Assembly (NCBI GenBank): GCA_903855135.1
Contig: CAINYB010000007.1
Coordinates: forward strand, 8,402-72,401
Length of the DNA stretch: 64,000 nucleotides
Direction: 5' to 3'
From: an uncultured bacterium
GTDB taxonomy: Bacteria; Patescibacteriota; Patescibacteriia; UBA1558; GWA2-36-10
Part shown: positions 1-64,000 of the stretch, piece by piece
Layout of the letters: the number at the start of each line of letters is the position of its first letter
Position numbering within the stretch: position 1 is the stretch's first letter
The notes under the pieces: generated by a model
Seen by the model: only the letters and a program-made list of their open reading frames with translations
What the model was told of the DNA's origin: nothing
Database searches by the model: none
Program-made: the position numbers and the translations under genes

Positions 1-80
1 TGGGTATGGCCTGTTACAAGTCTTCAATTTGTATTTATTCTACACCTTTAAAAAAATTTGTCAAATCTAATCTATACTAA

Positions 81-1793
81 TTATCCTAAATACTTTTCTT
101 TAATATTTCTTCTTCTTAACTTTAAGCTTGGGGTTAACAAACCATTTTCTTGACTAAATTCCTCGCTTAATAACTGAAAATTGCTTATGTTTTCTAAATG
201 CGATAAAGCACTTAATTGTTTATCTAGTTCTGCCTGGTAGAGAGCTAAAACTTTACTGTTATACAAAATATTAGGCAAAACATATACTAAATCTTGTTCT
301 TTACACCATTTTTCTAATTCTTGAAAATCTGGCACCAAAAATGCGGAAATATTTTTTTGTTTATCACCATAAACAAAACTTTGGCTAATATATTTATTTT
401 CATTTATTTTACTTTCTATCGGTTCGGGGAAAATATTTTTACCAGTAGAAAGCACGATCATATCTTTAGCGCGACCAATGATCGTCAAAAAACCGTCCTC
501 ATCGATAAAACCCAAATCCCCTGTATGAAACCAGCCTTTCTCGTCTATCGCTTCATGAGTTGCTTCGCTATTATTATAATACGCCAGCATTAAATTGTCA
601 CCTTTTATCAAAATTTCTTTGTCGTCATTAATAAAAACTTGGTTGCAATCCAAAACTTTTCCCACAGTGCCAAATTTATGATCATCTATTTGATTGACAG
701 CTACTATTGGCGAAGTCTCCGTCAGACCATAGCCCTCGATCACCAGTACTCCAAAACTAGCAAAAAACTTAGCAATCGCTTGATTCAAAGACGCGCCGCC
801 AGAAATAGCCATGCGCAAATTAGCACCTAAGATGTGACGAATTTTTTTAAAAACTAAAAAGTCTAAAAAATAAAATACTATTTTTTGCCAAAAGTTTAAA
901 TTATTTTTTTTCTTGGCTTTTGCTAAATTTAGAGCGCTAAAAAATATTTTTTTCTTTAACTCACTACTAGATCTTATTTGATCAAAAATTTTATCATAAA
1001 TTCTTTCAAAAATACGTGGCACAGCCGTCAAAATAGTGGGACGAGCAAATTTTATATCCTCTAAAATTGTTTTTTGATTACGAGCGAAATAAATACTCGC
1101 TCCAGAAAATATTGGTGCATAATAGCCAGCCGCTCGTTCAAAAGCATGAGATAAAGGCAAAAAAGAAAAAAATCTATCTGAATTTTTAATCTCAATCAAT
1201 TTTTTGGCTGACATCACGTCAGCTACTAAATTTTTATGGCTCAAAACCACACCTTTGGGGTCGCCAGTAGTGCCAGAGGTATAAATGATAGTATGCGGAC
1301 TATTGGCATCAATCTCTAAATCTAACTCTGCTAAACTATATTGATACTCTAATTTTGGCCAAGGAGAAATATTATCTTTATTTTCATGCCCATTGCCGAC
1401 GATAATGATTCGTTTAAAATCTATAGTTTGCCACAAGCTTTGATATTTATTCCAATACTCATCTTGGATAAGCAAATATTTTAGCTCGGCATGCTGAATG
1501 ATTTTTTTCATCTGCTCAGGATTATACGTAGTATGCAAAGGCACGTTTATCAAACCCAAAGTAGCACAAGCCAAATCTGTCATGATCCACTCTGGGCCAT
1601 TATTTAACAAAACACCTATTTTATCACCTGAGTTTAAAGCAAATTTTTGCAAAAAATAAGCGATTTGCAAACGAAAATTATCTAAATATTTATAATTAAT
1701 TTTTTGATACTTTTGTTTTTTTATACTCGCCAAAGCCGTGCGATTTAAATTCGCTTTCGCTATTTGACTAAATTGTTGATAAATATTAGGCAT
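81..1793 (-). CDS. Long-chain fatty acid-CoA ligase (AMP-binding superfamily)
   Basis: 570 aa; AMP-binding signature TSGTTGDPKGVVLSHKNL plus acyl-CoA synthetase-like C-terminal region. Confidence 0.75.
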   Translation of the reverse strand: MPNIYQQFSQIAKANLNRTALASIKKQKYQKINYKYLDNFRLQIAYFLQKFALNSGDKIGVLLNNGPEWIMTDLACATLGLINVPLHTTYNPEQMKKIIQHAELKYLLIQDEYWNKYQSLWQTIDFKRIIIVGNGHENKDNISPWPKLEYQYSLAELDLEIDANSPHTIIYTSGTTGDPKGVVLSHKNLVADVMSAKKLIEIKNSDRFFSFLPLSHAFERAAGYYAPIFSGASIYFARNQKTILEDIKFARPTILTAVPRIFERIYDKIFDQIRSSSELKKKIFFSALNLAKAKKKNNLNFWQKIVFYFLDFLVFKKIRHILGANLRMAISGGASLNQAIAKFFASFGVLVIEGYGLTETSPIVAVNQIDDHKFGTVGKVLDCNQVFINDDKEILIKGDNLMLAYYNNSEATHEAIDEKGWFHTGDLGFIDEDGFLTIIGRAKDMIVLSTGKNIFPEPIESKINENKYISQSFVYGDKQKNISAFLVPDFQELEKWCKEQDLVYVLPNILYNSKVLALYQAELDKQLSALSHLENISNFQLLSEEFSQENGLLTPSLKLRRRNIKEKYLG

Positions 1794-1798
1794 AAGAA

Positions 1799-2593
1799 TT
1801 AATGACTTTTAATAAACTGTAAAGTTTTAGTAAAAATAAAGTCTCTCCTGGTAGTGTCCACAGGATTATGATCATTGCGATTTAAAATAAATAAGTGTTT
1901 ATCTTTGGTCCCCGTCAAATGTTCAAATAAATATTCTGAACTCAAAGGACTAGAAATCACATCGTCACGAGAATGAATCACTAAAACTGGATGCTTGACT
2001 TTATGGGCATTTTTTTTAGTATATTCATCGATAAAATGATAAAAACTAACTAAATTTGGGATCGGAATATAATTATGTTTACCAAACTCCTCTAGACTAG
2101 ACTCCTCTTCTTCGCTTAACCAAGTTTTTTTATAAGTTTTTTTAAAAATTTTAGCTAAAGGTAAAAGTAAACGAATATTTTTTTCACTACGCATAATGAT
2201 CGGAATACCTAAAGAAACTATCGCTGTAATCTCTGGTGCCACCAAAGATACTTCTAGAGATAAATTAGCACCAAAAGAATAGCCGACTAAAAAAATCTTC
2301 TCATATTTACCAAAGTTTTCTCGAACCACTTGCAAAAGTGCTTGATGCCAATCTTTTTCATTGGCCTGCAAAAGCATAGCCATCGAGCCACCGTGTCCTG
2401 GCAATAATGGCACAACTACATCCATATCATTTTCCGCCAAAAAATCTGCCAAAATCCACAGATCATAAGGCGTGCCAGTAAAACCATGCACTAAAATAGC
2501 CAAGGTTTTATTGCCATTTTTAATCTGAAAAGGCCAAGCCTTTTTAGCTGCTCCACTCACCTCCTTAAAAATCTTTTCCTGTGCGACAATCAT
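1799..2593 (-). CDS. Alpha/beta-fold hydrolase (esterase/lipase-like)
   Basis: 264 aa; GYSFG nucleophile elbow (GxSxG); HGFTG oxyanion region; likely co-transcribed with the acyl-CoA ligase. Confidence 0.6.
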   Translation of the reverse strand: MIVAQEKIFKEVSGAAKKAWPFQIKNGNKTLAILVHGFTGTPYDLWILADFLAENDMDVVVPLLPGHGGSMAMLLQANEKDWHQALLQVVRENFGKYEKIFLVGYSFGANLSLEVSLVAPEITAIVSLGIPIIMRSEKNIRLLLPLAKIFKKTYKKTWLSEEEESSLEEFGKHNYIPIPNLVSFYHFIDEYTKKNAHKVKHPVLVIHSRDDVISSPLSSEYLFEHLTGTKDKHLFILNRNDHNPVDTTRRDFIFTKTLQFIKSH

Positions 2594-2690
2594 AAAAGTT
2601 TCTAATTATCCAATCCCCGCTATCGCGGGGACTAATAAGACTCAAGTAATTGTTTGCCCCCGGCGTATGCCGGGACAAGCAAATAAACTT

Positions 2691-3260
2691 TTAATCTTTT
2701 AATTTAAATTTCTCTTGTAAAAAATTTTGATAAACTTTGTCCTCCTCCATCATTTGTAAAATAATTTCTCTGATCATATCTGCTTTTTTCTTGTTTATAT
2801 CTTTGCTTTTCCAAATCAAATAATCAGAAATTTTGGGCGAAATACGTAAAGTATATTTGAGATGAATCATATCTCGACCGCTATCTTTATCTAAAGTTTG
2901 TAAAAAATTCGCTAAATCACCAAAACCAGTTTTTGCTTGCCAGATTTTCACAGTAATTTTTTCTTTAAAATGTGGAGAATTAAGCCAGTTTTTTAATTGA
3001 TTAACGTTATATTTTTCTTTTTCTGGTAAAAATAAAACTGCTTTATTTTGCGACAAAGCCAAGGCCATAAAATAGCTGGCTTGATCATCTAAATCGCCGA
3101 AGATCACTAAGGCTTCGATATCCGTCAAAGATTCAGTTGTTTTGGCTTTATTTAGATTACTTAAAACTTCTATTTTAGCTTTTTTAAAATAATGTAAAAT
3201 ATTTTTACTCTCTTCTGGTGAGCCGTTACTATAAAAATAAATCATCATACTGCTTGTCAT
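2691..3260 (-). CDS. Hypothetical protein
   Basis: 189 aa ORF; tight junction with the downstream gene; no recognisable motif. Confidence 0.3.
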   Translation of the reverse strand: MTSSMMIYFYSNGSPEESKNILHYFKKAKIEVLSNLNKAKTTESLTDIEALVIFGDLDDQASYFMALALSQNKAVLFLPEKEKYNVNQLKNWLNSPHFKEKITVKIWQAKTGFGDLANFLQTLDKDSGRDMIHLKYTLRISPKISDYLIWKSKDINKKKADMIREIILQMMEEDKVYQNFLQEKFKLKD

Positions 3261-4246
3261 TAAATATTTAAAAATTCACCAGCTATATCCCTCGCTATCT
3301 GGGTGGCAATATCTTCTGGCTTATGAAAATTACTTAAAACCCATAAAGTCTTGATGATAGCTGAAGACCAAGAACAGCCGACTAAGTGAATACCAAATTT
3401 GGCTGGATTTAAATACACGGGATGATAAAAAATCACTGGTATCGTCAAATCTTTAATAATTTTTACTTGCTCTTCAGTCAAACTTTCTCTTTGCATTTTC
3501 ACTAAAATCCCTTGATAATTTTTGGCAATATTTTTTATACCTTGCCAATCATCACTTAAACTATTATCTAAAATAAGTAGTTTACTATTAATTTTATTAA
3601 AAATTTTAGTGGCTTTTTTTGGATAGCTTAAATCACTTTTTAAACTAATACCAAAATCTACTTTAGCTAAATAATCATTATCTAAACTACTAAAAAAATA
3701 ATTATTTTTTTGTCTTTCTAAGTTAGCTTTAGTGCCCAGCACTAAACGACTGCCAAACATGATGCTAGGATAAGGTAAAGTTTCAGTCGCTACTTGTAAA
3801 GCATTGATTAAATTGGCTCGCAAAGAAAAACCGCCATAATTTGCTATCAGACTTTGCGCTAAATCTTTTTTGTCTCGCAAATACAAACCACTCATCTGCG
3901 CACCAGTTAAAACTATAGTTTTGTTGATATTTTGCAATAAAAAAGTCAAAGCATTAGCGGTCAAAATTAACTGCTCTACTTTAGAAACGATAATAAAGCT
4001 GTCATAATTTTTTGCCTGCAAACTAATAAATTTAGCCATTTTCTCCCATAATTCAGGTCCAACTATTTCTTCTTCACCACTTAAAAAAACTACTTTAGTA
4101 TCAGCTAAAATATTAAGCTCTGGCATAGTGTTGAGCCAAGCAGAGATATCTTCCTCTTGGTTCACCATTAAGACTTCTTTATTTTTAGCCATTGTCCAGG
4201 TGCCACCAGCTAAGATGATGCAAATTTTCTTTTTCTGTGCTGTCAT
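3260..4246 (-). CDS. Asparaginase-family protein (divergent)
   Basis: N-terminal ILAGGTWTM resembles the asparaginase TGGTIAG motif; IVLTGAQMSG resembles the second asparaginase block. Confidence 0.45.
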   Translation of the reverse strand: MTAQKKKICIILAGGTWTMAKNKEVLMVNQEEDISAWLNTMPELNILADTKVVFLSGEEEIVGPELWEKMAKFISLQAKNYDSFIIVSKVEQLILTANALTFLLQNINKTIVLTGAQMSGLYLRDKKDLAQSLIANYGGFSLRANLINALQVATETLPYPSIMFGSRLVLGTKANLERQKNNYFFSSLDNDYLAKVDFGISLKSDLSYPKKATKIFNKINSKLLILDNSLSDDWQGIKNIAKNYQGILVKMQRESLTEEQVKIIKDLTIPVIFYHPVYLNPAKFGIHLVGCSWSSAIIKTLWVLSNFHKPEDIATQIARDIAGEFLNI

Positions 4247-4254
4247 TAATTTAT

Positions 4255-5619
4255 TTACTTATTAGCTAATAAGAAACTGCCGATGGCAATGTCTAAATAA
4301 TCTTTTATTTTGGTTAAAAATTGTAACTGCTGAGCAGATAAAAACTTCTGTTTAGCATCAATCATCACTAATCCTAATAACTGTTGATTATAAAAAATCG
4401 GTAAAGCAAAATCAATTTTTTGTTTCTCCATAGACTCTGCCAGATAATGATCAGTCTGCAAATACTGAATTTCCGCTTTATTAGCACCTTCTGGATGTTG
4501 ACCTAAAAATTGTAATAATTGACTATCTTTTAAGACTAATAATCTTTCTCCTACTGGATAAACTTGATGAAAAACTTCACTGTTATTATGTTTCGCTAAA
4601 TAAACAAACAAATCTTGATAATCAATCACCTGAGCAATGACTTTGGCTAAACGAGAAAATAAAATATTTAAGTCCGCTCCAGAACGCAAAACATCAGCTA
4701 CTTGTTCGACACTTAATTCAATCTTTTGTTGTGGATTAAAGAAAAAATAATTTAAAAATTTATAAATCGCCTGATAAACTAAAGGTGAGCTAAAACCAAT
4801 CAAAAGTACAAAAGACAATTGATTAGACAAAACCATAAAGTCTATTTTGACAAAACGCAAAAGTGAGATAAATAAAAAGTAAAAAACAAACAGCGTGCTA
4901 AAAAAAGCTATTAAATCCAAAGCCGTCTTTAAAAATAGTTGTTTTAAATCCCAAAATCGATAGCGAGCTAAAGCATAAACTAACACTAGAGTAAAAAATA
5001 CCGCGCTATCTACCCCTAAATAAAATAAATTTTTTAAGCCAAATAATGGCAAAACTACACTAAATAATAAAGCGAAAGTAGCCGTCAAGGCAGTGCCAAA
5101 AAAAAGATAAGAAATTTGTTTACGGACGATCAAATTTACTCTTTTGCTCATTTTAGCCAAAAATGTCAAAGCAAAACCAATCACTAGTAAAAAATAAGCT
5201 AAAAAATAATAATACAAAACTTCTTGCTGGAAAACAAAGCCGTGTTCAGTGACCGTCACACTGCTGATGTTATAGTCAGAAAATAAGAAAGGAATCATCA
5301 GCACCGCTGGTAGCCAGACCAAAATTTTGGTATAGTGCTTCACTATTTGGCAACGATCGCATAAAGAAAAAACCAGCCACAAAAAGGCTGGAGCAATAAA
5401 TAAATTAGGTAATAAACCAAAACGAGCACCCAATAATAGATAGTCAGTAAAGCGTAAAAAAAGAACATTTATCAGCTCAATACTCTGCCACAAGGTCACC
5501 AAAACAATCAATAAAAGGACGGGTAAACGATGTTTTTGTTGTTTATTGAAGGCAACAAAAACCACTAATATCAAATTAATTACCCAGGCACAAATTAAGA
5601 TTAAATTAGCTAAAGTCAT
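4255..5619 (-). CDS. Polytopic membrane protein with C-terminal soluble (GAF-like?) domain
   Basis: 454 aa; about 8 hydrophobic helices then a soluble C-terminal third; promoter TTGACA-17-TATGAT upstream at about 5650-5690 on the minus strand. Confidence 0.35.
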   Translation of the reverse strand: MTLANLILICAWVINLILVVFVAFNKQQKHRLPVLLLIVLVTLWQSIELINVLFLRFTDYLLLGARFGLLPNLFIAPAFLWLVFSLCDRCQIVKHYTKILVWLPAVLMIPFLFSDYNISSVTVTEHGFVFQQEVLYYYFLAYFLLVIGFALTFLAKMSKRVNLIVRKQISYLFFGTALTATFALLFSVVLPLFGLKNLFYLGVDSAVFFTLVLVYALARYRFWDLKQLFLKTALDLIAFFSTLFVFYFLFISLLRFVKIDFMVLSNQLSFVLLIGFSSPLVYQAIYKFLNYFFFNPQQKIELSVEQVADVLRSGADLNILFSRLAKVIAQVIDYQDLFVYLAKHNNSEVFHQVYPVGERLLVLKDSQLLQFLGQHPEGANKAEIQYLQTDHYLAESMEKQKIDFALPIFYNQQLLGLVMIDAKQKFLSAQQLQFLTKIKDYLDIAIGSFLLANK

Positions 5620-5697
5620 ACAAAAAGGGATAAATCAGCCGTCTTAATAGACCGCCGTCATAATTATCATAGTAAAATCAAGGCTTTTTGTCAAATC

Positions 5698-7164
5698 TTA
5701 ATTTTTTGCAAAATAGGTCTCAATCGCCTGCTCTGCTTCTGTGCATTTTATAAAATCTTTATAGCCAGGAGCACTCTCATCTGGCATCATACCAGTGCTA
5801 CAGTCATTGCTCCATAATAATTTATCTTCATATGCATGTAATGGCCCTAGACCACCAGCGCTACAAAATGCCCCGTTGTCTGCACCAAAAGCTAAAAACT
5901 TTTCGTTAGACCAATTGTTATAATTTGGTGTGATTGTTAAAACAAAAGCTCCGTTATACAAAAATTGTTTAATGCTACCAAAATTTGCTTCTTTTTTAAA
6001 ATCAGCAAATTCTTTATTAAAGCCATCTACTTGCGCGCATTCATTTGGATCACCAAAAATATCATACCCTAAACTTTGTTTATTTATTTCTTTATACAAA
6101 CTCCAATTTTCTATTTGGCCGATGTTATTTTCAATAAATTTAAAATTATCCCAAATTTTTTGATGCATACTTAATTCATCGCCACGAGTATAAATAATAA
6201 ATAAATTATTATCTTTTATAAAAACTGTTAGTTTATCATATGAAAAATCTTCATCTTTACTATAGCCATAAAATACTTGGGCTGGATAATTATCAATTAA
6301 AATATTTCTTTCAAATTTTTGATAATACATATCACTCTTAGCATTTTCTGCTTCTTGCCATTGTTTAATAGTTTTAAAACTAGTGTTCTCTGAGACCAAG
6401 ATGCTCATCGCACCATAACCCTCAGTATTAATATCTTCAAAGTAAACAAAATCCGGATAACCAGAACAATATTCAGGCATTATTATGCCGTCTGGATAAT
6501 TAAAAAAATAATGATATTTATCATTGATATATAAATTATCATAGCTATAAATAGCTGAAAACTTTTTAGTAAAATTAGCTATTTTAAAACTACGCAAAAT
6601 ATTATCTTGCACAACTGGGTTACTAATAAAACGAGTATTAATTTCAAATAAAACATTATTTTTAATAAAAACTGTTTTTTTACTCTGCCCTTTTTCAATA
6701 ACCACTTGACTTTGATCTGATATCTCTGAATTAGGATAGCTACTCTCTAAATAAGTAACCAAAGCTTTATTTCCGTCTGTTTTGATTTGTTTTTCTACCA
6801 CGCGCTTTTTATTGAATTTCTGTAAATATTCATTTTCTTTTTCCAACCATTGGTCTAAAGAGGAAAAATTTTGTGGTGAAGTAACTATTGAAATTCCATC
6901 AAAATAAAAATCTTGTGGATATTCTTCAACAAAAACCGGATTATCATTACCAGAACAATGAGATTTTTGCTCTAAATACTTAGGATATTTAAAAGAATAA
7001 TTATAAGTTTGATTATGATAAGTATTTAATAACTTATTTTCTTTATTTTTTTGGTAAAACAAAAAGCTAGCCAAAATAATAATGGCTATTATGCTAATAA
7101 TTAAAATTTTATTCTTTTTAAACATAGCTATTTTATTTACTCTAATTATATAAAAATTTGACAA
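5698..7164 (-). CDS. Secreted/membrane-anchored hypothetical protein
   Basis: 488 aa; N-terminal signal-anchor (MFKKNKILIISIIAIIILASFLF); Asn/Tyr-rich. Confidence 0.35.
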   Translation of the reverse strand: MSNFYIIRVNKIAMFKKNKILIISIIAIIILASFLFYQKNKENKLLNTYHNQTYNYSFKYPKYLEQKSHCSGNDNPVFVEEYPQDFYFDGISIVTSPQNFSSLDQWLEKENEYLQKFNKKRVVEKQIKTDGNKALVTYLESSYPNSEISDQSQVVIEKGQSKKTVFIKNNVLFEINTRFISNPVVQDNILRSFKIANFTKKFSAIYSYDNLYINDKYHYFFNYPDGIIMPEYCSGYPDFVYFEDINTEGYGAMSILVSENTSFKTIKQWQEAENAKSDMYYQKFERNILIDNYPAQVFYGYSKDEDFSYDKLTVFIKDNNLFIIYTRGDELSMHQKIWDNFKFIENNIGQIENWSLYKEINKQSLGYDIFGDPNECAQVDGFNKEFADFKKEANFGSIKQFLYNGAFVLTITPNYNNWSNEKFLAFGADNGAFCSAGGLGPLHAYEDKLLWSNDCSTGMMPDESAPGYKDFIKCTEAEQAIETYFAKN

Positions 7165-7186
7165 TTATCGCCACATCTCACATAAT
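7158..7186 (+). promoter_or_regulatory. sigma70-type promoter (TTGACA-17-CATAAT), copy A of a duplicated ~72-bp promoter module
   Basis: TTGACA 7158-7163, CATAAT 7181-7186; 45 nt identical to 8527-8571. Confidence 0.55.
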
Positions 7187-7213
7187 GCATTTATATTAAC
7201 TAAATAAAAATTT

Positions 7214-7798
7214 ATGAACAAATGGGACCAAATATTTACTACTAATCCACAATACAAACCATTAAATGAAATTTTTTTGGCTGAATTATTAGAAAAAATT
7301 AAAAAAGAAACTAATCCTAATCCCAAAAAAATGATTGATCTTGGTTGTGGCACAGCAAAAACGGTTCTGCAATTCTCAAAACTTGGTTTTGAAGTGACTG
7401 GTTTAGACAATTCTATAGTGGCTTTAAAAAAATTACAAGAAGAAATTGATAATTCTAAAGAACAAAATATCACCTTAATAAACGCTGATTTAAATAATTA
7501 TAACCTTACTTTAGAAGCTGACATTTTTCTATGTAATTTTGTATATGCATTTATAGATAATAAAGAATTCTTTCTCAAAGAAGTGGCTGAATGTTTACGT
7601 GATGATTCTGTATTTATCTTAATAACACCGGTGATACATAAAGAAATAATTTACACGGAAGAAGATAAAACTAAAATTGCTGTAGATTTTGAAGAAACTT
7701 TAAAATTATTAAAAAATATTTTTTCTAGCGTTGATGTTTATCATCATGACTATATTGGTACTAGAGAAGATTATGTAACATTTCTCATTAAAAAATAA
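7214..7798 (+). CDS. Class I SAM-dependent methyltransferase
   Basis: 194 aa; motif I LGCGTAKTVLQF and acidic loop GLDNS typical of the Rossmann MTase fold. Confidence 0.65.
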   Translation: MNKWDQIFTTNPQYKPLNEIFLAELLEKIKKETNPNPKKMIDLGCGTAKTVLQFSKLGFEVTGLDNSIVALKKLQEEIDNSKEQNITLINADLNNYNLTLEADIFLCNFVYAFIDNKEFFLKEVAECLRDDSVFILITPVIHKEIIYTEEDKTKIAVDFEETLKLLKNIFSSVDVYHHDYIGTREDYVTFLIKK

Positions 7799-7811
7799 AG
7801 GCTACCATTTT

Positions 7812-8515
7812 TTATAAAAATTCTACCATACTAACAATCCAATGTTTTACATCTGGATTTTTTTTCCATAAAATTTTACCAAGATTAATCAACTTCGTAT
7901 GATTTGGATAACCCAAATTTTTTATTTTGCCATGCAACTTAACAAAATCATCAGAATCTTGAATGACAACATTAAAAACTTCTGCCAAATCCCAAAATAC
8001 CCCCTCTTCCGTATTTAAATGTTTAAAATTTTTAGGAAAAATTTTTATCGCAAAATCATAAAAAATGAAATGAAGCATTTCGTGAAAAATTGTAAAAAGT
8101 TGCATTTTTTTATTATCATAAAGAAATACTTGAAAACTACCATCCTCTAAAAAACGTGGGCAAAAATCAAATATGGAAAAAAGCCGGTGAATTTATTTTT
8201 TGGCCAAGGATAATTATTAAAAATTTTATCAACTACATAAAAAAAATCATTTTGTGATTTATCAAGATAGACAGAAGTTTTTTTACTAAGTTTCTCTAAT
8301 TCATCAAAATGAGAATTATAAAATTCAACAATATATTTATTTAAAAAAACCTTAGCATTTTTAACAGCTTTAATTTCTAAAAGTTTTGGATGATGACGCA
8401 AGGCTCTTTCTTGCCAAAAATTACAACCACCAATTTCTTGATGATTAAAAAACTCCCAAGCTAATTCTTGATCTAATTTTTGATTAAATTTTAGTTTTAT
8501 GACTGAATTAGACAT
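7812..8515 (-). pseudogene. Possible split/frameshifted gene; the downstream half carries an HExxH motif
   Basis: Two same-strand ORFs (8147..8515 and 7812..8105) separated by 41 nt; the second begins MQLFTIFHEMLHFIF (HEMLH). Confidence 0.3.
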
Positions 8516-8540
8516 AATATTATACTAATTATATAAAAAT

Positions 8541-8569
8541 TTGACAATTATCGCCACATCTCACATAAT
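8541..8569 (+). promoter_or_regulatory. sigma70-type promoter, copy B of the duplicated module
   Basis: TTGACA 8541-8546, CATAAT 8564-8569; near-identical to copy A. Confidence 0.55.
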
Positions 8570-8595
8570 GGACTTATATTAACTAAATAAAATTT

Positions 8596-9390
8596 ATGAT
8601 TATCGATAGTCACCTTCATATTTCATATTTAAAAAAACAAAAAACTTTTACAACAATTAAGCGTGATTTGTTGAATTTAATGACTAAAAATAAAGTTGAT
8701 TATGCTATTGTCATACCAGATAACGTTCCCAACCCTCAATGTGCTGACCTTGATGAACTTAGTAAATTAGTCAAAAATGAAAAAAAACTATTTATGATAG
8801 CTACCTTAGCGATCACTAAAATTAATAAAAGCAACCTAGCTCGTATTGACACCATGTTTAAGGAAAAAGAAGCTATTGGCTTTAAAATTTTTCCAGGCCA
8901 TGATCCAATCTACCCTACTGATAAACGTTGGCTACCTATTATTTTATTATGCCAAAAATATAAATTACCCTTTATAATTCATACGGGAGTAAATAGTGGT
9001 CATCCAGAAGTAGCTAAATATAATGACCCAAAATATATTCGGGACTTAGCTTTAAAATTTCCAAAATTAAAAATAATCATTGCTCATTATTTTTGGCCTA
9101 AGCTTGACTATTGTTTTGAAATGACCGAAGGTTTGCCTAATGTATACTTTGATACTTCTGCTCTAGCTGATCCAGAAGTAATAAAAGATAGTGGAGGTAT
9201 CAAAAAAATTAAAGATATTTTAGTTAAAACTATTAAACGTAGACAAGATAGTATTATTTATGGCACAGATTGGCCTATTTGTAGTTTTGAAAAGCATATT
9301 AATTTGATTAAAGCTTTACCAATCAGTAATGAATTAAAAAAAGACATCTTTTTTAGAAACTCTCTAAAACTTTTTCCAATTAAAAAATAA
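8596..9390 (+). CDS. Amidohydrolase-family (TIM-barrel metal-dependent hydrolase) protein
   Basis: 264 aa; N-terminal IIDSHLHIS metal-binding His pair; internal His and Asp positions consistent with amidohydrolase_2. Confidence 0.55.
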   Translation: MIIDSHLHISYLKKQKTFTTIKRDLLNLMTKNKVDYAIVIPDNVPNPQCADLDELSKLVKNEKKLFMIATLAITKINKSNLARIDTMFKEKEAIGFKIFPGHDPIYPTDKRWLPIILLCQKYKLPFIIHTGVNSGHPEVAKYNDPKYIRDLALKFPKLKIIIAHYFWPKLDYCFEMTEGLPNVYFDTSALADPEVIKDSGGIKKIKDILVKTIKRRQDSIIYGTDWPICSFEKHINLIKALPISNELKKDIFFRNSLKLFPIKK

Positions 9391-9439
9391 TTTAAAAAGG
9401 CTGATGGCATCGAATCGCAATGATTCAACTCCATCAGCC
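9383..9439 (-). terminator. Intrinsic terminator of the radical-SAM operon
   Basis: 9-bp stem ggctgatgg/ccatcagcc (9399-9439) followed on the minus strand by the U-run TTTTTAAATTATTTTTTAATT. Confidence 0.6.
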
Positions 9440-9455
9440 CCGAACTCTCTACCAG

Positions 9456-9587
9456 TTACTTCTTGGTGCTGGGAGAGGGTGTGGTGGTGGTTGGCTTGAC
9501 AGCCGGTGCTTCGCTGGCGTCAGATTTCTTCTTGACGCTGAGCTTTTCCACCTTTTGGCTGTCCATCACAGCCTTACATTTGCTCAT
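9456..9587 (-). CDS. Small ORF (43 aa, Lys/Thr/Pro-rich) translationally coupled to the upstream gene; candidate precursor peptide or small basic protein
   Basis: Not in the ORF track (<60 aa). Its ATG overlaps the TGA of the YkgJ-like gene (ATGA); AGGAG lies 8 nt upstream; peptide MSKCKAVMDSQKVEKLSVKKKSDASEAPAVKPTTTTPSPSTKK; lies inside the operon before its terminator. Confidence 0.35.
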   Translation of the reverse strand: MSKCKAVMDSQKVEKLSVKKKSDASEAPAVKPTTTTPSPSTKK

Positions 9588-10159
9588 GGCCGTTTCTCCT
9601 TTCTGTTTGGCCTGATGTCCTGCAGACAAGCAAGAGTCAGGTAGCGGTTAGAGCCTTCTGGAAACTTAGTAATGTCGTCAACAGATTGAAAGGTCTTGAT
9701 GACGACTGCAAAGAGCGAGTGGGTCATCCTTTGTATCAATTTAATAGCGCTTTGTTTGAAAACTTCATTATCTTGATGCTCATTAGCGAATTGACAATCC
9801 AAATGGAGCACTAAATAAACCTTACCATCTTCGCTAATGAAATTCAATGGATAGAGCCTACAGACCAATGGACGAATTTGATGTATGGTACAGAGACGAT
9901 TTAAACAAAGCGGACAAGGTGGTTTGACCTGTTCAATGTTGATCGGTTGACCACCAGAAAAGGGGTTAATGAAGTTGATACCGTCGTTGACTTCAAGCAA
10001 CGAGACACCAGCTTCGAATAGAACATCTGCTTCTGCCGGTAAAAGCCACATATACCCCTTACAATCTTCATCGTGGCAATTCTGACAGACAGTACTGATG
10101 CCCACCAACAACTCATCTAGGGCGACGTAAAGTTCGTCGATGGTTTTGATTCTTTTCAT
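9584..10159 (-). CDS. Cys-rich metal-binding protein, YkgJ/UPF0153-like (CxxCxxCC-type zinc/iron-chelating domain)
   Basis: Start revised to ATG 10159 (MKRIKT), giving 191 aa. AGGAG 6 nt upstream; the stop of the rSAM gene overlaps this start. Motifs CQNCHDEDC and CTIHQIRPLVCRLYP resemble the C.IY..RP..CR.FP block of the YkgJ family. Confidence 0.5.
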   Translation of the reverse strand: MKRIKTIDELYVALDELLVGISTVCQNCHDEDCKGYMWLLPAEADVLFEAGVSLLEVNDGINFINPFSGGQPINIEQVKPPCPLCLNRLCTIHQIRPLVCRLYPLNFISEDGKVYLVLHLDCQFANEHQDNEVFKQSAIKLIQRMTHSLFAVVIKTFQSVDDITKFPEGSNRYLTLACLQDIRPNRKEKRP

Positions 10160-11070
10160 CAGTTGCTCCTCTCCAAAAGCATTGGGCATGGGGAATTTGT
10201 ATTCAGACAAAATGAGATGTCTATACCAGTGTAGGTTTGGTAACAACAAAAAGTTGGAGAACACACCGTTGCCGGTTGTGCTAAGGTTTCTAGTTGGTGC
10301 CAGCTCTTCTGTTCAGTTATGTCAGCTAAATACAAGTCCGGCTTTGTGACGCCAGCTTCAGAACAAGCATAGACTAGGCCTTCGGCGCTTAAGTAGACCG
10401 ATGACAAATCAACTGTACACCTAATGTCAGGTTTTGATTTTTGGGTCATGCTACTAGCGAACTGACGTAGAATAGCTTGCTGATTGTGACTGAGTGCAAA
10501 CAAGTCTAATGACAACCTAGCCCGGCCAGCTAGGTTGATTTCAGAGACATGGACAAAGCTTGCTCCTAAGTGTCTAGCTAATTTAATTATCTTGTCCAGT
10601 TCGTAGTAGTTAACTGCCGAAACGGTGATATAAACCGAAACAGGAAGACTAGCGGACAACAAAGCAATTGCCTGGCAGACCTTATTAAAACTACCGAGCC
10701 CTCGAATTTTATCATGAGTTGCAGCTGAGGCGCCATCGAGACTGACGCCGATTGATTGAAGACAATTGGTTAATTTTCTGGCCTTAGAACCATCAATCAG
10801 CCAACCATTCGTGAGTAGTCCGATGTTGTCTATGCCAAATGCGTGGGCATGATTCAGGAGTTCAAATAGGTCTTGACGCATCAACGGTTCACCGCCAGTA
10901 ATCAGGAGTCTTTGCGCACCGAGTTGAATCATGTCTCCAATTGCTTGTTTGGCTTGTTTGGTAGTTAGACTGCGGCCACCGGAGTGGCCGCAGTCAGTTA
11001 TGCAATGGCGGCATAGGAGATTGCAGAGTCTTGTGATCTCCCAATGCCATTCATGGAAATGGTTTGACAC
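10159..11070 (-). CDS. Radical SAM/SPASM-domain enzyme (peptide-modifying maturase-like)
   Basis: 303 aa; CNLLCRHC = Cx3Cx2C near the N-terminus; C-terminal Cys cluster (CSPTFCCY...C...C) typical of the SPASM auxiliary Fe-S domain. Confidence 0.8.
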   Translation of the reverse strand: MSNHFHEWHWEITRLCNLLCRHCITDCGHSGGRSLTTKQAKQAIGDMIQLGAQRLLITGGEPLMRQDLFELLNHAHAFGIDNIGLLTNGWLIDGSKARKLTNCLQSIGVSLDGASAATHDKIRGLGSFNKVCQAIALLSASLPVSVYITVSAVNYYELDKIIKLARHLGASFVHVSEINLAGRARLSLDLFALSHNQQAILRQFASSMTQKSKPDIRCTVDLSSVYLSAEGLVYACSEAGVTKPDLYLADITEQKSWHQLETLAQPATVCSPTFCCYQTYTGIDISFCLNTNSPCPMLLERSN

Positions 11071-11089
11071 TGCAGTTGCCTCCTGTTCG

Positions 11090-12385
11090 TTAGACCGCTT
11101 TTAGAGCATTGACTGCAATCAACTTGCTGACCAATGATCGTATTTCTGGTTCGCTAACAAAATCCAAAAAGGCCGCTATCAACTCAGCTTCATCACATTC
11201 AGCTTGAGTGATAATGTGCTGGATGATTCTGGCTGTAAGTTCGTCAAGTTGAATGGTTTGATAACGAGTTACTAGATAGACTTCGGCGTGAAAACTATTG
11301 AGCTTGGTGAAAGTGTCAGGGACTAATCGGCGATATTCAGTAGTAAAAGTTTCCGGTAAGTCCAGCGGTTCCGGCAGTCTATTGACAATCGGCTGACGCA
11401 AATTTGGATTTTCGCGGATAGCGTAATCAATACAAAAACCCGTCGAGCAACTACAATCGACTTTGCAGCCACAAAGGCAATCGGTGACAACTGGACATGA
11501 CAAACATGGTTCAGTCACCCAAGACAGTTTTCTAAACTCATCAAGTTGGCTTTTTGCCCAGATTTTTTGGATTGGTTCATCTAGGATATTGCCGTAGATA
11601 ATCTCTGATTGATTGCAAATGCGAACATCTCCATCAGGGTTGATTGCAGCAAAAGTGATGCCCACGCCACAATTAGCAGTCATTCTTTCTGACAGCAGTC
11701 GATTGTCTAGACAGTATGGTATAGCCGTGCCAAAACCAACAGCAATACCAAAGTCATCACGAGCCCGAATCATCTGACTCAACGCGACTTTGAATTGCTC
11801 AAGAGAAGGTTTCAACTCAGTGGAACTTTGGCTACCCAAACCACCATCTTCAAATCGATCGACGAAAACAGATTCCATGCCTAACTGATGGGCCTTAGCA
11901 ATGATGTTGTAGATCTGATCGTAGTTCCAGGCGGTTAAAACCGGGATACATCGGACATCAAAACCAGCAGCTACATAACTCTCAATAGTTCTGATGGTTT
12001 GCTTGTATCCACCAAAACGTCGAGTGTGCCGCTCGTGTACACCCTCATCACCATGAAGTGGTACTCCAATACAGGCTAATTTATTTGACAAATCAATCAG
12101 ATTGCGGACTCCGTTAGTAACAATGGTAACAGAAGAACGTTGAGCTAGAAGCTCAATGTATTCGTTAAGCTGCCTCACTCCAAGTAACGATGGTTCTCCA
12201 CCAATAAGATAGACGTGAGGAACCCATGATTCGTAAATGGAATGAACAATTCTGTCCATTTTAGTCTTGTTAAAAGGTTGCTCTCGTCTTGGGTTGTAAC
12301 AAAACACACAGTTGCAGTTGCAACCGTACGTAGTTTCAATGTGGACGAGGTGAGGAACACTCGGTATCTCTAGTTTTTGCATCAT
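11090..12385 (-). CDS. Radical SAM/SPASM-domain enzyme with ~100-aa C-terminal extension
   Basis: 431 aa; TYGCNCNCVFCYN (Cx3Cx2C); SPASM Cys cluster CLSCPVVTDCLCGCKVDCSC. Confidence 0.8.
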   Translation of the reverse strand: MMQKLEIPSVPHLVHIETTYGCNCNCVFCYNPRREQPFNKTKMDRIVHSIYESWVPHVYLIGGEPSLLGVRQLNEYIELLAQRSSVTIVTNGVRNLIDLSNKLACIGVPLHGDEGVHERHTRRFGGYKQTIRTIESYVAAGFDVRCIPVLTAWNYDQIYNIIAKAHQLGMESVFVDRFEDGGLGSQSSTELKPSLEQFKVALSQMIRARDDFGIAVGFGTAIPYCLDNRLLSERMTANCGVGITFAAINPDGDVRICNQSEIIYGNILDEPIQKIWAKSQLDEFRKLSWVTEPCLSCPVVTDCLCGCKVDCSCSTGFCIDYAIRENPNLRQPIVNRLPEPLDLPETFTTEYRRLVPDTFTKLNSFHAEVYLVTRYQTIQLDELTARIIQHIITQAECDEAELIAAFLDFVSEPEIRSLVSKLIAVNALKAV

Positions 12386-12389
12386 GCAC

Positions 12390-12695
12390 CTACCTTCTTG
12401 GGTTTTGAGCTATTTGTAAAATAGCCTCAAATGAATCTTTTGCTGACGCTCGGTTACGCTTGCTTACTTTGCAACGAGTGCAATGATGTGTGATGATATA
12501 GCCATCGGATTTGTTCTCAATTGAAATCGGCTCCATCAGACCACCGCACTGGTTTTCGCGATCACCAGGATCATTGTCAACATGCTTACTGTAAAGGCAG
12601 CTTGGACAATGGTTAGTGTACCCATCGCCTGTAACTTGCGTTCCACAGTGTTCACATGTGAAGTTCTCCTGGCGACGTGTAAAACGTTTTGCCAC
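12390..12695 (-). CDS. RNHCP-type double zinc-ribbon protein
   Basis: Start revised to GTG 12695, giving 101 aa. AAGGAGG 7 nt upstream. Two CxxC...CxxC ribbons (CEHC/CPSC and C...CTRC) with an NHCP motif (YTNHCPSC) as in the RNHCP domain family. Confidence 0.55.
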   Translation of the reverse strand: MAKRFTRRQENFTCEHCGTQVTGDGYTNHCPSCLYSKHVDNDPGDRENQCGGLMEPISIENKSDGYIITHHCTRCKVSKRNRASAKDSFEAILQIAQNPRR

Positions 12696-12775
12696 TATGC
12701 TGCCTCCTTTTTTGTCAATGAACTCCACAGCCGTCTTTCTTCAAAGCCGTCTTTGAATTTCAATACGGCTGTCAT
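12695..12775 (-). CDS. Leader mini-ORF (26 aa), possibly leaderless, stop overlapping the RNHCP start (TAGTG)
   Basis: The ATG lies 7 nt after the -10 hexamer; peptide MTAVLKFKDGFEERRLWSSLTKKEAA; the region also forms an inverted repeat cagccgt...acggctg, so it may be a structured leader instead. Confidence 0.2.
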   Translation of the reverse strand: MTAVLKFKDGFEERRLWSSLTKKEAA

Positions 12776-12782
12776 TAATTTA

Positions 12783-12810
12783 ATTATACTCTTTTATAAA
12801 TTTGTGTCAA
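12783..12810 (-). promoter_or_regulatory. sigma70-type promoter of the radical-SAM operon (TTGACA-16-TATAAT)
   Basis: Minus-strand TTGACA at 12810..12805 and TATAAT at 12788..12783; it abuts the upstream terminator hairpin. Confidence 0.6.
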
Positions 12811-12842
12811 GAAAACACCTCCCGCCTATGGCGGGAGGTGTT
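12800..12842 (-). terminator. Intrinsic terminator of the ABC exporter operon (palindromic, also usable on the + strand)
   Basis: Perfect 12-bp stem acacctcccgcc/ggcgggaggtgt with a tatg loop, followed on the minus strand by GTTTTCTT. Confidence 0.6.
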
Positions 12843-12894
12843 TTGAAGATGACGTCAACGATCAATTAAACAATTGATTAAACTAAAAATTTTT

Positions 12895-13713
12895 CTAACT
12901 CCTAATATTAATCAAATTACCACTAGAATATTTTTTTAATCCCCTATTATAAATAAAGATAGTTATGATAAAAAAGATAATACTAAAAATAACAACATAA
13001 ATAAATTTGTCTAAAGCAAAAGTTTGTAATAGCTCGGCTGGTAAAAAAGTAGCAAAGCCAGCAGGAATGACAAAGAAAATAAAAAATTTTAAAAAACCCT
13101 GTACTACTGAAGATGGATTACTAGAAAAAGCAATAAAAGCATGCATGAGATTATTATGTAATACTTCATTACGACCAAGCCAAAAGCTTAATGATCCAAC
13201 TAGAATATAAAAACTTAATAAAATTAAACTAGAAAAAAACCAACCGACTATCAACCAAACACATGAATATAAGGTAAGAGGAAAAAATAAGACAAAAGCT
13301 AATAAAGCAAATATCAAGTCACCCCAAGCGGACAAATCAGTTTTACTTACCAGGGCATGCAAAAGATGATTTTTAGGAAAAGTAAAATAAAAATCTAAAC
13401 CACCATTACTAATTATTTTACCTAAATTATTAGCATTACCAAAAATAGCATTTACCCAACCAAAGCTACCAGCAGCAAAAATCCAAATAGCGATCATTTC
13501 CTGAAAACCAAAACCATTGAGCTTACCAAAGTGTTCAAAGAAAAAATACCATAACAGCAAAAACATCGTATCATTGATGATCATAAAAAATACCTGACTA
13601 AAAAAATTGAAACGAAACTCCATCGCTGAAGCGAGGTTATATTTGGTGTAAAATAAAACAAAATCAAAATTTTTAGCCACCGTTGATATTAACTTTTTTG
13701 ATTCCTTGAGCAT
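12895..13713 (-). CDS. ABC-2 family transporter permease
   Basis: 272 aa; 6 predicted transmembrane helices; overlaps the upstream permease by 41 nt. Confidence 0.55.
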   Translation of the reverse strand: MLKESKKLISTVAKNFDFVLFYTKYNLASAMEFRFNFFSQVFFMIINDTMFLLLWYFFFEHFGKLNGFGFQEMIAIWIFAAGSFGWVNAIFGNANNLGKIISNGGLDFYFTFPKNHLLHALVSKTDLSAWGDLIFALLAFVLFFPLTLYSCVWLIVGWFFSSLILLSFYILVGSLSFWLGRNEVLHNNLMHAFIAFSSNPSSVVQGFLKFFIFFVIPAGFATFLPAELLQTFALDKFIYVVIFSIIFFIITIFIYNRGLKKYSSGNLINIRS

Positions 13714-14494
13714 AAACTATTTTAATTAAAACTATAAAAATAAAAATCCAAATTGTTTGCCTGAGCACTAAAGCCTGCCAGTAAGCTAAATCAAAATTCA
13801 CAAATGTTCTCGCTGGCCCATATAAAATACCTTCAAATGGTAAATAATGGAGAATTTTTTGTAAAAATATTGGGTAAACATCTAGTGGAAATAATAAACC
13901 CCCACCAATAAAAAGTATTTTTTGGTAAATAAAACGCATCGAATCTACATCCTCTACCCAAAAAGCTAACAAGCTACACGTAGCCGAAACTAGAAAATTT
14001 AAAACTAAAGCTAAGATAATAGCTATGATCACCGCAAAAATAATAAACAAATTTAAACTTGGTAATTTAATAAAACAGATTAAAACCAAAACTCCAACAA
14101 ATAATTTAGTAATAAAATTTATAAAAGTCTTGCCTAAAATCGAGCCAAAATAATAACCCACAAAACTATAAGGCTTCGCCAAAGCATAGGCAACATTGCC
14201 ACTTTTTATTTCTTCACCAATTTCCCCGATAATACTAGGATTAGACGTCAAAATGAGCTCTGTCATAAATACATACCAAATCATTCCTGCCAGACTAAAG
14301 CCTGAGATGATTTTGTCTGGCTGATTAGCATATACCACTCGCCACACACCACTCATCACTAAGGTAATCAGTAAAATAAAAATATTGGAATACAACAATT
14401 CTAAAGGATAGGCCAATCTGTCCATCACAGAGACCTTGAAAATGCTAAAATATTTATTTAATTTTCTGTAAATTTTGTTCATAGATATTAGCAA
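13673..14494 (-). CDS. ABC-2 family transporter permease
   Basis: 273 aa; polytopic; overlaps the ATPase gene by 41 nt. Confidence 0.55.
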   Translation of the reverse strand: MLISMNKIYRKLNKYFSIFKVSVMDRLAYPLELLYSNIFILLITLVMSGVWRVVYANQPDKIISGFSLAGMIWYVFMTELILTSNPSIIGEIGEEIKSGNVAYALAKPYSFVGYYFGSILGKTFINFITKLFVGVLVLICFIKLPSLNLFIIFAVIIAIILALVLNFLVSATCSLLAFWVEDVDSMRFIYQKILFIGGGLLFPLDVYPIFLQKILHYLPFEGILYGPARTFVNFDLAYWQALVLRQTIWIFIFIVLIKIVYAQGIKKVNINGG

Positions 14495-15455
14495 TTATTT
14501 CTTCCATCGGCATTTCAGCAATAGTAATATCGGCTATTTGGTAAATATTTAATAATTTATCTATCACTTCTTTGACGCTAATTTTTTTAATATCAACTTC
14601 TAGTTTTAAACTTAGTTTATCTTGAGCTAAAATTTTCACGCCTCTTAAATTTAATTTTTCACTGGCATGATTATCAGCTAACTCTAAATCAATCAATTTA
14701 TACCAAGCATATTTATCTTTAAAATTTTTGACTGTGCCATCAAAAATGACCCTACCCCTATCAATGACAATTACTCTATCCGCAATCTTCTCTAGATCAC
14801 CAGCATCATGAGAAGTGATAAAAATTGTTGTCTCCTCTTCTTTGTTCATCAAATTTAAAACTTCTCTGAGCTGTTGTTTGGCTACCACATCCAAACCGAT
14901 AGTTGGTTCGTCTAAAAATAATATTTTTGGCTGGTGGATCAAAGATGCGATCATTTCGCAACGCATTCTTTGTCCTAAAGATAATTTTCTTACTGGTTGA
15001 TTGACAAACTCCCTAACTTGAAATTTATCGATCAAAAAATTTAAACGCTTTTGAAATTTAGCTTGATCAAGCTCATAAATCTTGCCAAATAAATAAAAAG
15101 TATCCATCGCTGGCAAGTGATACCAGAGCTGTGGCTTTTGTCCAAACACTGTGCCGATTTTAAAAGCCAACTTTTTTCTATCTTGCCAAGGCACTAAATT
15201 ATCAACTCTAATCTCACCAGAGCTAGGATACAAAATACCAGTCAACATTTTTATAGTCGTTGACTTACCAGCACCATTTGGACCAATAAAAGCAACTTTC
15301 TCACCTTTAGCCACGCTAAAGCTGATATTATCCACTGCTTTCATCTGTTGATATTCTGGCTTAAACAAAGCTTTCAAACTATTACGAAAACCACTTAACT
15401 TGATTTTGCTAGTAAACTCTTTGTTTAAATTTTTCACTTCAATAATCTTTTCCAT
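14454..15455 (-). CDS. ABC transporter ATP-binding protein with C-terminal extension
   Basis: Walker A GPNGAGKST, ABC signature LSLGQRMR, Walker B ILFLDEP, H-loop ITSHD; about 100-aa extra C-terminal domain. Confidence 0.85.
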   Translation of the reverse strand: MEKIIEVKNLNKEFTSKIKLSGFRNSLKALFKPEYQQMKAVDNISFSVAKGEKVAFIGPNGAGKSTTIKMLTGILYPSSGEIRVDNLVPWQDRKKLAFKIGTVFGQKPQLWYHLPAMDTFYLFGKIYELDQAKFQKRLNFLIDKFQVREFVNQPVRKLSLGQRMRCEMIASLIHQPKILFLDEPTIGLDVVAKQQLREVLNLMNKEEETTIFITSHDAGDLEKIADRVIVIDRGRVIFDGTVKNFKDKYAWYKLIDLELADNHASEKLNLRGVKILAQDKLSLKLEVDIKKISVKEVIDKLLNIYQIADITIAEMPMEEIIANIYEQNLQKIK

Positions 15456-15715
15456 ATATTTTGCTTTTATTCTACTCTACTCCGCCTGCGGCGGAGTAAT
15501 CACAGACTTAATTTATCTAAAAAGTCGCCCAAGATTTTGGCCGACTTTTTGTTAATTTGCTATGGTTTTTAAATATTTATGAAAAAATATCATATAACAA
15601 AAAGTCTGCTCCAAAAGTCTTCAACAATAGTTGGATAAGAGGCGTGCAAACACATTTTGTTACTTAATTTATTCATACAATTTAACCTTAGTATAATAGA
15701 ACTTTTTTGTCAAAT

Positions 15716-16069
15716 CTAATTACTTTTCCTAATAATTACTGACTTAAAAAACTTTTCCTGAAAATTAGTTAATCTTTGAATTTCTTCATCAGTAAAGTCT
15801 TTTATATTTTCTGGAATAACTATTAATTTATCATCGTCATCATCTAAACGATGAATTATTGCAATACATTTACCCCCCACTCTATCCAATGGCTGATCAA
15901 CACCTAAAAAATAAGCATCCAGCTCTTCACCATCACCACTTACAGTATTCGGTACATATCCATAATTTACTTCATAAATAAAATCATGTTTCGGGTGTTT
16001 AGCACCTAATGGCCTGTCAATAATCAAATCAACATTTTTTTCTAAATAATTTTCTGCTAAACTTGGCAT
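15716..16069 (-). CDS. Inorganic pyrophosphatase-like protein (N-terminally short)
   Basis: 117 aa; NYGYVPNTVSGDGEELDAYFL aligns with the family I PPase core NYGYI.HT.S.DGDP.DVLV. Confidence 0.45.
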   Translation of the reverse strand: MPSLAENYLEKNVDLIIDRPLGAKHPKHDFIYEVNYGYVPNTVSGDGEELDAYFLGVDQPLDRVGGKCIAIIHRLDDDDDKLIVIPENIKDFTDEEIQRLTNFQEKFFKSVIIRKSN

Positions 16070-16075
16070 AAATAA

Positions 16076-16573
16076 TTATTTAATTATCTCTCTTATTGTT
16101 GATAGCGGCAAAGATTTACCAGCTAAATAATCATTAATAGCTACAAAAGCTCTTTTATCAATAAAATCTTTTTGTTTTAATTTTTGTAATTCAGCTTTAC
16201 TAAACAATTTACAATCATTGATATTTTCCTGGTAAATTTTTTGCTTATCTTTAGAGCTAATTTTGACTGTATCTTTACCAACAACTTTACACAAAAAATT
16301 AAACTGCAAGCGAATCTTTTTATTTTCTCTTAAATAAACAAAATTTAATAATTTTTCTACTTTGACTTTAACGTTTATTTCTTCTTTACACTCTCTCACA
16401 GCCGTATCTAATAAACTTTTATCTAATTTTGGATCAAAAGTACCTTTAACAATATTCCAAAGATATTTTTCTTTAGTCCGCCTTTGGTGGGTACTTTGAC
16501 CTCTTTCTGAAATTAAAAAAAGACCATCGTCTTTTTTTACTAAAGCACCAACTTTTATCTGTATATCAAACAT
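16076..16573 (-). CDS. NUDIX hydrolase
   Basis: Nudix box GTFDPKLDKSLLDTAVRECKEEINV (Gx5Ex7REUxEExGU). Confidence 0.6.
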   Translation of the reverse strand: MFDIQIKVGALVKKDDGLFLISERGQSTHQRRTKEKYLWNIVKGTFDPKLDKSLLDTAVRECKEEINVKVKVEKLLNFVYLRENKKIRLQFNFLCKVVGKDTVKISSKDKQKIYQENINDCKLFSKAELQKLKQKDFIDKRAFVAINDYLAGKSLPLSTIREIIK

Positions 16574-16576
16574 AAA

Positions 16577-17956
16577 CTAAATCTTCATCCTCATTGCTTT
16601 TTGACCACCAGCTGTATCCTCTACCTCCACTCCCAAACTTTGCAAACGCACACGTAAAGCATCAGACAAAGCCCAATCTTTATTATTTCTTGCTTGCTCA
16701 CGCTGTGTTAATAAATCTTTTTCTTCGGCTGATAAGCTTAAAATCTGCTTTTTTAGATTTTTTAAATCCAAGCCCAAAACTTCATCCATTTTATAAATAG
16801 TCGCCAGTTTCTCTTGATCACTCAAATTACTCGCTAAAACTTCTTGTAAAACGGCTACAGCTTGTGGAGTGTTTAAATCGTCAGCTAATGAAGAATAAAA
16901 TTTTTCTAAACTCACAGCATCTGCTTTGCCGCCGTCATCAAAATTTACAATAGTCTTTACTAGATTAACTAAAGCATTTTGCGCAGCTTCTAAAGCTTCC
17001 CAAGAAAAATTCAAACCCTTGCGGTAATGCGTCAATAAAACAAAATAACGATAAGAAAGTGGCGAAATATTTTTTTCTTTTAAATTTTCTATAGTAACGA
17101 AAGTGCCAGCTGATTTTGACATCTTGCCACCGGCAAACTTCAAAAATTCATTATGTAACCAATAGTTAGCTTGCAATTTGCTAGTTGCAGCAAAACTTTG
17201 AGCCATTTCATTGGGATGGTGAATCGGTAAATGATCGATACCACCAGTATGGATATCAAAAGTATCACCCAAATACATCTGGCTCATAACCGAACACTCA
17301 AGGTGCCAGCCAGGAAAGCCTTTGCCCCAAGGTGAATCCCACTCCATGTCTCTTTGAGCATCAAGTGGTGAAAACTTCCACACGGCAAAATCAGTGATAT
17401 TTTTTTTCTCCGGATTTATTTCTACTCTTGCACCAGCTTGTAAATCAATATTTTGAATATTGGCGATTTTGCCATAATCAGAGATTTTGCTAGTATCAAA
17501 ATATAAACCATCGGAAATCTTATACAAAAAGCCTTTTGCTTCTAAAATTTTGACAAATTCAATTTGCTCTTTGATAGTATCCGTTGCTCTGACAAAATGT
17601 GTCGGTTCTAAAATATTTAGCTCTTTTAAACTATCTTTAAAATCTTGAATAAAAAATTCCGCAATCTCCCAAGCATTTTTCCCTTCCCTTTTCGCCGCTT
17701 TTTCAAGCTTATCTTCTCCATTATCTGCATCAGATACCAAGTGCCCAACGTCAGTCAAGTTCATAATATGATTAACTGCAAAATTCTGGGAAAGCAAAAA
17801 TCTTTTTAAAATATCCCAAGTAAGATAAGCACGAAAATTACCGATATGAGGATAGCCATAAACAGTTGGCCCGCAAGTGTATAGACCAACTTGATTATTT
17901 TCGATTGGTTTAAACTCCTCTTTTACTTTAGTTAAACTGTTATTGAGATAAATTTG
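16577..17956 (-). CDS. cysS: Cysteinyl-tRNA synthetase
   Basis: HIGN (HIGH) motif in CGPTVYGYPHIGNFRAY, KMSKS motif, CysRS-like N-terminus; start moved to MQIYLNN (the internal Met of the tracked ORF). Confidence 0.9.
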   Translation of the reverse strand, partial: QIYLNNSLTKVKEEFKPIENNQVGLYTCGPTVYGYPHIGNFRAYLTWDILKRFLLSQNFAVNHIMNLTDVGHLVSDADNGEDKLEKAAKREGKNAWEIAEFFIQDFKDSLKELNILEPTHFVRATDTIKEQIEFVKILEAKGFLYKISDGLYFDTSKISDYGKIANIQNIDLQAGARVEINPEKKNITDFAVWKFSPLDAQRDMEWDSPWGKGFPGWHLECSVMSQMYLGDTFDIHTGGIDHLPIHHPNEMAQSFAATSKLQANYWLHNEFLKFAGGKMSKSAGTFVTIENLKEKNISPLSYRYFVLLTHYRKGLNFSWEALEAAQNALVNLVKTIVNFDDGGKADAVSLEKFYSSLADDLNTPQAVAVLQEVLASNLSDQEKLATIYKMDEVLGLDLKNLKKQILSLSAEEKDLLTQREQARNNKDWALSDALRVRLQSLGVEVEDTAGGQKAMRMKI

Positions 17957-18047
17957 CATAAATTTTCTTGTTATCTGTATTTTAGCTAAAAAACCAAGAA
18001 AAAGCAAAAACCGCTCATTCAGAGCGGCTGCTATTTTTTAAAATATT

Positions 18048-18359
18048 CTATGCTTGTTCGGCCATAATTTCTTTGACTAAAGGTCGTAATTCAGATCTAT
18101 AAACCACTCGATCGAGTCTTAGCTCTATTCTGTCTAACCTTCCTTCTACCTTATCTAATCTCCCGTCTACTTGATTAAATCTTTCATCTACCTCGTTAAA
18201 TCTTCTATCTACGTCGCTAGCCAAGACAGAAACTGCCTCGGCGACTTCTTGAACTGAACCGGAAAGTTCTTGGACTGAGCCAGAGAGTTTTTGAACTGAA
18301 CCGGAAAGTTCTTGGACTGAGCCCAAGATCTCTTGATTTGTTATTTCACTTTTCTTCAT
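18048..18359 (-). CDS. Small repeat-containing coiled-coil protein
   Basis: Tandem SGSVQELSG repeats x4 and RF/RL-D heptad-like repeats (RFNEVDERFNQVDGRLDKVEGRLDRIELRLDRV); ~27-nt DNA tandem repeats 18240-18340. Confidence 0.4.
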   Translation of the reverse strand: MKKSEITNQEILGSVQELSGSVQKLSGSVQELSGSVQEVAEAVSVLASDVDRRFNEVDERFNQVDGRLDKVEGRLDRIELRLDRVVYRSELRPLVKEIMAEQA

Positions 18360-18410
18360 AGTGTTTTTTGTTAATTATTTATTAAATCCAGTATAAATGA
18401 ATTTAAAATT

Positions 18411-19412
18411 TTAAGCAATATTACCGGCCATATCTACCAAACGATTGGCGTAGCCCCATTCATTATCATACCAAGCAATGACTTTGACCATATTGCCATC
18501 TACTACTTGTGTCAAAGACAAGTCAACGATTGATGAACGTGCATCACCGATAAAGTCTGAAGAAACTACTGGCTTATCGGTCACACCTAAAATATTTACT
18601 AATTCTTTGCTTTTGCTAGCCTTGATCAAAGCGTTATTTACTTGTTGCACGGTAACATTTTTCTTTAATAAAAAAGTAAAGTCAGCTAAAGAAACCACTG
18701 GAGTTGGGACACGAATAGCTAAACCATCAAACAAACCATTGAGCTCTGGTATCACTTGTCCTAAAGCACTTGCTGCACCTGTAGAGGTCGGGATGATATT
18801 TTGTCCAGCTGTTCTGCCACGACGCAAATCTTTGTGTGGACCATCGACTAAAGTCTGATCAGCGGTATAGGAATGAATAGTAGTCATCATGGCTTTTTGA
18901 ATGCCAAAAGTTTTGGATAAAACATGAGCTACCGGTGCGATACAATTAGTCGTGCAAGAAGCATTAGATACTACTGTTTGATTTTTATAAGCTTTGTTAT
19001 TAACACCAATTAAAAAAGTCGGCGTGGCTGCACCTTTAGCTGGAGCAGAAATGATCACTCTTTTAGCACCAGCTTTTAGATGCAAAGCTGCCATTTCACC
19101 CTGAACAAATCTACCAGTACATTCTAGCACCACATCCACACCTAGTTTTTTCCAAGGCAATTTATTTGGCTCTGGCACCGCGGTAATCAAATACTTTTTG
19201 TTATTTACTACGAGATAATTACCAGAGGCTGAAACTTTACCGGGAAATTTACGATAAACAGTATCATATTGTAATAAATAAGCTAAAGTTTCCACTGGCG
19301 CCAAATCATTGATGGCGACTACTTCGTATTTTTTGCTTTTGAGCATGATTTTAAAAGCTGCTCGACCAATGCGACCAAAGCCATTGATACTTACTTTGAT
19401 TTTTTGTGCCAT
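18411..19412 (-). CDS. gap: Glyceraldehyde-3-phosphate dehydrogenase
   Basis: NGFGRIGR NAD-binding N-terminus; SNASCTTNCIAP active-site motif. Confidence 0.9.
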   Translation of the reverse strand: MAQKIKVSINGFGRIGRAAFKIMLKSKKYEVVAINDLAPVETLAYLLQYDTVYRKFPGKVSASGNYLVVNNKKYLITAVPEPNKLPWKKLGVDVVLECTGRFVQGEMAALHLKAGAKRVIISAPAKGAATPTFLIGVNNKAYKNQTVVSNASCTTNCIAPVAHVLSKTFGIQKAMMTTIHSYTADQTLVDGPHKDLRRGRTAGQNIIPTSTGAASALGQVIPELNGLFDGLAIRVPTPVVSLADFTFLLKKNVTVQQVNNALIKASKSKELVNILGVTDKPVVSSDFIGDARSSIVDLSLTQVVDGNMVKVIAWYDNEWGYANRLVDMAGNIA

Positions 19413-19514
19413 AAATATTTATTTAAAAATTACATAAGTATTATAACAAAAAAAGCTGTTTTTGACCAAAAATACAGATTTGCTATTTTTGAAAGATTAA
19501 ATTAAGATAAATTT

Positions 19515-19832
19515 ATGCAAAAATACATTATCCCTATTTTATTTTTCATTATCATAATCACGTTTATAGTGACTATTACACTTAATGTGCTTTCAATTAA
19601 AGATGCTAACAATTTAAGTGCTGAAGACATAGCGTGCGCGAAGCGTGATACCAATATGATTCTGAATAATCCTATTGAACGATTCTTAATTGTAAAAACT
19701 GTTATAGACAAAAAAGAAAGCGATACTCTTTTCACAAGCTCCTACACAATTGCTGGCATCAAGTATGCAACCGTAGAGCTTGTTTGCAATGAAGGTTCAA
19801 AGGTAACCTGGAGAAGATGGTTCGGAGAATAA
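19515..19832 (+). CDS. Small membrane-anchored hypothetical protein
   Basis: 105 aa; N-terminal hydrophobic helix; followed by the palindromic terminator 19866-19890; the opposite-strand ORF 19502..19735 is judged less likely. Confidence 0.3.
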   Translation: MQKYIIPILFFIIIITFIVTITLNVLSIKDANNLSAEDIACAKRDTNMILNNPIERFLIVKTVIDKKESDTLFTSSYTIAGIKYATVELVCNEGSKVTWRRWFGE

Positions 19833-19865
19833 TTTTATTTTCCTGCTAAAAGAAAACTATGCACT

Positions 19866-19895
19866 AAAACCCCGCCGAAGGCGGGGTTTTAAAAT
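19866..19895. terminator. Bidirectional intrinsic terminator
   Basis: aaaaccccgcc-gaag-ggcggggtttt, flanked by an A-run and a T-run, between convergent genes. Confidence 0.55.
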
Positions 19896-19912
19896 ATCTT
19901 TGTTTGAAAAAC

Positions 19913-20776
19913 TTATTTTATTTCTTCAAGGGTGCATTCTACATCTTGCCACTCATCAATTGACTCATCGTCTGCATAATAACTAAGAACAACATATTTA
20001 TCACCAATTTTATTAATCATCGATCTCATACTCTTGTAAATATCAGACATTTTATTGCTATCCCAAACACTAATCACCGCTCGATAAGCTTGGCCACCAT
20101 CTTTTTCAATAAAATTTACTACTGAATTTGGCCAACCATAAGTATCTACCGCGGTTTTATATTTAGCTGGATATTGAATTTGAAAACCATATTGCTTATT
20201 TGTATAAGTTTGCCAACCAGCAATTTTTGGTCTTTCACCTACTGCTGTTAAACCAGAAGCGCTCAAAGTTTCACCAATCGAAATAATTTCTTTCATTCTA
20301 GCTGCAATTTCCTTATTAGCTGGAGCAGCTGAACTACTTCCTAATACAAAAATATACTTACTATTTTTTCCTAAAGCCTTTCTAGGCATACCTGGCAAAC
20401 ATAAACTCTGAATTTCATTCCATTGTATTTCGGTAAACATTGAAATAGTAAATAATTTTTTTTGGTCAGGTAAACCAAAAGCGACTGAAGGAACCATCTT
20501 TTCTCCCGTTATTTCACCTCCTCCAGTCCAATCTCTGGTTGATTTATTAGCTACATAATCTTTCCAAGCCTGTGGAAAAGTTAAACTAAAACCATAAGTT
20601 GGGTCTGTATAAACTATTTTTTGAGTTTGTGCATCTACTTGATCATTTTGATCATTATTCTGATTTAGCTCTGGATTTAAATCTGTGTTTAAATCTCTAT
20701 CATTTTGTTTCTGGCTACAAGCAGTTAAAACAAAAACGCTTAACAAAATTGCACCTAAAGCAATAAATTTTTTCAT
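19913..20776 (-). CDS. Lipoprotein (hypothetical)
   Basis: Signal peptide with lipobox LTAC (MKKFIALGAILLSVFVLTAC). Confidence 0.5.
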   Translation of the reverse strand: MKKFIALGAILLSVFVLTACSQKQNDRDLNTDLNPELNQNNDQNDQVDAQTQKIVYTDPTYGFSLTFPQAWKDYVANKSTRDWTGGGEITGEKMVPSVAFGLPDQKKLFTISMFTEIQWNEIQSLCLPGMPRKALGKNSKYIFVLGSSSAAPANKEIAARMKEIISIGETLSASGLTAVGERPKIAGWQTYTNKQYGFQIQYPAKYKTAVDTYGWPNSVVNFIEKDGGQAYRAVISVWDSNKMSDIYKSMRSMINKIGDKYVVLSYYADDESIDEWQDVECTLEEIK

Positions 20777-20822
20777 ACTATTTTACTTAAAAAAAATTAA
20801 AACTATTTAAAATATAACACGG

Positions 20823-21668
20823 CTATTCAACTTTTGTTATTTCACAATTTTTTTCACAAATTCTACCTTGTAAATACGGATACTCCACTCGAGCACCGTC
20901 AATATCTAGCTCAACAGTTTGTTTCAAAGTATGGACTTCGGTAACACGACCCATACCTGCACCGGTTTTGATTCTGTCACCGACTTTTGGTAATTTATCT
21001 AAACCATATTTATAAGCCTCCTCTTCATATCTTAAACAACACTTCAAGCGTCCACAAGCGCCAGATAATCTTTCATTACCACGATGCATCAAATCTTGAT
21101 CTTTGATATATTCTGCATTGACGCTACCCAAAACTTTGAGCCAATTTTTGCAACAAAGTGGCAAACCACAAGGACCATAGTCCCCGTCTATTTTGGCTTC
21201 ATCGCGAACACCGATTTGTTGTAAACGAATTTTTTTATGAAAAACTTTGCCTAAATCTTTGACCAAATCTCTAAAATCCACTCGATTGTCAGCCGTAAAA
21301 TAAAAAGTCAAACGTTGGCTATCAAAACTTTCTGCGACATCGACAACTTTTAGTTTTAAACTATATTGTTTAGCTACTTCTTCGATTTGCTTTAAATAAG
21401 TACTATATTGAGAAGACTTTTTGACCATCGCTACTTCATCGTCGGCCGTGGCTGGCCTCAACATAGTTTTGAGATCGGCTGGCAAATCTTTGGACTCCAT
21501 ATCACGTATTGCGATCACTGTGCCTAAATCAAGACCTAATTCTGTTTCTATCAAAACCTTTTCTCCAGCTTTTAAATCTGAAATTTTAAAATCTGGCACT
21601 TGAGAAAACTCTGGTAAAAAGTAATATTCTCGATCGGCTATATGAAATTGAACTTTGGCTATTTTCAT
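20823..21668 (-). CDS. PSP1 C-terminal domain protein, RicT/YaaT-like
   Basis: Strong similarity pattern to B. subtilis YaaT: FYFTADNRVDFRDLVKDL, LQQIGVRDEAK, GPCGLPLCC, LSGACGRLKCCLRYE; start moved to MKIAKV. Confidence 0.65.
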   Translation of the reverse strand: MKIAKVQFHIADREYYFLPEFSQVPDFKISDLKAGEKVLIETELGLDLGTVIAIRDMESKDLPADLKTMLRPATADDEVAMVKKSSQYSTYLKQIEEVAKQYSLKLKVVDVAESFDSQRLTFYFTADNRVDFRDLVKDLGKVFHKKIRLQQIGVRDEAKIDGDYGPCGLPLCCKNWLKVLGSVNAEYIKDQDLMHRGNERLSGACGRLKCCLRYEEEAYKYGLDKLPKVGDRIKTGAGMGRVTEVHTLKQTVELDIDGARVEYPYLQGRICEKNCEITKVE

Positions 21669-21830
21669 AAAAAATTTAACAATTAGTCTGATTATGACAG
21701 TAAAAGTTAAAAAAATCAAGTTAAAAAATACTACATTTTCCTTCCCCGTAGGGGGAGGAAATTAAATATAAAACAAAAATACCCCTGCTCCCCGCTTTCG
21801 CGGGGATGACAAGGGTATTTTAAAATGTTT

Positions 21831-22607
21831 TTATAAACTATAGTAAGCGAATTTTTCTAAACTAGCATTATTTTCTTGAAGCAACTTTTCAATAGATTTT
21901 TTATCATCTTTGATAAAGGCTTGTTTGACTAAACATACTTCAGTATAAAACTTTTCTATTTTACCGATCATGATTTTTTCTAACATCGCTTCTGGTTTTC
22001 CTTCAGCCTTTAATTGCTCGGCATAAATTTCTTTTTCTTTGGCTAAAACTTCTGGCTCTACCTCTTCTGGTTTCAAGTATCTTGGCGCCATAGCGGCAAT
22101 ATGCATCGCCACATCATTAGCTAAATTTTGATCGCCGCCTTTTAATAAGGCTACACCAACTACTTTTTTATTGGAGTGCAAATAGCTACCGATGTTTTCG
22201 CCTGTAAAAATAGCATATCTGCCTAAAACTAAATTTTCACCAATTTTGACAATCAACTGATTAGTAATTTCATTGTTAGCCCAAGTAGCAAATTCTGTTT
22301 CTCCTAATTCTAATAATTTTTTAGCAAAATCATTAACAGCTTGAATAAAGTCTGGATTACGACCAACAAAATCAGTTTCACAGTTAAGCTCTACGACAGC
22401 TAATTTATCATCAGCTTTAGCAATAGCCATCACCCCTTCTTTGACGACACGATCAGCCTTTTTAGCAGCTGTCTTTGCACCAGCTTTACGTAAAATTTCA
22501 ATCGCTAAAGTTTCATCACCGTTAGCTTCAGTCAAAGCTTTATTGACATCCACCATGCCGGATCCGGTTATTTGTCTAATTTTTTTTACTAATTCTAAAT
22601 TTGACAT
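21831..22607 (-). CDS. tsf: Elongation factor Ts
   Basis: N-terminal UBA-like ELVKKIRQITGSGMVDVNKAL; dimerisation core; downstream of rpsB. Confidence 0.9.
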   Translation of the reverse strand: MSNLELVKKIRQITGSGMVDVNKALTEANGDETLAIEILRKAGAKTAAKKADRVVKEGVMAIAKADDKLAVVELNCETDFVGRNPDFIQAVNDFAKKLLELGETEFATWANNEITNQLIVKIGENLVLGRYAIFTGENIGSYLHSNKKVVGVALLKGGDQNLANDVAMHIAAMAPRYLKPEEVEPEVLAKEKEIYAEQLKAEGKPEAMLEKIMIGKIEKFYTEVCLVKQAFIKDDKKSIEKLLQENNASLEKFAYYSL

Positions 22608-22639
22608 ATTTTTGTTTGTTTAATTTCATAATTCACTTT

Positions 22640-22723
22640 GTCACTCTGTCTTCGACTCCGAGATCGCTCAGACTCGAGAAGAATTTATTTCAGGGTCTGA
22701 TTCTGAAACAAGTTCAGAATGAC
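22640..22723. repeat. R1 repeat element copy 1 (~85 nt) in the rpsB-tsf spacer
   Basis: Near-identical to 57090-57174 (about 3 differences). Confidence 0.7.
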
Positions 22724-22726
22724 TTT

Positions 22727-23410
22727 TTATTTTTTGACAGTTTTGACTGCTTCGGCTACCAAGTTGCTGATGACTTCGATAGATTTTACCGCATCATCAT
22801 TAGCTGGGATAGCATATTGGACGAGTTCTGGATTGACATTGGTATCAGTCAAAGCAATGATTGGGATATGCATCTTGTTAGCTTCAGCGACCGCTGTTTT
22901 TTCTTTTTTGATATCGACTACAAAGATAGCTTGTGGTAAACGCTTCATCATCTTGATACCGCCGACTGTGTCTTGCAATTTATCTAATTGCTTAGACATG
23001 GTCACTTGTTCTTTTTTGATGTAGCGATCCCAAGTACCATCTTCTCTACCTTTTTCTAAAGACTCTAATTTTCTGGTCAAACTAACGATGTTATCAAAAT
23101 TGGTAAAAGTACCACCTAGCCAACGTCCGATAATATATGGCATTTGGCAAGAATCAGCAGCCGCTTTCACTACTTCTTTGGCTTGTTTTTTAGAGCCAAT
23201 GAATAAAATCATACCACCCTTCTCTACTGTCTTAGTGACAAAATTTAAAGCTTCGTCTAACTTTTCCACAGTTTTCTCTAAATCAATGACATGAACGCCA
23301 TTTCTTTTAGAAAAAATAAAAGGGATCATCTTTGGATGTCTCTTAGAGGTCTTGTGACCAAAATGTACGCCTTTCTTCAAAAGCTCTTCTAAACTTGGTA
23401 AATTTGACAT
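22727..23410 (-). CDS. rpsB: 30S ribosomal protein S2
   Basis: GVHFGHKTSKRHPKM and the S2 core. Confidence 0.9.
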   Translation of the reverse strand: MSNLPSLEELLKKGVHFGHKTSKRHPKMIPFIFSKRNGVHVIDLEKTVEKLDEALNFVTKTVEKGGMILFIGSKKQAKEVVKAAADSCQMPYIIGRWLGGTFTNFDNIVSLTRKLESLEKGREDGTWDRYIKKEQVTMSKQLDKLQDTVGGIKMMKRLPQAIFVVDIKKEKTAVAEANKMHIPIIALTDTNVNPELVQYAIPANDDAVKSIEVISNLVAEAVKTVKK

Positions 23411-23672
23411 ATTGTTTCCTTTCTTTTTCCCCTCCCCGCGTAGGCGGGGATCCGGGAAATACCCGCATTTTCGCTTATTTAGCCTATCCGGCGTATGTCG
23501 GACAAGGAGGCTAAAAGACTAGAAAATGCTTGTGATTATTGATTAATTTAATAAAGTAGCCATAATTTAACATAAAATTTCAAAAAAAGCAAGACTTTGC
23601 TAAAATACAGGCTATATTGACTTCTGTGAAAAATAATGCTATTGTAGGCAAGCATTTATAAAAAATTATTCT

Positions 23673-23987
23673 ATGAAAAAAGATATCCATCCAAAGTATT
23701 ATAAAGACGCCAAGATCATTTGTGTTTGTGGCAATGTTTTAACTGTTGGTTCAACCCAAGCAGAAACGCATACAGAAATCTGTTCTGCTTGCCACCCTTT
23801 TTATACTGGTAAAGAAAAACTAGTTGACACTGCTGGCCGTGTTGATCGCTTTAAGAAAAAGCAAGAATTACAAACCAAAACTAGCGCTATCCGTAAAGGT
23901 AAGGCTGATAAGAAAAAACGTGCTGTGGTACGTAAGGTAGAAAAAGAAAAAGCCAAAATTAAAGCCGAATTAAAAGCTAATAAATAG
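23673..23987 (+). CDS. rpmE: 50S ribosomal protein L31 with Lys-rich C-terminal extension
   Basis: CVCG...[10 protein letters not shown] zinc-ribbon L31 signature. Confidence 0.85.
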
Positions 23988-24206
23988 CTATTCTTAAATA
24001 ACAAAAAATCCTAACCAAAATATATCTTCTTTTTTCTTCCCGCGTCGCGGGAAGAAATATAGACAGATTAAAAAGGTAGGATTTTTTGTTTAGCTGAAAT
24101 TTTGCTATACTTGAAGTGATTATTGAACTTCCGCTTACGCGGGAATAGTAAATAAAAATATATGACCCTCCTCCACCGCTAGGCGGAGGAAGATAAAATA
24201 AATTTT

Positions 24207-25256
24207 ATGGAAAATGAACTAGAACAATTAAAAGTCAAAGTAGCCGAGTTAGAAAACGAAATGCAAAAAAGCGAAATAGTTTCTGACTCCAAAAAAATGT
24301 CTGTTTTGGCAAAAGAATATACTACTCAAAAAAACTTATTGACCGCCAAAGAAAATATTTTGCGTTTACAAAATGAATTAGCTGAGGCCAATGACTTATT
24401 GAACAAAGAAAAAGATGTTGCTATGCTCGAAATGACAGAGCTGGAAATTTTTAGTTTAAACGAAAAGTTGAAAGAGGAAGAAGAAAAACTCGCTGACCTT
24501 TTGCATCCGCAAGATCCAAATGATCACAAAAATATTATCATCGAAATCCGCGCTGGTACTGGTGGTGATGAATCTGGTTTATTTGCCGCTGATTTATTTC
24601 GGATGTACTCAAGATTTGCAGAAAAATTAAATTTTAAAATAAAAATCCTCTCCCAAAGTCGGACTGAGCTTGGTGGACTAAAAGAAATCGTAGCCGAAAT
24701 CAATGGCGAAAATGTTTATAAAATTTTTAAATTTGAAAGTGGCGTGCACCGTGTCCAGCGTGTACCAGAGACAGAAAAAGCTGGTCGCGTCCACACTTCC
24801 GCTGCGACAGTGGCTGTCTTGCCAGAAGCTGAAGAAATCGATTTAGTGATCGAGCCAAAAGACTTACGCATCGATACTTTCATGGCTTCAGGCAATGGTG
24901 GTCAGTCAGTCAATACCACTTATTCAGCCGTACGCATCACTCATCTACCTACTAATACCGTGGTCAGTTGCCAAGATGAAAAATCCCAAACCCAAAATCG
25001 CTTAAAAGCCATGCAGATTTTACGCTCCCGTATTTTAGCTGAATTAGAAGCCAAAAAACAAGCAGCCGAATCAGCTACTAGAAAAAGTCAAATCGGCTCA
25101 GGCGATAGAAGTGAAAAAATCAGAACTTATAATTTTCCTCAAGATAGGCTGACTGATCATCGTATCAAATTGACTGTTCATAATTTGAGCCAAATCATGG
25201 AGGGTGAACTAATGCCCATCATCAAAGCTTTACAAATCGCTGAACGTCAAGCATGA
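24207..25256 (+). CDS. prfA: Peptide chain release factor 1
   Basis: GGQ motif ([10 protein letters not shown]); RF1-type tripeptide region RVPETE (PxT); no frameshift site. Confidence 0.85.
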
Positions 25257-26086
25257 CTTTAAAAGAATTACAACAAAATACTTACGCTAAAAATATTATC
25301 GACTCTACTGAAGTCGATAGTGTTTTAAGTATCGCTTTACACAAAAATTTAGAATATCTCTATAAACATCCTGATAAAAAAATCAGTTTAGGCACACAAA
25401 AAAAATTTGCTAAACTGATTAAATTACGTTTGCAAAATTGGCCCGTAGCCTATTTACGAAAAAATAAAGATTTTTTTGGTTTAAATTTTATCGTCAATAA
25501 ACACACTCTTATCCCCCGTCCAGATAGCGAGCTTTTAGTCGAAGAAGCTTTGAAATTCTTGAATAACTCCGCCCTTCGGGCGGAGTTAGAATCTACGAAA
25601 ATATTAGATATGGGTACCGGCTCTGGCTGTTTGATTATTAGCTTAGCCAAAAATAGTCAGGCTAAATTTTTTGCCAGTGATATTAAAAAGGCTGCTTTAA
25701 AAGTAGCTAGACTGAATGCCAGAAAGCACCAAGTAAAAATAACTTTTTATTTAAGTAATTTATTTAAAAAAATACCGGAGCAAAAATTTACTTTAATTTT
25801 AGCTAATTTACCTTATTTAAATAAAGACCAAATGCGCGAGCCAAGCATTAGTCGCGAACCAAAATCTGCTTTGTTTAGTCAAAACAATGGCTTAAAACAT
25901 TATGAAAAATTTTTACAACAAGTAAAAAATTATTTAGCCGAAAAATATTTAATTTTATTAGAAATTGACCCTCAACAAAGTGAAGCTATAAAAACTTTAA
26001 GCAAAAAATATCTACCTGAAAGCCAAGTAGATATTTTGCCAGATATAAATAAGCTTGACCGCGTCGTCAAAATTTCACTTGGCTAA
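25253..26086 (+). CDS. prmC: Release factor glutamine N5-methyltransferase
   Basis: 4-nt overlap with prfA; SAM motif DMGTGSGCL; NLPY (NPPY-like) motif. Confidence 0.8.
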
Positions 26087-27098
26087 TATCCTCGACAATT
26101 TCCACCCAAGTCGTACCCGCTAATAGCTCTAATGGCTTATTATTAGCGTCAAAAAACTGGGTACGGCCATCAACTAGTTTCCACTTACCCTCTTGGACGC
26201 CAATTTTATTAAACACTAAAGCTTTGCCACCGCTCTTTAAGTCAATCGCGCGACGCTCTTTGTCGATCAAGGAATGCTTAGCTACTTGGATGATGACATT
26301 GGTGGCTCGTACCGTAGCGTTTTGATCAGTCAATTTTTTTACCCCATCCTGCCAACGTTGATAAACATTGGCGTCATAATCATAGCGCCAATCCACTTGA
26401 TAATGCTCACTAGAAAAATCTACGGTGATTTGTGCCTTAGCGGTCCCGAAAATAGTGGCTTTTACAAAATTCCAGGCTTGAAAATCTGTTTTTAAATTTG
26501 CCACTTCTTTTTTCTCGGCTAGCTTCAAAATATTTTCTTCACTAGTAAAAACATTATGTGGCTCGTCATATTCTTCATCACGCCAAAAATATTTACCATT
26601 CGCACTCATTTCATCTAAAGCAAAAAAATCATAGTCTGCTATTTTAGCTAAGGCTTGTGGACTACCACCAACGTGAGCAAACACACCTCCGTACTCTTGA
26701 GCTAAATCTAAAAAATATTCTCGAGCTGAACGCACCGGTCCGATGCGCTCTACTTTGATATCACTACTAAAAACTGCTAGCAAACGAGTGATATTACTTT
26801 CGGCCAGTGCTTCATAGACTACGCTCGCTTGATTTAAACCAGACTGTGAATCTAAGTCATACCCATTATCTATCATCGCACTAAAAGCCAAAAAATTATT
26901 AGTAGCCTTTTGATCAGCTAAAAGCTGGCCATTTAAAACTTGGGGATAAAGCAGCTTCTCTACTGGCACGGGCTCTGTATTTTGTACTGTAATTTTTTGG
27001 GGCCAAAAATATTTGGCTAATAATGCAATCAATAAAATAACGACCAAAAAAAAGGCCGCTATTAAAAAAATTTCTTTATTTAATTTTTTTGTTTTCAT
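26067..27098 (-). CDS. Membrane-anchored hypothetical protein (DUF3048/YerB-like?)
   Basis: N-terminal TM anchor; GPVRSAREYF block. Confidence 0.35.
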   Translation of the reverse strand: MKTKKLNKEIFLIAAFFLVVILLIALLAKYFWPQKITVQNTEPVPVEKLLYPQVLNGQLLADQKATNNFLAFSAMIDNGYDLDSQSGLNQASVVYEALAESNITRLLAVFSSDIKVERIGPVRSAREYFLDLAQEYGGVFAHVGGSPQALAKIADYDFFALDEMSANGKYFWRDEEYDEPHNVFTSEENILKLAEKKEVANLKTDFQAWNFVKATIFGTAKAQITVDFSSEHYQVDWRYDYDANVYQRWQDGVKKLTDQNATVRATNVIIQVAKHSLIDKERRAIDLKSGGKALVFNKIGVQEGKWKLVDGRTQFFDANNKPLELLAGTTWVEIVEDISQVKF

Positions 27099-27120
27099 TT
27101 TAAAAAGCTAAAAAGCGAAC

Positions 27121-27777
27121 TTATTTTTTGGCTTTCTTTTCTGGAGCTTTCTTTTCAGCAGCAGCTGGAGTAGCAGCAGCTGGAGTAGCAGCAGTAGCTG
27201 TAGCTTCAGGACCACGCATTTTCTTTGGTAGAGCGACAGAGACTACTGGATCAGTAGCATTAGTTAAAATTTTCACATCTTTAGAAACTGGAATATCTTT
27301 GACCAAAATGGTTTTACCCATTTCATCTAATAAGGCTAAATCAATCTCTAAAACACTTGGTAAATCTTTTGGTAAACACTTGACTTTAACTTGAGTGTTT
27401 TTAGTTTCAAGTCTGCCACCTTGTTCTTTAACAGCCTTAGAAACACCAACAAAAGTCAAAGGCACGATAGTGGTGACTGGAGATTTTTCATCAATTGCCC
27501 AAAAATCAATATGAATCAAACGATCAGTGACTGGATCTTGTTGCCAGGATCTAGCTAGAACTTTAGTAGCTTTGCCATCGACATCTAAAACAATCAAATG
27601 ACTAGTACCAGCTTTAATCAAAACCTTTAAAAGTTCGTTGTAATCAATGGCAACGTTTTGGTTTTCGAAATTATTACCATAAATAACACCAGGCACTTGG
27701 GAAGCTGTTCTTAAATCAGCTAATTGACTATGGCTCTCGTTTTTACGAGTAATGGCTTTTAGTGAAAATTCGGACAT
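27121..27777 (-). CDS. rplY: 50S ribosomal protein L25 / general stress protein Ctc
   Basis: N-terminal L25 domain (RTASQVPGVIYG); Ala/Pro-rich low-complexity C-terminal tail. Confidence 0.75.
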   Translation of the reverse strand: MSEFSLKAITRKNESHSQLADLRTASQVPGVIYGNNFENQNVAIDYNELLKVLIKAGTSHLIVLDVDGKATKVLARSWQQDPVTDRLIHIDFWAIDEKSPVTTIVPLTFVGVSKAVKEQGGRLETKNTQVKVKCLPKDLPSVLEIDLALLDEMGKTILVKDIPVSKDVKILTNATDPVVSVALPKKMRGPEATATAATPAAATPAAAEKKAPEKKAKK

Positions 27778-27860
27778 ATTTTTGTTCGCTCCGGCGGATG
27801 CCGGATAAATATTTAATCTATAATGAAGTGGCTATATTTAAGCACAAATAAAAACTGTTG

Positions 27861-28952
27861 TCAACTAGACCGGACTTTGATATTCTCGGCTATTCCCAAG
27901 GCGATCATAATCGCCCATAAGCTACTACCACCAGCCGAAAGCAAGGGCAAAGGAATACCGGTCACCGGGGAAATGCCCATGTTCATGCCAATGTTGATAA
28001 ACATTTGTACCAAAATCATACCTACAAAGCCTAAAATCAAATAGGCGGCAAAATTATCTTGAGCTCTGCGCATGATCAAAATCAAACGGTAAAAAATAAA
28101 ACCAAATAAAGCCAAGACAAAAGCCACTCCCACAAAACCCAACTCTTCAGCAATGACTGCAAAAATAAAATCAGTGCCCGGCTCTGGCAAAAAGTTTAAA
28201 CTACTCTGCGAGCCAAGGGCTAATCCCCGACCAAAAAACTGACCAGAACCAACCGCTACCATGGATTGGATAACATTATAGCCCGAGCCAGATGGATCTA
28301 AGCTAGGATTAATAAAAGTCAAAATTCTATTTTTTTGATAATCTTTTAAGACAAAGAGCCAAGCACCAGCCACCGTCACTAAAAAAATACTTAATAAAAT
28401 CAAAAAATGTTTTTTAGTAATGCCAGTAAATAGCAACATCACTGCCCAGGTGCCAAGCAAAACTAGTGAAGAACCTAAGTCTGGCTGTAACATGATCAAA
28501 GCCACGAAAAATAAAGTAGCCAAGCCCGACCAGAAAATATGCCGAAACATTTTAAACTCATTGGCATAAGTCGAAAAATAGCGGGCTAAAAAAAAGACCA
28601 AAGCTATTTTAGCAAACTCCACTGGCTGTAAACTCAAAGGTCCTAGACGCAACCAACCAGTCGTACCTTTGATTTGCGAGCCTAAAAATAAAACCAGTAC
28701 TAAAACACCAGTAAAAAAAATATAAACCACTTTAGAGTAAGTGGACCAAAAACTATAATTAATATTGGCAAACAAAAAAAACAAACCCAAGCCTGATAAA
28801 GCAAAAAAGATTTGTTTTTTAAAAGTAAGAAAATCGCTATCAACGATATTTAAATTTAAACTATACAAAATACTAGCGCTGATAAACAGCAAAAATAAAA
28901 TCGCTAAAAATAAAAGCCAATCCAAACGACGTAAAGTGGCTAAATCTCTCAT
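27861..28952 (-). CDS. SEDS family peptidoglycan glycosyltransferase (FtsW/RodA)
   Basis: 10-TM profile; conserved VAVGSGQFFGRGL and PEPGTDFIFAVIAEELGFVG blocks. Confidence 0.8.
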   Translation of the reverse strand: MRDLATLRRLDWLLFLAILFLLFISASILYSLNLNIVDSDFLTFKKQIFFALSGLGLFFLFANINYSFWSTYSKVVYIFFTGVLVLVLFLGSQIKGTTGWLRLGPLSLQPVEFAKIALVFFLARYFSTYANEFKMFRHIFWSGLATLFFVALIMLQPDLGSSLVLLGTWAVMLLFTGITKKHFLILLSIFLVTVAGAWLFVLKDYQKNRILTFINPSLDPSGSGYNVIQSMVAVGSGQFFGRGLALGSQSSLNFLPEPGTDFIFAVIAEELGFVGVAFVLALFGFIFYRLILIMRRAQDNFAAYLILGFVGMILVQMFINIGMNMGISPVTGIPLPLLSAGGSSLWAIMIALGIAENIKVRSS

Positions 28953-29839
28953 AAATTTACCCTATCTTCTATGGTTTTATTATCTTGATTTTTATTTTTT
29001 ATATTATTTTTGTCTTTTATATTAAGCTGTGGCGTGACCACTACTTTGGTAATGCGTGGTAAATCATAAAGCCATACTACTTCTAAATCTTTAGTTTCTA
29101 AAGATTTAAAATCTTCAACTAATAATTCACTGACCCCCACTAGACGATCTTGATTATATACTGCTATTTGCCAAGGCACCTCCCAAAAATCAAATAAAGA
29201 GTTATTAGTCGCTTGCCAAACAACGCGGGCTGGTAAATCAATTTTTTTATCATCAACTACTTGAGTATTTGGTCCCAAATATTGTGCATCCGTTGAACTA
29301 AAAACATTAAAATCTGTCTCAGCTACTCTTTGCCAGGTGGTATCTAAAATCTCTATTTGCACCGACTGAATACTAGTTTTAGCCTGATAAGCTAGCTGCA
29401 GTAAAAATTTTTGATTTGCGGGCAAAACAAAAGTTTCTTTATTGGCTTGCGCTTGACCATTAACTACAAAGCGATAAGTTAATTTAGTGACTAACCAATC
29501 AGTATTGGAATTTTCCACCGCCGCCACTAAATTATACAAGGACCCATTGGTGGCCAATGCTTGGGCACTGCTAATTTTTAAAGCTTTAGCTACGCGAGTT
29601 TGATGATATTGCGCCCAATTAAACTGTTGACTATTTAATTGCTGAGCATAAGTCTCCCAAGGGCCACCCTGAAAATATCTCACATAAGCAAAAGTCAACC
29701 AAGTATATAGACTTAATAAACTTAAAATTAAAAAAACCAAAAAGATTTTATTAATCAATTCTTTATGCTGCAACCACCAATAGCCCCGCTCTAAATCTTG
29801 GTTGCTTAAATCGGTAAAATTTTCTTCACTTTTAGCCAT
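28949..29839 (-). CDS. Hypothetical single-pass membrane protein
   Basis: 296 aa; one TM near the N-terminus; 4-nt overlap with the SEDS gene. Confidence 0.3.
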   Translation of the reverse strand: MAKSEENFTDLSNQDLERGYWWLQHKELINKIFLVFLILSLLSLYTWLTFAYVRYFQGGPWETYAQQLNSQQFNWAQYHQTRVAKALKISSAQALATNGSLYNLVAAVENSNTDWLVTKLTYRFVVNGQAQANKETFVLPANQKFLLQLAYQAKTSIQSVQIEILDTTWQRVAETDFNVFSSTDAQYLGPNTQVVDDKKIDLPARVVWQATNNSLFDFWEVPWQIAVYNQDRLVGVSELLVEDFKSLETKDLEVVWLYDLPRITKVVVTPQLNIKDKNNIKNKNQDNKTIEDRVNL

Positions 29840-29877
29840 AGTATTTATTAGCTTTATTATAGCTTAAATTTCTTGAT

Positions 29878-29906
29878 TTGACAAAAAGCTACTTTTATGC
29901 TAATAT
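29878..29906 (+). promoter_or_regulatory. sigma70-type promoter (TTGACA-17-TAATAT with TGn extended -10)
   Basis: TTGACA 29878-29883; atGcTAATAT. Confidence 0.45.
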
Positions 29907-29950
29907 ATCAATGAATTTAAGGTACGTTTAACTAAATAAGGAGGAAGCTA

Positions 29951-30124
29951 ATGACAAAATCATTAAGCAACAATCGCAACGATCAAAGGAGAACTGATGA
30001 GCAGACATTGAAAGACTTGGTGCTTTTATATAAACAAAGCACTGACCCGACCTCGCGTTTACAATACGCAACCATCATTAAGCGCTATCGCACAGTGTTA
30101 GCCAGCTACTCTCACGGCAATTAA
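29951..30124 (+). CDS. Small ORF (57 aa) with strong SD, elevated GC and own terminator
   Basis: AAGGAGG 7 nt upstream of the ATG; peptide MTKSLSNNRNDQRRTDEQTLKDLVLLYKQSTDPTSRLQYATIIKRYRTVLASYSHGN; terminator hairpin plus T-run at 30160-30195. Confidence 0.4.
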   Translation: MTKSLSNNRNDQRRTDEQTLKDLVLLYKQSTDPTSRLQYATIIKRYRTVLASYSHGN

Positions 30125-30314
30125 TAGCCGAACGTTTCGATCATGGGGATTCGTACTTGTACGGTCCCTTTTTCTTTTGTAAAAAATCTGACTGTGCTAT
30201 AATACAAGCATCAATATTTAGAATCTCATATGCGAAGTTTAATCCCCGCGTACGCGGGGATTCTAACGGATAAGTATATTGAGTTCAAAAAAATAAATTA
30301 AAATAAAAAATAAA

Positions 30315-30620
30315 ATGTTAGAAACATCAAAAGACGTCTTAAACATTTTGCTAGGGGTATCCTTTTTTTTAATCGCTGTTTGGCTATCCTGGGTTTTGTA
30401 CCAAGTTGGCAAAACTTTGCAAAATATCAATAAAGCTATGTCTATGGTACATCAAGCAGCTGAATCTATGCACCAATTAATAGACAGATTAAAAGAAAAA
30501 GCTTCCAACATTGGCACTTACTTAGCTTTAATGGCCAAAGGTGGCGAACAAATTTTTGACTTTATCAAAGAGCGTCAAGCTAAAAAAAGCTCCAGTCGTA
30601 GTAGCAAAAAAGATTTATAA
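30315..30620 (+). CDS. Small membrane hypothetical protein
   Basis: 101 aa; one TM then a coiled-coil/basic tail. Confidence 0.3.
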   Translation: MLETSKDVLNILLGVSFFLIAVWLSWVLYQVGKTLQNINKAMSMVHQAAESMHQLIDRLKEKASNIGTYLALMAKGGEQIFDFIKERQAKKSSSRSSKKDL

Positions 30621-30690
30621 AAATAAAAATAAAAAAGCCCACAAATAAACAGGAAAATTCTTTTGCCGGGCTTTTTGTTTTCTTCAGCTT

Positions 30691-33600
30691 ATGTTTATTC
30701 ACCTTCACACTCACTCTCATTATAGTTTATTAGATGGACTGGCGACTATTGATCATCTAGTAAATGGTGCTGTAGCCAATGGTGCTACAGCTTTAGCTTT
30801 GACTGATCATGGTGTGATGTCTGGTGCGATTGAGTTTTACCAAAAATGCCACAAAGCTGGCATCAAGCCAATCATTGGCGTCGAAGCCTATATCGCTACT
30901 GCTAAGCTCACTGAAAAAAACAACAAAGAAAAGCCTTATCATCTGATACTACTAGCCGAAACTGAAGCTGGCTATAAAAATTTACTTAAACTAACATCTA
31001 TTGCTAACTTGCAAGGCTTTTATTATAAGCCACGCATTGATTGGGAAACCTTGAAACAACACAGCGAAGGCTTGATAGCGCTCACCGCTTGTTTAAACGG
31101 CCCTTTGGCCCGTCACCTCAAAGCTAAACAAAATAAACAAGCCGAAACAAATCTCCAGATTTTATTAGATATCTTTGGACCAAATAATTTATTTTTAGAA
31201 TTACAAGCTAGAAATTATCCTGAACAAGCGATTGTCAATCTTGGCTTAAAAAAATTAGCACAAGAGTATAATTTGCCTCTAGTGATTACTAATGACATTC
31301 ACTATGTCAAAGCTGAAGATGATCAAGCGCAAGACATTTTGCTTTGTATCCAAACTAAGCACAAACAAGCCGATCGTGATCGCATGACTTATCTAGGAGA
31401 AAATTTTTCCATGCTGACCGAAGCTGAAGTTTTGCGTTTATTTCCTGACGGTCAAGAAGCCATTGATAATACTGCTAAAATTGCTGAGCGTTGTACTGTA
31501 AAAATAGAATTAGGCGTCATCCAATTACCTTATTATGAATTACCTGAAGGCGTCACCACTGATGATGAATTAAAAAGACTATGTTTACTGGGTGTCAAAA
31601 CTCGTTTTGGCTATGACCCAGATGTTATCCCCGAAGAAATTAAAACTCGCTTGGATTATGAATTAGACATTATTATCAAAACTGGTTATGCTGCTTATTT
31701 TTTGATTGTGCAGGATTTTGTCAATTGGTCAAAAAATAACAAAATCGTGGTTGGCCCTGGCCGTGGCTCAGCAGCAGGCTCTTTAGTTGCTTATCTGACA
31801 GGCATTACTAATATCGATCCACTCAAATACGATTTATTGTTTGAACGTTTCTTAAATCCCGAACGTGTCTCCATGCCTGATATCGATCTTGACTTTGCTG
31901 ATACTCGACGCGAAGAAGTCATTCGTTATGTCGAAAATAAATACGGTAAAGATCATGTGGCCCAGATCATAACCTTTGGTACTATGGCTGCTCGTGCCGC
32001 TGTCCGCGATGTGGGCCGAGTTTTGGGCTATAGCTATGGCTATTGTGATCAAGTAGCCAAAATGATTCCGATGTTCACTTCTTTAAAAGAAGCACTAGAA
32101 ACTGTCGACGAATTAAAAAAACTTTATCAAGAAGATCCAGAAGCACAAAGGCTTATGGATATGGCCGCCAAAGTCGAAGGCTTGGCTCGTCACAGCTCGG
32201 TGCATGCTTGTGGTGTCTTAATCACCAAAAATGCTTTACCAGAATATACACCTTTACAATACGCCGCTGGCGATGATCAAACTATCATCTCCCAATATTC
32301 TTTACATCCCGTAGAAGATCTTGGCCTATTAAAAATGGACTTTTTGGGCTTAAAAAACTTGACGGTCATTGAGCAAAGTCTAAAAATTATTTTAAAAACT
32401 AAAAATATTAAACTTGATCTAGATACTATTCCTCTGGATGACCCAAAAACTTTTAAGCTCTTACAAGCTGGTGACACCACTGGTGTTTTTCAGCTTGAAT
32501 CTGGTGGCATGAAACGCTACTTAAAAAATCTTAAGCCAACTGTTTTGGAAGATATCATCGCTATGGTTGCTTTGTATCGCCCTGGTCCGATGGAATTCAT
32601 ACCTGATTTTATCGCTGGTAAAAATGGTGAAAAAACCGTGGAGTATCTACATCCCAGCCTAGAACCAATTTTAAGAAACACTTACGGTATCGCCATTTAT
32701 CAGGAGCAAATCATGAATATCGCGAGAGACCTTGCTGGTTTTACTTATGGCCAAGCTGATGTTTTGCGTAAAGCGGTCGGTAAAAAAATCAAAGAACTTT
32801 TGGATCAGCAAGAAGAAGCTATGGTCAAAGGTATGATTAAAAATGGTATTGAAAAAAATACTGCCCAAAAAATCTGGGAATTTATCATTCCTTTTGCGCG
32901 TTATGGTTTTAACCGCGCACACGCGGCCTGCTACGCCCTGATCGCTTACCAAACGGCTTATTTAAAAGCTAATTATCCAGCGGCTTTTATGGCCGCCTTA
33001 CTCACCTCTGATCAAAATAATATTGATCGCGTAACTATTGAAATCAACGAATGTCGAAAAATGGGATTAGTGGTGGCTCAACCAGACATCAATGAAAGCT
33101 TTCCAACTTTTGGTGTGATCAATGACGGTCAAGATAATAAAATTCGTTTTGGTCTCAATGCGATCAAAAATGTCGGCCACCATATCGCCGAAAATATTTG
33201 GGAAGAAAGAAAAGCTCATGGTAATTTTAAATCTTTAGAAGACTTTTTAAATCGCATCAAAGACAAAGATTTAAATCGCAAATCTTTAGAGAGCATGATA
33301 AAAGCTGGTGCTTTAGATTGCTTTTTGACGCGCGGCAAAGCTTTGGGCAATCTAGAAACTTTATTAGAGTACAATAAAAAATTACAAAACGAAGCAAAAT
33401 CTGGACAAAATAATTTATTTTTTGGTTTGCCATTGAGCTCACCTGTTTTTTCTTTAAAACTAGAAGAATATTCTGATGTAGCGATTGAAAAAAAATTATC
33501 TTGGGAAAAAGAATTATTAGGTCTGTATTTAAGTAATCATCCTTTCAAAGAATACTTAGCTTTACTCAAAGATCAAGTGACACCTTTGAAAAAAATCAAA

Positions 33601-34119
33601 AGTCATACTGGTGAAACTATCCAAGTAGCTGGCATCATCACTAATATCCAAAAAATTACCACCCAAGGTGGCAAGGCGATGCTTTTTGTCACCTTAGAAG
33701 ACTCTAGTGATAGCACAGAGCTACTAGTTTTCCCAAAAACATTGAGTGTAAATCCAGCCTTGTGGCAAGATGAACACATGTTAATCGTCAGTGGTAAAGT
33801 ATCAGACAAAGATGGCCAAGCAAAAATTTTAGTAGAAAGTGGCAGAATATTAGAAAAAGAAAAATTAGAAAATTTAAAAGCTAAAAATTTTGCCCAAAAT
33901 AAAGTTTGGCTCGATTTGCCGATTGGCTTTGATAAGGACAAAATGCAAAACCTAAAAGATATTTTACAAAAATATCCTGGCCAAACTCCAGTGTATTTGA
34001 TCATCAACAATGGCCATAGTCGCAAGCTAAAAACCGATATCAAAATCTTACCTGCCACTGACGTACGCACCGAAATCGAAAACTTTTTAGGCCCAAATAC
34101 TTGGACATTAGAAATTTAA
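30691..34119 (+). CDS. dnaE: DNA polymerase III alpha subunit
   Basis: PHP domain HLHTHSHYSLLDG; polymerase core; OB fold; 1142 aa. Confidence 0.95.
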   Translation: MFIHLHTHSHYSLLDGLATIDHLVNGAVANGATALALTDHGVMSGAIEFYQKCHKAGIKPIIGVEAYIATAKLTEKNNKEKPYHLILLAETEAGYKNLLKLTSIANLQGFYYKPRIDWETLKQHSEGLIALTACLNGPLARHLKAKQNKQAETNLQILLDIFGPNNLFLELQARNYPEQAIVNLGLKKLAQEYNLPLVITNDIHYVKAEDDQAQDILLCIQTKHKQADRDRMTYLGENFSMLTEAEVLRLFPDGQEAIDNTAKIAERCTVKIELGVIQLPYYELPEGVTTDDELKRLCLLGVKTRFGYDPDVIPEEIKTRLDYELDIIIKTGYAAYFLIVQDFVNWSKNNKIVVGPGRGSAAGSLVAYLTGITNIDPLKYDLLFERFLNPERVSMPDIDLDFADTRREEVIRYVENKYGKDHVAQIITFGTMAARAAVRDVGRVLGYSYGYCDQVAKMIPMFTSLKEALETVDELKKLYQEDPEAQRLMDMAAKVEGLARHSSVHACGVLITKNALPEYTPLQYAAGDDQTIISQYSLHPVEDLGLLKMDFLGLKNLTVIEQSLKIILKTKNIKLDLDTIPLDDPKTFKLLQAGDTTGVFQLESGGMKRYLKNLKPTVLEDIIAMVALYRPGPMEFIPDFIAGKNGEKTVEYLHPSLEPILRNTYGIAIYQEQIMNIARDLAGFTYGQADVLRKAVGKKIKELLDQQEEAMVKGMIKNGIEKNTAQKIWEFIIPFARYGFNRAHAACYALIAYQTAYLKANYPAAFMAALLTSDQNNIDRVTIEINECRKMGLVVAQPDINESFPTFGVINDGQDNKIRFGLNAIKNVGHHIAENIWEERKAHGNFKSLEDFLNRIKDKDLNRKSLESMIKAGALDCFLTRGKALGNLETLLEYNKKLQNEAKSGQNNLFFGLPLSSPVFSLKLEEYSDVAIEKKLSWEKELLGLYLSNHPFKEYLALLKDQVTPLKKIKSHTGETIQVAGIITNIQKITTQGGKAMLFVTLEDSSDSTELLVFPKTLSVNPALWQDEHMLIVSGKVSDKDGQAKILVESGRILEKEKLENLKAKNFAQNKVWLDLPIGFDKDKMQNLKDILQKYPGQTPVYLIINNGHSRKLKTDIKILPATDVRTEIENFLGPNTWTLEI

Positions 34120-34149
34120 TCCGCTATAATAAAGCTATAAAAATATAAT

Positions 34150-35265
34150 ATGAGTAATTATCAAACTAGAAATCGATTTTTTAGTAAAATGGTTGGTTTT
34201 TTTCTTACTTTGACTATTTTGGCTATTTTTGTGATTTTTCATTTTGCGGCTACTAAAGCCACGATCAAAATCTACGGTCAAATCCAAGAACAAGACTACA
34301 AAACTTTGATCGAAATGCTACCAGAAAATAGCCAGGCTCTCGCTGCTAACCAAATCTTTGGTAAAATTTTGACTCAAGAGATAGAAAGTGAGATTAGTGT
34401 GGACAGCGACATGACTACTTCCACCACTGCTAAAGCTGGCGGTTTTGTAAAATTAATCAATCAAAGTACTAAAGACCAGACTTTAATCGCTACTACTCGC
34501 CTCTTAAGCTCAGACAATAAACTTTATCGTCTGACCGAAAAAGTAATCGTCCCTAAAAATAGCGAAATCAAAGCCTGGGCCGAAGCCGATCAAGAAGGAG
34601 AAAGTTTTGTGGCACCAGCAGGTAAAATGATGATTCCCGGACTATTTCTTGGCTTACAAGAAAAAATCTATGGTCAAAGCGAGGGCTTTAGCTTAAACGG
34701 CACACCCGTCTACCAAGTGACGGAAAATAGTTTAAAAAATGCTCAAGACAAATTACAGACTGACATAAAAAATAAATTTTTAGAAGATATAAATAAAACT
34801 TTAGCTGATAATTTAAAAATCAGTGCTGATCATATTTTGGCTAAGTTTGAAACTGTGACTAGCTCGGCTCTAGGTGATAAAAGTCCCCAAACAACTATCA
34901 AACAAAAAGCTAATTTGACAGCTCTGATCTTTTCCCCTGAAGACTTAAAAAAAGCTAGTCATGCTAAATACCAAGCCGAACTATCTAGCAATAGTAAATT
35001 ATTAGAAATCTTGCGAGACTTTAGCTATAAAGTGACCGAAGTTGACCTAAATACTAATCAAGCCATTATCGAGACCGCTTTCAAAGCTAAGGTCAGTGTC
35101 AAACAAGATATTTTAGAAATCAATAAAGATAAATTAATTGGCTTAACCGAAAAAGAAGTCAACGATTATTTAAGCCAATTTCAAGTAGAAAAAACTGAAG
35201 TAAAATTCTTTCCTTTCTGGGTCAATAAAGTACCAAAATTTAAAGATCATATAATCATTGAATAA
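34150..35265 (+). CDS. Membrane-anchored hypothetical protein
   Basis: N-terminal TM (FFLTLTILAIFVIF); terminator hairpin at 35282-35300. Confidence 0.3.
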   Translation: MSNYQTRNRFFSKMVGFFLTLTILAIFVIFHFAATKATIKIYGQIQEQDYKTLIEMLPENSQALAANQIFGKILTQEIESEISVDSDMTTSTTAKAGGFVKLINQSTKDQTLIATTRLLSSDNKLYRLTEKVIVPKNSEIKAWAEADQEGESFVAPAGKMMIPGLFLGLQEKIYGQSEGFSLNGTPVYQVTENSLKNAQDKLQTDIKNKFLEDINKTLADNLKISADHILAKFETVTSSALGDKSPQTTIKQKANLTALIFSPEDLKKASHAKYQAELSSNSKLLEILRDFSYKVTEVDLNTNQAIIETAFKAKVSVKQDILEINKDKLIGLTEKEVNDYLSQFQVEKTEVKFFPFWVNKVPKFKDHIIIE

Positions 35266-35370
35266 CACCCCTCCCGTCCTCCCCTTACGAAGGGGGAGAT
35301 TTTCAACCTGCGAGGTCAGCTTAACTCTTTGCCTAACATTAGCTAAAAACTAAATAAGCTACCTACATTA

Positions 35371-35393
35371 ACCTCGCAGGTGACCTGCGAGGT
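35371..35393. promoter_or_regulatory. Perfect 23-bp palindrome (candidate operator) abutting a -35 element
   Basis: acctcgcaggt-g-acctgcgaggt; a third half-site is at 35306-35316; TTGACA at 35397-35402. Confidence 0.45.
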
Positions 35394-35459
35394 GATTTGA
35401 CAAAAAGCTTAATATATGATATTTTGATATAAATTCGCACAAGCCAAGGAGGACACATC

Positions 35460-35594
35460 ATGGCACGCAAAGTCGAGATCACACCCGAACTCCGCCGCCT
35501 GATTGAACTGGCTGCTAAAGAAGCTGCTAGCAACAAGGTTGTGCAGGAACTACGCAAACGCAACTCCACACCAAAATCGACCTCAACAAATTAG
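35460..35594 (+). CDS. Small ORF (44 aa), high GC, strong SD; possible small DNA-binding (RHH-like N-terminus) protein
   Basis: AAGGAGG 7 nt upstream; MARKVEITPELRRLIELAAKEAASNKVVQELRKRNSTPKSTSTN; terminator hairpin gctcccc...ggggagc plus T-run at 35621-35660. Confidence 0.4.
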   Translation: MARKVEITPELRRLIELAAKEAASNKVVQELRKRNSTPKSTSTN

Positions 35595-35679
35595 TTCTGA
35601 CGTGATTTGAAACTAACTCCACACTTCCAACCGCTCCCCACCTCAAAACCGGGGAGCTTTTCTTTTACCTTGAGCGAAG

Positions 35680-35708
35680 TCGAAAGGTTTTGACTATTTT
35701 TTCGCTTT
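35680..35708 (+). promoter_or_regulatory. sigma70-type promoter (TTGACT-17-TATACT) driving a ~180-nt leader/sRNA upstream of thrS
   Basis: TTGACT 35680-35685; TATACT 35703-35708. Confidence 0.45.
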
Positions 35709-35714
35709 TAGCTA

Positions 35715-35892
35715 TACTACATGAGCTGTATAAATGATTGGAATAGCTACCAACTATTCTACCATCGGTATCCCGAGCCCCGAGCGTAGTCGAGGGGTCG
35801 AGGGACTAAATTCAACAGCCAATAAAATAAATTAAGTATAATATTGGGTGGAACCATCCTACGAAACCTAGGGTCCCAAGGCATAGTCTGTC
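35715..35892 (+). ncRNA. Candidate thrS leader RNA (T-box-like?) or sRNA ending in an intrinsic terminator
   Basis: GGGTGGAACC (35836-35845) resembles the T-box core AGGGUGGNACC; terminator cccaag/cttggg plus TTTTT at 35865-35892; a CUACCAA loop with a Thr ACC codon at about 35750; thrS ATG lies 120 nt downstream. Confidence 0.3.
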
Positions 35893-36013
35893 TTGGGTTT
35901 TTGAATGCCAAAAATTTAAAGACAAAGCGTAGCTTTGTCTAAATTAAAATAAATTCATCCCGCGATTAGCGGGGTTTAACTAAAATTTGTAACAAACAAT
36001 TAAATTAAAAAAT

Positions 36014-37765
36014 ATGGAAGAACCAAAAATATTTAAAATCCGCCACTCACTCGCGCATATTTTAGCGATGGCAGTATTAGAAAAATTCCCTGACGCAAAA
36101 CTTGGCGTTGGTCCTGTCATTGATAATGGTTTTTATTATGACTTTTTATTGACCAAAAAATTATCCGATGAAGATTTACCAGATTTAGAAGCGCGCATGA
36201 AAAAAATCGTGCAAGAAAAAATCGCTTTCACCAAAACAATTGTGGAAAGAGCTGACGCTTTAAATGAAGTAGAAAAAAATAAGCAAATTTTTAAAACTGA
36301 ATTAATCAATGATTTACCGGGGACAGAAGAATTAAGTTTTTATCAATCTGGAAATTTTAAAGATCTCTGTCGTGGACCACATGTAGAAAATACTACTGAG
36401 ATTGACCCAGAAGCTTTTTGTTTGACCAATACAGCTGGTGCTTATTGGCGTGGAGATGAAAAAAGAGAAATGCTAGTACGTATTTATGGCTTGGCTTTTG
36501 AAACTAAAAAAGAACTTGCTGATTACCAAACTATGCTTGAGGAAGCTAAAAAAAGAGATCACAGAGTTTTAGGTAAACAATTAGACTTATTTACTTTTTC
36601 TGAATTAGTTGGCCCAGGGCTTCCACTCTGGACACCAAAAGGCACAATGTTACGTCAAGAGCTTGATGCTTTTATCTGGCAACTACGTTCTCAATATGAT
36701 TATCAAAAAGTGACTATCCCCCACATCACTAAAAAAAGCCTTTATGATGTCAGCGGCCATTCACAAAAATTTGCTGATGGTTTATTTACCATCACCACTC
36801 GCGAAGGTCATGAATTTGCTATGAAACCAATGAATTGTCCACATCATACACAAATTTATAATCATTTACCACGTAGCTATCGTGATTTACCTCAGCGCTA
36901 TGCGGAAACTACGATGGTGTATCGTGACGAACAAAGTGGCGAGTTGTCCGGCTTAACCAGAGTCTTGTCTATCACTCAAGATGATGCTCATGTTTTCTGT
37001 CGAGAAAATCAAGTCAAAGATGAAGTTTTAAAAATTGTGAATATTGTCAAAACCTTTTATAAAGCTTTTGGTTTTGAACTAAAAATTCGCCTCTCTTTAC
37101 ATGACCCAGAGCATCTAGAAAAATATCTAGGCGATGCTACTTTATGGGAAAAGACAGAAAACGATCTAAAAGACTTACTAAAACAAGCTGACTTAAAATT
37201 TACCGAAGGCATTGGTGAAGCGGCTTTATATGGACCAAAGATAGATTTTATGGCTCAAGACTCTTTGGGTCGCAAATGGCAAGTCGCTACTATCCAGCTA
37301 GATCGTAATTTACCAGAACGTTTTGATTTATATTGTATCAATGAAAAAAGTGAACAAGAACGCATCGTCATGATTCACGCTGCGATTGCTGGATCTTTAG
37401 AAAGATTTTCTGCAGTTTTGATCGAACATTTGGCTGGAGATTTCCCACTTTGGTTGTCCCCTGTGCAAATCAAAATCTTAACAGTCAGTGAAAATCATGT
37501 GGAATTTGCCAAAAAATTAGCAGCTGAATTTAAATTACAAAATTTAAGAGTAGAAATCGATGATTCTAACGAAACTTTGGGAAATAAAATTCGCAAAAAT
37601 TCTGCGGAAAAAATTCCTTACACTTTAGTCATTGGTGACAAAGAAATAGCTTCTAGTGATTTATCTATTCGTGTCCGCGGACAAAAAGATTTATTAAATA
37701 TTAGTAAAGAAGCATTTATCAAACTTGCCAAAACAAAAATAGAAAATCGGGAATTAGCTTTATAA
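36014..37765 (+). CDS. thrS: Threonyl-tRNA synthetase (short form lacking N-terminal TGS domain)
   Basis: Class II aaRS motifs; HRVLGKQLDLF; anticodon-binding C-terminus; 583 aa. Confidence 0.9.
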   Translation: MEEPKIFKIRHSLAHILAMAVLEKFPDAKLGVGPVIDNGFYYDFLLTKKLSDEDLPDLEARMKKIVQEKIAFTKTIVERADALNEVEKNKQIFKTELINDLPGTEELSFYQSGNFKDLCRGPHVENTTEIDPEAFCLTNTAGAYWRGDEKREMLVRIYGLAFETKKELADYQTMLEEAKKRDHRVLGKQLDLFTFSELVGPGLPLWTPKGTMLRQELDAFIWQLRSQYDYQKVTIPHITKKSLYDVSGHSQKFADGLFTITTREGHEFAMKPMNCPHHTQIYNHLPRSYRDLPQRYAETTMVYRDEQSGELSGLTRVLSITQDDAHVFCRENQVKDEVLKIVNIVKTFYKAFGFELKIRLSLHDPEHLEKYLGDATLWEKTENDLKDLLKQADLKFTEGIGEAALYGPKIDFMAQDSLGRKWQVATIQLDRNLPERFDLYCINEKSEQERIVMIHAAIAGSLERFSAVLIEHLAGDFPLWLSPVQIKILTVSENHVEFAKKLAAEFKLQNLRVEIDDSNETLGNKIRKNSAEKIPYTLVIGDKEIASSDLSIRVRGQKDLLNISKEAFIKLAKTKIENRELAL

Positions 37766-37783
37766 AAATTAATAATAAATCTC

Positions 37784-39205
37784 ATGCAAGAAATTAGAAC
37801 CGCCTTAACTTATGACGATGTACTTTTGGTGCCACAAAAGTCTGAATTAAAATCTCGCAAAGATACTGATGTTTCGACACAACTCACCAAAAATATCAAA
37901 ATAAATATTCCTCTCGTGCCAGCCAACATGGACACAGTCACCGAAAGCAAAATGGCGATTGCTATGGCTTATTTGGGTAGCGTCGGTATTATTCACCGTT
38001 TTTGTGATATTGATTATCAAGTCAAAGAAGTAAAAAAAGTAAAACGTAAACAAAACGTTATCATCGATAATCCTTTTACTATCAATCCTCAAGCAACTTT
38101 GAAAGAAGTGCGAGCAAAAATTTTAGAACACAACTGTCAAAGCTTTCTAGTGTCTGAAAATGGTCAAGATTTACTAGGCATTATCACTAGTCGAGATATG
38201 GATTTTGTGACTGATGAAAACACCAAAGTTCTAGACATGATGACGCCAAAAGAAAAACTAATCACTGCTCCAGTTGGTATTGATATCGAAAAAGCAAAAG
38301 AAATTTTGAGCCAAAATAAAATAGAAAAATTACCAGTTGTTGATAGTGCTTTCCGTATTCGTGGCTTAATTACTGCTACTGACATTATCCGTAATTATAA
38401 CAATGGCCATGCCAGCAAAGACGCTAAAGGCAGACTTTTGGTTGGCGCTGCTGTTGGCGCTGGTGATGACTTTATGGAACGCGTCAAAGCTCTAGTCGAA
38501 GCTGAAGTGGACATTTTAGTAGTAGATATTGCACATGGACACTCGGTTAATGCCATGGAAGCTATCAAAACAATTAAAACTCAATATCCTTCTATCGAAG
38601 TAATTGGTGGTAATGTCGCCACGGCTCAAGGAGCGAAAGATTTGATTTTAGCTGGAGCTGATGCTATCAAAGTAGGTATTGGACCAGGCTCTATCTGTAC
38701 TACTCGTATTACCACTGGCTTTGGCATACCACAATTAAGCGCTATTTTAAACTGCGCACCAGTTTGTCAGCAATATAATATTCCTCTGATCGCTGACGGT
38801 GGTGTCAAACAGCCAGGAGATTTAGTAAAAGCTTTGGCTGCTGGTGCTGACTCTGTTATGATGGGTGGCCAATTTTCAGGCACCGAAGAAACCCCGGGAG
38901 CTGTTTTATCTTATCGTGGACAACAATACAAAATCTCTCGCGGCATGGCTTCATTGACCGCTGCTTTATCTCGCCCAAATGCTAAAGAAAAAATAGAAGA
39001 TGTAACACCGGAAGGTGTCGAAGCACGTGTACCTTTTAAAGGACCCGCTAAAAATGTCGTTAATCTTTATGTCGGCGGCTTACGTTCTGGTTTAAGCTAT
39101 GCCAATGCTCACAACATCAAAGAGCTACAAGCACATGCCCAATTTATCCGCATCACCGCCGCTGGTATGACCGAATCTCACTCTCACGACAATCAAGTGC
39201 TTTAA
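37784..39205 (+). CDS. guaB: IMP dehydrogenase
   Basis: [11 protein letters not shown] catalytic Cys loop; CBS pair; TIM barrel. Confidence 0.9.
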
Positions 39206-39311
39206 AACGCTAAATATGCTATAATAAAATATATATGGCTTTCCCCTATCAGGGAAATATCATAGGCGTTATAAATAGCGTAATATTTTATTATTAAAAA
39301 AAAGAAAATTT

Positions 39312-40628
39312 ATGTTTAACAAAAAAATTATTTCTTTTAGTCTTTTTGTGCTAACTTTAGTTTTTGCTTGGCAAGTAAACACTAAGTTAATTTTTGCACA
39401 AAGCGATGATACGACTAGCAACACTACTACTATCACTGAAGTCAGTAGTGATGATCTAGATATTAGTAACGAAGAAATCAAAGCACCAGGTGATGCTGGC
39501 TATTGGTGGAGTAAATTTAAACTTAGCACCAAAATTTTACTTACTACTAATGCTGTCAAAAAAGATGAATTAAAACTAAAGCAAGCTAATTTAGAATTAT
39601 TAGCGGCTAAAAAATTAGCGGAAAATAATCCTGATACAAATTTACAGGAAAAACTAAATGAAGCTTTAAAAAAATATCAAGCTAAAATGAACAAGGTAGA
39701 AGAAAAAATCAATACTTTGCCAGCTGAAAAAAAAGCTGAATTAATAAAAAAGCTTGATGAACAAACCTTAAAACAACAAGAAATTTTACGTAATTTAGGG
39801 TCTAAATTACCAGAAGAAGCTAAGACTAAAATAGAAACTTTACGAAAAGAACGTATCAATGCTTGGTACGAAAAAAATAAAACTAATCTAGAGCAAAGAT
39901 TGACTGCGGCAGCTGATGTTACTGATCAAGCAGATAGATTAGCTGGCTTAAAAGCCATGGCTAATCTAGAAGACCTCAAAGATGCTCTACCAGCTGAAGC
40001 AAGTTCTGAAATCGAAGCTACGCAAAATAAAACTCGCGATAGATTGATTGAAAAATTAAAAAATATTTCTGAACAGGAAAAAGAAAAAGTTAGTAAATAT
40101 TTACAAGAAGTAAAATTAACTGATGTCCAAAAAATCAAATTAACCGAAACTCTATCTTCAGCCCCACAAGGATCTGTTTTAAGCACCGAAGCTATCCAGA
40201 CTAAAGCATCTTTAATGGCTAAACTCAAAGAAAAATTTAATAGTTTAGATGATAGTCAAAAAGAAAAATTTTTACAACAAAATATCAACACTGGCCAAAA
40301 TGCTGAAGCTGTCAAAATCAAAATTATCAATGAACTAAGATCAGAAGCTTCTAGCGAACTAAAAACTAAACTAGAAAAATTAAAAATAGAACAACAAGAA
40401 CAACTAAAAGAAAGAATTAAAAAAATAGATGATAGTGACGATTTGGATGAATTAGAAGATGATAGTAGAAATTTGCCAATCATCAAAAAAGAAATGGAAG
40501 CAAAAAAATTAGAACTTCTTAAAAAAGAAAGAGAAAACAACCGTGAAGCTGAAAAACAAAGATTAGAAATTTTAAAGAAAAAACAAGAGTTAGAACGTGA
40601 ACGCTTAAAACAACGAAACGAAGACTAA
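39312..40628 (+). CDS. Secreted Lys/Glu-rich coiled-coil protein
   Basis: N-terminal signal/TM; low-complexity KE-rich repeats; terminator 40634-40670. Confidence 0.4.
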   Translation: MFNKKIISFSLFVLTLVFAWQVNTKLIFAQSDDTTSNTTTITEVSSDDLDISNEEIKAPGDAGYWWSKFKLSTKILLTTNAVKKDELKLKQANLELLAAKKLAENNPDTNLQEKLNEALKKYQAKMNKVEEKINTLPAEKKAELIKKLDEQTLKQQEILRNLGSKLPEEAKTKIETLRKERINAWYEKNKTNLEQRLTAAADVTDQADRLAGLKAMANLEDLKDALPAEASSEIEATQNKTRDRLIEKLKNISEQEKEKVSKYLQEVKLTDVQKIKLTETLSSAPQGSVLSTEAIQTKASLMAKLKEKFNSLDDSQKEKFLQQNINTGQNAEAVKIKIINELRSEASSELKTKLEKLKIEQQEQLKERIKKIDDSDDLDELEDDSRNLPIIKKEMEAKKLELLKKERENNREAEKQRLEILKKKQELERERLKQRNED

Positions 40629-40633
40629 AGATA

Positions 40634-40670
40634 ATTAATCCCCCGCTACGCGGGGGATTTTTTGTGATAG
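40634..40670 (+). terminator. Intrinsic terminator
   Basis: aatcccccgc-tac-gcgggggatt followed by TTTTTTG. Confidence 0.6.
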
Positions 40671-40737
40671 TTTAAGCTGCGGAGGATTTTTTATTTATAT
40701 TGATTTTTTTGATAAACGCTGTTAAAATGCCAAAGCT

Positions 40738-42066
40738 ATGAAAGATAAAAAATTCCATTTAATAGTCTTTGGCTGCCAGATGAATATCTCTGACGCCGAA
40801 CGTCTAGCTACCACCTTAAAATCTCTGGGCTACCAAGAAACAGATAATGAGGCTGATGCTGACTTGATCGGCGTAGTGGCTTGTTCGGTCAAACAAACAG
40901 CTGTGGACAGAATATATGGCAAAGTGCACAATTGGCAACTCGTCAAAGAAAAAAGACCACTGATCACTATGCTGTCTGGCTGTGTGCTTGATTATGATCG
41001 CCAGAAATTACAAGATAAATTTGATATTTTTCTAGACATCAAAAAGCTAGATACTCTAGCTGAAGAAATAAAAAAAGCAGCCCCAGAGGAAAAATTAGCC
41101 CTGCCCAGCTTCTTTGACATCAAGCCTAGCTATTATTCTAGCTACCGCGCTTATGTACCTATTATGACTGGCTGTAACAAATTTTGCTCTTACTGCGCTG
41201 TGCCATATACTCGTGGCCGAGAAGTATCTAGACCAAGTGCTAGTATTATCTCTGAAATAAAAGAATTATTAGAAAAAGGTTACAAAGAGATAATTTTGCT
41301 AGGTCAAAATGTAAATTCTTATGGCTTGGATAAAGCTTCCGCCAGAGGCGGATCCGCCTCTGGCGGAGGCGAAGAAGAATTAAATTTTCCACAATTATTA
41401 AAACAAATTGATAACTTAGGCGATCATTTTTGGCTAAAATTTTTAACTTCTCATCCTTATGACATGTCTGATGAATTAATTGAAGTCATGAAGCATGGTG
41501 AAAATATCAATCACTATTTACATTTACCAGTCCAGTCAGGCTCTGATGAGATATTAAAAAAAATGAATCGCCACTACTCTATCGAACATTATACGGAATT
41601 AATAAAAAAAATCCGTACTGCCCTACCAGATGTCTCCATCTCTACTGACTTAATCGTCGGCTTTGCTGGTGAGACAGAAGCTGATTTCAAAGTTACAGAA
41701 AAATTAGTTCGCGATTTAAAATTTAATTTATCTTTTACTTCACAATACTCACAAAGAACTGGCACAGTAGCAGCTAAACTTTATCCTGATGATGTATCAC
41801 AAGAAACCAAAAAAGAACGTTTTAATATCGTCAATAACCAAATCGGAAAAAATGCTAAACTATATAATCAAACTTTAGTAGGAAAAACTTTTGAAGCTTT
41901 GATTGATGTCGTAAATTGTGAAGAAAAAAAATGTAAAAATATTGGTAAACTAGCCAACTATACTGCTGTGCATGTGATCACCAAAGAGCCACTCAAAGTT
42001 GGCGGGTTTTATCAAGTGAAAATAACTCAAGCTGATGCTTGGGGAGTTTTGGCAAATTTAACATAA
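40738..42066 (+). CDS. miaB: tRNA methylthiotransferase (MiaB-like radical SAM MTTase)
   Basis: MTTase N-domain; CNKFCSYC (Cx3Cx2C); TRAM-like C-terminus; adjacent to miaA; Gly/Ser-rich insert ASARGGSASGGG. Confidence 0.75.
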   Translation: MKDKKFHLIVFGCQMNISDAERLATTLKSLGYQETDNEADADLIGVVACSVKQTAVDRIYGKVHNWQLVKEKRPLITMLSGCVLDYDRQKLQDKFDIFLDIKKLDTLAEEIKKAAPEEKLALPSFFDIKPSYYSSYRAYVPIMTGCNKFCSYCAVPYTRGREVSRPSASIISEIKELLEKGYKEIILLGQNVNSYGLDKASARGGSASGGGEEELNFPQLLKQIDNLGDHFWLKFLTSHPYDMSDELIEVMKHGENINHYLHLPVQSGSDEILKKMNRHYSIEHYTELIKKIRTALPDVSISTDLIVGFAGETEADFKVTEKLVRDLKFNLSFTSQYSQRTGTVAAKLYPDDVSQETKKERFNIVNNQIGKNAKLYNQTLVGKTFEALIDVVNCEEKKCKNIGKLANYTAVHVITKEPLKVGGFYQVKITQADAWGVLANLT

Positions 42067-42103
42067 AAATAAAAGGCCCGTCCGTAGACGAGCCTTGTGG
42101 TTG

Positions 42104-42493
42104 TCATAGCAAGATCAAGTCTCGCAGTAAACTAAGCTTGACTGGCTTGGAAAGAAATTGCGCACCAAGATTGCAACACCGCAAAGAATATTCCATATGC
42201 GTGTCTATTTCGCCAGAGATCATGATTAAATGTCGCTTCGGCAAATTCGGTACTTCTTGCATTGTCCGCAAAACATCAAAACCATTAAAATTGGGCATAT
42301 TCAGATCCGTGATCACACTGTTGATGCTATAATGCTGTATGGCTGACCGCAGATCTAAAAGCCAAGTATCCCGACTTGCCAATATTGGTAAATGCCAAAT
42401 ACCCAAACTCTTCATAAGCTCAACATACACCTCAAGTTGATTGACGTCATCGTCAACCAACAAGAAGGCTGGCTTGACATTTTGTTCTGACAT
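42104..42493 (-). CDS. Stand-alone response-regulator receiver (REC) domain protein
   Basis: 129 aa; acidic pocket LLVDDD, phospho-acceptor D in ITDLNMP, conserved K in LSKP; AAGGAGG SD; elevated GC; no adjacent kinase. Confidence 0.65.
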   Translation of the reverse strand: MSEQNVKPAFLLVDDDVNQLEVYVELMKSLGIWHLPILASRDTWLLDLRSAIQHYSINSVITDLNMPNFNGFDVLRTMQEVPNLPKRHLIMISGEIDTHMEYSLRCCNLGAQFLSKPVKLSLLRDLILL

Positions 42494-42575
42494 GTGCTAC
42501 CTCCTTTGGAAAAGAGCCAAACCCCATTACTTAATGGAGTTTACATTTTCGCTATTTTAACATATACTTTTAAAT

Positions 42576-43493
42576 ATGTCAACTACTACACCTAAAAAAA
42601 TAGTAATCATTTTAGGTCCGACTGCCTCTGGTAAGTCTGATTTTGCTGTATTATTAGCCAAAAAATTCAATGCTGAGATTATTTCCGCTGATTCTAGACA
42701 AATCTATCAAGAGCTAAATATTGGCGCCAATAAAATCACTAAAGCCGAGAAAAAAGGCATTAAGCATTATTTACTAGATGTAGTCAAGCCAAATCAAGAA
42801 TTTAGTTTATATGACTGGCAACAAGCCGCTTTTAAAAATATTGAAAAAATTTTGAAGAAAAATAAAATCCCCATCATTGTCGGTGGCACTGGACTTTATC
42901 TGTCCTCTATTTTACAAAATTATCAATTACCGGCTACTAATAAAGAATTAAGAAGTGAATTAAATAAACTGAGTTTAGACAAATTAATTACTAAACTCAA
43001 AAAAATAAATCCAGAGATAATAAAAAAAATTGATTTACAAAATAAAATTCATGTCGTGCGTGCTTTGGAATACGCGATTGCCTTTCATGATGATCTCAGT
43101 GCTAATCAAAAAACCAGTCAGTGTCCTTATGATTATTTAATTTTGGGCTTAAATCCAGGTAAAGAAAAACTTTATCAAAAAATAAACCAACGTGTAGATG
43201 TCATGCTAAAAAATGGTCTACTAGAAGAAAGCCAAAGGCTCCTTACCAAATATCTCCCGACGGGCGATATTTCCCCTGCTTTGTCTGGCATTGGTTACCA
43301 AGAAATAATCAAATATTTAAATAAAGAATTAAGTTTAGAAGAAGCAATAGAATTAATTAAAAAAAATACTCGACATTATGCCAAGCGTCAAATGACTTGG
43401 TTCCGACGCATGGAAAAACAAGGTTTAAAAATAAACTGGAATAAAACTTTCACCGAAGCCGAAAACTTAATCAAAGATTTTCTCAAAAAATAA
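42576..43493 (+). CDS. miaA: tRNA dimethylallyltransferase
   Basis: P-loop GPTASGKS; DSRQIYQ motif. Confidence 0.85.
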   Translation: MSTTTPKKIVIILGPTASGKSDFAVLLAKKFNAEIISADSRQIYQELNIGANKITKAEKKGIKHYLLDVVKPNQEFSLYDWQQAAFKNIEKILKKNKIPIIVGGTGLYLSSILQNYQLPATNKELRSELNKLSLDKLITKLKKINPEIIKKIDLQNKIHVVRALEYAIAFHDDLSANQKTSQCPYDYLILGLNPGKEKLYQKINQRVDVMLKNGLLEESQRLLTKYLPTGDISPALSGIGYQEIIKYLNKELSLEEAIELIKKNTRHYAKRQMTWFRRMEKQGLKINWNKTFTEAENLIKDFLKK

Positions 43494-43525
43494 GCCCCGA
43501 GTTTATCTCGGGGATATTTTATTTT
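43494..43525. terminator. Bidirectional terminator between miaA and gatB
   Basis: ccccgag-tttat-ctcgggg followed by ATATTTTATTTTTT. Confidence 0.55.
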
Positions 43526-44987
43526 TTATAATCTCCTCTATCTTCTGCGGATTAGCCTTACCTTTACTTTCGGCCATAACTTTACCGACAAAAAACTTTA
43601 ATAATGCTTCTTTGCCATTTTTTAATTCTGCTAATTGTTCTGGATAAAGCATAAAAACTTTTACTACCAAGTCTTCTAGCGTCGCTAAATCATCTATCTG
43701 ACCTAAATCTAGTTTTTCTAACAAATGGCTTGGGTCGTCTCCGGTTTCAAACATTTGTGCCAAAATAGTTTGCCCAGCACTACTATTTATAGTATGATCA
43801 TAAATCAAGCTTAAAAACTCTGCCATATTTTCTGGCGTAATTTTTAAATCACTAAATTTAAAATCATTTGCTAATAATTTAAATACCTCTGATGTCAACC
43901 AACTACAAGTAAGTTTAGCTAATTTAGCTTTATTATTTTCCCAAGGCACTTCTGCTTTTTGCTCAAACCAAATCGCTAATTCAGAAATAACACTTTCAAA
44001 ATAATCCGCCCAATCTTTATTTTTAACTAAGACTTCTACTTCATTAAAATTTAAATCATATTCACTCATCAAACGCGCCAATTTTGCCTGTGGTAATTCT
44101 GGCATCGAAGCTTTACTATGAACTAATAATTCATCACTTATAATCAGTGGCGGTAAATCTGGCTCAGGAAAATAGCGATAATCACTCGAACCCTCTTTAG
44201 TGCGTTGCTCTACTGTCACTTGTTTATTTTCATCCCAGCCACGAGTAGAAGTAAAATTTGGCGCAGCTTTTTGCTCCCAAAGTTCAGTTTGTCTCTTTAC
44301 TTCGTATTGCAAAGCTCTTTCCACTGATCGAAAAGAGTTGAGATTTTTCACTTCTGTTTTAGGATAAAATTTTATGTCCCCCATTGGTCGTAAAGAAATA
44401 TTGGCATCGCACCTTAAATGTCCTTTTTCCATATCTGCTTCTGAGACACCTAAGTAACGTGCTAATAATCTCAAATCTTGTAAAAATATTTTAGCTTCAG
44501 CTGGATCTCTAAAATCTGGTTTAGAAACAATCTCCGCTAAGGGTGTGCCAGCTCTATTAAAATCCACTAAAGTCTGGCCGTCTTGATGAATATTTTTAGC
44601 GGCATCTTCTTCTAAATGCAATCTTTCGATACCAATTCTTTTTTGCTTACCATCATGATTGATAATCACAAAACCATTCACCGCCAAAGGTTGATCAAAC
44701 TGCGAGATCTGATAGCCCTTTGGTAAATCAGGATAAAAATAATTTTTACGATCAAACTTTGAAGTTTGGTTAATCTGACAATGCAAAGCTAAAGCAAAAT
44801 TTAAGCCAAACTTCACTGCTGACTGATTAACAGCTGGCAAAGTACCAGGATGTCCTAAACAAATCGGACAAATAGTAGTATTGACCGGCTGATTTTCACC
44901 ATCATTAGAGCAAGCACAAAACATCTTGCTTTTTGTTTTGAGCTGTAAGTGAATCTCCAAACCAATGATTGTTTCTAATTTATTCAT
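43503..44987 (-). CDS. gatB: Asp/Glu-tRNA amidotransferase subunit B
   Basis: Canonical GatB N-terminus IIGLEIHLQL; YqeY-like tail. Confidence 0.9.
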   Translation of the reverse strand: MNKLETIIGLEIHLQLKTKSKMFCACSNDGENQPVNTTICPICLGHPGTLPAVNQSAVKFGLNFALALHCQINQTSKFDRKNYFYPDLPKGYQISQFDQPLAVNGFVIINHDGKQKRIGIERLHLEEDAAKNIHQDGQTLVDFNRAGTPLAEIVSKPDFRDPAEAKIFLQDLRLLARYLGVSEADMEKGHLRCDANISLRPMGDIKFYPKTEVKNLNSFRSVERALQYEVKRQTELWEQKAAPNFTSTRGWDENKQVTVEQRTKEGSSDYRYFPEPDLPPLIISDELLVHSKASMPELPQAKLARLMSEYDLNFNEVEVLVKNKDWADYFESVISELAIWFEQKAEVPWENNKAKLAKLTCSWLTSEVFKLLANDFKFSDLKITPENMAEFLSLIYDHTINSSAGQTILAQMFETGDDPSHLLEKLDLGQIDDLATLEDLVVKVFMLYPEQLAELKNGKEALLKFFVGKVMAESKGKANPQKIEEIIKNKISPR

Positions 44988-44999
44988 AATTGAATGCTA

Positions 45000-45644
45000 T
45001 CACCCACGGGGTGACCGCCCTGTGGGCGGTAAAATAAAACTAACTATTTTTTTAATATTCTCAGCTACCTCTTCAATGCTTTCAAAAGCAGGAATAATGT
45101 GCCAATTCTTTTTAGTTTTTACTTGGGTCAAATATCCAGTCCTTACTTTTTCATGAAAATCTTTTTTTTCCACATCAAGTCTATCAACTTTATATAATCT
45201 ATCTCTAGTTTCCGCTTGCTCGGGTGTGATGTCTAAATAAATTACTAAGTCTGGTTCAAGATTATCTTTAGCCCAATTATTCATCGTCACTATTTCTGCT
45301 AAATCTAGCTGTCTGGCTGCACCCTGATAAGCAAAAGTAGAACCATCAAAACGATCGCACAAAACTATTTTCCCGGCAGCCAAAGCCGGTTTTACTACCT
45401 CTTCGATATGTTGAGCTCGCGCTGCTAAAAAAAGTAATAGCTCTGTGCGTGCGTGCATCGCTGTATGCTCTTTATCTAAAATAAGAGCGCGAATTTTTTC
45501 AGCAATTTGTGAGCCATTACCGCCTGGTTCTCTAGTTAAAATCACATCAAAATTTTTAGACAACAAATACTGATGCAATAAGTTCAGTTGAGTGCTTTTT
45601 CCTGATTTTTCCCCTCCTTCAAAGACAATAAATCTTCCTTGCAT
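45000..45644 (-). CDS. tmk: Thymidylate kinase
   Basis: P-loop FEGGEKSGKSTQ; DRF motif (LCDRF). Confidence 0.85.
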   Translation of the reverse strand: MQGRFIVFEGGEKSGKSTQLNLLHQYLLSKNFDVILTREPGGNGSQIAEKIRALILDKEHTAMHARTELLLFLAARAQHIEEVVKPALAAGKIVLCDRFDGSTFAYQGAARQLDLAEIVTMNNWAKDNLEPDLVIYLDITPEQAETRDRLYKVDRLDVEKKDFHEKVRTGYLTQVKTKKNWHIIPAFESIEEVAENIKKIVSFILPPTGRSPRG

Positions 45645-45729
45645 AGGCTAAATATAGCATAATTTTTATGATAAAAAAAGACCGCCCCGGTGTCATCCTC
45701 GCGTATGCGGGGACCGGGGCGGTATCAGA

Positions 45730-46305
45730 CTAGGCACGTTGAGCCATTGCCTTGTTGAAACAAGAGCGACAAACGGGTTTATAGTCATCTCCAACTTCAA
45801 TATCGGCAGTAGAGCTAGAAACACGTAGACTATGAGAAGCCAGATGACCACAATACGCACAAATCGCATGCAACCTTTTATCAATGTCTGCTTCCGCTAA
45901 CAAATCGCCCACTCCCTTAAAATGTGTGCCGTCCCACTTTTTATCCAAAGCAGCGATCACAACACTAATGCCATGCATAGCCAACTCTTTGGCTAAGATT
46001 AAGAGCTCGTCTGTTTCCAAAAATTGAGCTTCATCGATAGCCACCACATCAAGTGGCTCATCTTTATGCTCATCTAGATACAGTCTTATCCCAGCCACAC
46101 TGTCTACTACCACGGCCTTCATTTTGCCACCATTGTGAGTAGTCACACAGTCATCGCCGGAACGTGTATCTACCTTTGGTTTGAAAATCACTCCTATTTT
46201 TTGAGCATGTGAAAAACGACGCATCGTACGCGTCAATTCTTCTGATTTACCAGCGTACATGCCGCCAGTAATCATCATGATCCATCCGCCTTGAAAATCC
46301 TCCAT
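45730..46305 (-). CDS. tdk: Thymidine kinase
   Basis: P-loop GGMYAGKSEE; IDEAQF; C-terminal zinc ribbon CAYCG...CRSC; flanked by GC-rich hairpins. Confidence 0.85.
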   Translation of the reverse strand: MEDFQGGWIMMITGGMYAGKSEELTRTMRRFSHAQKIGVIFKPKVDTRSGDDCVTTHNGGKMKAVVVDSVAGIRLYLDEHKDEPLDVVAIDEAQFLETDELLILAKELAMHGISVVIAALDKKWDGTHFKGVGDLLAEADIDKRLHAICAYCGHLASHSLRVSSSTADIEVGDDYKPVCRSCFNKAMAQRA

Positions 46306-46367
46306 TGTTCTGTCTCCTTATGTTATGAACTTTGTTTCTAAATTTTTACCCCGTTGAATAATCGGGG

Positions 46368-46790
46368 TTAATAACCGGAAGAATTAAAACCTTTTTCTCC
46401 TCGATTAGTGTCTGATAATTCTTCTACTTCTTCAAATTCTGTAATTTCTATTTTTTGAATTAACATCTGCGCAACTCTATCACCTGTTTTAATCTGATAA
46501 TCAGTTTGTGATAAATTGGTCATCACAATGCCAATCTCACCACGATAATTACTATCTATAATTCCTGCTAAAGTATGTAGCGCGTGTTTAGCTGACATCC
46601 CAGAACGATCACGAATATTACCGACAAAACCAACGGGAATTTCTAGCGCTAAGCCAGTGGGAATTATTTTTGTTTCTCCAGGATGCAATAAAACATCTTC
46701 ACAAGTAGCTAAATCAAAAGCTGCATCACCTTGACGCATCATCTGCGGTAAAATTGCATTAGCTTTTAATTTTTTTACTTTTATTTTCAT
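46368..46790 (-). CDS. dut: dUTP diphosphatase
   Basis: dUTPase motifs: AAFDL, RSG, IIDSNYRGEIG, GDRVAQ, RGEKGFNSSG. Confidence 0.85.
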   Translation of the reverse strand: MKIKVKKLKANAILPQMMRQGDAAFDLATCEDVLLHPGETKIIPTGLALEIPVGFVGNIRDRSGMSAKHALHTLAGIIDSNYRGEIGIVMTNLSQTDYQIKTGDRVAQMLIQKIEITEFEEVEELSDTNRGEKGFNSSGY

Positions 46791-47263
46791 GATTTTATTA
46801 ATTCTAAAAATTTATATTTTAAGCCTTGAGCATTTTGTTGCTCTTCCTCTTTAATAATTTGAAAATTACTATAGTTTGGAAACCACACGTCAGCCTGGTA
46901 TTCAGCGTCGATAATAGTCAAATATATTTTATCTACTAATTTAATAGCTTGCTCATAAACACTAGCACCACCGATAAAAAATACTTCAGCTTGATCTTTG
47001 CTTTTGGCAAATTCTAAAGCTTTATCTAAATCATCAAACACAAAACAATCTGCTGCTGTAAAATTTTTGTCTTGAGACAAAACTATATTGACGCGATTTG
47101 GTAAAGCTCTGCCAATAGACAAATAAGTATTTTGCCCCATGATCACTGGATGACCAGAAGTAATTTTTTTAAAATGAGCTAAATCTTCAGGCAAATGTAC
47201 TAACAATTTATTTTGATAGCCTAAAGCTCTGTTTTTGTCTATCGCTGCAATAATGCTAATCAT
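46787..47263 (-). CDS. folA: Dihydrofolate reductase
   Basis: IAAIDKNRALG N-terminus; PVIMGQNTY; GGASVY. Confidence 0.8.
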   Translation of the reverse strand: MISIIAAIDKNRALGYQNKLLVHLPEDLAHFKKITSGHPVIMGQNTYLSIGRALPNRVNIVLSQDKNFTAADCFVFDDLDKALEFAKSKDQAEVFFIGGASVYEQAIKLVDKIYLTIIDAEYQADVWFPNYSNFQIIKEEEQQNAQGLKYKFLELIKS

Positions 47264-47268
47264 ATATT

Positions 47269-48150
47269 TTATACGGCAATTGGTGCCTTAATGCTAGAAT
47301 ATGACTCATAGCCTTCTAAAATAAAATCTTCATACTTAAAAGAAAAAATATCTTTAACTTCTTTGTTGATTTTCATAGTTGGTAATTTTTTTGGTATACG
47401 AGATAACTGTAAATCTACTTGCTCAAAATGATTTTTATAAATATGCACATCACCAAAAGTATGGACAAAATCACCTAAACCCAAATTCGTCACTTGCGCT
47501 ATCATCATCGTCAGTAAGGCATAAGAAGCAATATTAAATGGCACTCCTAAAAAAACATCCGCACTTCTTTGATACATCTGACAAGATAGTTTATTATCAC
47601 TGACATAAAACTGGAATAAAGCGTGGCAAGGTGGCAACATCATGCTATCTGCTTGTACTGGATTGTAAGTCACGACCATGATGCGACGTGAATCTGGATT
47701 TTTTTTCAGTGTGTCTACTACATTTTGTATTTGATCAATGCCTTGACTATTAAAATTGCGCCACTGATAGCCATAGACCGGCCCTAAATCTGCCCATTTG
47801 AGAGCAAAGTCATGATCATCTTTAATTTTTTGGATAAACTCTTCTTGGCTCAAAAGATAGCTATGATCTACACCCATCTTTTTTTTGTATTCAGCATATG
47901 GCCAAGCATCCCAAATATGCACATCATTATCTACTAAATATTTGATATTTGTATCCCCCGCTAAAAACCAAAGTAATTCATGAATAATGCCTTTTAAAAA
48001 AACTTTTTTAGTAGTAAGCAAGGGAAAACCCGCGTTTAAATCAAATCTTAATTGAGCACCAAAAAGACTGCGAGTTCCAGTTCCGGTTCTATCAGCTTTA
48101 TCGTGTCCTTCGTTTTTTATTTTCTGTAGCAAGTCTAAATACTGTCGCAT
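47269..48150 (-). CDS. thyA: Thymidylate synthase (ThyA type)
   Basis: DRTGTGT; active-site [11 protein letters not shown]. Confidence 0.9.
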
Positions 48151-48151
48151 C

Positions 48152-48694
48152 TTAATTTACTAGCTTATCTAATTGTTTTTGTAAATCTTCTAAACTGCCA
48201 TCATTATTAATAACTATATCAGCCGCTTTCATGGTATCTAAAATAGTAAGTTCTGTCTCTAACTGATGATCAGCTTGAAATTGTTCCCAAGTTTTATTTT
48301 GATCGTCAGAATTTTCATCTCGCTTTAACAATCTCTGATAACGAATCTTCATCTCAGATTCAATGGAAACTAATTTAAAATTCGGCAAAACTCGTAAATA
48401 TTTGACATCTTCCATACGTCTGATGCCGTCAACTACGATTAATTCTGCTTGAGAGTTTTCGACATCTTTGGCCATCACTTTGGCCATCAAATCTTGACCA
48501 AAAAATTCTCGCAACACTGTAGAAATGCCAGATAAATTTTCTCGTGAATGTTCCATGTATAGTCTGCTACAAACATCTCGCAACATCGTAGAAAAACGAA
48601 AAGTTTCCGCTTGATACTTTTCTTTGAGATATTGAGTGGCAGTGCCTTTACCGCAAGCGATTAAACCCGTAAAACCTAAAATTATTTTTGGCAT
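48152..48694 (-). CDS. P-loop (deoxy)nucleoside monophosphate kinase-like protein
   Basis: P-loop GLIACGKGT; C-terminal [12 protein letters not shown] closely resembles the phage T4 gp1 dNMP kinase C-terminus (...ITNDGSLEEL...); sits inside the thymidylate cluster. Confidence 0.45.
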
Positions 48695-49170
48695 TATGCT
48701 AAAATTAATTTTTTACTTGGTGTATACTGACGATATTTCACACCAGCTAAATCAAATAATTTTCTGGCAGCAATAAAAATATCTTCATCATGATATTTAT
48801 CACTTTGATAAATTACTTCCTTTATACCATTTTGAATAATAGTTTTAGCACATTCATTACAAGGAAAAAGTCCACAATAAATTTTTGCGCCTTCACAAGA
48901 CTCATTAGCATTATAAATAGCGTTAGCTTCACCATGCACTACGTAGGGATATTTTGTATTTAAAAAATCGCCTTCTCTATCCCAAGGTAATTCTCCTTGC
49001 TCAATATTACGTGGCCAACCATTGTAGCCTAAACCTAAAACAACGTTATTTTGATTCACTATGACTGCTCCAACTTGAGTAGACGGATCTTTTGAGCGTT
49101 GAGAAGTTAAATCAGCCATTAACATAAAAGTATCATCCCAAGATAAAAAATTTTCTCTCCCTTTTTCCAT
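48694..49170 (-). CDS. dCMP deaminase
   Basis: Zinc motifs HGEANAI and PCNECAKTI (CDA fold); size typical of ComEB/dCMP deaminase. Confidence 0.8.
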   Translation of the reverse strand: MEKGRENFLSWDDTFMLMADLTSQRSKDPSTQVGAVIVNQNNVVLGLGYNGWPRNIEQGELPWDREGDFLNTKYPYVVHGEANAIYNANESCEGAKIYCGLFPCNECAKTIIQNGIKEVIYQSDKYHDEDIFIAARKLFDLAGVKYRQYTPSKKLILA

Positions 49171-49301
49171 ATATTTTTATTTGTTTACTCGCCCAGTGGG
49201 CGATGAATTATTATCCCTATTATTTTATCAAGCTTTAGTATGATTCGTAAAGTTGACAATAATGCCATTTTGTTGCCTGCTCCGCCGAAGCAAGGCGAGC
49301 C

Positions 49302-49847
49302 CTAAATTTTCTTTAGTTTTTTCTCCAAAATCTTATAGCTGGGTATGGTTTTAGCAACTTGCACCCAAAAAGCTTTGCTATGATTCATCTCTTGCAAATG
49401 ACAAAGCTCATGCACAATCACCATATCAGCTAAATCTTGAGGTAACAAACACAAACGATAGTTAAAATTTAAATTCTTTTTACTAGAGCACGATCCCCAA
49501 CGACTACTCTGATTTCTGACTGCTATTCTATTATATTGAAAATTATAAAATTGATTAAAATATTTTAAACGTTCTTCTACTAAAACTTTAGTTTGTTTTT
49601 TATATTTAGTGATTTCTAAAGCTGTATGTTTAAGAGAAAATAAACTATTTCTAGTTTTTATTTTTACCAAGCTATCCTCCAGCCAAGCTTGTTTAGTTTG
49701 TAAAAAATTTTTAATCAAAAACAAAGGATAGACTCTACCCACTGATAAAACAATCCGTCCGTCAGCCTTGACTGACAAACGTAAAGATCGCATGCCTTTT
49801 TTTCTTTTGATTTCTATCTGATGATTAAAAATGTTTACAAAACTCAT
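49302..49847 (-). CDS. YgjP-like metal-dependent hydrolase (DUF45/SprT-like, HExxH)
   Basis: HELCHLQEMNHS near the C-terminus; size and architecture of the YgjP family. Confidence 0.55.
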   Translation of the reverse strand: MSFVNIFNHQIEIKRKKGMRSLRLSVKADGRIVLSVGRVYPLFLIKNFLQTKQAWLEDSLVKIKTRNSLFSLKHTALEITKYKKQTKVLVEERLKYFNQFYNFQYNRIAVRNQSSRWGSCSSKKNLNFNYRLCLLPQDLADMVIVHELCHLQEMNHSKAFWVQVAKTIPSYKILEKKLKKI

Positions 49848-49869
49848 ATTTTATGCTATACAAAAGTCA

Positions 49870-50085
49870 ACGAGCTCATTTCAGTCCACCTCCCTCAGCC
49901 GCAGTGGCGTCGGTCCTTCTCAGGGACAAGCGCAACGACACCACGTTGATTTTGCTGGTCGTCCCGATGACGCCTGTTGTCGGGACGACTCCTTTGCCCC
50001 TTCTGGCTGGCGGCACTTCGTGTCGCTGACTTGGCTAGCCGCTGGACTCTCCTCGAGAGTCCAGCGGCACTTTATTTTATATAGA
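49870..50085 (+). ncRNA. Candidate ~210-nt GC-rich structured RNA with a perfect intrinsic terminator
   Basis: GC far above the flanks; hairpins gtcgtcccga...tcgggacgac (49961-49992) and a 14-bp stem gccgctggactctc/gagagtccagcggc (50041-50071) followed by ACTTTATTTTAT; candidate promoter TTTACA-17-TATACA at 49834-49862 with TGn. Confidence 0.3.
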
Positions 50086-50457
50086 TTTTTCCAAAGATTG
50101 TTTTGCGCTTTCAGTATAAGCCCGAGCTAAACCACCTACTCCTAATTTTACTCCCCCAAAATATCTGACAACTACTATTAAACAATTATTTACTTCTTTC
50201 TTTTTCAATAAAAATAAAATCGCCGAGCCAGCTGAACCAGCTGGTTCTTTATCTTCGGTATATTTTTCTTTCAAAATCCCCGCTTCTTCTAAACGATAAG
50301 CCCAAACAAAATGCCGAGCATCGCTATACTCGGCTTTTATCTGACTAATAATTGCTTTAAGCTCTGTTTCTGTAGAAACAAAAAAACTAAAAGCTAAAAA
50401 TTTTGATTTTTTAACTTCGAGTTTGCTTGGCAAGAAACTTACTTTATTGTTCATCAA
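50077..50457 (-). CDS. IMPACT/YigZ family N-terminal domain protein
   Basis: RHFVWAYR...EPAGSAG block characteristic of UPF0029. Confidence 0.55.
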   Translation of the reverse strand: MMNNKVSFLPSKLEVKKSKFLAFSFFVSTETELKAIISQIKAEYSDARHFVWAYRLEEAGILKEKYTEDKEPAGSAGSAILFLLKKKEVNNCLIVVVRYFGGVKLGVGGLARAYTESAKQSLEKSI

Positions 50458-50698
50458 CTATTTCTCGCTCTTTGTTTTCTGCTTTGTGTTCGGGCTTATG
50501 TTTAAAAGCGCCGTTACACCACATGAAATTATCTAGCTCATCACGTTGTAATAAATCTAAACCAAACAAGATCAAAATCACAGGCCAGATAAAAGACCAA
50601 AAACTACTGTTAATAATGCCAATGGTATCTAAAAACCATAAAACACCGACGATGACCAAAACAAGGCCAAATGACATAAATTTTTTTCTTTTGTGCAT
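50444..50698 (-). CDS. Small two-TM membrane protein
   Basis: 84 aa; two hydrophobic helices; overlaps the upstream gene by 14 nt. Confidence 0.3.
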   Translation of the reverse strand: MHKRKKFMSFGLVLVIVGVLWFLDTIGIINSSFWSFIWPVILILFGLDLLQRDELDNFMWCNGAFKHKPEHKAENKEREIVDEQ

Positions 50699-50993
50699 AA
50701 AATTTACTTTTATTATCCCCGCTACGCGGGGATATATATTAAGAATTGATTAAAACTAGCTGACTACGTATATACGGGAATATACATGAATTAATAGTTA
50801 ACTCTTGATGCTTCTTTATTCTCCGCCGTCGGCGGAGAAAACCAGCAACTGTATATAGTCTTATCTTACTATTTTCCCCTATAAAAATCAATGTTTTTAA
50901 TTTGACAAAAAACTCTGCTTATGACATGCTAATTATATAATAATTAATGTTTTAACTAGCTAAAAATAGCTAAAACACAAGAAACAAGAGACA

Positions 50994-51218
50994 ATGTATA
51001 ACTCACACGGATCAGATCAAAGACACTCAGGTGGCGGTCAAAATCGCTTTGGTCAAAGATCACAAGCCCCAAGACAAATGATACAAGGCAATTGGCAATG
51101 TTCAGAATGCCAAGCCGAAATCACTGAGCTACCATTTGAACCAGATGGCGTTCGCCCTATTTTATGCCGTGACTGTCATCGTGCAAAAAATGCTAACAAA
51201 CCACGTCGTAATTTCTAA
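50994..51218 (+). CDS. Small zinc-ribbon protein (CxxC-x17-CxxC), basic C-terminus
   Basis: CSECQ...CRDCH; elevated GC; perfect 12-bp terminator hairpin at 51229-51255. Confidence 0.4.
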   Translation: MYNSHGSDQRHSGGGQNRFGQRSQAPRQMIQGNWQCSECQAEITELPFEPDGVRPILCRDCHRAKNANKPRRNF

Positions 51219-51383
51219 ATAAACATACAACAATACGCCACCCCGCTTCGCGGGGTGGCGTATTGAATTTATAAATAGAGAATTTTAGACTCCGCCGAAG
51301 GCGGAACGCACCTTCTCCCCCAGATCCCCGCGTAGACGGGGAATGGGGAGATCGAGAGGGGGTATTTTAGTTTATTGTTCAAA

Positions 51384-51465
51384 GGGCTAGCTGCCCATTT
51401 GCATCCAATTGTTCAATCAAGCAAGGAGGGATGCTGATAAACGTTCAGATGCGGATAGCTAGCCC
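51384..51465 (+). other. 82-nt nested stem-loop element upstream of mfd (candidate leader structure/sRNA)
   Basis: Long-range 9-bp stem gggctagct/agctagccc enclosing an inner hairpin gcatcc...ggatgc; preceded by nested GC hairpins at 51296-51375. Confidence 0.3.
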
Positions 51466-51488
51466 ACTAAACAACAATTTTGTAACTC

Positions 51489-54400
51489 GTGACAAAAGCT
51501 AGAATTTATGCTAAGATCAGACAAGTTTTCCTAAATTTTAGGTGCCAAAAAATTATCATAAGCCAATTAGTTTGTCAAATGTGGAAAACTTTTAAACTAG
51601 CTAGCGCCCTGACGCCAGTCCAACAAGTTATCACTTTATTAAACAGCCCCCTATTAGATCAAAATAAGGTGTTTTTGTGGTGTCTAGAAAATAATCAGCA
51701 AGTCAAAACCTATACTGATTTACTCAAAAATTTACAAAAACTTTACCCAAAAAACAAACAAATTATAGCTTGGCCACAACAAGCTGAAGCTAAACTGGAT
51801 ATTTTGACTGCTTTATTTAATAATCAGCCAGCTATTATTTTGACTACCGTAGATAATCTAAATACCCCAGTGCTAAATTGGGATTATCTTAAAAATAATC
51901 AATTAAATCTAAAATCTGGCCAAAACATCGACTTAAATCAGCTTGCTTTAGACTTAAATGCTTTGGGCTTAAGTCGTGAAGCGCAAGCTTGGGAAGAAAA
52001 TACTTTTAGTATCCGTGGTAGTTTAGTAGATATTTACCAAAATCATCAGCTCTATCGCTTCAATATCTGGGATAATAAACTAGAAGATTTACAAGCGATT
52101 AATCCTTGGCAAATTGATGACATAAAAAAAATAGAAAATTTTTCCATCTTTCCTTTGAGCTTACCCTATAAATATAATCTCGCCGAGCATTTACCAAATT
52201 TTTGTGGCTTGATTTTTGAACAAAATTTGAGCACAACTTTTAGTGAGTTTGCTAATCCACAAATTATTTTTGACTCACTTAGTAAAAAAGCTGACGAGAC
52301 TTTATATTTTACTAATATAAAAAATCAACTTTTAAGTACCCAAGAAAAAAATGATTTACTCTTAAACAAAACTGATTGGCAAATCATTATTTTTAGTAAA
52401 AACTTAGAGTTAAGCAAACATTTTTTTAGTGATCTATCCGGCATTCGCCGGAGTGAACAAATTAATTATGATTTAATAGATTGGCAACAAGGTCAGATTT
52501 TACCAAGTAGTTTTAGCTGGCCAGCTAAAAAAATCTTAATTTTAAATGAAAATTTATTTTTCCTCCAGGAAAGTATCACTAAACAAGCTAATGTTCAAGA
52601 ACAGTTTGCTCTAAATTTTGATCTTGGAGATCTAATAGTTCATCGTGATCATGGTGTCGGTGTTTTGAAAAAAATAGAAACTCTAAATATCGATGGACAA
52701 AATAAAGAATACTTAGTTTTGGCTTATGCCGAAAATGATACTTTGTTTGTGCCGCTAGAGCTAGCTGACAAAGTAGAAAAATATTTAGGCCCGAGCTCGC
52801 CTAAAATCCATCGCTTGTCTATCGGCAATACTTGGCCACAGACTTTGAAAAAAATCAAAGAAGACACGTTAGTTTTGGCTAACCAATTATTAACTGTCGA
52901 GGCAACTAGAAAATTACACACTAGCCCAAAAATCATCGCCTCTACTTTGACAGAACAAGTGTCCCAAGATTTTCCGTATAATTTAACTCGTTCACAAAAT
53001 GTGGCTTTACTAGATATTTGGCAAGATTTTAAATCCGGCAGCCCGAGTGATCGTTTGATTTGTGGTGATGTCGGCTTTGGTAAAACTGAAGTGGCTTTGC
53101 GTGCTGCCACCGCTGCTATCGAAAATGGCTGGCAAGTAGCGATCCTTTGCCCGACGACTATACTTGCTCAACAACATTATGATAATTTTATTAATCGCCT
53201 AGAAAAATACGGCGTCAAAATCGCTTTACTTTCTCGCTGGCAAACACCGGCTGAAATCAAAGATAATATTACTAAAATCAAAAATGGCGAGATAGACATC
53301 GTGATCGCTACACACCGTTTATTATCTAATGATATTCATCTACCAAAATTACGATTATTAATTATCGATGAAGAACAAAACTTTGGCGTCAAAGATAAAG
53401 AAAAAATCAAAAAACATCAAAGTAATATCAATCTTTTGACACTTTCTGCTACTCCCATACCACGTACTTTAAATATGGCCTTATCGATGATCAAAGATAT
53501 TTCCTTGATCAGTGATCCGATAGATAATCGACATGATATCATCACTCAAATAGCCATGACTGATGATGAAATTATTAAATCTGCCATCTCTCAAGAGCTA
53601 ACTAGATCTGGCCAAGTTTATTTTTTGCATAACAAAGTGGCGACAATTAATTTTGCTCTAGAAAAGATCAAAAAACTTTTTCCTCAAAGCAAAGTGGCTT
53701 TAGCCCACGGTCAACTCGATGATAAGACTTTAGCTGACACCATGCATGCTTTTGATACTGGACAAATAGATATTTTAATTTGCTCCACTATTATTGCCAA
53801 CGGCTTAGATATCGCTAACGCTAATACTTTAATAGTGACTGAAGCAGATAAATTTGGCCTTAGTCAGCTACATCAGTTGCGTGGCCGTATTGGTCGTTCA
53901 GAAAAACAAGCTTATGCTTATTTTTTATACTCTGTACCAAAATTAAAAACTCTAGCTTCTAGACGCTTAGGACATTTGAAACTCGCCTCCGCTTTGGGTG
54001 ATGGCTTTAAAATAGCAAATTATGATTTAGAATTGCGTGGTGTCGGACAGATTTTAGGCAAAGCCCAATCTGGTAAAGTCAAAAGTATAGGACTCGGTCT
54101 TTATCAGCAATTAATCGCCGAAACTATTGCCGAACTCAAAGGACAAATTTTGAAACCTTGGCGTGATGTAGAAATAAAATTAAATTTAGACTTAAATCTG
54201 CCAAAAAACTTTTTTAATTCTATTGCCGAAAAATTAAGTTTTTACCAAGACTTAACGAGAATAAAAGATTTAGAAATAATTTCCCAAAAAATAAAAGAAA
54301 CAGAAACTTTAGCTTTAAAAAATATTTTACATTTACAAGCCTTTAGAATCTTGTGCCAAAAAACTGACATCACAAGCATTCAAGAATATAAAAATAGAGA

Positions 54401-54578
54401 TAAAGAATTTATTAGTTTTAATTTTATTAATATTTTAGACTATAAAAAATTAGAAAAATTATTAGATTTAAATCCAGCTTGGAAATTTACTGAACAACAA
54501 ATCAAAATCGAAAAAAATCAGCTCAATAAAAATCTTATTCAAGCTATCAGTGATATTATAAAATTTTGGCAAAAGTAA
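51489..54578 (+). CDS. mfd: Transcription-repair coupling factor
   Basis: UvrB-like N-terminus; RNAP-interacting region; SF2 helicase motifs (GDVGFGKTEVALRAA; DEEQ box); TRG motif region; true start may be the internal MWKTF. Confidence 0.9.
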   Translation: MTKARIYAKIRQVFLNFRCQKIIISQLVCQMWKTFKLASALTPVQQVITLLNSPLLDQNKVFLWCLENNQQVKTYTDLLKNLQKLYPKNKQIIAWPQQAEAKLDILTALFNNQPAIILTTVDNLNTPVLNWDYLKNNQLNLKSGQNIDLNQLALDLNALGLSREAQAWEENTFSIRGSLVDIYQNHQLYRFNIWDNKLEDLQAINPWQIDDIKKIENFSIFPLSLPYKYNLAEHLPNFCGLIFEQNLSTTFSEFANPQIIFDSLSKKADETLYFTNIKNQLLSTQEKNDLLLNKTDWQIIIFSKNLELSKHFFSDLSGIRRSEQINYDLIDWQQGQILPSSFSWPAKKILILNENLFFLQESITKQANVQEQFALNFDLGDLIVHRDHGVGVLKKIETLNIDGQNKEYLVLAYAENDTLFVPLELADKVEKYLGPSSPKIHRLSIGNTWPQTLKKIKEDTLVLANQLLTVEATRKLHTSPKIIASTLTEQVSQDFPYNLTRSQNVALLDIWQDFKSGSPSDRLICGDVGFGKTEVALRAATAAIENGWQVAILCPTTILAQQHYDNFINRLEKYGVKIALLSRWQTPAEIKDNITKIKNGEIDIVIATHRLLSNDIHLPKLRLLIIDEEQNFGVKDKEKIKKHQSNINLLTLSATPIPRTLNMALSMIKDISLISDPIDNRHDIITQIAMTDDEIIKSAISQELTRSGQVYFLHNKVATINFALEKIKKLFPQSKVALAHGQLDDKTLADTMHAFDTGQIDILICSTIIANGLDIANANTLIVTEADKFGLSQLHQLRGRIGRSEKQAYAYFLYSVPKLKTLASRRLGHLKLASALGDGFKIANYDLELRGVGQILGKAQSGKVKSIGLGLYQQLIAETIAELKGQILKPWRDVEIKLNLDLNLPKNFFNSIAEKLSFYQDLTRIKDLEIISQKIKETETLALKNILHLQAFRILCQKTDITSIQEYKNRDKEFISFNFINILDYKKLEKLLDLNPAWKFTEQQIKIEKNQLNKNLIQAISDIIKFWQK

Positions 54579-54606
54579 AGAGCCCGACGCACGCGTCGAG
54601 CTCTGT

Positions 54607-54810
54607 TCAATGTTGACTACCCTGCCTTCTGTTCTGCAAAATTTGGCTAATCAACCTAGGAAATGCATTATTGTAAAATGCCCACCAAGCAGTTCGCAGA
54701 GCATCAAGACTATAACCTGACAATTCTTTTCTTGTTATCTCAATGCCCTTAATTTGACACGATGCAATAAGTTGGCTTATCGCATCTTTTTTGTTTGTTG
54801 GACCATACAT
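54607..54810 (-). CDS. Small hypothetical protein (67 aa), elevated GC
   Basis: Start placed at MYGPTN with AGGAGA 6 nt upstream; convergent with mfd, sharing hairpin 54579-54602. Confidence 0.3.
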   Translation of the reverse strand: MYGPTNKKDAISQLIASCQIKGIEITRKELSGYSLDALRTAWWAFYNNAFPRLISQILQNRRQGSQH

Positions 54811-54921
54811 TGCCCATCTCCTTATCTTGTGAGGGAACTTCTTTTGCCTGCATACTACCATAAAAATAACTTTTTGTCAATTGCTAGTAAAATCAAAACT
54901 TGCTAAAATATAGATAAATAT

Positions 54922-55374
54922 ATGCCAGTTTTAGCCGACAACAAAAAAGCCTACTATAACTATCAAATTTTGGAAGAATTTGAAGCTGGTTTGGTATTGT
55001 CTGGCCCAGAAGTCAAAGCCGCTAAACTCGGTCATATCAATCTTAAAGGCAGTTTTGTCTCTATCAGCCCTGAAGGCGCTGTTATTAAGAACATGCACAT
55101 TTCCCCCTATCTCAAAGCCAAAATAGCCCAAATAAACTATGAACCAGCTAAAACCAGACAATTGCTCTTAAATAAACAAGAAATTGACCATTTAATAGGC
55201 AAAAATCAAGAAAAAGGCTTGACAATAGTACCCCTTTCGGTGTATACTACGCGGAGACTTGTGAAAGTAAAAATTGCCTTAGTTAAGGGCAAAAAAGAAT
55301 TTGACAAGCGTCAAACGATCAAACAACGCGATACTAATCGCGAGATCGCTCGCAAATTGAAAAATCGTTTTTAA
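54922..55374 (+). CDS. smpB: SsrA-binding protein
   Basis: ADNKKAYYNYQILEEFEAGLVLSGPEVKA canonical SmpB N-terminus; basic C-terminal tail. Confidence 0.9.
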   Translation: MPVLADNKKAYYNYQILEEFEAGLVLSGPEVKAAKLGHINLKGSFVSISPEGAVIKNMHISPYLKAKIAQINYEPAKTRQLLLNKQEIDHLIGKNQEKGLTIVPLSVYTTRRLVKVKIALVKGKKEFDKRQTIKQRDTNREIARKLKNRF

Positions 55375-55757
55375 GGGGATGTTTTATATTTGACAATAAA
55401 TCAAATAATAGGCAGCAAGTTGAGCTGACTAACTCAAAAAATGGTCAAAAAGAATAAGTGCAAAAAACTTATTTGCGAAAGCCAAAGAACTTTTCCAAGT
55501 TCCTCAACTTTCACCAGTTTTAGCCTAAACTGCTAAAACCGTTCGCTATTTATTTGCTCAAAGGTAAATAAACGGACGTCATTCATTTGAGCTGTAGCAA
55601 AGATGCGCTAAGTGCTTTGCCAAATTAAATCTTAGCTTTAAGTCAAAGTGTTTTGTAATTTTTATAGCTTTGACTTGAACTTTAAAAAATTACTAAACTT
55701 GTAGAAGTTTGTTAAGCGATTTGTTAGACAGGGGTGTGATTCCCCTCATCTCCACCA
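55375..55757 (+). ncRNA. ssrA: tmRNA (transfer-messenger RNA)
   Basis: Begins right after the smpB stop with GGGGAUGUUUUAUAUUUGAC (compare the E. coli 5' end GGGGCUGAUUCUGGAUUCGAC); 3' end GGGGUGUGAUUCCCC T-arm, then CAUCUCC pairing with the 5' GGGGAUG, then ACCA; internal tag frame ending ...SPVLA-UAA at 55526-55528. Confidence 0.8.
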
Positions 55758-55856
55758 TTCGACTACGCTCTGCTGCGCAGAACTTCGCTCATGGTCTTCG
55801 ACCACTTTTGTTTGTATAATAAACAGGTCGAATGTCCCGAGCGCAGCCGAGGGGCA
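55758..55856 (+). other. Structured 3' trailer module after tmRNA (long-range IR + hairpin with conserved loop GAGCGCAGCCGA)
   Basis: IR cattcgac/gtcgaatg brackets two small hairpins; terminal hairpin ugucccGAGCGCAGCCGAggggca; the same architecture is found after tRNA-Asp. Confidence 0.5.
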
Positions 55857-55946
55857 TTGACTAATTTTTCCCATCTTTTTAATTCGCCTAAAACGAGATT
55901 AATAAGACCAAAATAATTATTAAAAATAAATTTGAGAACAAAAAAA

Positions 55947-56480
55947 ATGTATTTCAATCGGAGTCAGACTAGTTCCGAAAAAAAATTCCGTTTCAACGAA
56001 AGAATCAGAGTACCAGAGGTGATGGTCATAGATGAAAACGGAGAAAATATCGGCGTCTTAAAAATCGCCGATGCTTTGGCCCTAGCAGAAAGTAAAGAGT
56101 TAGATTTGATCGAAGTCTCACCTTTAGCTCAACCCCCTGTTTGTCGTCTGACTGATTATGGCAAATTCCAATATCAGCAAGCCCGCAGCCAACAAAAAGC
56201 TAAAAGTAAAGTAAAAAAAGTAGAAACCAAAGGCGTAAGACTTTCCTTTAAAATCGCTCAACACGATCTTGAAGTCAGACAAAAACAAGCTGACAAATTT
56301 TTAAGCCAAGGACATAAAGTTCATGTCGAATTACGCTTAAAAGGCCGCGAAAAAGCTTTTCGTGATAAAGCAAGAGAAGTTATCCAAGAGTTTTTAAACG
56401 GTTTAAGCCAAACTCATAAAGTAGAAAGCCCGATCAAACAAATGGGCGGAACATTAAGTACCCTTATTAGTAAACAATAG
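55947..56480 (+). CDS. infC: Translation initiation factor IF-3
   Basis: NERIRVPEVMVIDENGENIGV N-domain and C-domain; ATG at 55947 preferred over the tracked TTG at 55932. Confidence 0.85.
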   Translation: MYFNRSQTSSEKKFRFNERIRVPEVMVIDENGENIGVLKIADALALAESKELDLIEVSPLAQPPVCRLTDYGKFQYQQARSQQKAKSKVKKVETKGVRLSFKIAQHDLEVRQKQADKFLSQGHKVHVELRLKGREKAFRDKAREVIQEFLNGLSQTHKVESPIKQMGGTLSTLISKQ

Positions 56481-56487
56481 CAAAGTC

Positions 56488-56685
56488 ATGAAACTCAAAA
56501 CTCACAAAGCTTTAAAAAAACGTATCCGTATCACCGCTAAGAAAAAAGTGGTTATTCGTACTGCCGGCCAAGATCATTTTAACTCTCGTGAAAGCGGCAA
56601 AGTCAAACGCAACAAACGCCAAGACAAAACATTGGCCGCTGTTAATATTAAAAATGTAAAACAACTTTTACCATACAGCTTATAG
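56488..56685 (+). CDS. rpmI: 50S ribosomal protein L35
   Basis: MKLKTHKALKKRIRIT... L35 signature; 65 aa. Confidence 0.85.
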   Translation: MKLKTHKALKKRIRITAKKKVVIRTAGQDHFNSRESGKVKRNKRQDKTLAAVNIKNVKQLLPYSL

Positions 56686-56722
56686 CCTAATGGTCCTAAC
56701 TAATAGCTAGAAAACGAAAACT

Positions 56723-57070
56723 ATGCCAAGAGTAAAAAGAGGCGTCACTCACGTCAAACGTAGAAAAAATATTTTGAAAAAGACCAAAGGTTATAACTGG
56801 GGTCGCAAAAATTTAATCAAACTTGCCCACACTGCTATCAATAAAGCTGGTCAACATGCTTTAGCTGATCGTCGTAAAAAGAAACGCGTCATGCGTCGTT
56901 TGTGGCAAGTAAAATTAAATGCCGCTGTCCATACCTTAGGTTTGAACTACTCCAGATTCATTGATATGTTAAAGAAAAATAACAGTGAATTAGACCGTAA
57001 AGTTTTGAGCCAAATCGCAGAAACTAGAAGTGCAGCTTTTGCTAACTTGGTCGCTGCTTTAAAGAAATAG
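56723..57070 (+). CDS. rplT: 50S ribosomal protein L20
   Basis: MPRVKRGVTHVKRRKNILK...RRLW L20 signature. Confidence 0.9.
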   Translation: MPRVKRGVTHVKRRKNILKKTKGYNWGRKNLIKLAHTAINKAGQHALADRRKKKRVMRRLWQVKLNAAVHTLGLNYSRFIDMLKKNNSELDRKVLSQIAETRSAAFANLVAALKK

Positions 57071-57089
57071 AAATACCCCCTGAATTATC

Positions 57090-57174
57090 GTCACCCTGTC
57101 TTCGACTCCGAGATCGCTCAGACTCGAGGAGAATTTATTTCAGGGTCTAGATTCTGAAACAAGTTCAGAATGAC
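57090..57174. repeat. R1 repeat element copy 2, embedded in the loop of the rplT terminator hairpin
   Basis: Flanked by the IR aaataccccc (57071-57080) / ggggggtattt (57181-57191) followed by a T-run; near-identical to 22640-22723. Confidence 0.7.
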
Positions 57175-57261
57175 GTGTGAGGGGGGTATTTTAATTTTAC
57201 TAAAGCTCATCTGAATCAAACGTCTTCCGCCAAAGGCGGAAGCGACAGAAGGAATGTTTTT

Positions 57262-57642
57262 TTAATCAAATATACCTTTATGCGTTTGGATATAAATAAG
57301 TATGGCTAAAAATACTCCTACTGAATCAACTAAAATGTCTATCGGACTACCCTGCCGCCCTATCACACTTAATTGATGCAGCTCATCAATAAAAGCATAG
57401 AGCACAGATGCTATGACAACAAATAACAAATAATGCCGTTGAATGCTATTTAAACTATTAGCCAATAAATAGGCAAACATAAAAAACACAAAAATATGAG
57501 CTAATTTACGCAAAATTAGATCCTGCCAAGTTGGCAAACCACTCCTTAAATCAGGGATAGATGATAAATAAAAAATTAAGCCCGCCCACAAAATTGTGGC
57601 CAGTAAATAAAGTAGCCTAGTTTGCGTGTTTGTTAATTGCAT
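57262..57642 (-). CDS. VanZ-like family membrane protein
   Basis: 126 aa; 4 TM; small VanZ-like topology; weak assignment. Confidence 0.35.
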   Translation of the reverse strand: MQLTNTQTRLLYLLATILWAGLIFYLSSIPDLRSGLPTWQDLILRKLAHIFVFFMFAYLLANSLNSIQRHYLLFVVIASVLYAFIDELHQLSVIGRQGSPIDILVDSVGVFLAILIYIQTHKGIFD

Positions 57643-57731
57643 AAAAAATTATTAGTTAATCTCCTGTTCCTCCTACAGCAATAACTATATCTTTATTCCC
57701 GCCGAAGGCGGGAATACTACAGGCTCTTGTG

Positions 57732-57760
57732 TTGACAAAATAGCTAAAATAATGTAGTAT
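57732..57760 (+). promoter_or_regulatory. sigma70-type promoter of tRNA-Asp (TTGACA-17-TAGTAT)
   Basis: TTGACA 57732-57737; TAGTAT 57755-57760. Confidence 0.5.
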
Positions 57761-57794
57761 TCTGATGTTCTATTAAGTTTTATATTTACTTGCT

Positions 57795-57871
57795 GGGGTG
57801 GTAGTTCAGCTGGTTAGAACGCCTGCCTGTCACGCAGGAGGTCGAGGGTTCGAGTCCCTTCCATCCCGCCA
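57795..57871 (+). tRNA. tRNA-Asp (anticodon GUC)
   Basis: Cloverleaf: acceptor GGGGUGG/CCAUCCC, D-arm GUUC-AGCUGGUUA-GAAC, anticodon stem CCUGC/GCAGG with loop CUGUCAC, T-arm GAGGG-UUCGAGU-CCCUU, discriminator G, encoded CCA. Confidence 0.9.
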
Positions 57872-57982
57872 CTCGATTCGCCTTTTGCTTCGCAAAAAGC
57901 TCACTCGTGGTCGTCGGTGTTTTCAACACCTTTGACCATTCTATATTATAGAATCGAGTGTCCTGAGCGCAGTCGAAGGACA
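57872..57982 (+). other. Structured 3' trailer module after tRNA-Asp (long-range IR + hairpin with conserved loop GAGCGCAGUCGA)
   Basis: IR actcgattc/gaatcgagt brackets hairpins cttttgc-ttc-gcaaaag and ggtgtt-ttc-aacacc; terminal hairpin uguccuGAGCGCAGUCGAaggaca. Confidence 0.5.
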
Positions 57983-58126
57983 TTCGTTCAAACAAATTAG
58001 AAAAATCTAAAAAAGTTGAGATGAAATTTGTGACTATTCTTAGCTTTTTTTGTTTGCTAAAAAATTAAAGGCTACTTATATTTCCCCGCCTTCCCCGCGC
58101 ACGCGGGGACCAGGAAATTATGCTAA

Positions 58127-58915
58127 TTACTTAACTGGCTTAAACTTCTTGGCCATAAAAATAATTGCTACTAAAATTACTAGCAAACTTACTAACTGTG
58201 GCAAACGAAAGCCAAATAATAAAGGCGTGGGATCGATACGGACAAACTCTAAACTAAATCTAATCAAAGAATATCCTCCCAGATAAAGCCAAGTAATAGT
58301 GCCGAGAGGCAATTTTTTTTTGCTTAAAAAATATAAAACTAAAAATAAAACTAAATTTAAAATTGACTCATAAAAAAACGTCGGGTGAAAATAAGTAAAA
58401 TTTTCAAAACCTACTACTCTATTTTCTGAACTAATCTGTATAGCGTACCAAGCCTCAAGTGGCTTGCCAAATAATTCTTGATTAAAATAATTCCCCCAAC
58501 GACCAATACTTTGACCTAAAATCAAAGCCGGCGCTAACCAATCACTCAATTGATAAAAAGCTAATTTATATTTTTTAGCAAAAATTAGTAACGTAAAAAT
58601 ACTAGCTAAAATTGCCCCCTGAATCGCTAAACCACCTTGCCAAATTTGAAAAATTTCTAAGAAATGATGCTGATAATAAGCCCAGTTAAAAAACAAGACA
58701 TGGTAAAAACGAGCACCGATAATACTAAATAATACTAAATAAAAAAACAACTCATTAGCTTGTTCAATTTTCAGCTTGGTTTTATTTTTGGCAATTGCTT
58801 GGGCATAAAAAACCGCTACTAAAATAGCTGTTGCTACAATCAAGCCATAATAATAAACATGGAATGGCCCAAAGGCAAAAAACAATTTTGAAGGCAAACT
58901 ATCGTGCCACCACAT
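58127..58915 (-). CDS. lgt: Prolipoprotein diacylglyceryl transferase
   Basis: Lgt signature GQSIGRWGNYFNQELFGKP; 7-TM profile; terminator hairpin 58062-58100 downstream. Confidence 0.85.
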   Translation of the reverse strand: MWWHDSLPSKLFFAFGPFHVYYYGLIVATAILVAVFYAQAIAKNKTKLKIEQANELFFYLVLFSIIGARFYHVLFFNWAYYQHHFLEIFQIWQGGLAIQGAILASIFTLLIFAKKYKLAFYQLSDWLAPALILGQSIGRWGNYFNQELFGKPLEAWYAIQISSENRVVGFENFTYFHPTFFYESILNLVLFLVLYFLSKKKLPLGTITWLYLGGYSLIRFSLEFVRIDPTPLLFGFRLPQLVSLLVILVAIIFMAKKFKPVK

Positions 58916-59685
58916 TAAATTTCTTGCTTAAGAATGAAACCAATCACTTCCTCCCAAAGATCCATCGGTACCGCATGACCAATTAACTGACCATTTACTA
59001 CATAGCTTGGCGTGCCAGGTACACCAAGGTTCACACCCTGAGCATAATCTTGACGAATCTCTTGAGAAAATTTTTCACTATCTAAACAAGCATCAAAAGT
59101 AGTTTTGTCTAAACCAAGTTGAGCAGCATAAGCTTTGAGTTCTGGTTTAGAAAATTTACCCTGATTAGCAAACAATAAGTCATGATACTCCCAAAACTTT
59201 TTTTGTTCATTAGCACAATTCGCAGCGAGATGAGCATTAAAAACATTTTCGTGCAAACCTTCAGTCGGAAAATCTTTAAAAACAAATTTAACTAGTGGTC
59301 CAAATTTATCTAACATCGCTTTCAAGTCTTGCTGGTTATCTTTACTATAAGGACAAGCAAAACTTTGATAAGCCACTACATAAACTAATGGCTCATCAGT
59401 GCCTGTAGCAGGATCATCTTCAGTCAAAACTGCACTAGCCGCTTTTTGGTTCTGCTCATAGTCAGCCGCCGTCACCCAAGTCAAAGTAGTTTTATCAAAT
59501 ATATCACCCCGGTAAATATGTAATAAATTATTAGCTATCAAGCCAGCTACCCAAAGCACACAAACAACTATCAAACCAGCACCCAATAAGGTCCATTTCC
59601 CCCAACGGCGCTGATACCAAGCTTTAAAATAGCTTTGTGCTTTAGCCTGCTTGACTCGCTCCTCTATTTTATTTTTTATGCCCAT
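58915..59685 (-). CDS. DsbA/BdbD-like thiol:disulfide oxidoreductase, membrane-anchored
   Basis: N-terminal TM; thioredoxin-fold CPYS (CxxC) active site. Confidence 0.65.
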   Translation of the reverse strand: MGIKNKIEERVKQAKAQSYFKAWYQRRWGKWTLLGAGLIVVCVLWVAGLIANNLLHIYRGDIFDKTTLTWVTAADYEQNQKAASAVLTEDDPATGTDEPLVYVVAYQSFACPYSKDNQQDLKAMLDKFGPLVKFVFKDFPTEGLHENVFNAHLAANCANEQKKFWEYHDLLFANQGKFSKPELKAYAAQLGLDKTTFDACLDSEKFSQEIRQDYAQGVNLGVPGTPSYVVNGQLIGHAVPMDLWEEVIGFILKQEI

Positions 59686-59726
59686 ATTTTTATATTTATT
59701 TATTCTAAATTTTCTCTTAACAAATC

Positions 59727-61160
59727 TTAAATATTTTGTTCAATAAAGTTTCCTAAACTAAATAATTTTTCTTCTTGAAAACTATCAGCTAAAAGCTGGA
59801 TACCGATTGGCAAATTATTTTCATCTACTCCCATTGGTAAACTTAATCCACAGATACCAGCGATATTAGCACTAACTGTAAAAATATCTGCTAAATACAT
59901 ACTTAAAGGATCTGCTAATTTTTCTCCAAGCTTAAAAGCAGTCGTAGGAGTAGTCGGCGTCAACAAGACATCTACTTTAGCAAAAACTTTTTGAAAATCT
60001 TGTTTAATCACAGTACGTAATTTTTGCGCTTGTTTATAATAAGCATCATAATAGCCAGCCGACAAAATATAAGTGCCAAGCATAATACGACGTTTACTTT
60101 CTGCAGAAAATCCTGCCGCCCGCACTTTTTTATACCAGTCATCAAGATTTAAATCATTATTTTCGTGATGACCAAAACGTAAACCATCAAGTCGCGCTAA
60201 ATTTGAACTCACCTCTGCTGGCATCAAAATATAATAAGCAGCTAAGGCATATTCAGTATAAGGCAAAGAAACTTTTTCCACAACTATTTTTTGTTCCTGT
60301 AAAAAATCAATCGTTTTATCTAAGGCTTGTTTAATACTTGGAGCTAAGGCATCACTAAAATATTCTTTAGGCAAACCAACTTTTAATTTACGTGGCTCTT
60401 GATTTTTTAATAAGCTAAAATAATCTGGTACAACATTATAGCTCGCGCTTAAATCGTATTTATCGCGGCCGGCCATGATTTGCAATAAATAAGCCGCGTC
60501 TTTAACGCTCTTGCTAAATGGCCCAATCTGATCTAAAGACGAGGCCATAGCCATCGAGCCATAGCGAGAAACTCGTCCGTAGCTTGGCTTTAAACCTACT
60601 AAACCGCAAAAAGCAGCCGGCTGGCGGATAGATCCACCCGTGTCTGTTCCTAAGGCTATCGGCGCTAAATCAGCCGCTATAGCAGCTGCTGAGCCGCCAG
60701 AAGAGCCGCCAGGCACCCGGCTAGTATCGTGAGGATTTAAAACTGGCCCAAACGCTGAGTTTTCATTAGAAGCTCCCATGGCAAACTCATCACAATTTGT
60801 TTTACCTAAAATAATCGCTCCTTGATCCTCTAATTTTTTTATTGCTGTGGCTGTATAAGGCGCAATATAATTTTCTAGCATCTTGGAAGCGCCAGTTGCT
60901 CTTTGGCCTTTAACTAATAGAATGTCTTTGATGGCGATAGGCACACCAGTTAATTTTGCCATCTCACCTTGAGCAATTTTACTATCTGCTTTTTTTGCCT
61001 CTGCTAAAACCTGATCATTTATAGAAATAAAAGCATTAAGCTTATCATTTTTTATTTTATCCAAATAATAGCTTGTTAATTCAAAACTAGAAAAAGTTTT
61101 ATTTTTAAAACCAGCTAAAATTTGCTCAATATTTAAATTACTAAATTTATTTTCTGTCAT
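59727..61160 (-). CDS. gatA: Glutamyl-tRNA(Gln) amidotransferase subunit A
   Basis: Amidase signature GGSSGGSAAA; Ser-cisSer-Lys triad context; start placed at MTENK (the tracked ORF extends into the direct repeat). Confidence 0.9.
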   Translation of the reverse strand: MTENKFSNLNIEQILAGFKNKTFSSFELTSYYLDKIKNDKLNAFISINDQVLAEAKKADSKIAQGEMAKLTGVPIAIKDILLVKGQRATGASKMLENYIAPYTATAIKKLEDQGAIILGKTNCDEFAMGASNENSAFGPVLNPHDTSRVPGGSSGGSAAAIAADLAPIALGTDTGGSIRQPAAFCGLVGLKPSYGRVSRYGSMAMASSLDQIGPFSKSVKDAAYLLQIMAGRDKYDLSASYNVVPDYFSLLKNQEPRKLKVGLPKEYFSDALAPSIKQALDKTIDFLQEQKIVVEKVSLPYTEYALAAYYILMPAEVSSNLARLDGLRFGHHENNDLNLDDWYKKVRAAGFSAESKRRIMLGTYILSAGYYDAYYKQAQKLRTVIKQDFQKVFAKVDVLLTPTTPTTAFKLGEKLADPLSMYLADIFTVSANIAGICGLSLPMGVDENNLPIGIQLLADSFQEEKLFSLGNFIEQNI

Positions 61161-61170
61161 ACTTTTATAC

Positions 61171-61233
61171 ATTGTCATGCTGAACTTGTTTCAGCATTTC
61201 TTGTTGTCATGCTGAACTTGTTTCAGCATCTCT
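61171..61233. repeat. 61-bp direct repeat (left) flanking the GIY-YIG insertion; internally a tandem duplication of gtcatgctgaacttgtttcagcat
   Basis: Identical to 61583-61644 except one g/a change. Confidence 0.75.
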
Positions 61234-61236
61234 TAT

Positions 61237-61521
61237 TTACAAATCTATACTTAAATCTTTCCAGTTTGGATTTTGTTGATTAATCAAATTTATTTTCCAT
61301 TGTCTATGCCATCTTTTTAATTGTTTCTCTCTTTCTAGAGCATCTACAATATTATTCGTTATCTCCAAATATATTAATTTATCTACATTATATTTAGCGG
61401 TAAATCCTTTTATTATTTTTTCTTTGTGTTCTTTTATCCTTCTATAAATATTATTGGTTACACCAATATATAAAACATTATTATTTTGATTTGTCAGAAT
61501 ATAAACGTAATATTCTTTCAT
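61237..61521 (-). CDS. GIY-YIG nuclease domain protein (stand-alone, UPF0213-like)
   Basis: 94 aa; YVYILTN...LYIGVTNN...R..EH (GIY-YIG core). Confidence 0.7.
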   Translation of the reverse strand: MKEYYVYILTNQNNNVLYIGVTNNIYRRIKEHKEKIIKGFTAKYNVDKLIYLEITNNIVDALEREKQLKRWHRQWKINLINQQNPNWKDLSIDL

Positions 61522-61582
61522 ATATGCTTTTCTTCATTTATTTTTAGATCCTGAAATAAATTCAGGATGACTATTTACTTAT

Positions 61583-61644
61583 ATTGTCATACTGAACTTG
61601 TTTCAGCATTTCTTGTTGTCATGCTGAACTTGTTTCAGCATCTA
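61583..61644. repeat. 61-bp direct repeat (right) flanking the GIY-YIG insertion
   Basis: See the left repeat; overlaps the gatC stop codon. Confidence 0.75.
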
Positions 61645-61986
61645 TTTTTTTGTCCGCCTCGCGTCGAAGCGGGCTAATACTTGCGGAACTACTAAGTAGT
61701 CGTCTTCAACTTTTACAAATTGATCCTTAATACTTGCATCACTTTGACCCACCTCATCGGCTCTTAATAAATATTTCCCCCCAGATTTTTCCCCGGTCGG
61801 GGAAAAATCTGAAAATCCTAGTTCACTGATAAAAGGCTCAACATTTTTTAAATTTAAACTAGTCAATTTATCAAAATATGCCAAAACATCACTTAACTGG
61901 TTAGGAAAAGCTGCGATCTCTTCAGCACTTAATTCTAGCTTAGCTAAATTAGCAATTTTTAAAATTTCTTCTTTATTTAAACTCAT
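61642..61986 (-). CDS. gatC: Glutamyl-tRNA(Gln) amidotransferase subunit C (with C-terminal extension)
   Basis: N-terminal EEILKIANLAKLELSAEEIAAF GatC fold; immediately downstream of ligA and upstream of gatA. Confidence 0.8.
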   Translation of the reverse strand: MSLNKEEILKIANLAKLELSAEEIAAFPNQLSDVLAYFDKLTSLNLKNVEPFISELGFSDFSPTGEKSGGKYLLRADEVGQSDASIKDQFVKVEDDYLVVPQVLARFDARRTKK

Positions 61987-61987
61987 A

Positions 61988-63988
<2,001 letters not shown>

Positions 63989-64000
63989 TTAAAAACCCTT

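Follow-up and report, generated by a model that had tools for sequence, protein, structure and literature searches.

A short repeat in two translation-gene loci of a Patescibacteria-type genome is probably a gene-less doublet of Ssn-related hairpins

The window (the whole 64-kb stretch of DNA analysed here) carries two copies of a short repeat, R1, which is probably an inserted, gene-less doublet of Ssn-related motif (SRM) hairpins, a REPIN-like and non-autonomous relative of an ssn cassette. Each copy consists of two inverted hairpin units whose heads point outward, one of them interrupted by a nested 33-nt core. Units of the same kind surround, in the same heads-out geometry, a gene in the window that codes for a homologue of the GIY-YIG protein SsnA, and related genomes lack R1 at the corresponding places. 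The first-pass annotation of this DNA had described R1 as either a small mobile or selfish element or a structured RNA of ribosomal-protein operons; the composite nature of R1, the relationship of its units to Ssn repeats and the nesting of the insert go beyond that description.

Copies, anatomy and contexts of R1

The two copies lie where the first-pass annotation had placed them, at 22640-22723 (84 nt, copy 1) and 57090-57174 (85 nt, copy 2), both in plus-strand coordinates, and match in 82 of 85 columns (96%), with two substitutions and one 1-nt indel. R1 is counted twice in the 64-kb window, with one homologue elsewhere, at locus L006 in another uncultured bacterium. The features in and around the copies are as follows.

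56723-57070, plus strand: rplT (L20), the last gene of infC-rpmI-rplT
57071-57080, plus strand: 5' arm AAATACCCCC of the outer rplT terminator-type stem, where relatives have a terminator
57090-57174, plus strand: R1 copy 2, consisting of the left hairpin unit split by the 33-nt core, a TA spacer and the right unit
57090-57098, plus strand: left unit, 5' part GTCACCCTG, with the head GTCAC; compared with the uninterrupted unit GTCATCCTGAATTTATTTCAGGATC
57099-57131, plus strand: 33-nt core TCTTCGACTCCGAGATCGCTCAGACTCGAGGAG; 58% GC in a 35% GC genome
57132-57147, plus strand: left unit, 3' part AATTTATTTCAGGGTC
57150-57174, minus strand: right Ssn-related unit, GTCATTCTGAACTTGTTTCAGAATC on the minus strand, with its head outward
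57181-57198, plus strand: 3' arm GGGGGGTATTT of the outer rplT stem (57181-57191) and the T-rich tail TAATTTT
22640-22723, plus strand: R1 copy 1, with its core at 22649-22681 and its right unit at 22699-22723

R1 is a composite of two inverted hairpin units with their GTCA heads pointing outward (GTCAY-N-CTGAA...TTCAG-N'-RTC), separated by TA in copy 2 and by a single T in copy 1, and the left unit is split by the core. The left end (GTCACCCTG / AATTTATTTCAGGGTC) corresponds to the unit GTCATCCTGAATTTATTTCAGGATC, which is uninterrupted at 61547-61571 and here has 33 nt inserted after CCTG. The internal pairing that had been noticed at first pass (accctg...cagggt) is real, and is formed by CCCTG...CAGGG. 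The same units surround the 94-aa GIY-YIG gene (61237-61521). There are two exact copies of the terminal 22-mer TCTGAAACAAGTTCAGAATGAC of R1 and four reverse-complement copies with two mismatches, at 61174-61227 and 61586-61639; none of 100 shuffles gave such a recurrence, so that the link drawn at first pass between the end of R1 and the repeats around the GIY-YIG gene is well founded. The two mismatches are compensatory, changing TCTGAA/TTCAGA to GCTGAA/TTCAGC.

Seven uninterrupted units of this AT-type are present in the window, all with a GTCAT head and an 8-bp stem (AT-N-CTGAA/TTCAG-N'-AT) in which N and N' covary (T/A, C/G or G/C); the base after the stem is C in five of the seven and T in the other two. 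The 25-nt unit folds as DNA with an energy of -5.3 kcal/mol (z -3.3). The homologue at L006 consists of left unit, core and right unit, is located after a sigma-factor gene, and shows three compensatory pair changes in its two stems relative to R1. Homologous AT-type units also adjoin unrelated genes in other genomes. Inserts are nested in the loops of other units as well, with a second unit within a unit at L035 1810-1960 and an insert of about 55 nt at L036 1880-1960, and nesting is therefore general in this hairpin-repeat class.

Copy 2 begins 20 nt downstream of the rplT stop codon (57068-57070), and the arms AAATACCCCC and GGGGGGTATTT pair around the whole of it in both RNA and DNA folds, with 11 predicted pairs between them; the bracketing by these arms and a T-run had been noted at first pass. 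With the outer arms included, the RNA fold of copy 2 has an energy of -53.1 kcal/mol (z -4.9 versus shuffles), and the DNA fold a z of -3.7. The outer stem has the G+C-rich stem and T-run of an intrinsic terminator and is located just past the stop codon, but 100 nt separate its arms where a terminator has a short loop (3-8 nt), and a consensus terminator scanner does not call the composite because of this distance. The compact predicted fold of the insert makes continued termination at the rplT composite plausible.

Copy 1 occupies the rpsB-tsf spacer, 3 nt past the rpsB stop (22727) and about 30 nt ahead of the tsf start (22607); both genes are on the minus strand, and copy 1 is consequently transcribed as the reverse complement. 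Its transcript folds better than shuffles (z -4.2). There is no flanking inverted repeat at copy 1 and it lies within no hairpin, so just one of the two copies is inside a terminator-like stem. Rfam searches of the window and ten other loci, at gathering and permissive thresholds (E up to 10), gave nothing overlapping R1 or the core, the only matches being to tmRNA, tRNA and an SRP RNA.

The ssn-like cassette and the Ssn class of repeats

The GIY-YIG gene and the units next to it form a compact cassette in the right part of the window, with the following features.

61237-61521, minus strand: ssn-like gene coding for a 94-aa single-domain GIY-YIG protein, between gatC and gatA
61547-61571, minus strand: uninterrupted unit GTCATCCTGAATTTATTTCAGGATC upstream of ssn, head outward; the subtype of the R1 left unit, without the core
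61174-61230, plus strand: two tandem units GTCATGCTGAACTTGTTTCAGCAT[T/C] on the downstream side of ssn, heads outward; part of a 71-nt direct repeat
61586-61642, plus strand: second pair of tandem units, in the other 71-nt repeat arm, between gatC and the cassette

The protein matches Pfam PF01541 over residues 4-78 (E 1.3e-20) and is 47% identical over 89 aa, without gaps (E 1e-32), to the 94-aa SsnA orthologue of N. gonorrhoeae, the gene of which sits inside NTS arrays; NCBIfam and PDB searches with the window protein gave no specific family. The 71-nt direct repeats around the cassette (61160-61650) are 94% identical, with two tandem hairpin units each. The longest gatA open reading frame begins within the 71-nt repeat, and other assemblies call gatA six residues shorter; some population contigs end at these repeats. 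The order gatC-ssn-gatA is found in all population contigs with no cassette polymorphism, and since the cassette is fixed at gatC-gatA in every one of them there is no sign of its ongoing movement.

Homologues of the ssn-like gene with about 70% identity are found in Parcubacteria, Moraniibacteria, WOR-3 and Desulfobacterales, and AT-type units are present on both sides of the ssn homologue in the window and in L035-L044. The cassette flanks were compared in three groups of loci. In the L036 and L042 types, as in the window cassette, the units closest to the gene have their heads outward, and in L035 they are mixed. The Desulfobacterales cassette has 35% GC within flanks of 53-54% GC, has no other gene aboard, and lies between two respiratory-type operon genes, a combination of low GC content and location that points to its horizontal arrival.

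The defining account of the Ssn/NTS system, for the NTS repeats of Neisseria and the wider SRM class, is that of Chenal et al. 2025 (PMC11893778). NTS has the sequence CGTCATTCCCGCGMAVGCGGGAATCYRG (CGTCATTCCCGCGMAVGCGGGAATC), and SRM are repeats that form hairpins, have an oriented 5' flank and lie on either side of ssnA, which codes for a 94-aa single-domain GIY-YIG protein of the Ssn family cd10448 (PMC11893778). SsnA binds the hairpin as single-stranded DNA only and cuts a few bases upstream of it; the three bases ahead of the NTS palindrome are the most important for cleavage, and the C after it for binding (PMC11893778). Mobility of hairpin-ssn-hairpin units is put forward by Chenal et al. 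2025 as a hypothesis only (PMC11893778).

The repeats in the window share many of these features. The 25-nt unit is an imperfect palindrome within the 20-50 nt range of SRM and is predicted to fold as a single-stranded DNA hairpin; the units are oriented, with the 5' bases GTCAT in all seven uninterrupted units and GTCAC in the left unit of R1, and resemble NTS in their GTCAT head, first and last stem bases and trailing C. They occur in alternating and tandem arrays, and those on both sides of 61237-61521 bracket an ssn homologue whose 94-aa single-domain product has the form of the Ssn family. Unlike in NTS, the stems of the units are AT-rich (CTGAA/TTCAG), one R1 unit has a nested 33-nt insert, and the host has a Patescibacteria-type genome rather than that of a Neisseria; unlike in the NTS/SsnA system as described, a gene-less inverted doublet recurs as a unit, and insertion polymorphism and residence in terminator loops are documented. 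The published SRM string HGTCWYN(0-2)YYVSBRHN(0-5)WNVSBRGN(0-2)RNCYNB matches none of the seven AT-type units, with NTS matching as a control, and in the window it finds only a GC-type unit at 45691 (45691-45717); the case for class membership accordingly comes from head, tail, hairpin form and gene association. On these grounds, the R1 units are most probably AT-rich variants of the SRM class (NTS/dRS3-like) and not canonical members. As far as we found, the AT-rich Patescibacteria units, the gene-less doublet, its presence and absence, the residence in terminator loops and the invariant 33-nt insert all go beyond the published account (PMC11893778).

Empty sites, hairpin loops and the origin of R1

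Relatives are without R1 at both sites. In L045-L047, the S2 protein is 94% identical to that of the window and the DNA 85-89% identical over 20 kb, and the rpsB-tsf spacer is 40 nt long without R1, compared with 119 nt in the window; TAAACAAACAAAAATATG is conserved on one side of the spacer, and the last 18 nt ahead of the tsf start are kept. In three relatives whose L20 is 80-85% identical to that of the window, two of which share its VanZ neighbour, the spacer after rplT is 42-69 nt long, compared with 191 nt in the window, and the rplT terminator is a plain hairpin with a 3-6-nt loop. A strictly identical empty rplT stem was not found in these three, and the stem sequences differ between species; the comparison therefore shows a terminator at that place and not an identical empty site. 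The empty-site terminators that had been envisaged at first pass are thus present as plain short-loop hairpins, but not with the same stem. The insertion points of R1 are approximate because the spacer sequence has diverged around the empty sites.

These sites indicate that R1 is an insertion, acquired after the split from the nearest sampled relatives, and they favor the first-pass proposal of a small inserted selfish-type DNA repeat. A contig of ERZ1426837 has a 98% identical L20 cluster in which the next gene ends 109 nt past rplT, compared with 191 nt; it may represent an R1-free allele in the same species, the 82-nt difference being about the size of R1.

A single hairpin is lodged in the same manner in the terminator of the tsf gene.

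21778-21820, minus strand: tsf terminator-type stem AATACCCTTG/CAGGGGTATT with a T-run, and the NTS-like hairpin GTCATCCCCGCGAAAGCGGGGAG in its loop

At this site L045 has a plain terminator, AAAACACCCCCtgacGGGGGTGTTTTTTT, that is, AAAACACCCCC-tgac-GGGGGTGTTTTTTT, whereas the window has AAAATACCCTTG-[TCATCCCCGCGAAAGCGGGGAG]-CAGGGGTATTTTT, with the NTS-like hairpin nested in the loop. The GC-type hairpins at 45697 and 51326 are also nested within outer stems. Residence in hairpin loops thus recurs without being a requirement, as copy 1 of R1 lies outside any hairpin. The first-pass suggestion that terminator hairpins are targeted accordingly holds in part: copy 2 is in a terminator-type loop, the NTS-like hairpin is in the tsf terminator, and the core is at or near the apexes of hairpins in most of its 22 copies, but copy 1 does not conform. 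G+C-rich palindromes of the CCCCGCG-N2-5-CGCGGGG type are found in the window at 2630, 23434, 30244, 40655, 45697, 50731, 51326 and 58093, and several of them sit inside outer complementary arms; the one at 30244 is within an 85-nt stretch missing from L045.

R1 would be a repeat at the DNA level and not a gene, made of two inverted, heads-out SRM hairpins. As its units appear to be AT-rich SRM and the GIY-YIG protein resembles SsnA, R1 can be seen as the ends of the hairpin-ssn-hairpin cassette (61.2-61.6 kb) abutted with 1-2 nt between them and with the gene absent; having the arrangement of the cassette without its gene, it would be a miniature, non-autonomous relative of it, which entered the rpsB-tsf spacer and the rplT terminator loop after the lineages split. 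By analogy with SsnA, we infer that the R1 hairpins are bound and cleaved by Ssn and that R1 is mobilised in this way. Each hairpin, when single-stranded, would be bound by the 94-aa GIY-YIG protein encoded in the window, which would cut a few bases 5' of the GTCA head; the two predicted nicks would then closely flank R1, one on each strand. No strand-transfer chemistry is known among GIY-YIG enzymes, and for this reason the copying would have to be completed by host repair or by annealing of single-stranded DNA, either at replication forks or following DNA uptake. At rplT, the outer stem could still close because the R1 RNA would fold back on itself, which probably makes the insertion tolerable, and we infer a neutral or terminator-compatible effect of R1 on RNA.

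Other explanations account for parts of these observations. REP-type hairpins in other bacteria act on 3' ends, and both copies of R1 are in translation-factor or ribosomal operons, with transcripts that fold better than shuffles (copy 2 z -4.9, copy 1 z -4.2); together with the 3'-end action of REP-type hairpins elsewhere, this is what would be expected if R1 were a functional RNA module of ribosomal-protein operons, such as a 3'-UTR stabiliser, a processing site or a complex terminator. We consider such a module improbable, and with it the first-pass alternative of a structured RNA appended to these operons. The transcription of the two copies in opposite senses makes a dedicated ribosomal-operon RNA unlikely, relatives have these operons without R1, homologous units adjoin unrelated genes elsewhere (including the sigma-factor gene next to the L006 homologue), and there is no Rfam match; any effect on RNA is more likely to be a by-product. 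There is very little likelihood that R1 is a conventional MITE, meaning an element derived by deletion from an insertion sequence that has terminal inverted repeats and a DDE transposase. Neither copy has a target-site duplication (flanks cacttt/ttttta and attatc/gtgtga), there is no transposase among the Pfam-scanned open reading frames of the window, and the ends are autonomous hairpin units that are also found single, in tandem or flanking a nuclease gene, although the inverted ends (GTCA...TGAC), the small non-coding form and the variable presence among relatives are all MITE-like.

The REP, BIME and REPIN repeats associated with RAYT (Bertels and Rainey 2011, PMC3116915; Nunvar et al. 2010, PMC2817692) are similar to R1 in being short imperfect palindromes with an oriented tag, and in the REPIN the inverted doublet is the apparent unit, as in R1. 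The RAYT system also resembles the ssn cassette in that the presumed responsible gene is flanked by its own repeats, but the protein associated with R1 is a GIY-YIG nuclease rather than a Y1 transposase, and the tag differs. That R1 is itself a REPIN mobilised by a RAYT (a Y1/HUH transposase), with the GIY-YIG gene a bystander attracting repeats, is highly improbable: the inverted hairpin doublets with an oriented 5' tag do have the look of REPINs, and a resemblance of Ssn to IS200/IS605 has been pointed out (PMC11893778), but there is no Y1 transposase among the 42 Pfam-scanned open reading frames of the window, the tag is GTCA(T/C) and not GTAG or CGTC, and the units travel with the GIY-YIG gene, and no other, into Desulfobacterales as a compact low-GC cassette. 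Transposases and integrases were likewise not found among these 42 of the window's 66 open reading frames; for the remainder, precomputed Pfam annotation of orthologous loci was used, or they were left unscanned.

With R1 read as a gene-less SRM doublet, the comparison of filled and empty sites, both for the doublet and for a single NTS-like hairpin, is new to the Ssn/NTS system, as are the low-GC cassette carried into a higher-GC Desulfobacterales genome and the repeated nesting within terminator and repeat hairpins. Taken together, they open mobility and a preference for single-stranded loops to direct testing, and they bring into the system the ultra-small Patescibacteria, organisms presumed to rely on taking up DNA.

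The nested 33-nt core and other repeats

The boundary of the core is ambiguous by 1 nt because there is a G on either side, but its net insertion is exactly 33 nt, as given by the neighboring uninterrupted units in the window and in L002. In the left flanks no target consensus was found other than a G at -1, which is equivalent to the 1-nt ambiguity. An exact 24-mer search with one genome per species found the core in seven genomes labelled Zixibacteriota, Gammaproteobacteria, Saccharibacteria, Uhrbacteria and unclassified bacteria, these being the labels of the deposited bins. A metagenome scan with 12 of 32 core positions left free gave 12 further distinct loci, with three substitutions at the 144 free positions, and four matches that are obviously due to chance. 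A profile search of all the collected DNA shows 22 copies and no decayed ones, with seven substitutions in 726 nt, none of them compensatory; the collection scans were exact-pattern searches and are biased towards intact copies.

The hosts of the core belong to several phyla, with GC contents of 33-53%, and it is found in at least 11 different host contexts, most often in or next to a local hairpin loop. In Ssn-type hairpins it is always located after CCTG and in constant orientation, and in L008 it is in frame within a low-complexity part of a 950-aa open reading frame, to which it adds 11 residues. Exact and degenerate searches gave no matches in viral contigs and only a weak chance match, to Rhodococcus, in plasmids and phages; literature searches using the core and the GC-type unit as strings found nothing. 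As single-stranded DNA, the core strand as written folds no better than shuffles, and this together with the non-compensatory nature of the substitutions means that hairpin stability does not explain its conservation.

Several trivial or known origins of the core were discarded. It contains TTCGACTCC, but ARAGORN finds no tRNA-like fold in any locus. The bases that it seemed by eye to share with a sequencing adaptor or Tn5 end belong to variable host flanks, and independent assemblies have the same locus with the core (L001, L026, L027), which speaks against an adaptor artefact. Neither inspection by eye nor Rfam gave a fit to a hammerhead-like or other ribozyme.

The sole recurrent neighbor of the core is a small GIY-YIG gene, present at five of 20 loci; four of the five genes belong to a different, tRNA-linked clade and are 0.1-1.4 kb away, and the association is suggestive only. 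Members of this tRNA-linked clade (L014 1-560, L016 2500-3100, L004 2300-2862 and L003 5850-6350) adjoin tRNA genes, with duplicated tRNA pieces on both sides, and in L014 a palindrome with the 33-nt core interrupts the upstream tRNA fragment. At L024 4282-4414 the core occurs twice, in separate host hairpins some 100 nt from each other, and the matching place in the related L019 (4660-4690) has a shorter palindrome, TCGAGTCAGACTCGA, that resembles the 3' half of the core. At L004 1959-2281 the core hairpin is located directly 3' of a bacterial large SRP RNA gene (RF01854, 192 bits).

We suggest tentatively, as a possibility that we do not favor outright, that the core is an independent micro-element mobilised in trans, a near-invariant parasite of a parasite that would enter the apexes of hairpins, especially Ssn-related ones, and pass horizontally between phyla. 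Its movement could depend on a GIY-YIG-type nuclease, or on single-stranded DNA that is taken up by transformation and anneals at conserved repeats of hairpin form. Should this reading hold, few known mobile DNA units would be as small as the core. How a short non-coding sequence stays identical across phyla and lands in hairpin apexes is the question that it raises, and the answer could reveal a new way of moving DNA. Rickettsia palindromic elements insert in frame into genes, and the core is similar to them in being once in frame in a coding region (L008). Insertion sequences such as IS1397 and ISKpn1, which target REP hairpins (Tobes and Pareja 2006, PMC1525189), are a precedent for a core inside the hairpins of another family. 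Unlike these insertion sequences and the Rickettsia elements, the core is only 33 nt long, non-coding and near-invariant across phyla, and it differs from the REP-targeting insertion sequences in having no known partner IS.

Two further repeats in the window are worth recording. Four in-register copies of a 21-nt tandem repeat are located at 18232-18336 inside the open reading frame 18048-18359, and the 465 nt around them have no counterpart in L045. A 76-nt direct repeat (93% identical) is present at 7137-7212 and 8520-8595 and includes TTGACA and a TATAAT-like box, its copies preceding a methyltransferase gene and an amidohydrolase gene; the ssn homologue of L035 has a gene neighborhood similar to that of this repeat.

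Follow-up and report, generated by a model that had tools for sequence, protein, structure and literature searches.

A probable self-contained Ssn nuclease cassette with cognate tagged hairpins inserted between gatC and gatA in a Patescibacteria lineage

A 474-bp block that separates gatC from gatA in a lineage of Patescibacteria is probably a self-contained Ssn cassette, i.e., a nuclease gene together with its cognate TGTC-tagged hairpins, that was inserted at this position, and a mechanism for its movement is proposed below. Ssn proteins are site-specific ssDNA nucleases that are associated with NTS/SRM repeats, an example being the 94-aa SsnA of N. meningitidis (Chenal et al., Nat Commun 2025, PMC11893778). 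The Ssn system is thus already known, having been described in 2025, and the element is not novel in kind. Compared with the parts of that report considered here, the new features are the CPR host, a CTGAA-core hairpin class that is missed by the published SRM pattern, and base-resolution evidence of mobility. The mobility of the 'repeat-ssn-repeat' arrangement was left open in the published work, which noted only a resemblance to IS elements (Chenal et al., 2025), whereas an insertion event is documented here. No earlier base-resolution comparison of filled and empty sites for an Ssn cassette was found in the literature searched.

The gatC-gatA junction is interrupted by a single insert

In the window (the whole 64-kb stretch of DNA that was analyzed), the minus strand carries ligA (61988-63982, Pfam NAD-dependent ligase), gatC (61642-61986, 114 aa, Pfam GatC), an ssn-like gene (61237-61521) and gatA (59727-61160, 477 aa, Pfam Amidase). 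Both gatC and gatA are essential genes that normally abut and are translationally coupled. The ssn-like gene between them, which lies on the same strand, encodes a 94-aa single-domain GIY-YIG nuclease (Pfam PF01541, E = 1.3e-20, residues 4-78). The ORF list and the Pfam match agree in this respect with the first-pass annotation of the sequence, which had placed such an ORF between gatC and gatA, and they show it to be the sole gene inside the insert. Type IV pilus-like genes adjoin ligA.

Close relatives were collected by protein search, which gave four lineages with five loci, and their contigs were then aligned over the junction. The junction is empty in every one of them, with a 4-nt spacer between the two genes: lineage L206 (95% GatA identity, spacer AAGT), L175 (91%, AAAAAATAA-AAGT-ATG), L176/L177 (90%) and L178 (84%). 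Assemblies GCA_000991205.1 and GCA_018062885.1 are examples of close relatives without the cassette. In the three nearest GTDB species representatives (L007-L009, Komeilibacteria/Parcubacteria MAGs, 63-69% GatA identity), gatC abuts or overlaps gatA. The uninterrupted gatC-gatA junction reads AAAAAATAAAAGTATGGCAGAAAAT, while the filled site of the window reads AAAAAATAG[ATGCTG...GACAATGTAT]AAAAGTATG, with AAAAGT-ATG following the insert. The presence of an empty site in related genomes had been set beforehand as the check on the idea that a repeat-bounded block of about 475 bp was inserted into a tight gatC-gatA junction, and this idea is borne out by the four close lineages and the three distant species.

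Because the alignment with relatives has one clean 474-nt gap, the conclusion that the whole repeat-bounded block (61169-61642, minus strand) is an insert between the gatC stop and the gatA start is strongly supported. The ends are uncertain by 3 nt, as 'ATA' is present at both junctions; this triplet could be a target duplication, yet it is not significant in such A+T-rich sequence. The insert differs in composition from its surroundings, with a G+C content of 26.4% (22.5% for the ORF) versus 35-36% for gatC and gatA. The gatC stop codon is TAA in the relatives and TAG in the window.

The first-pass annotation had the repeats overlapping the gatC stop codon and the 5' end of gatA. The first overlap is real for the third base of the stop codon only, which is all that the insert contributes. 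The second is an effect of taking the longest ORF: comparison with relatives shows that gatA starts at ATG 61160, downstream of the repeat, and the 483-aa ORF that begins within the repeat is a calling artefact.

An assembly artefact was ruled out as the source of the block, the cassette being identical except for one SNP in seven same-species contigs from different samples and assemblers. All contigs carrying the 94-aa protein share the ligA-gatC-GIY-gatA context, and some contigs break off within the repeat, as repeated DNA would predict. A GC-rich tail of gatC was considered as part of the insert and rejected, since relatives show it to be a separate, older 21-nt insertion. Likewise, a repeat dimer already present at the site as the target was rejected, as no hairpin unit occurs at the empty sites of the four close lineages, which do not include the direct ancestor. 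Apart from the cassette, gatC has two further small in-frame hairpin insertions, and the same gatC-gatA junction holds different, unrelated hairpin inserts in lineages L174/L207 and L208. The gatC region is a hotspot for small hairpin DNA.

Tagged hairpin units bracket the nuclease gene

The block is bounded by direct repeats (61168-61238 and 61580-61650) that are 94% identical across 71 nt. Their 61-nt core (61171-61231 and 61583-61643) contains exactly one mismatch, at 61179, in agreement with the 61-bp repeats initially annotated. The tandem, hairpin-capable structure proposed for each repeat was also recovered, every 61-nt copy being a dimer of a hairpin unit with an 8-bp stem at a spacing of 32 nt. 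Folded as ssDNA, the two dimers gave z = -5.0 and -4.85.

On the plus strand, the unit reads TGTC-AT(G/A)CTGAA-cttgt-TTCAGCAT, then C/T, and across the cassette units the 8-bp stem is AT(G/A/C)CTGAA with a loop of 5 nt. Unit A1 (61173-61198, plus strand) is the outermost on the gatA side, with a TGTC tag located 4-7 nt 3' of the insert boundary. Unit A2 (61205-61230, plus strand), of the form TGTC-ATGCTGAA-cttgt-TTCAGCAT-(C/T) with C as the base after the palindrome, is the canonical right-end unit and, on the gene strand, starts 7 nt past the ssn stop codon. The repeat dimer on the gatC side consists of unit B1 (61585-61610, plus strand), which has one stem mismatch (G>A at 61591), and unit B2 (61617-61642, plus strand), whose palindrome is followed by the C (61642) with which the insert ends.

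A fifth unit, missed in the first-pass annotation, is inverted inside the cassette. This left-end unit (61547-61571, minus strand; GTC-ATCCTGAA-tttat-TTCAGGAT-C on the gene strand) is located about 25 nt upstream of the ORF start, and its tag points away from the gene. The upstream inverted unit and the downstream unit are the terminal inverted pair in most homologs. On the gene strand, the order is therefore gatC-TAG, two 'hairpin-ATGAC', one inverted 'GTCAT-hairpin' (61571 to 61547), the ORF, two 'hairpin-ATGAC', and gatA. Tagged units thus flank the ssn-like gene on both sides, six of them in the cassette (five scored by the structural scan; B1 has a stem mismatch). The tag is TGTC on four cassette units and AGTC on the fifth, and the 3' tails are TTC, CTC, CTA and CTA.

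The 21-nt hairpin core has six matches in the window at up to three mismatches, versus none in 100 dinucleotide-preserving shuffles. The CTGAA-core class comprises eight units in the 64-kb window, six of which lie within the cassette, and with only these eight there is no sign within the window of a large repeat expansion as in some Ssn hosts. At Rfam gathering thresholds, the window gave only tmRNA and one tRNA, and the cassette had no match. Terminator-like matches in the cassette are all antisense. Because the hairpins on the sense strand have no T-tract (U-tract in the transcript), a gatC-to-gatA transcript should read through the cassette, with the usual 4-nt coupling lost.

The relationship between the repeat termini and the R1 element that had been suggested from the sequence holds, as the R1 hairpins are of the same class as those of the cassette (ATTCTGAAACAAGTTCAGAATGAC). 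Two R1 copies occur in the window, both on the plus strand. Each is a gene-less doublet in which a left-type unit is paired with a right-type one, tags outward. Copy 1 (22640-22723) lies between tsf and rpsB, and copy 2 (57090-57174) is downstream of rplT, where it occupies the loop of a terminator-like hairpin. Removal of a 33-nt GC-rich segment from the R1 left hairpin yields a perfect unit, GTCACCCTG|AATTTATTTCAGGGTCT, then GATTCTGAAACAAGTTCAGAATGAC. The R1 doublets look like miniature, non-autonomous versions of the cassette. An empty site was sought for R1 as well, and the intergenic DNA of lineage L178 at the R1 site was too diverged for alignment.

The 94-aa protein belongs to the Ssn family

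Ssn proteins are small, with a single GIY-YIG domain (cd10448, GIY-YIG_unchar_3), and their genes are flanked by NTS/SRM hairpins (Chenal et al., 2025). In vitro, the hairpin is bound only as ssDNA and is cut a few nucleotides 5' of the tag (about 3 nt for N. meningitidis SsnA), whereas dsDNA and RNA are inactive as substrates. Cutting depends critically on the three bases that precede the palindrome, and binding depends above all on the C directly after it; Y6, Y17 and E64 are the essential catalytic residues of SsnA (Chenal et al., 2025).

For comparison, we used a 94-aa ORF of N. gonorrhoeae that has Y6, Y17 and E64 and canonical NTS flanks, and which we infer from its length, these residues and these flanks to be the SsnA ortholog. 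The window protein is 47% identical to it in a gap-free alignment of 89 of the 94 residues (E = 1e-32 pairwise), and a tblastn search against 7.3 Gb matched the N. gonorrhoeae ORF with E = 4e-16. In an alignment of 14 proteins, Y7, Y18, R28, H32 and E65 (numbering of the 94-aa protein) are invariant. The match is within the homology limits used to define the family (E < 1e-10, at least 75% coverage; Chenal et al., 2025), and the length of 94 aa is within the range of about 90-150 aa that is given for single-domain Ssn proteins.

The protein shows no second significant domain in Pfam, and some 16 residues remain on the C-terminal side of the GIY-YIG domain. Searching PDB sequences with phmmer returned no match at E ≤ 0.01. 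The sole NCBIfam match was a sub-threshold hit to TIGR01453, a model for group I intron endonucleases (23.7 bits versus a cut-off of 56).

The published SRM pattern, HGTCWYN(0-2)YYVSBRHN(0-5)WNVSBRGN(0-2)RNCYNB, has no match in the cassette and one unrelated match elsewhere in the window. Among close homolog loci, it finds just 10 of 75. The pattern was derived from 29 genomes as an aid to searching (Chenal et al., 2025) and does not define the repeats biochemically, and we read its failure here as a limit of such a pattern and not as evidence against membership. Based on the identity to the ortholog, the invariant catalytic residues, the NTS consensus found at homolog loci and the shared architecture, membership of the 94-aa protein in the Ssn family is well supported. 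We infer that the protein would, by analogy to SsnA, cut CTGAA-core units, and that this cutting may drive movement of the cassette.

Repeats co-vary with the gene in distant homologs

Relatives of the 94-aa protein number more than 3,500, and the closest of those that are not identical to it (only 71-74% identity) are from Parcubacteria, Desulfobacterales, WOR-3 and others. To describe their flanks, 80 metagenomic homolog loci were scanned, of which 75 had enough flanking sequence, for units composed of a GTC-tag, an A-T-initiated stem of 8-9 bp and a loop of 4-5 nt. An upstream unit with the tag pointing outward was found at 45 of the 75 loci, with a median distance of 36 nt from its end to the gene, and a mirror unit downstream of the gene was found at 43. 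An outward-facing pair was present at 34 loci, and at 57 there was at least one unit within 150 nt of the gene.

The unit density was 5.19/kb within 150 nt of the gene, compared with 0.145/kb beyond 500 nt and 0.035/kb in 664 kb of GIY-free gatA loci, i.e., an enrichment beside the homologs of about 36-fold and 150-fold over the two backgrounds, respectively. Within a locus, the two arms share 90% identity, versus 66% between loci, and the stem sequences vary by lineage (ATCCTGAA, ATGCTGAA, ATTCCCGC, ATGCCAGC and others). At 26 of the 75 loci, the gene lies between inverted repeats of at least 25 nt, and at 18 it lies between direct ones, which is the arrangement of the window. Control flanks taken 1 kb further out were bracketed in none of 36 cases, for inverted and direct repeats alike. 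The published NTS consensus was found with up to two mismatches at eight homolog loci, versus none of 80 control loci, and some homolog loci carry CCA(G) tails.

Insert ends and a possible route of movement

The outer limits of the insert can be compared with the position at which an Ssn enzyme would be expected to act. On the plus strand, the block starts shortly 5' of the TGTC tag of A1, its outermost unit, and ends at the C directly after the palindrome of B2. The predicted Ssn cut is at 61169|61170 and the mapped boundary lies between 61165|61166 and 61168|61169, i.e., 1-4 nt away, where the predicted position derives from our interpretation of the oligonucleotide description of Chenal et al. 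(2025) and the match concerns one event. Such end geometry is expected if the binding and cutting sites of the enzyme itself were to set the ends of the element, as judged from this single event, and it is reminiscent of IS200/IS605 elements with their ssDNA 'peel and paste' logic. The geometry is not universal, since the tags of N. gonorrhoeae face the gene, whereas those of the cassette and its homologs mostly point away from it.

We propose the following sequence of steps. When the DNA becomes single-stranded, at replication forks or during DNA uptake or repair, each unit would fold into its 8-bp hairpin, and the nuclease would bind this hairpin plus the unpaired TGTC tag. It would then introduce a nick 3-5 nt 5' of the tag, in whichever strand carries TGTCAT-hairpin. 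At the outer units, such nicks may free the block on one strand or mark its ends, and the replication, repair and ligation functions of the host would finish its transfer to another site. Gene-less R1 doublets would be non-autonomous derivatives that arose from such cassettes.

GIY-YIG enzymes hydrolyze DNA without a covalent intermediate and cannot rejoin strands, and therefore the full transposition pathway is hypothetical. The choice of target is left unexplained because the empty site has no hairpin unit. We thus consider self-mobilization by the Ssn cassette plausible, albeit rather unlikely. The wider proposal is that Ssn cassettes are autonomous elements of a type not demonstrated before, in which a GIY-YIG hydrolase sets the ends and the host finishes the reaction, that they are the long-sought source of CGTC-tagged REPs across bacteria, and that the present locus is the first mapped product of their transposition; taken together, these points form a doubtful conjecture that we offer tentatively.

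Other explanations for the interrupted junction

The main alternative, which deserves to be taken seriously even if we would not bet on it, is that the Ssn gene and its repeats were passive cargo. Natural transformation would have brought them in, or else recombination of an illegitimate or repeat-mediated kind, with the nuclease serving the host, e.g., by limiting integration of incoming ssDNA as in Neisseria. The inability of GIY-YIG enzymes to religate DNA fits this explanation, as do the type IV pilus-like genes next to ligA and the unrelated hairpin inserts of L174/L207 and L208, which suggest that the gatC-gatA site may just tolerate insertions. Furthermore, modulation of transformation in Neisseria is the sole biological role that has been demonstrated for an Ssn protein, and domestication was suggested by the authors (Chenal et al., 2025). 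On the other hand, the ends of the insert fall at unit boundaries and not at arbitrary positions, co-varying repeats bracket the gene across phyla, which is typical of elements with their own ends, and gene-less R1 doublets are found at other sites.

Classical homing, in which a double-strand break in the uninterrupted gatC-gatA junction would be followed by copying of the cassette through gene conversion, is very improbable. The first-pass annotation had called the cassette homing-like, and the precise insertion between conserved genes indeed resembles that of phage GIY-YIG homing endonucleases, which are known as free-standing genes in such positions. This part of the annotation did not hold up. 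With 94 aa and a domain that spans residues 4-78, the protein lacks a DNA-binding module, and the intron-endonuclease model scored below its cut-off. The characterized relatives are inactive on dsDNA, the flanking repeats share no homology with the target locus, the empty site has no hairpin, and viral contigs rarely carry the gene (27 loci in 2.9 million contigs).

An ancestral GIY-YIG gene between gatC and gatA that was deleted repeatedly in relatives can be dismissed as most improbable of all: the flanking direct repeats could promote deletion, but a deletion between 61-nt repeats would leave one copy, whereas the empty sites of the close relatives have none and share the same 4-nt spacer, both the closest relative (95%) and the distant ones (63-69%) are empty, and the GC content of the insert is 9-10 points under that of its neighbors.

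Comparison with known systems

The cassette shares with published Ssn systems the size of the protein, its single GIY-YIG domain, the same catalytic residues and, in sequence, the 47% identity to the gonococcal ortholog. The hairpins are also alike: they bracket the gene, have an unpaired (C/T)GTC tag, a stem initiated by A-T and a C after the palindrome, and occur as solo repeats elsewhere in the genome. Differences are found in the core, which is AT(N)CTGAA/TTCAG(N)AT with a 5-nt loop here and ATTCCCGCG in the published repeats, and in the host, as Patescibacteria (CPR) are a group without mention in the sections of Chenal et al. (2025) considered here.

CGTC-tagged REPs consist of a tag (CGTC or TGTC), an A-T-initiated stem of 8-9 bp, a loop of 4-5 nt and a short tail; they include Neisseria dRS3 and Rickettsia RPE-4/6 and 'apparently lack a dedicated transposase' (Di Nocera et al., BMC Genomics 2013, PMC3733652). 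The cassette units have the same kind of tag, stem and loop, and in both cases dimers are frequent and repeats are located just after or inside genes. The cassette repeats differ in that they bracket a nuclease gene, whereas no dedicated enzyme was found for the REPs (Di Nocera et al., 2013). They also do not have the CCA tail, carrying C/T followed by TCT or TAT instead, and copies are few, as counted within the 64 kb.

As in REPtrons/REPINs (RAYT, GTAG REPs) and IS200/IS605 elements, a small gene is located between inverted hairpins and gene-less doublets occur in intergenic DNA; in these systems the enzyme recognizes ssDNA hairpins and cuts at a short unpaired motif alongside, as would be the case for the cassette. 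Unlike the HUH/Y1 transposases of those elements, the cassette enzyme is a GIY-YIG hydrolase without strand-joining activity, and GTC takes the place of GTAG as the tag.

GIY-YIG homing endonucleases (I-TevI, phage Seg) have the same catalytic fold and are likewise encoded by small, selfish-looking genes among conserved genes. In contrast to these, the cassette protein has no DNA-binding region (NUMOD or I-TevI-like) and no link to an intron or phage, and its expected target would be ssDNA hairpins instead of a long duplex. The prokaryotic 'Slx1-like' stand-alone GIY-YIG proteins resemble it in consisting of a minimal domain with no accessory domains (Dunin-Horkawicz et al., 2006, PMC1564403). 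That group is regarded as vertically inherited repair proteins (Dunin-Horkawicz et al., 2006), whereas the cassette is an insertion with its own repeats.

Implications

The empty sites of close relatives provide direct evidence for the movement of such cassettes. This bears on two matters that were open before, namely the mobility of Ssn cassettes (Chenal et al., 2025) and, from earlier REP work, what spreads CGTC-tagged REPs. Within a genus-level clade, the locus allows the ends of a moved unit to be compared with the positions at which the enzyme is expected to bind and cut. Since the published SRM pattern misses the CTGAA-core class, surveys that use this pattern under-count the Ssn system.

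The locus also shows that a selfish block of 474 bp can reside within an essential operon that is normally translationally coupled. Finally, the repeats have practical consequences for annotation, as they create false N-terminal extensions (gatA called as 483 aa and not 477 aa) and break assemblies at this position.

Insertions at and around the gatC-gatA junction

The junction between gatC and gatA is a landing site that has been used recurrently. In two relatives (L174:2419-2500 and the same position of L207), it carries an insert other than the cassette, which exceeds the empty site by 78 nt and contains the hairpin ATCATTCCACTCCGCAGAGCGGAGCGGAAT. On the contig of another relative (L208:1-75), other hairpins, GTCTCCCCCTAAATTAGGGGGAGA and CTTCCGCCTTCGGCGGAAG, lie immediately upstream of gatA.

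Insertions were also found within gatC itself. The minus-strand gene contains a perfect palindrome with a 12-bp stem (CAGATTTTTCCCCG-ACCG-..., window 61782-61811), which represents a 33-nt in-frame insertion encoding the peptide GFSDFSPTGEKSGG and is missing in all relatives. GatC has 114 aa in the window versus 96-103 aa in relatives. Folding of the palindrome as ssDNA gave z=-3.6. Because it bears no GTC tag, this hairpin belongs to a class other than the tagged units. At the 3' end of gatC, a GC-rich in-frame insertion of 21 nt (61654-61674) encodes ARFDARR, and no second copy of it occurs elsewhere within the window. It is common to L175 and L176 (GatA identity 91% and 90%) and missing in L206 (95%), L174/L207 (92%) and L178 (84%), i.e., its distribution does not track relatedness.

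On the other side of gatC, a 195-aa gene without a Pfam match separates ligA from gatC in L174-L177, L207 and L009. This gene is missing in the window (61986-61988), L178, L007 and L008, where the ligA-gatC distance is 1-47 nt. Genes for a tmRNA (55375-55757) and a tRNA (57795-57868), both detected with Rfam at the gathering threshold, map a few kb away from the cassette, with no apparent connection to it.

Gene-less doublets and tag orientation

The second copy of R1, the gene-less doublet of hairpin units, lies within a terminator-like hairpin downstream of rplT (57071-57195), between the arms AAATACCCCC ... GGGGGGTATTT. This placement looks like an insertion into the loop; an empty site was sought to confirm this, and no usable one was found. 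In both R1 copies, the left hairpin is interrupted by the same 33-nt GC-rich segment, TCTTCGACTCCGAGATCGCTCAGACTCGAG(A/G)AG (22649-22681 and 57099-57131); the segment may be intrinsic to this doublet family or may instead be a nested insertion.

The rule for tag orientation may differ between subfamilies. At the Neisseria gonorrhoeae ssnA locus (L173:1357-1384 and 1776-1803), the NTS repeats on either side of the gene have their CGTC tags pointing toward it, and in the window-like homologs the tags mostly point away from it (45/75 and 43/75 loci).

Effects on gene calling

The start of gatA is called inconsistently (window 61161-61178; loci L002/L088 versus L001 and others), giving either 483 aa, with the start within the repeat, or 477 aa. 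Certain homolog ORFs extend into the downstream hairpin, such as P0108 with the C-terminus ...PEINSG. The hairpin units thus give rise to recurring spurious peptide motifs, e.g., MLKQVQHD.
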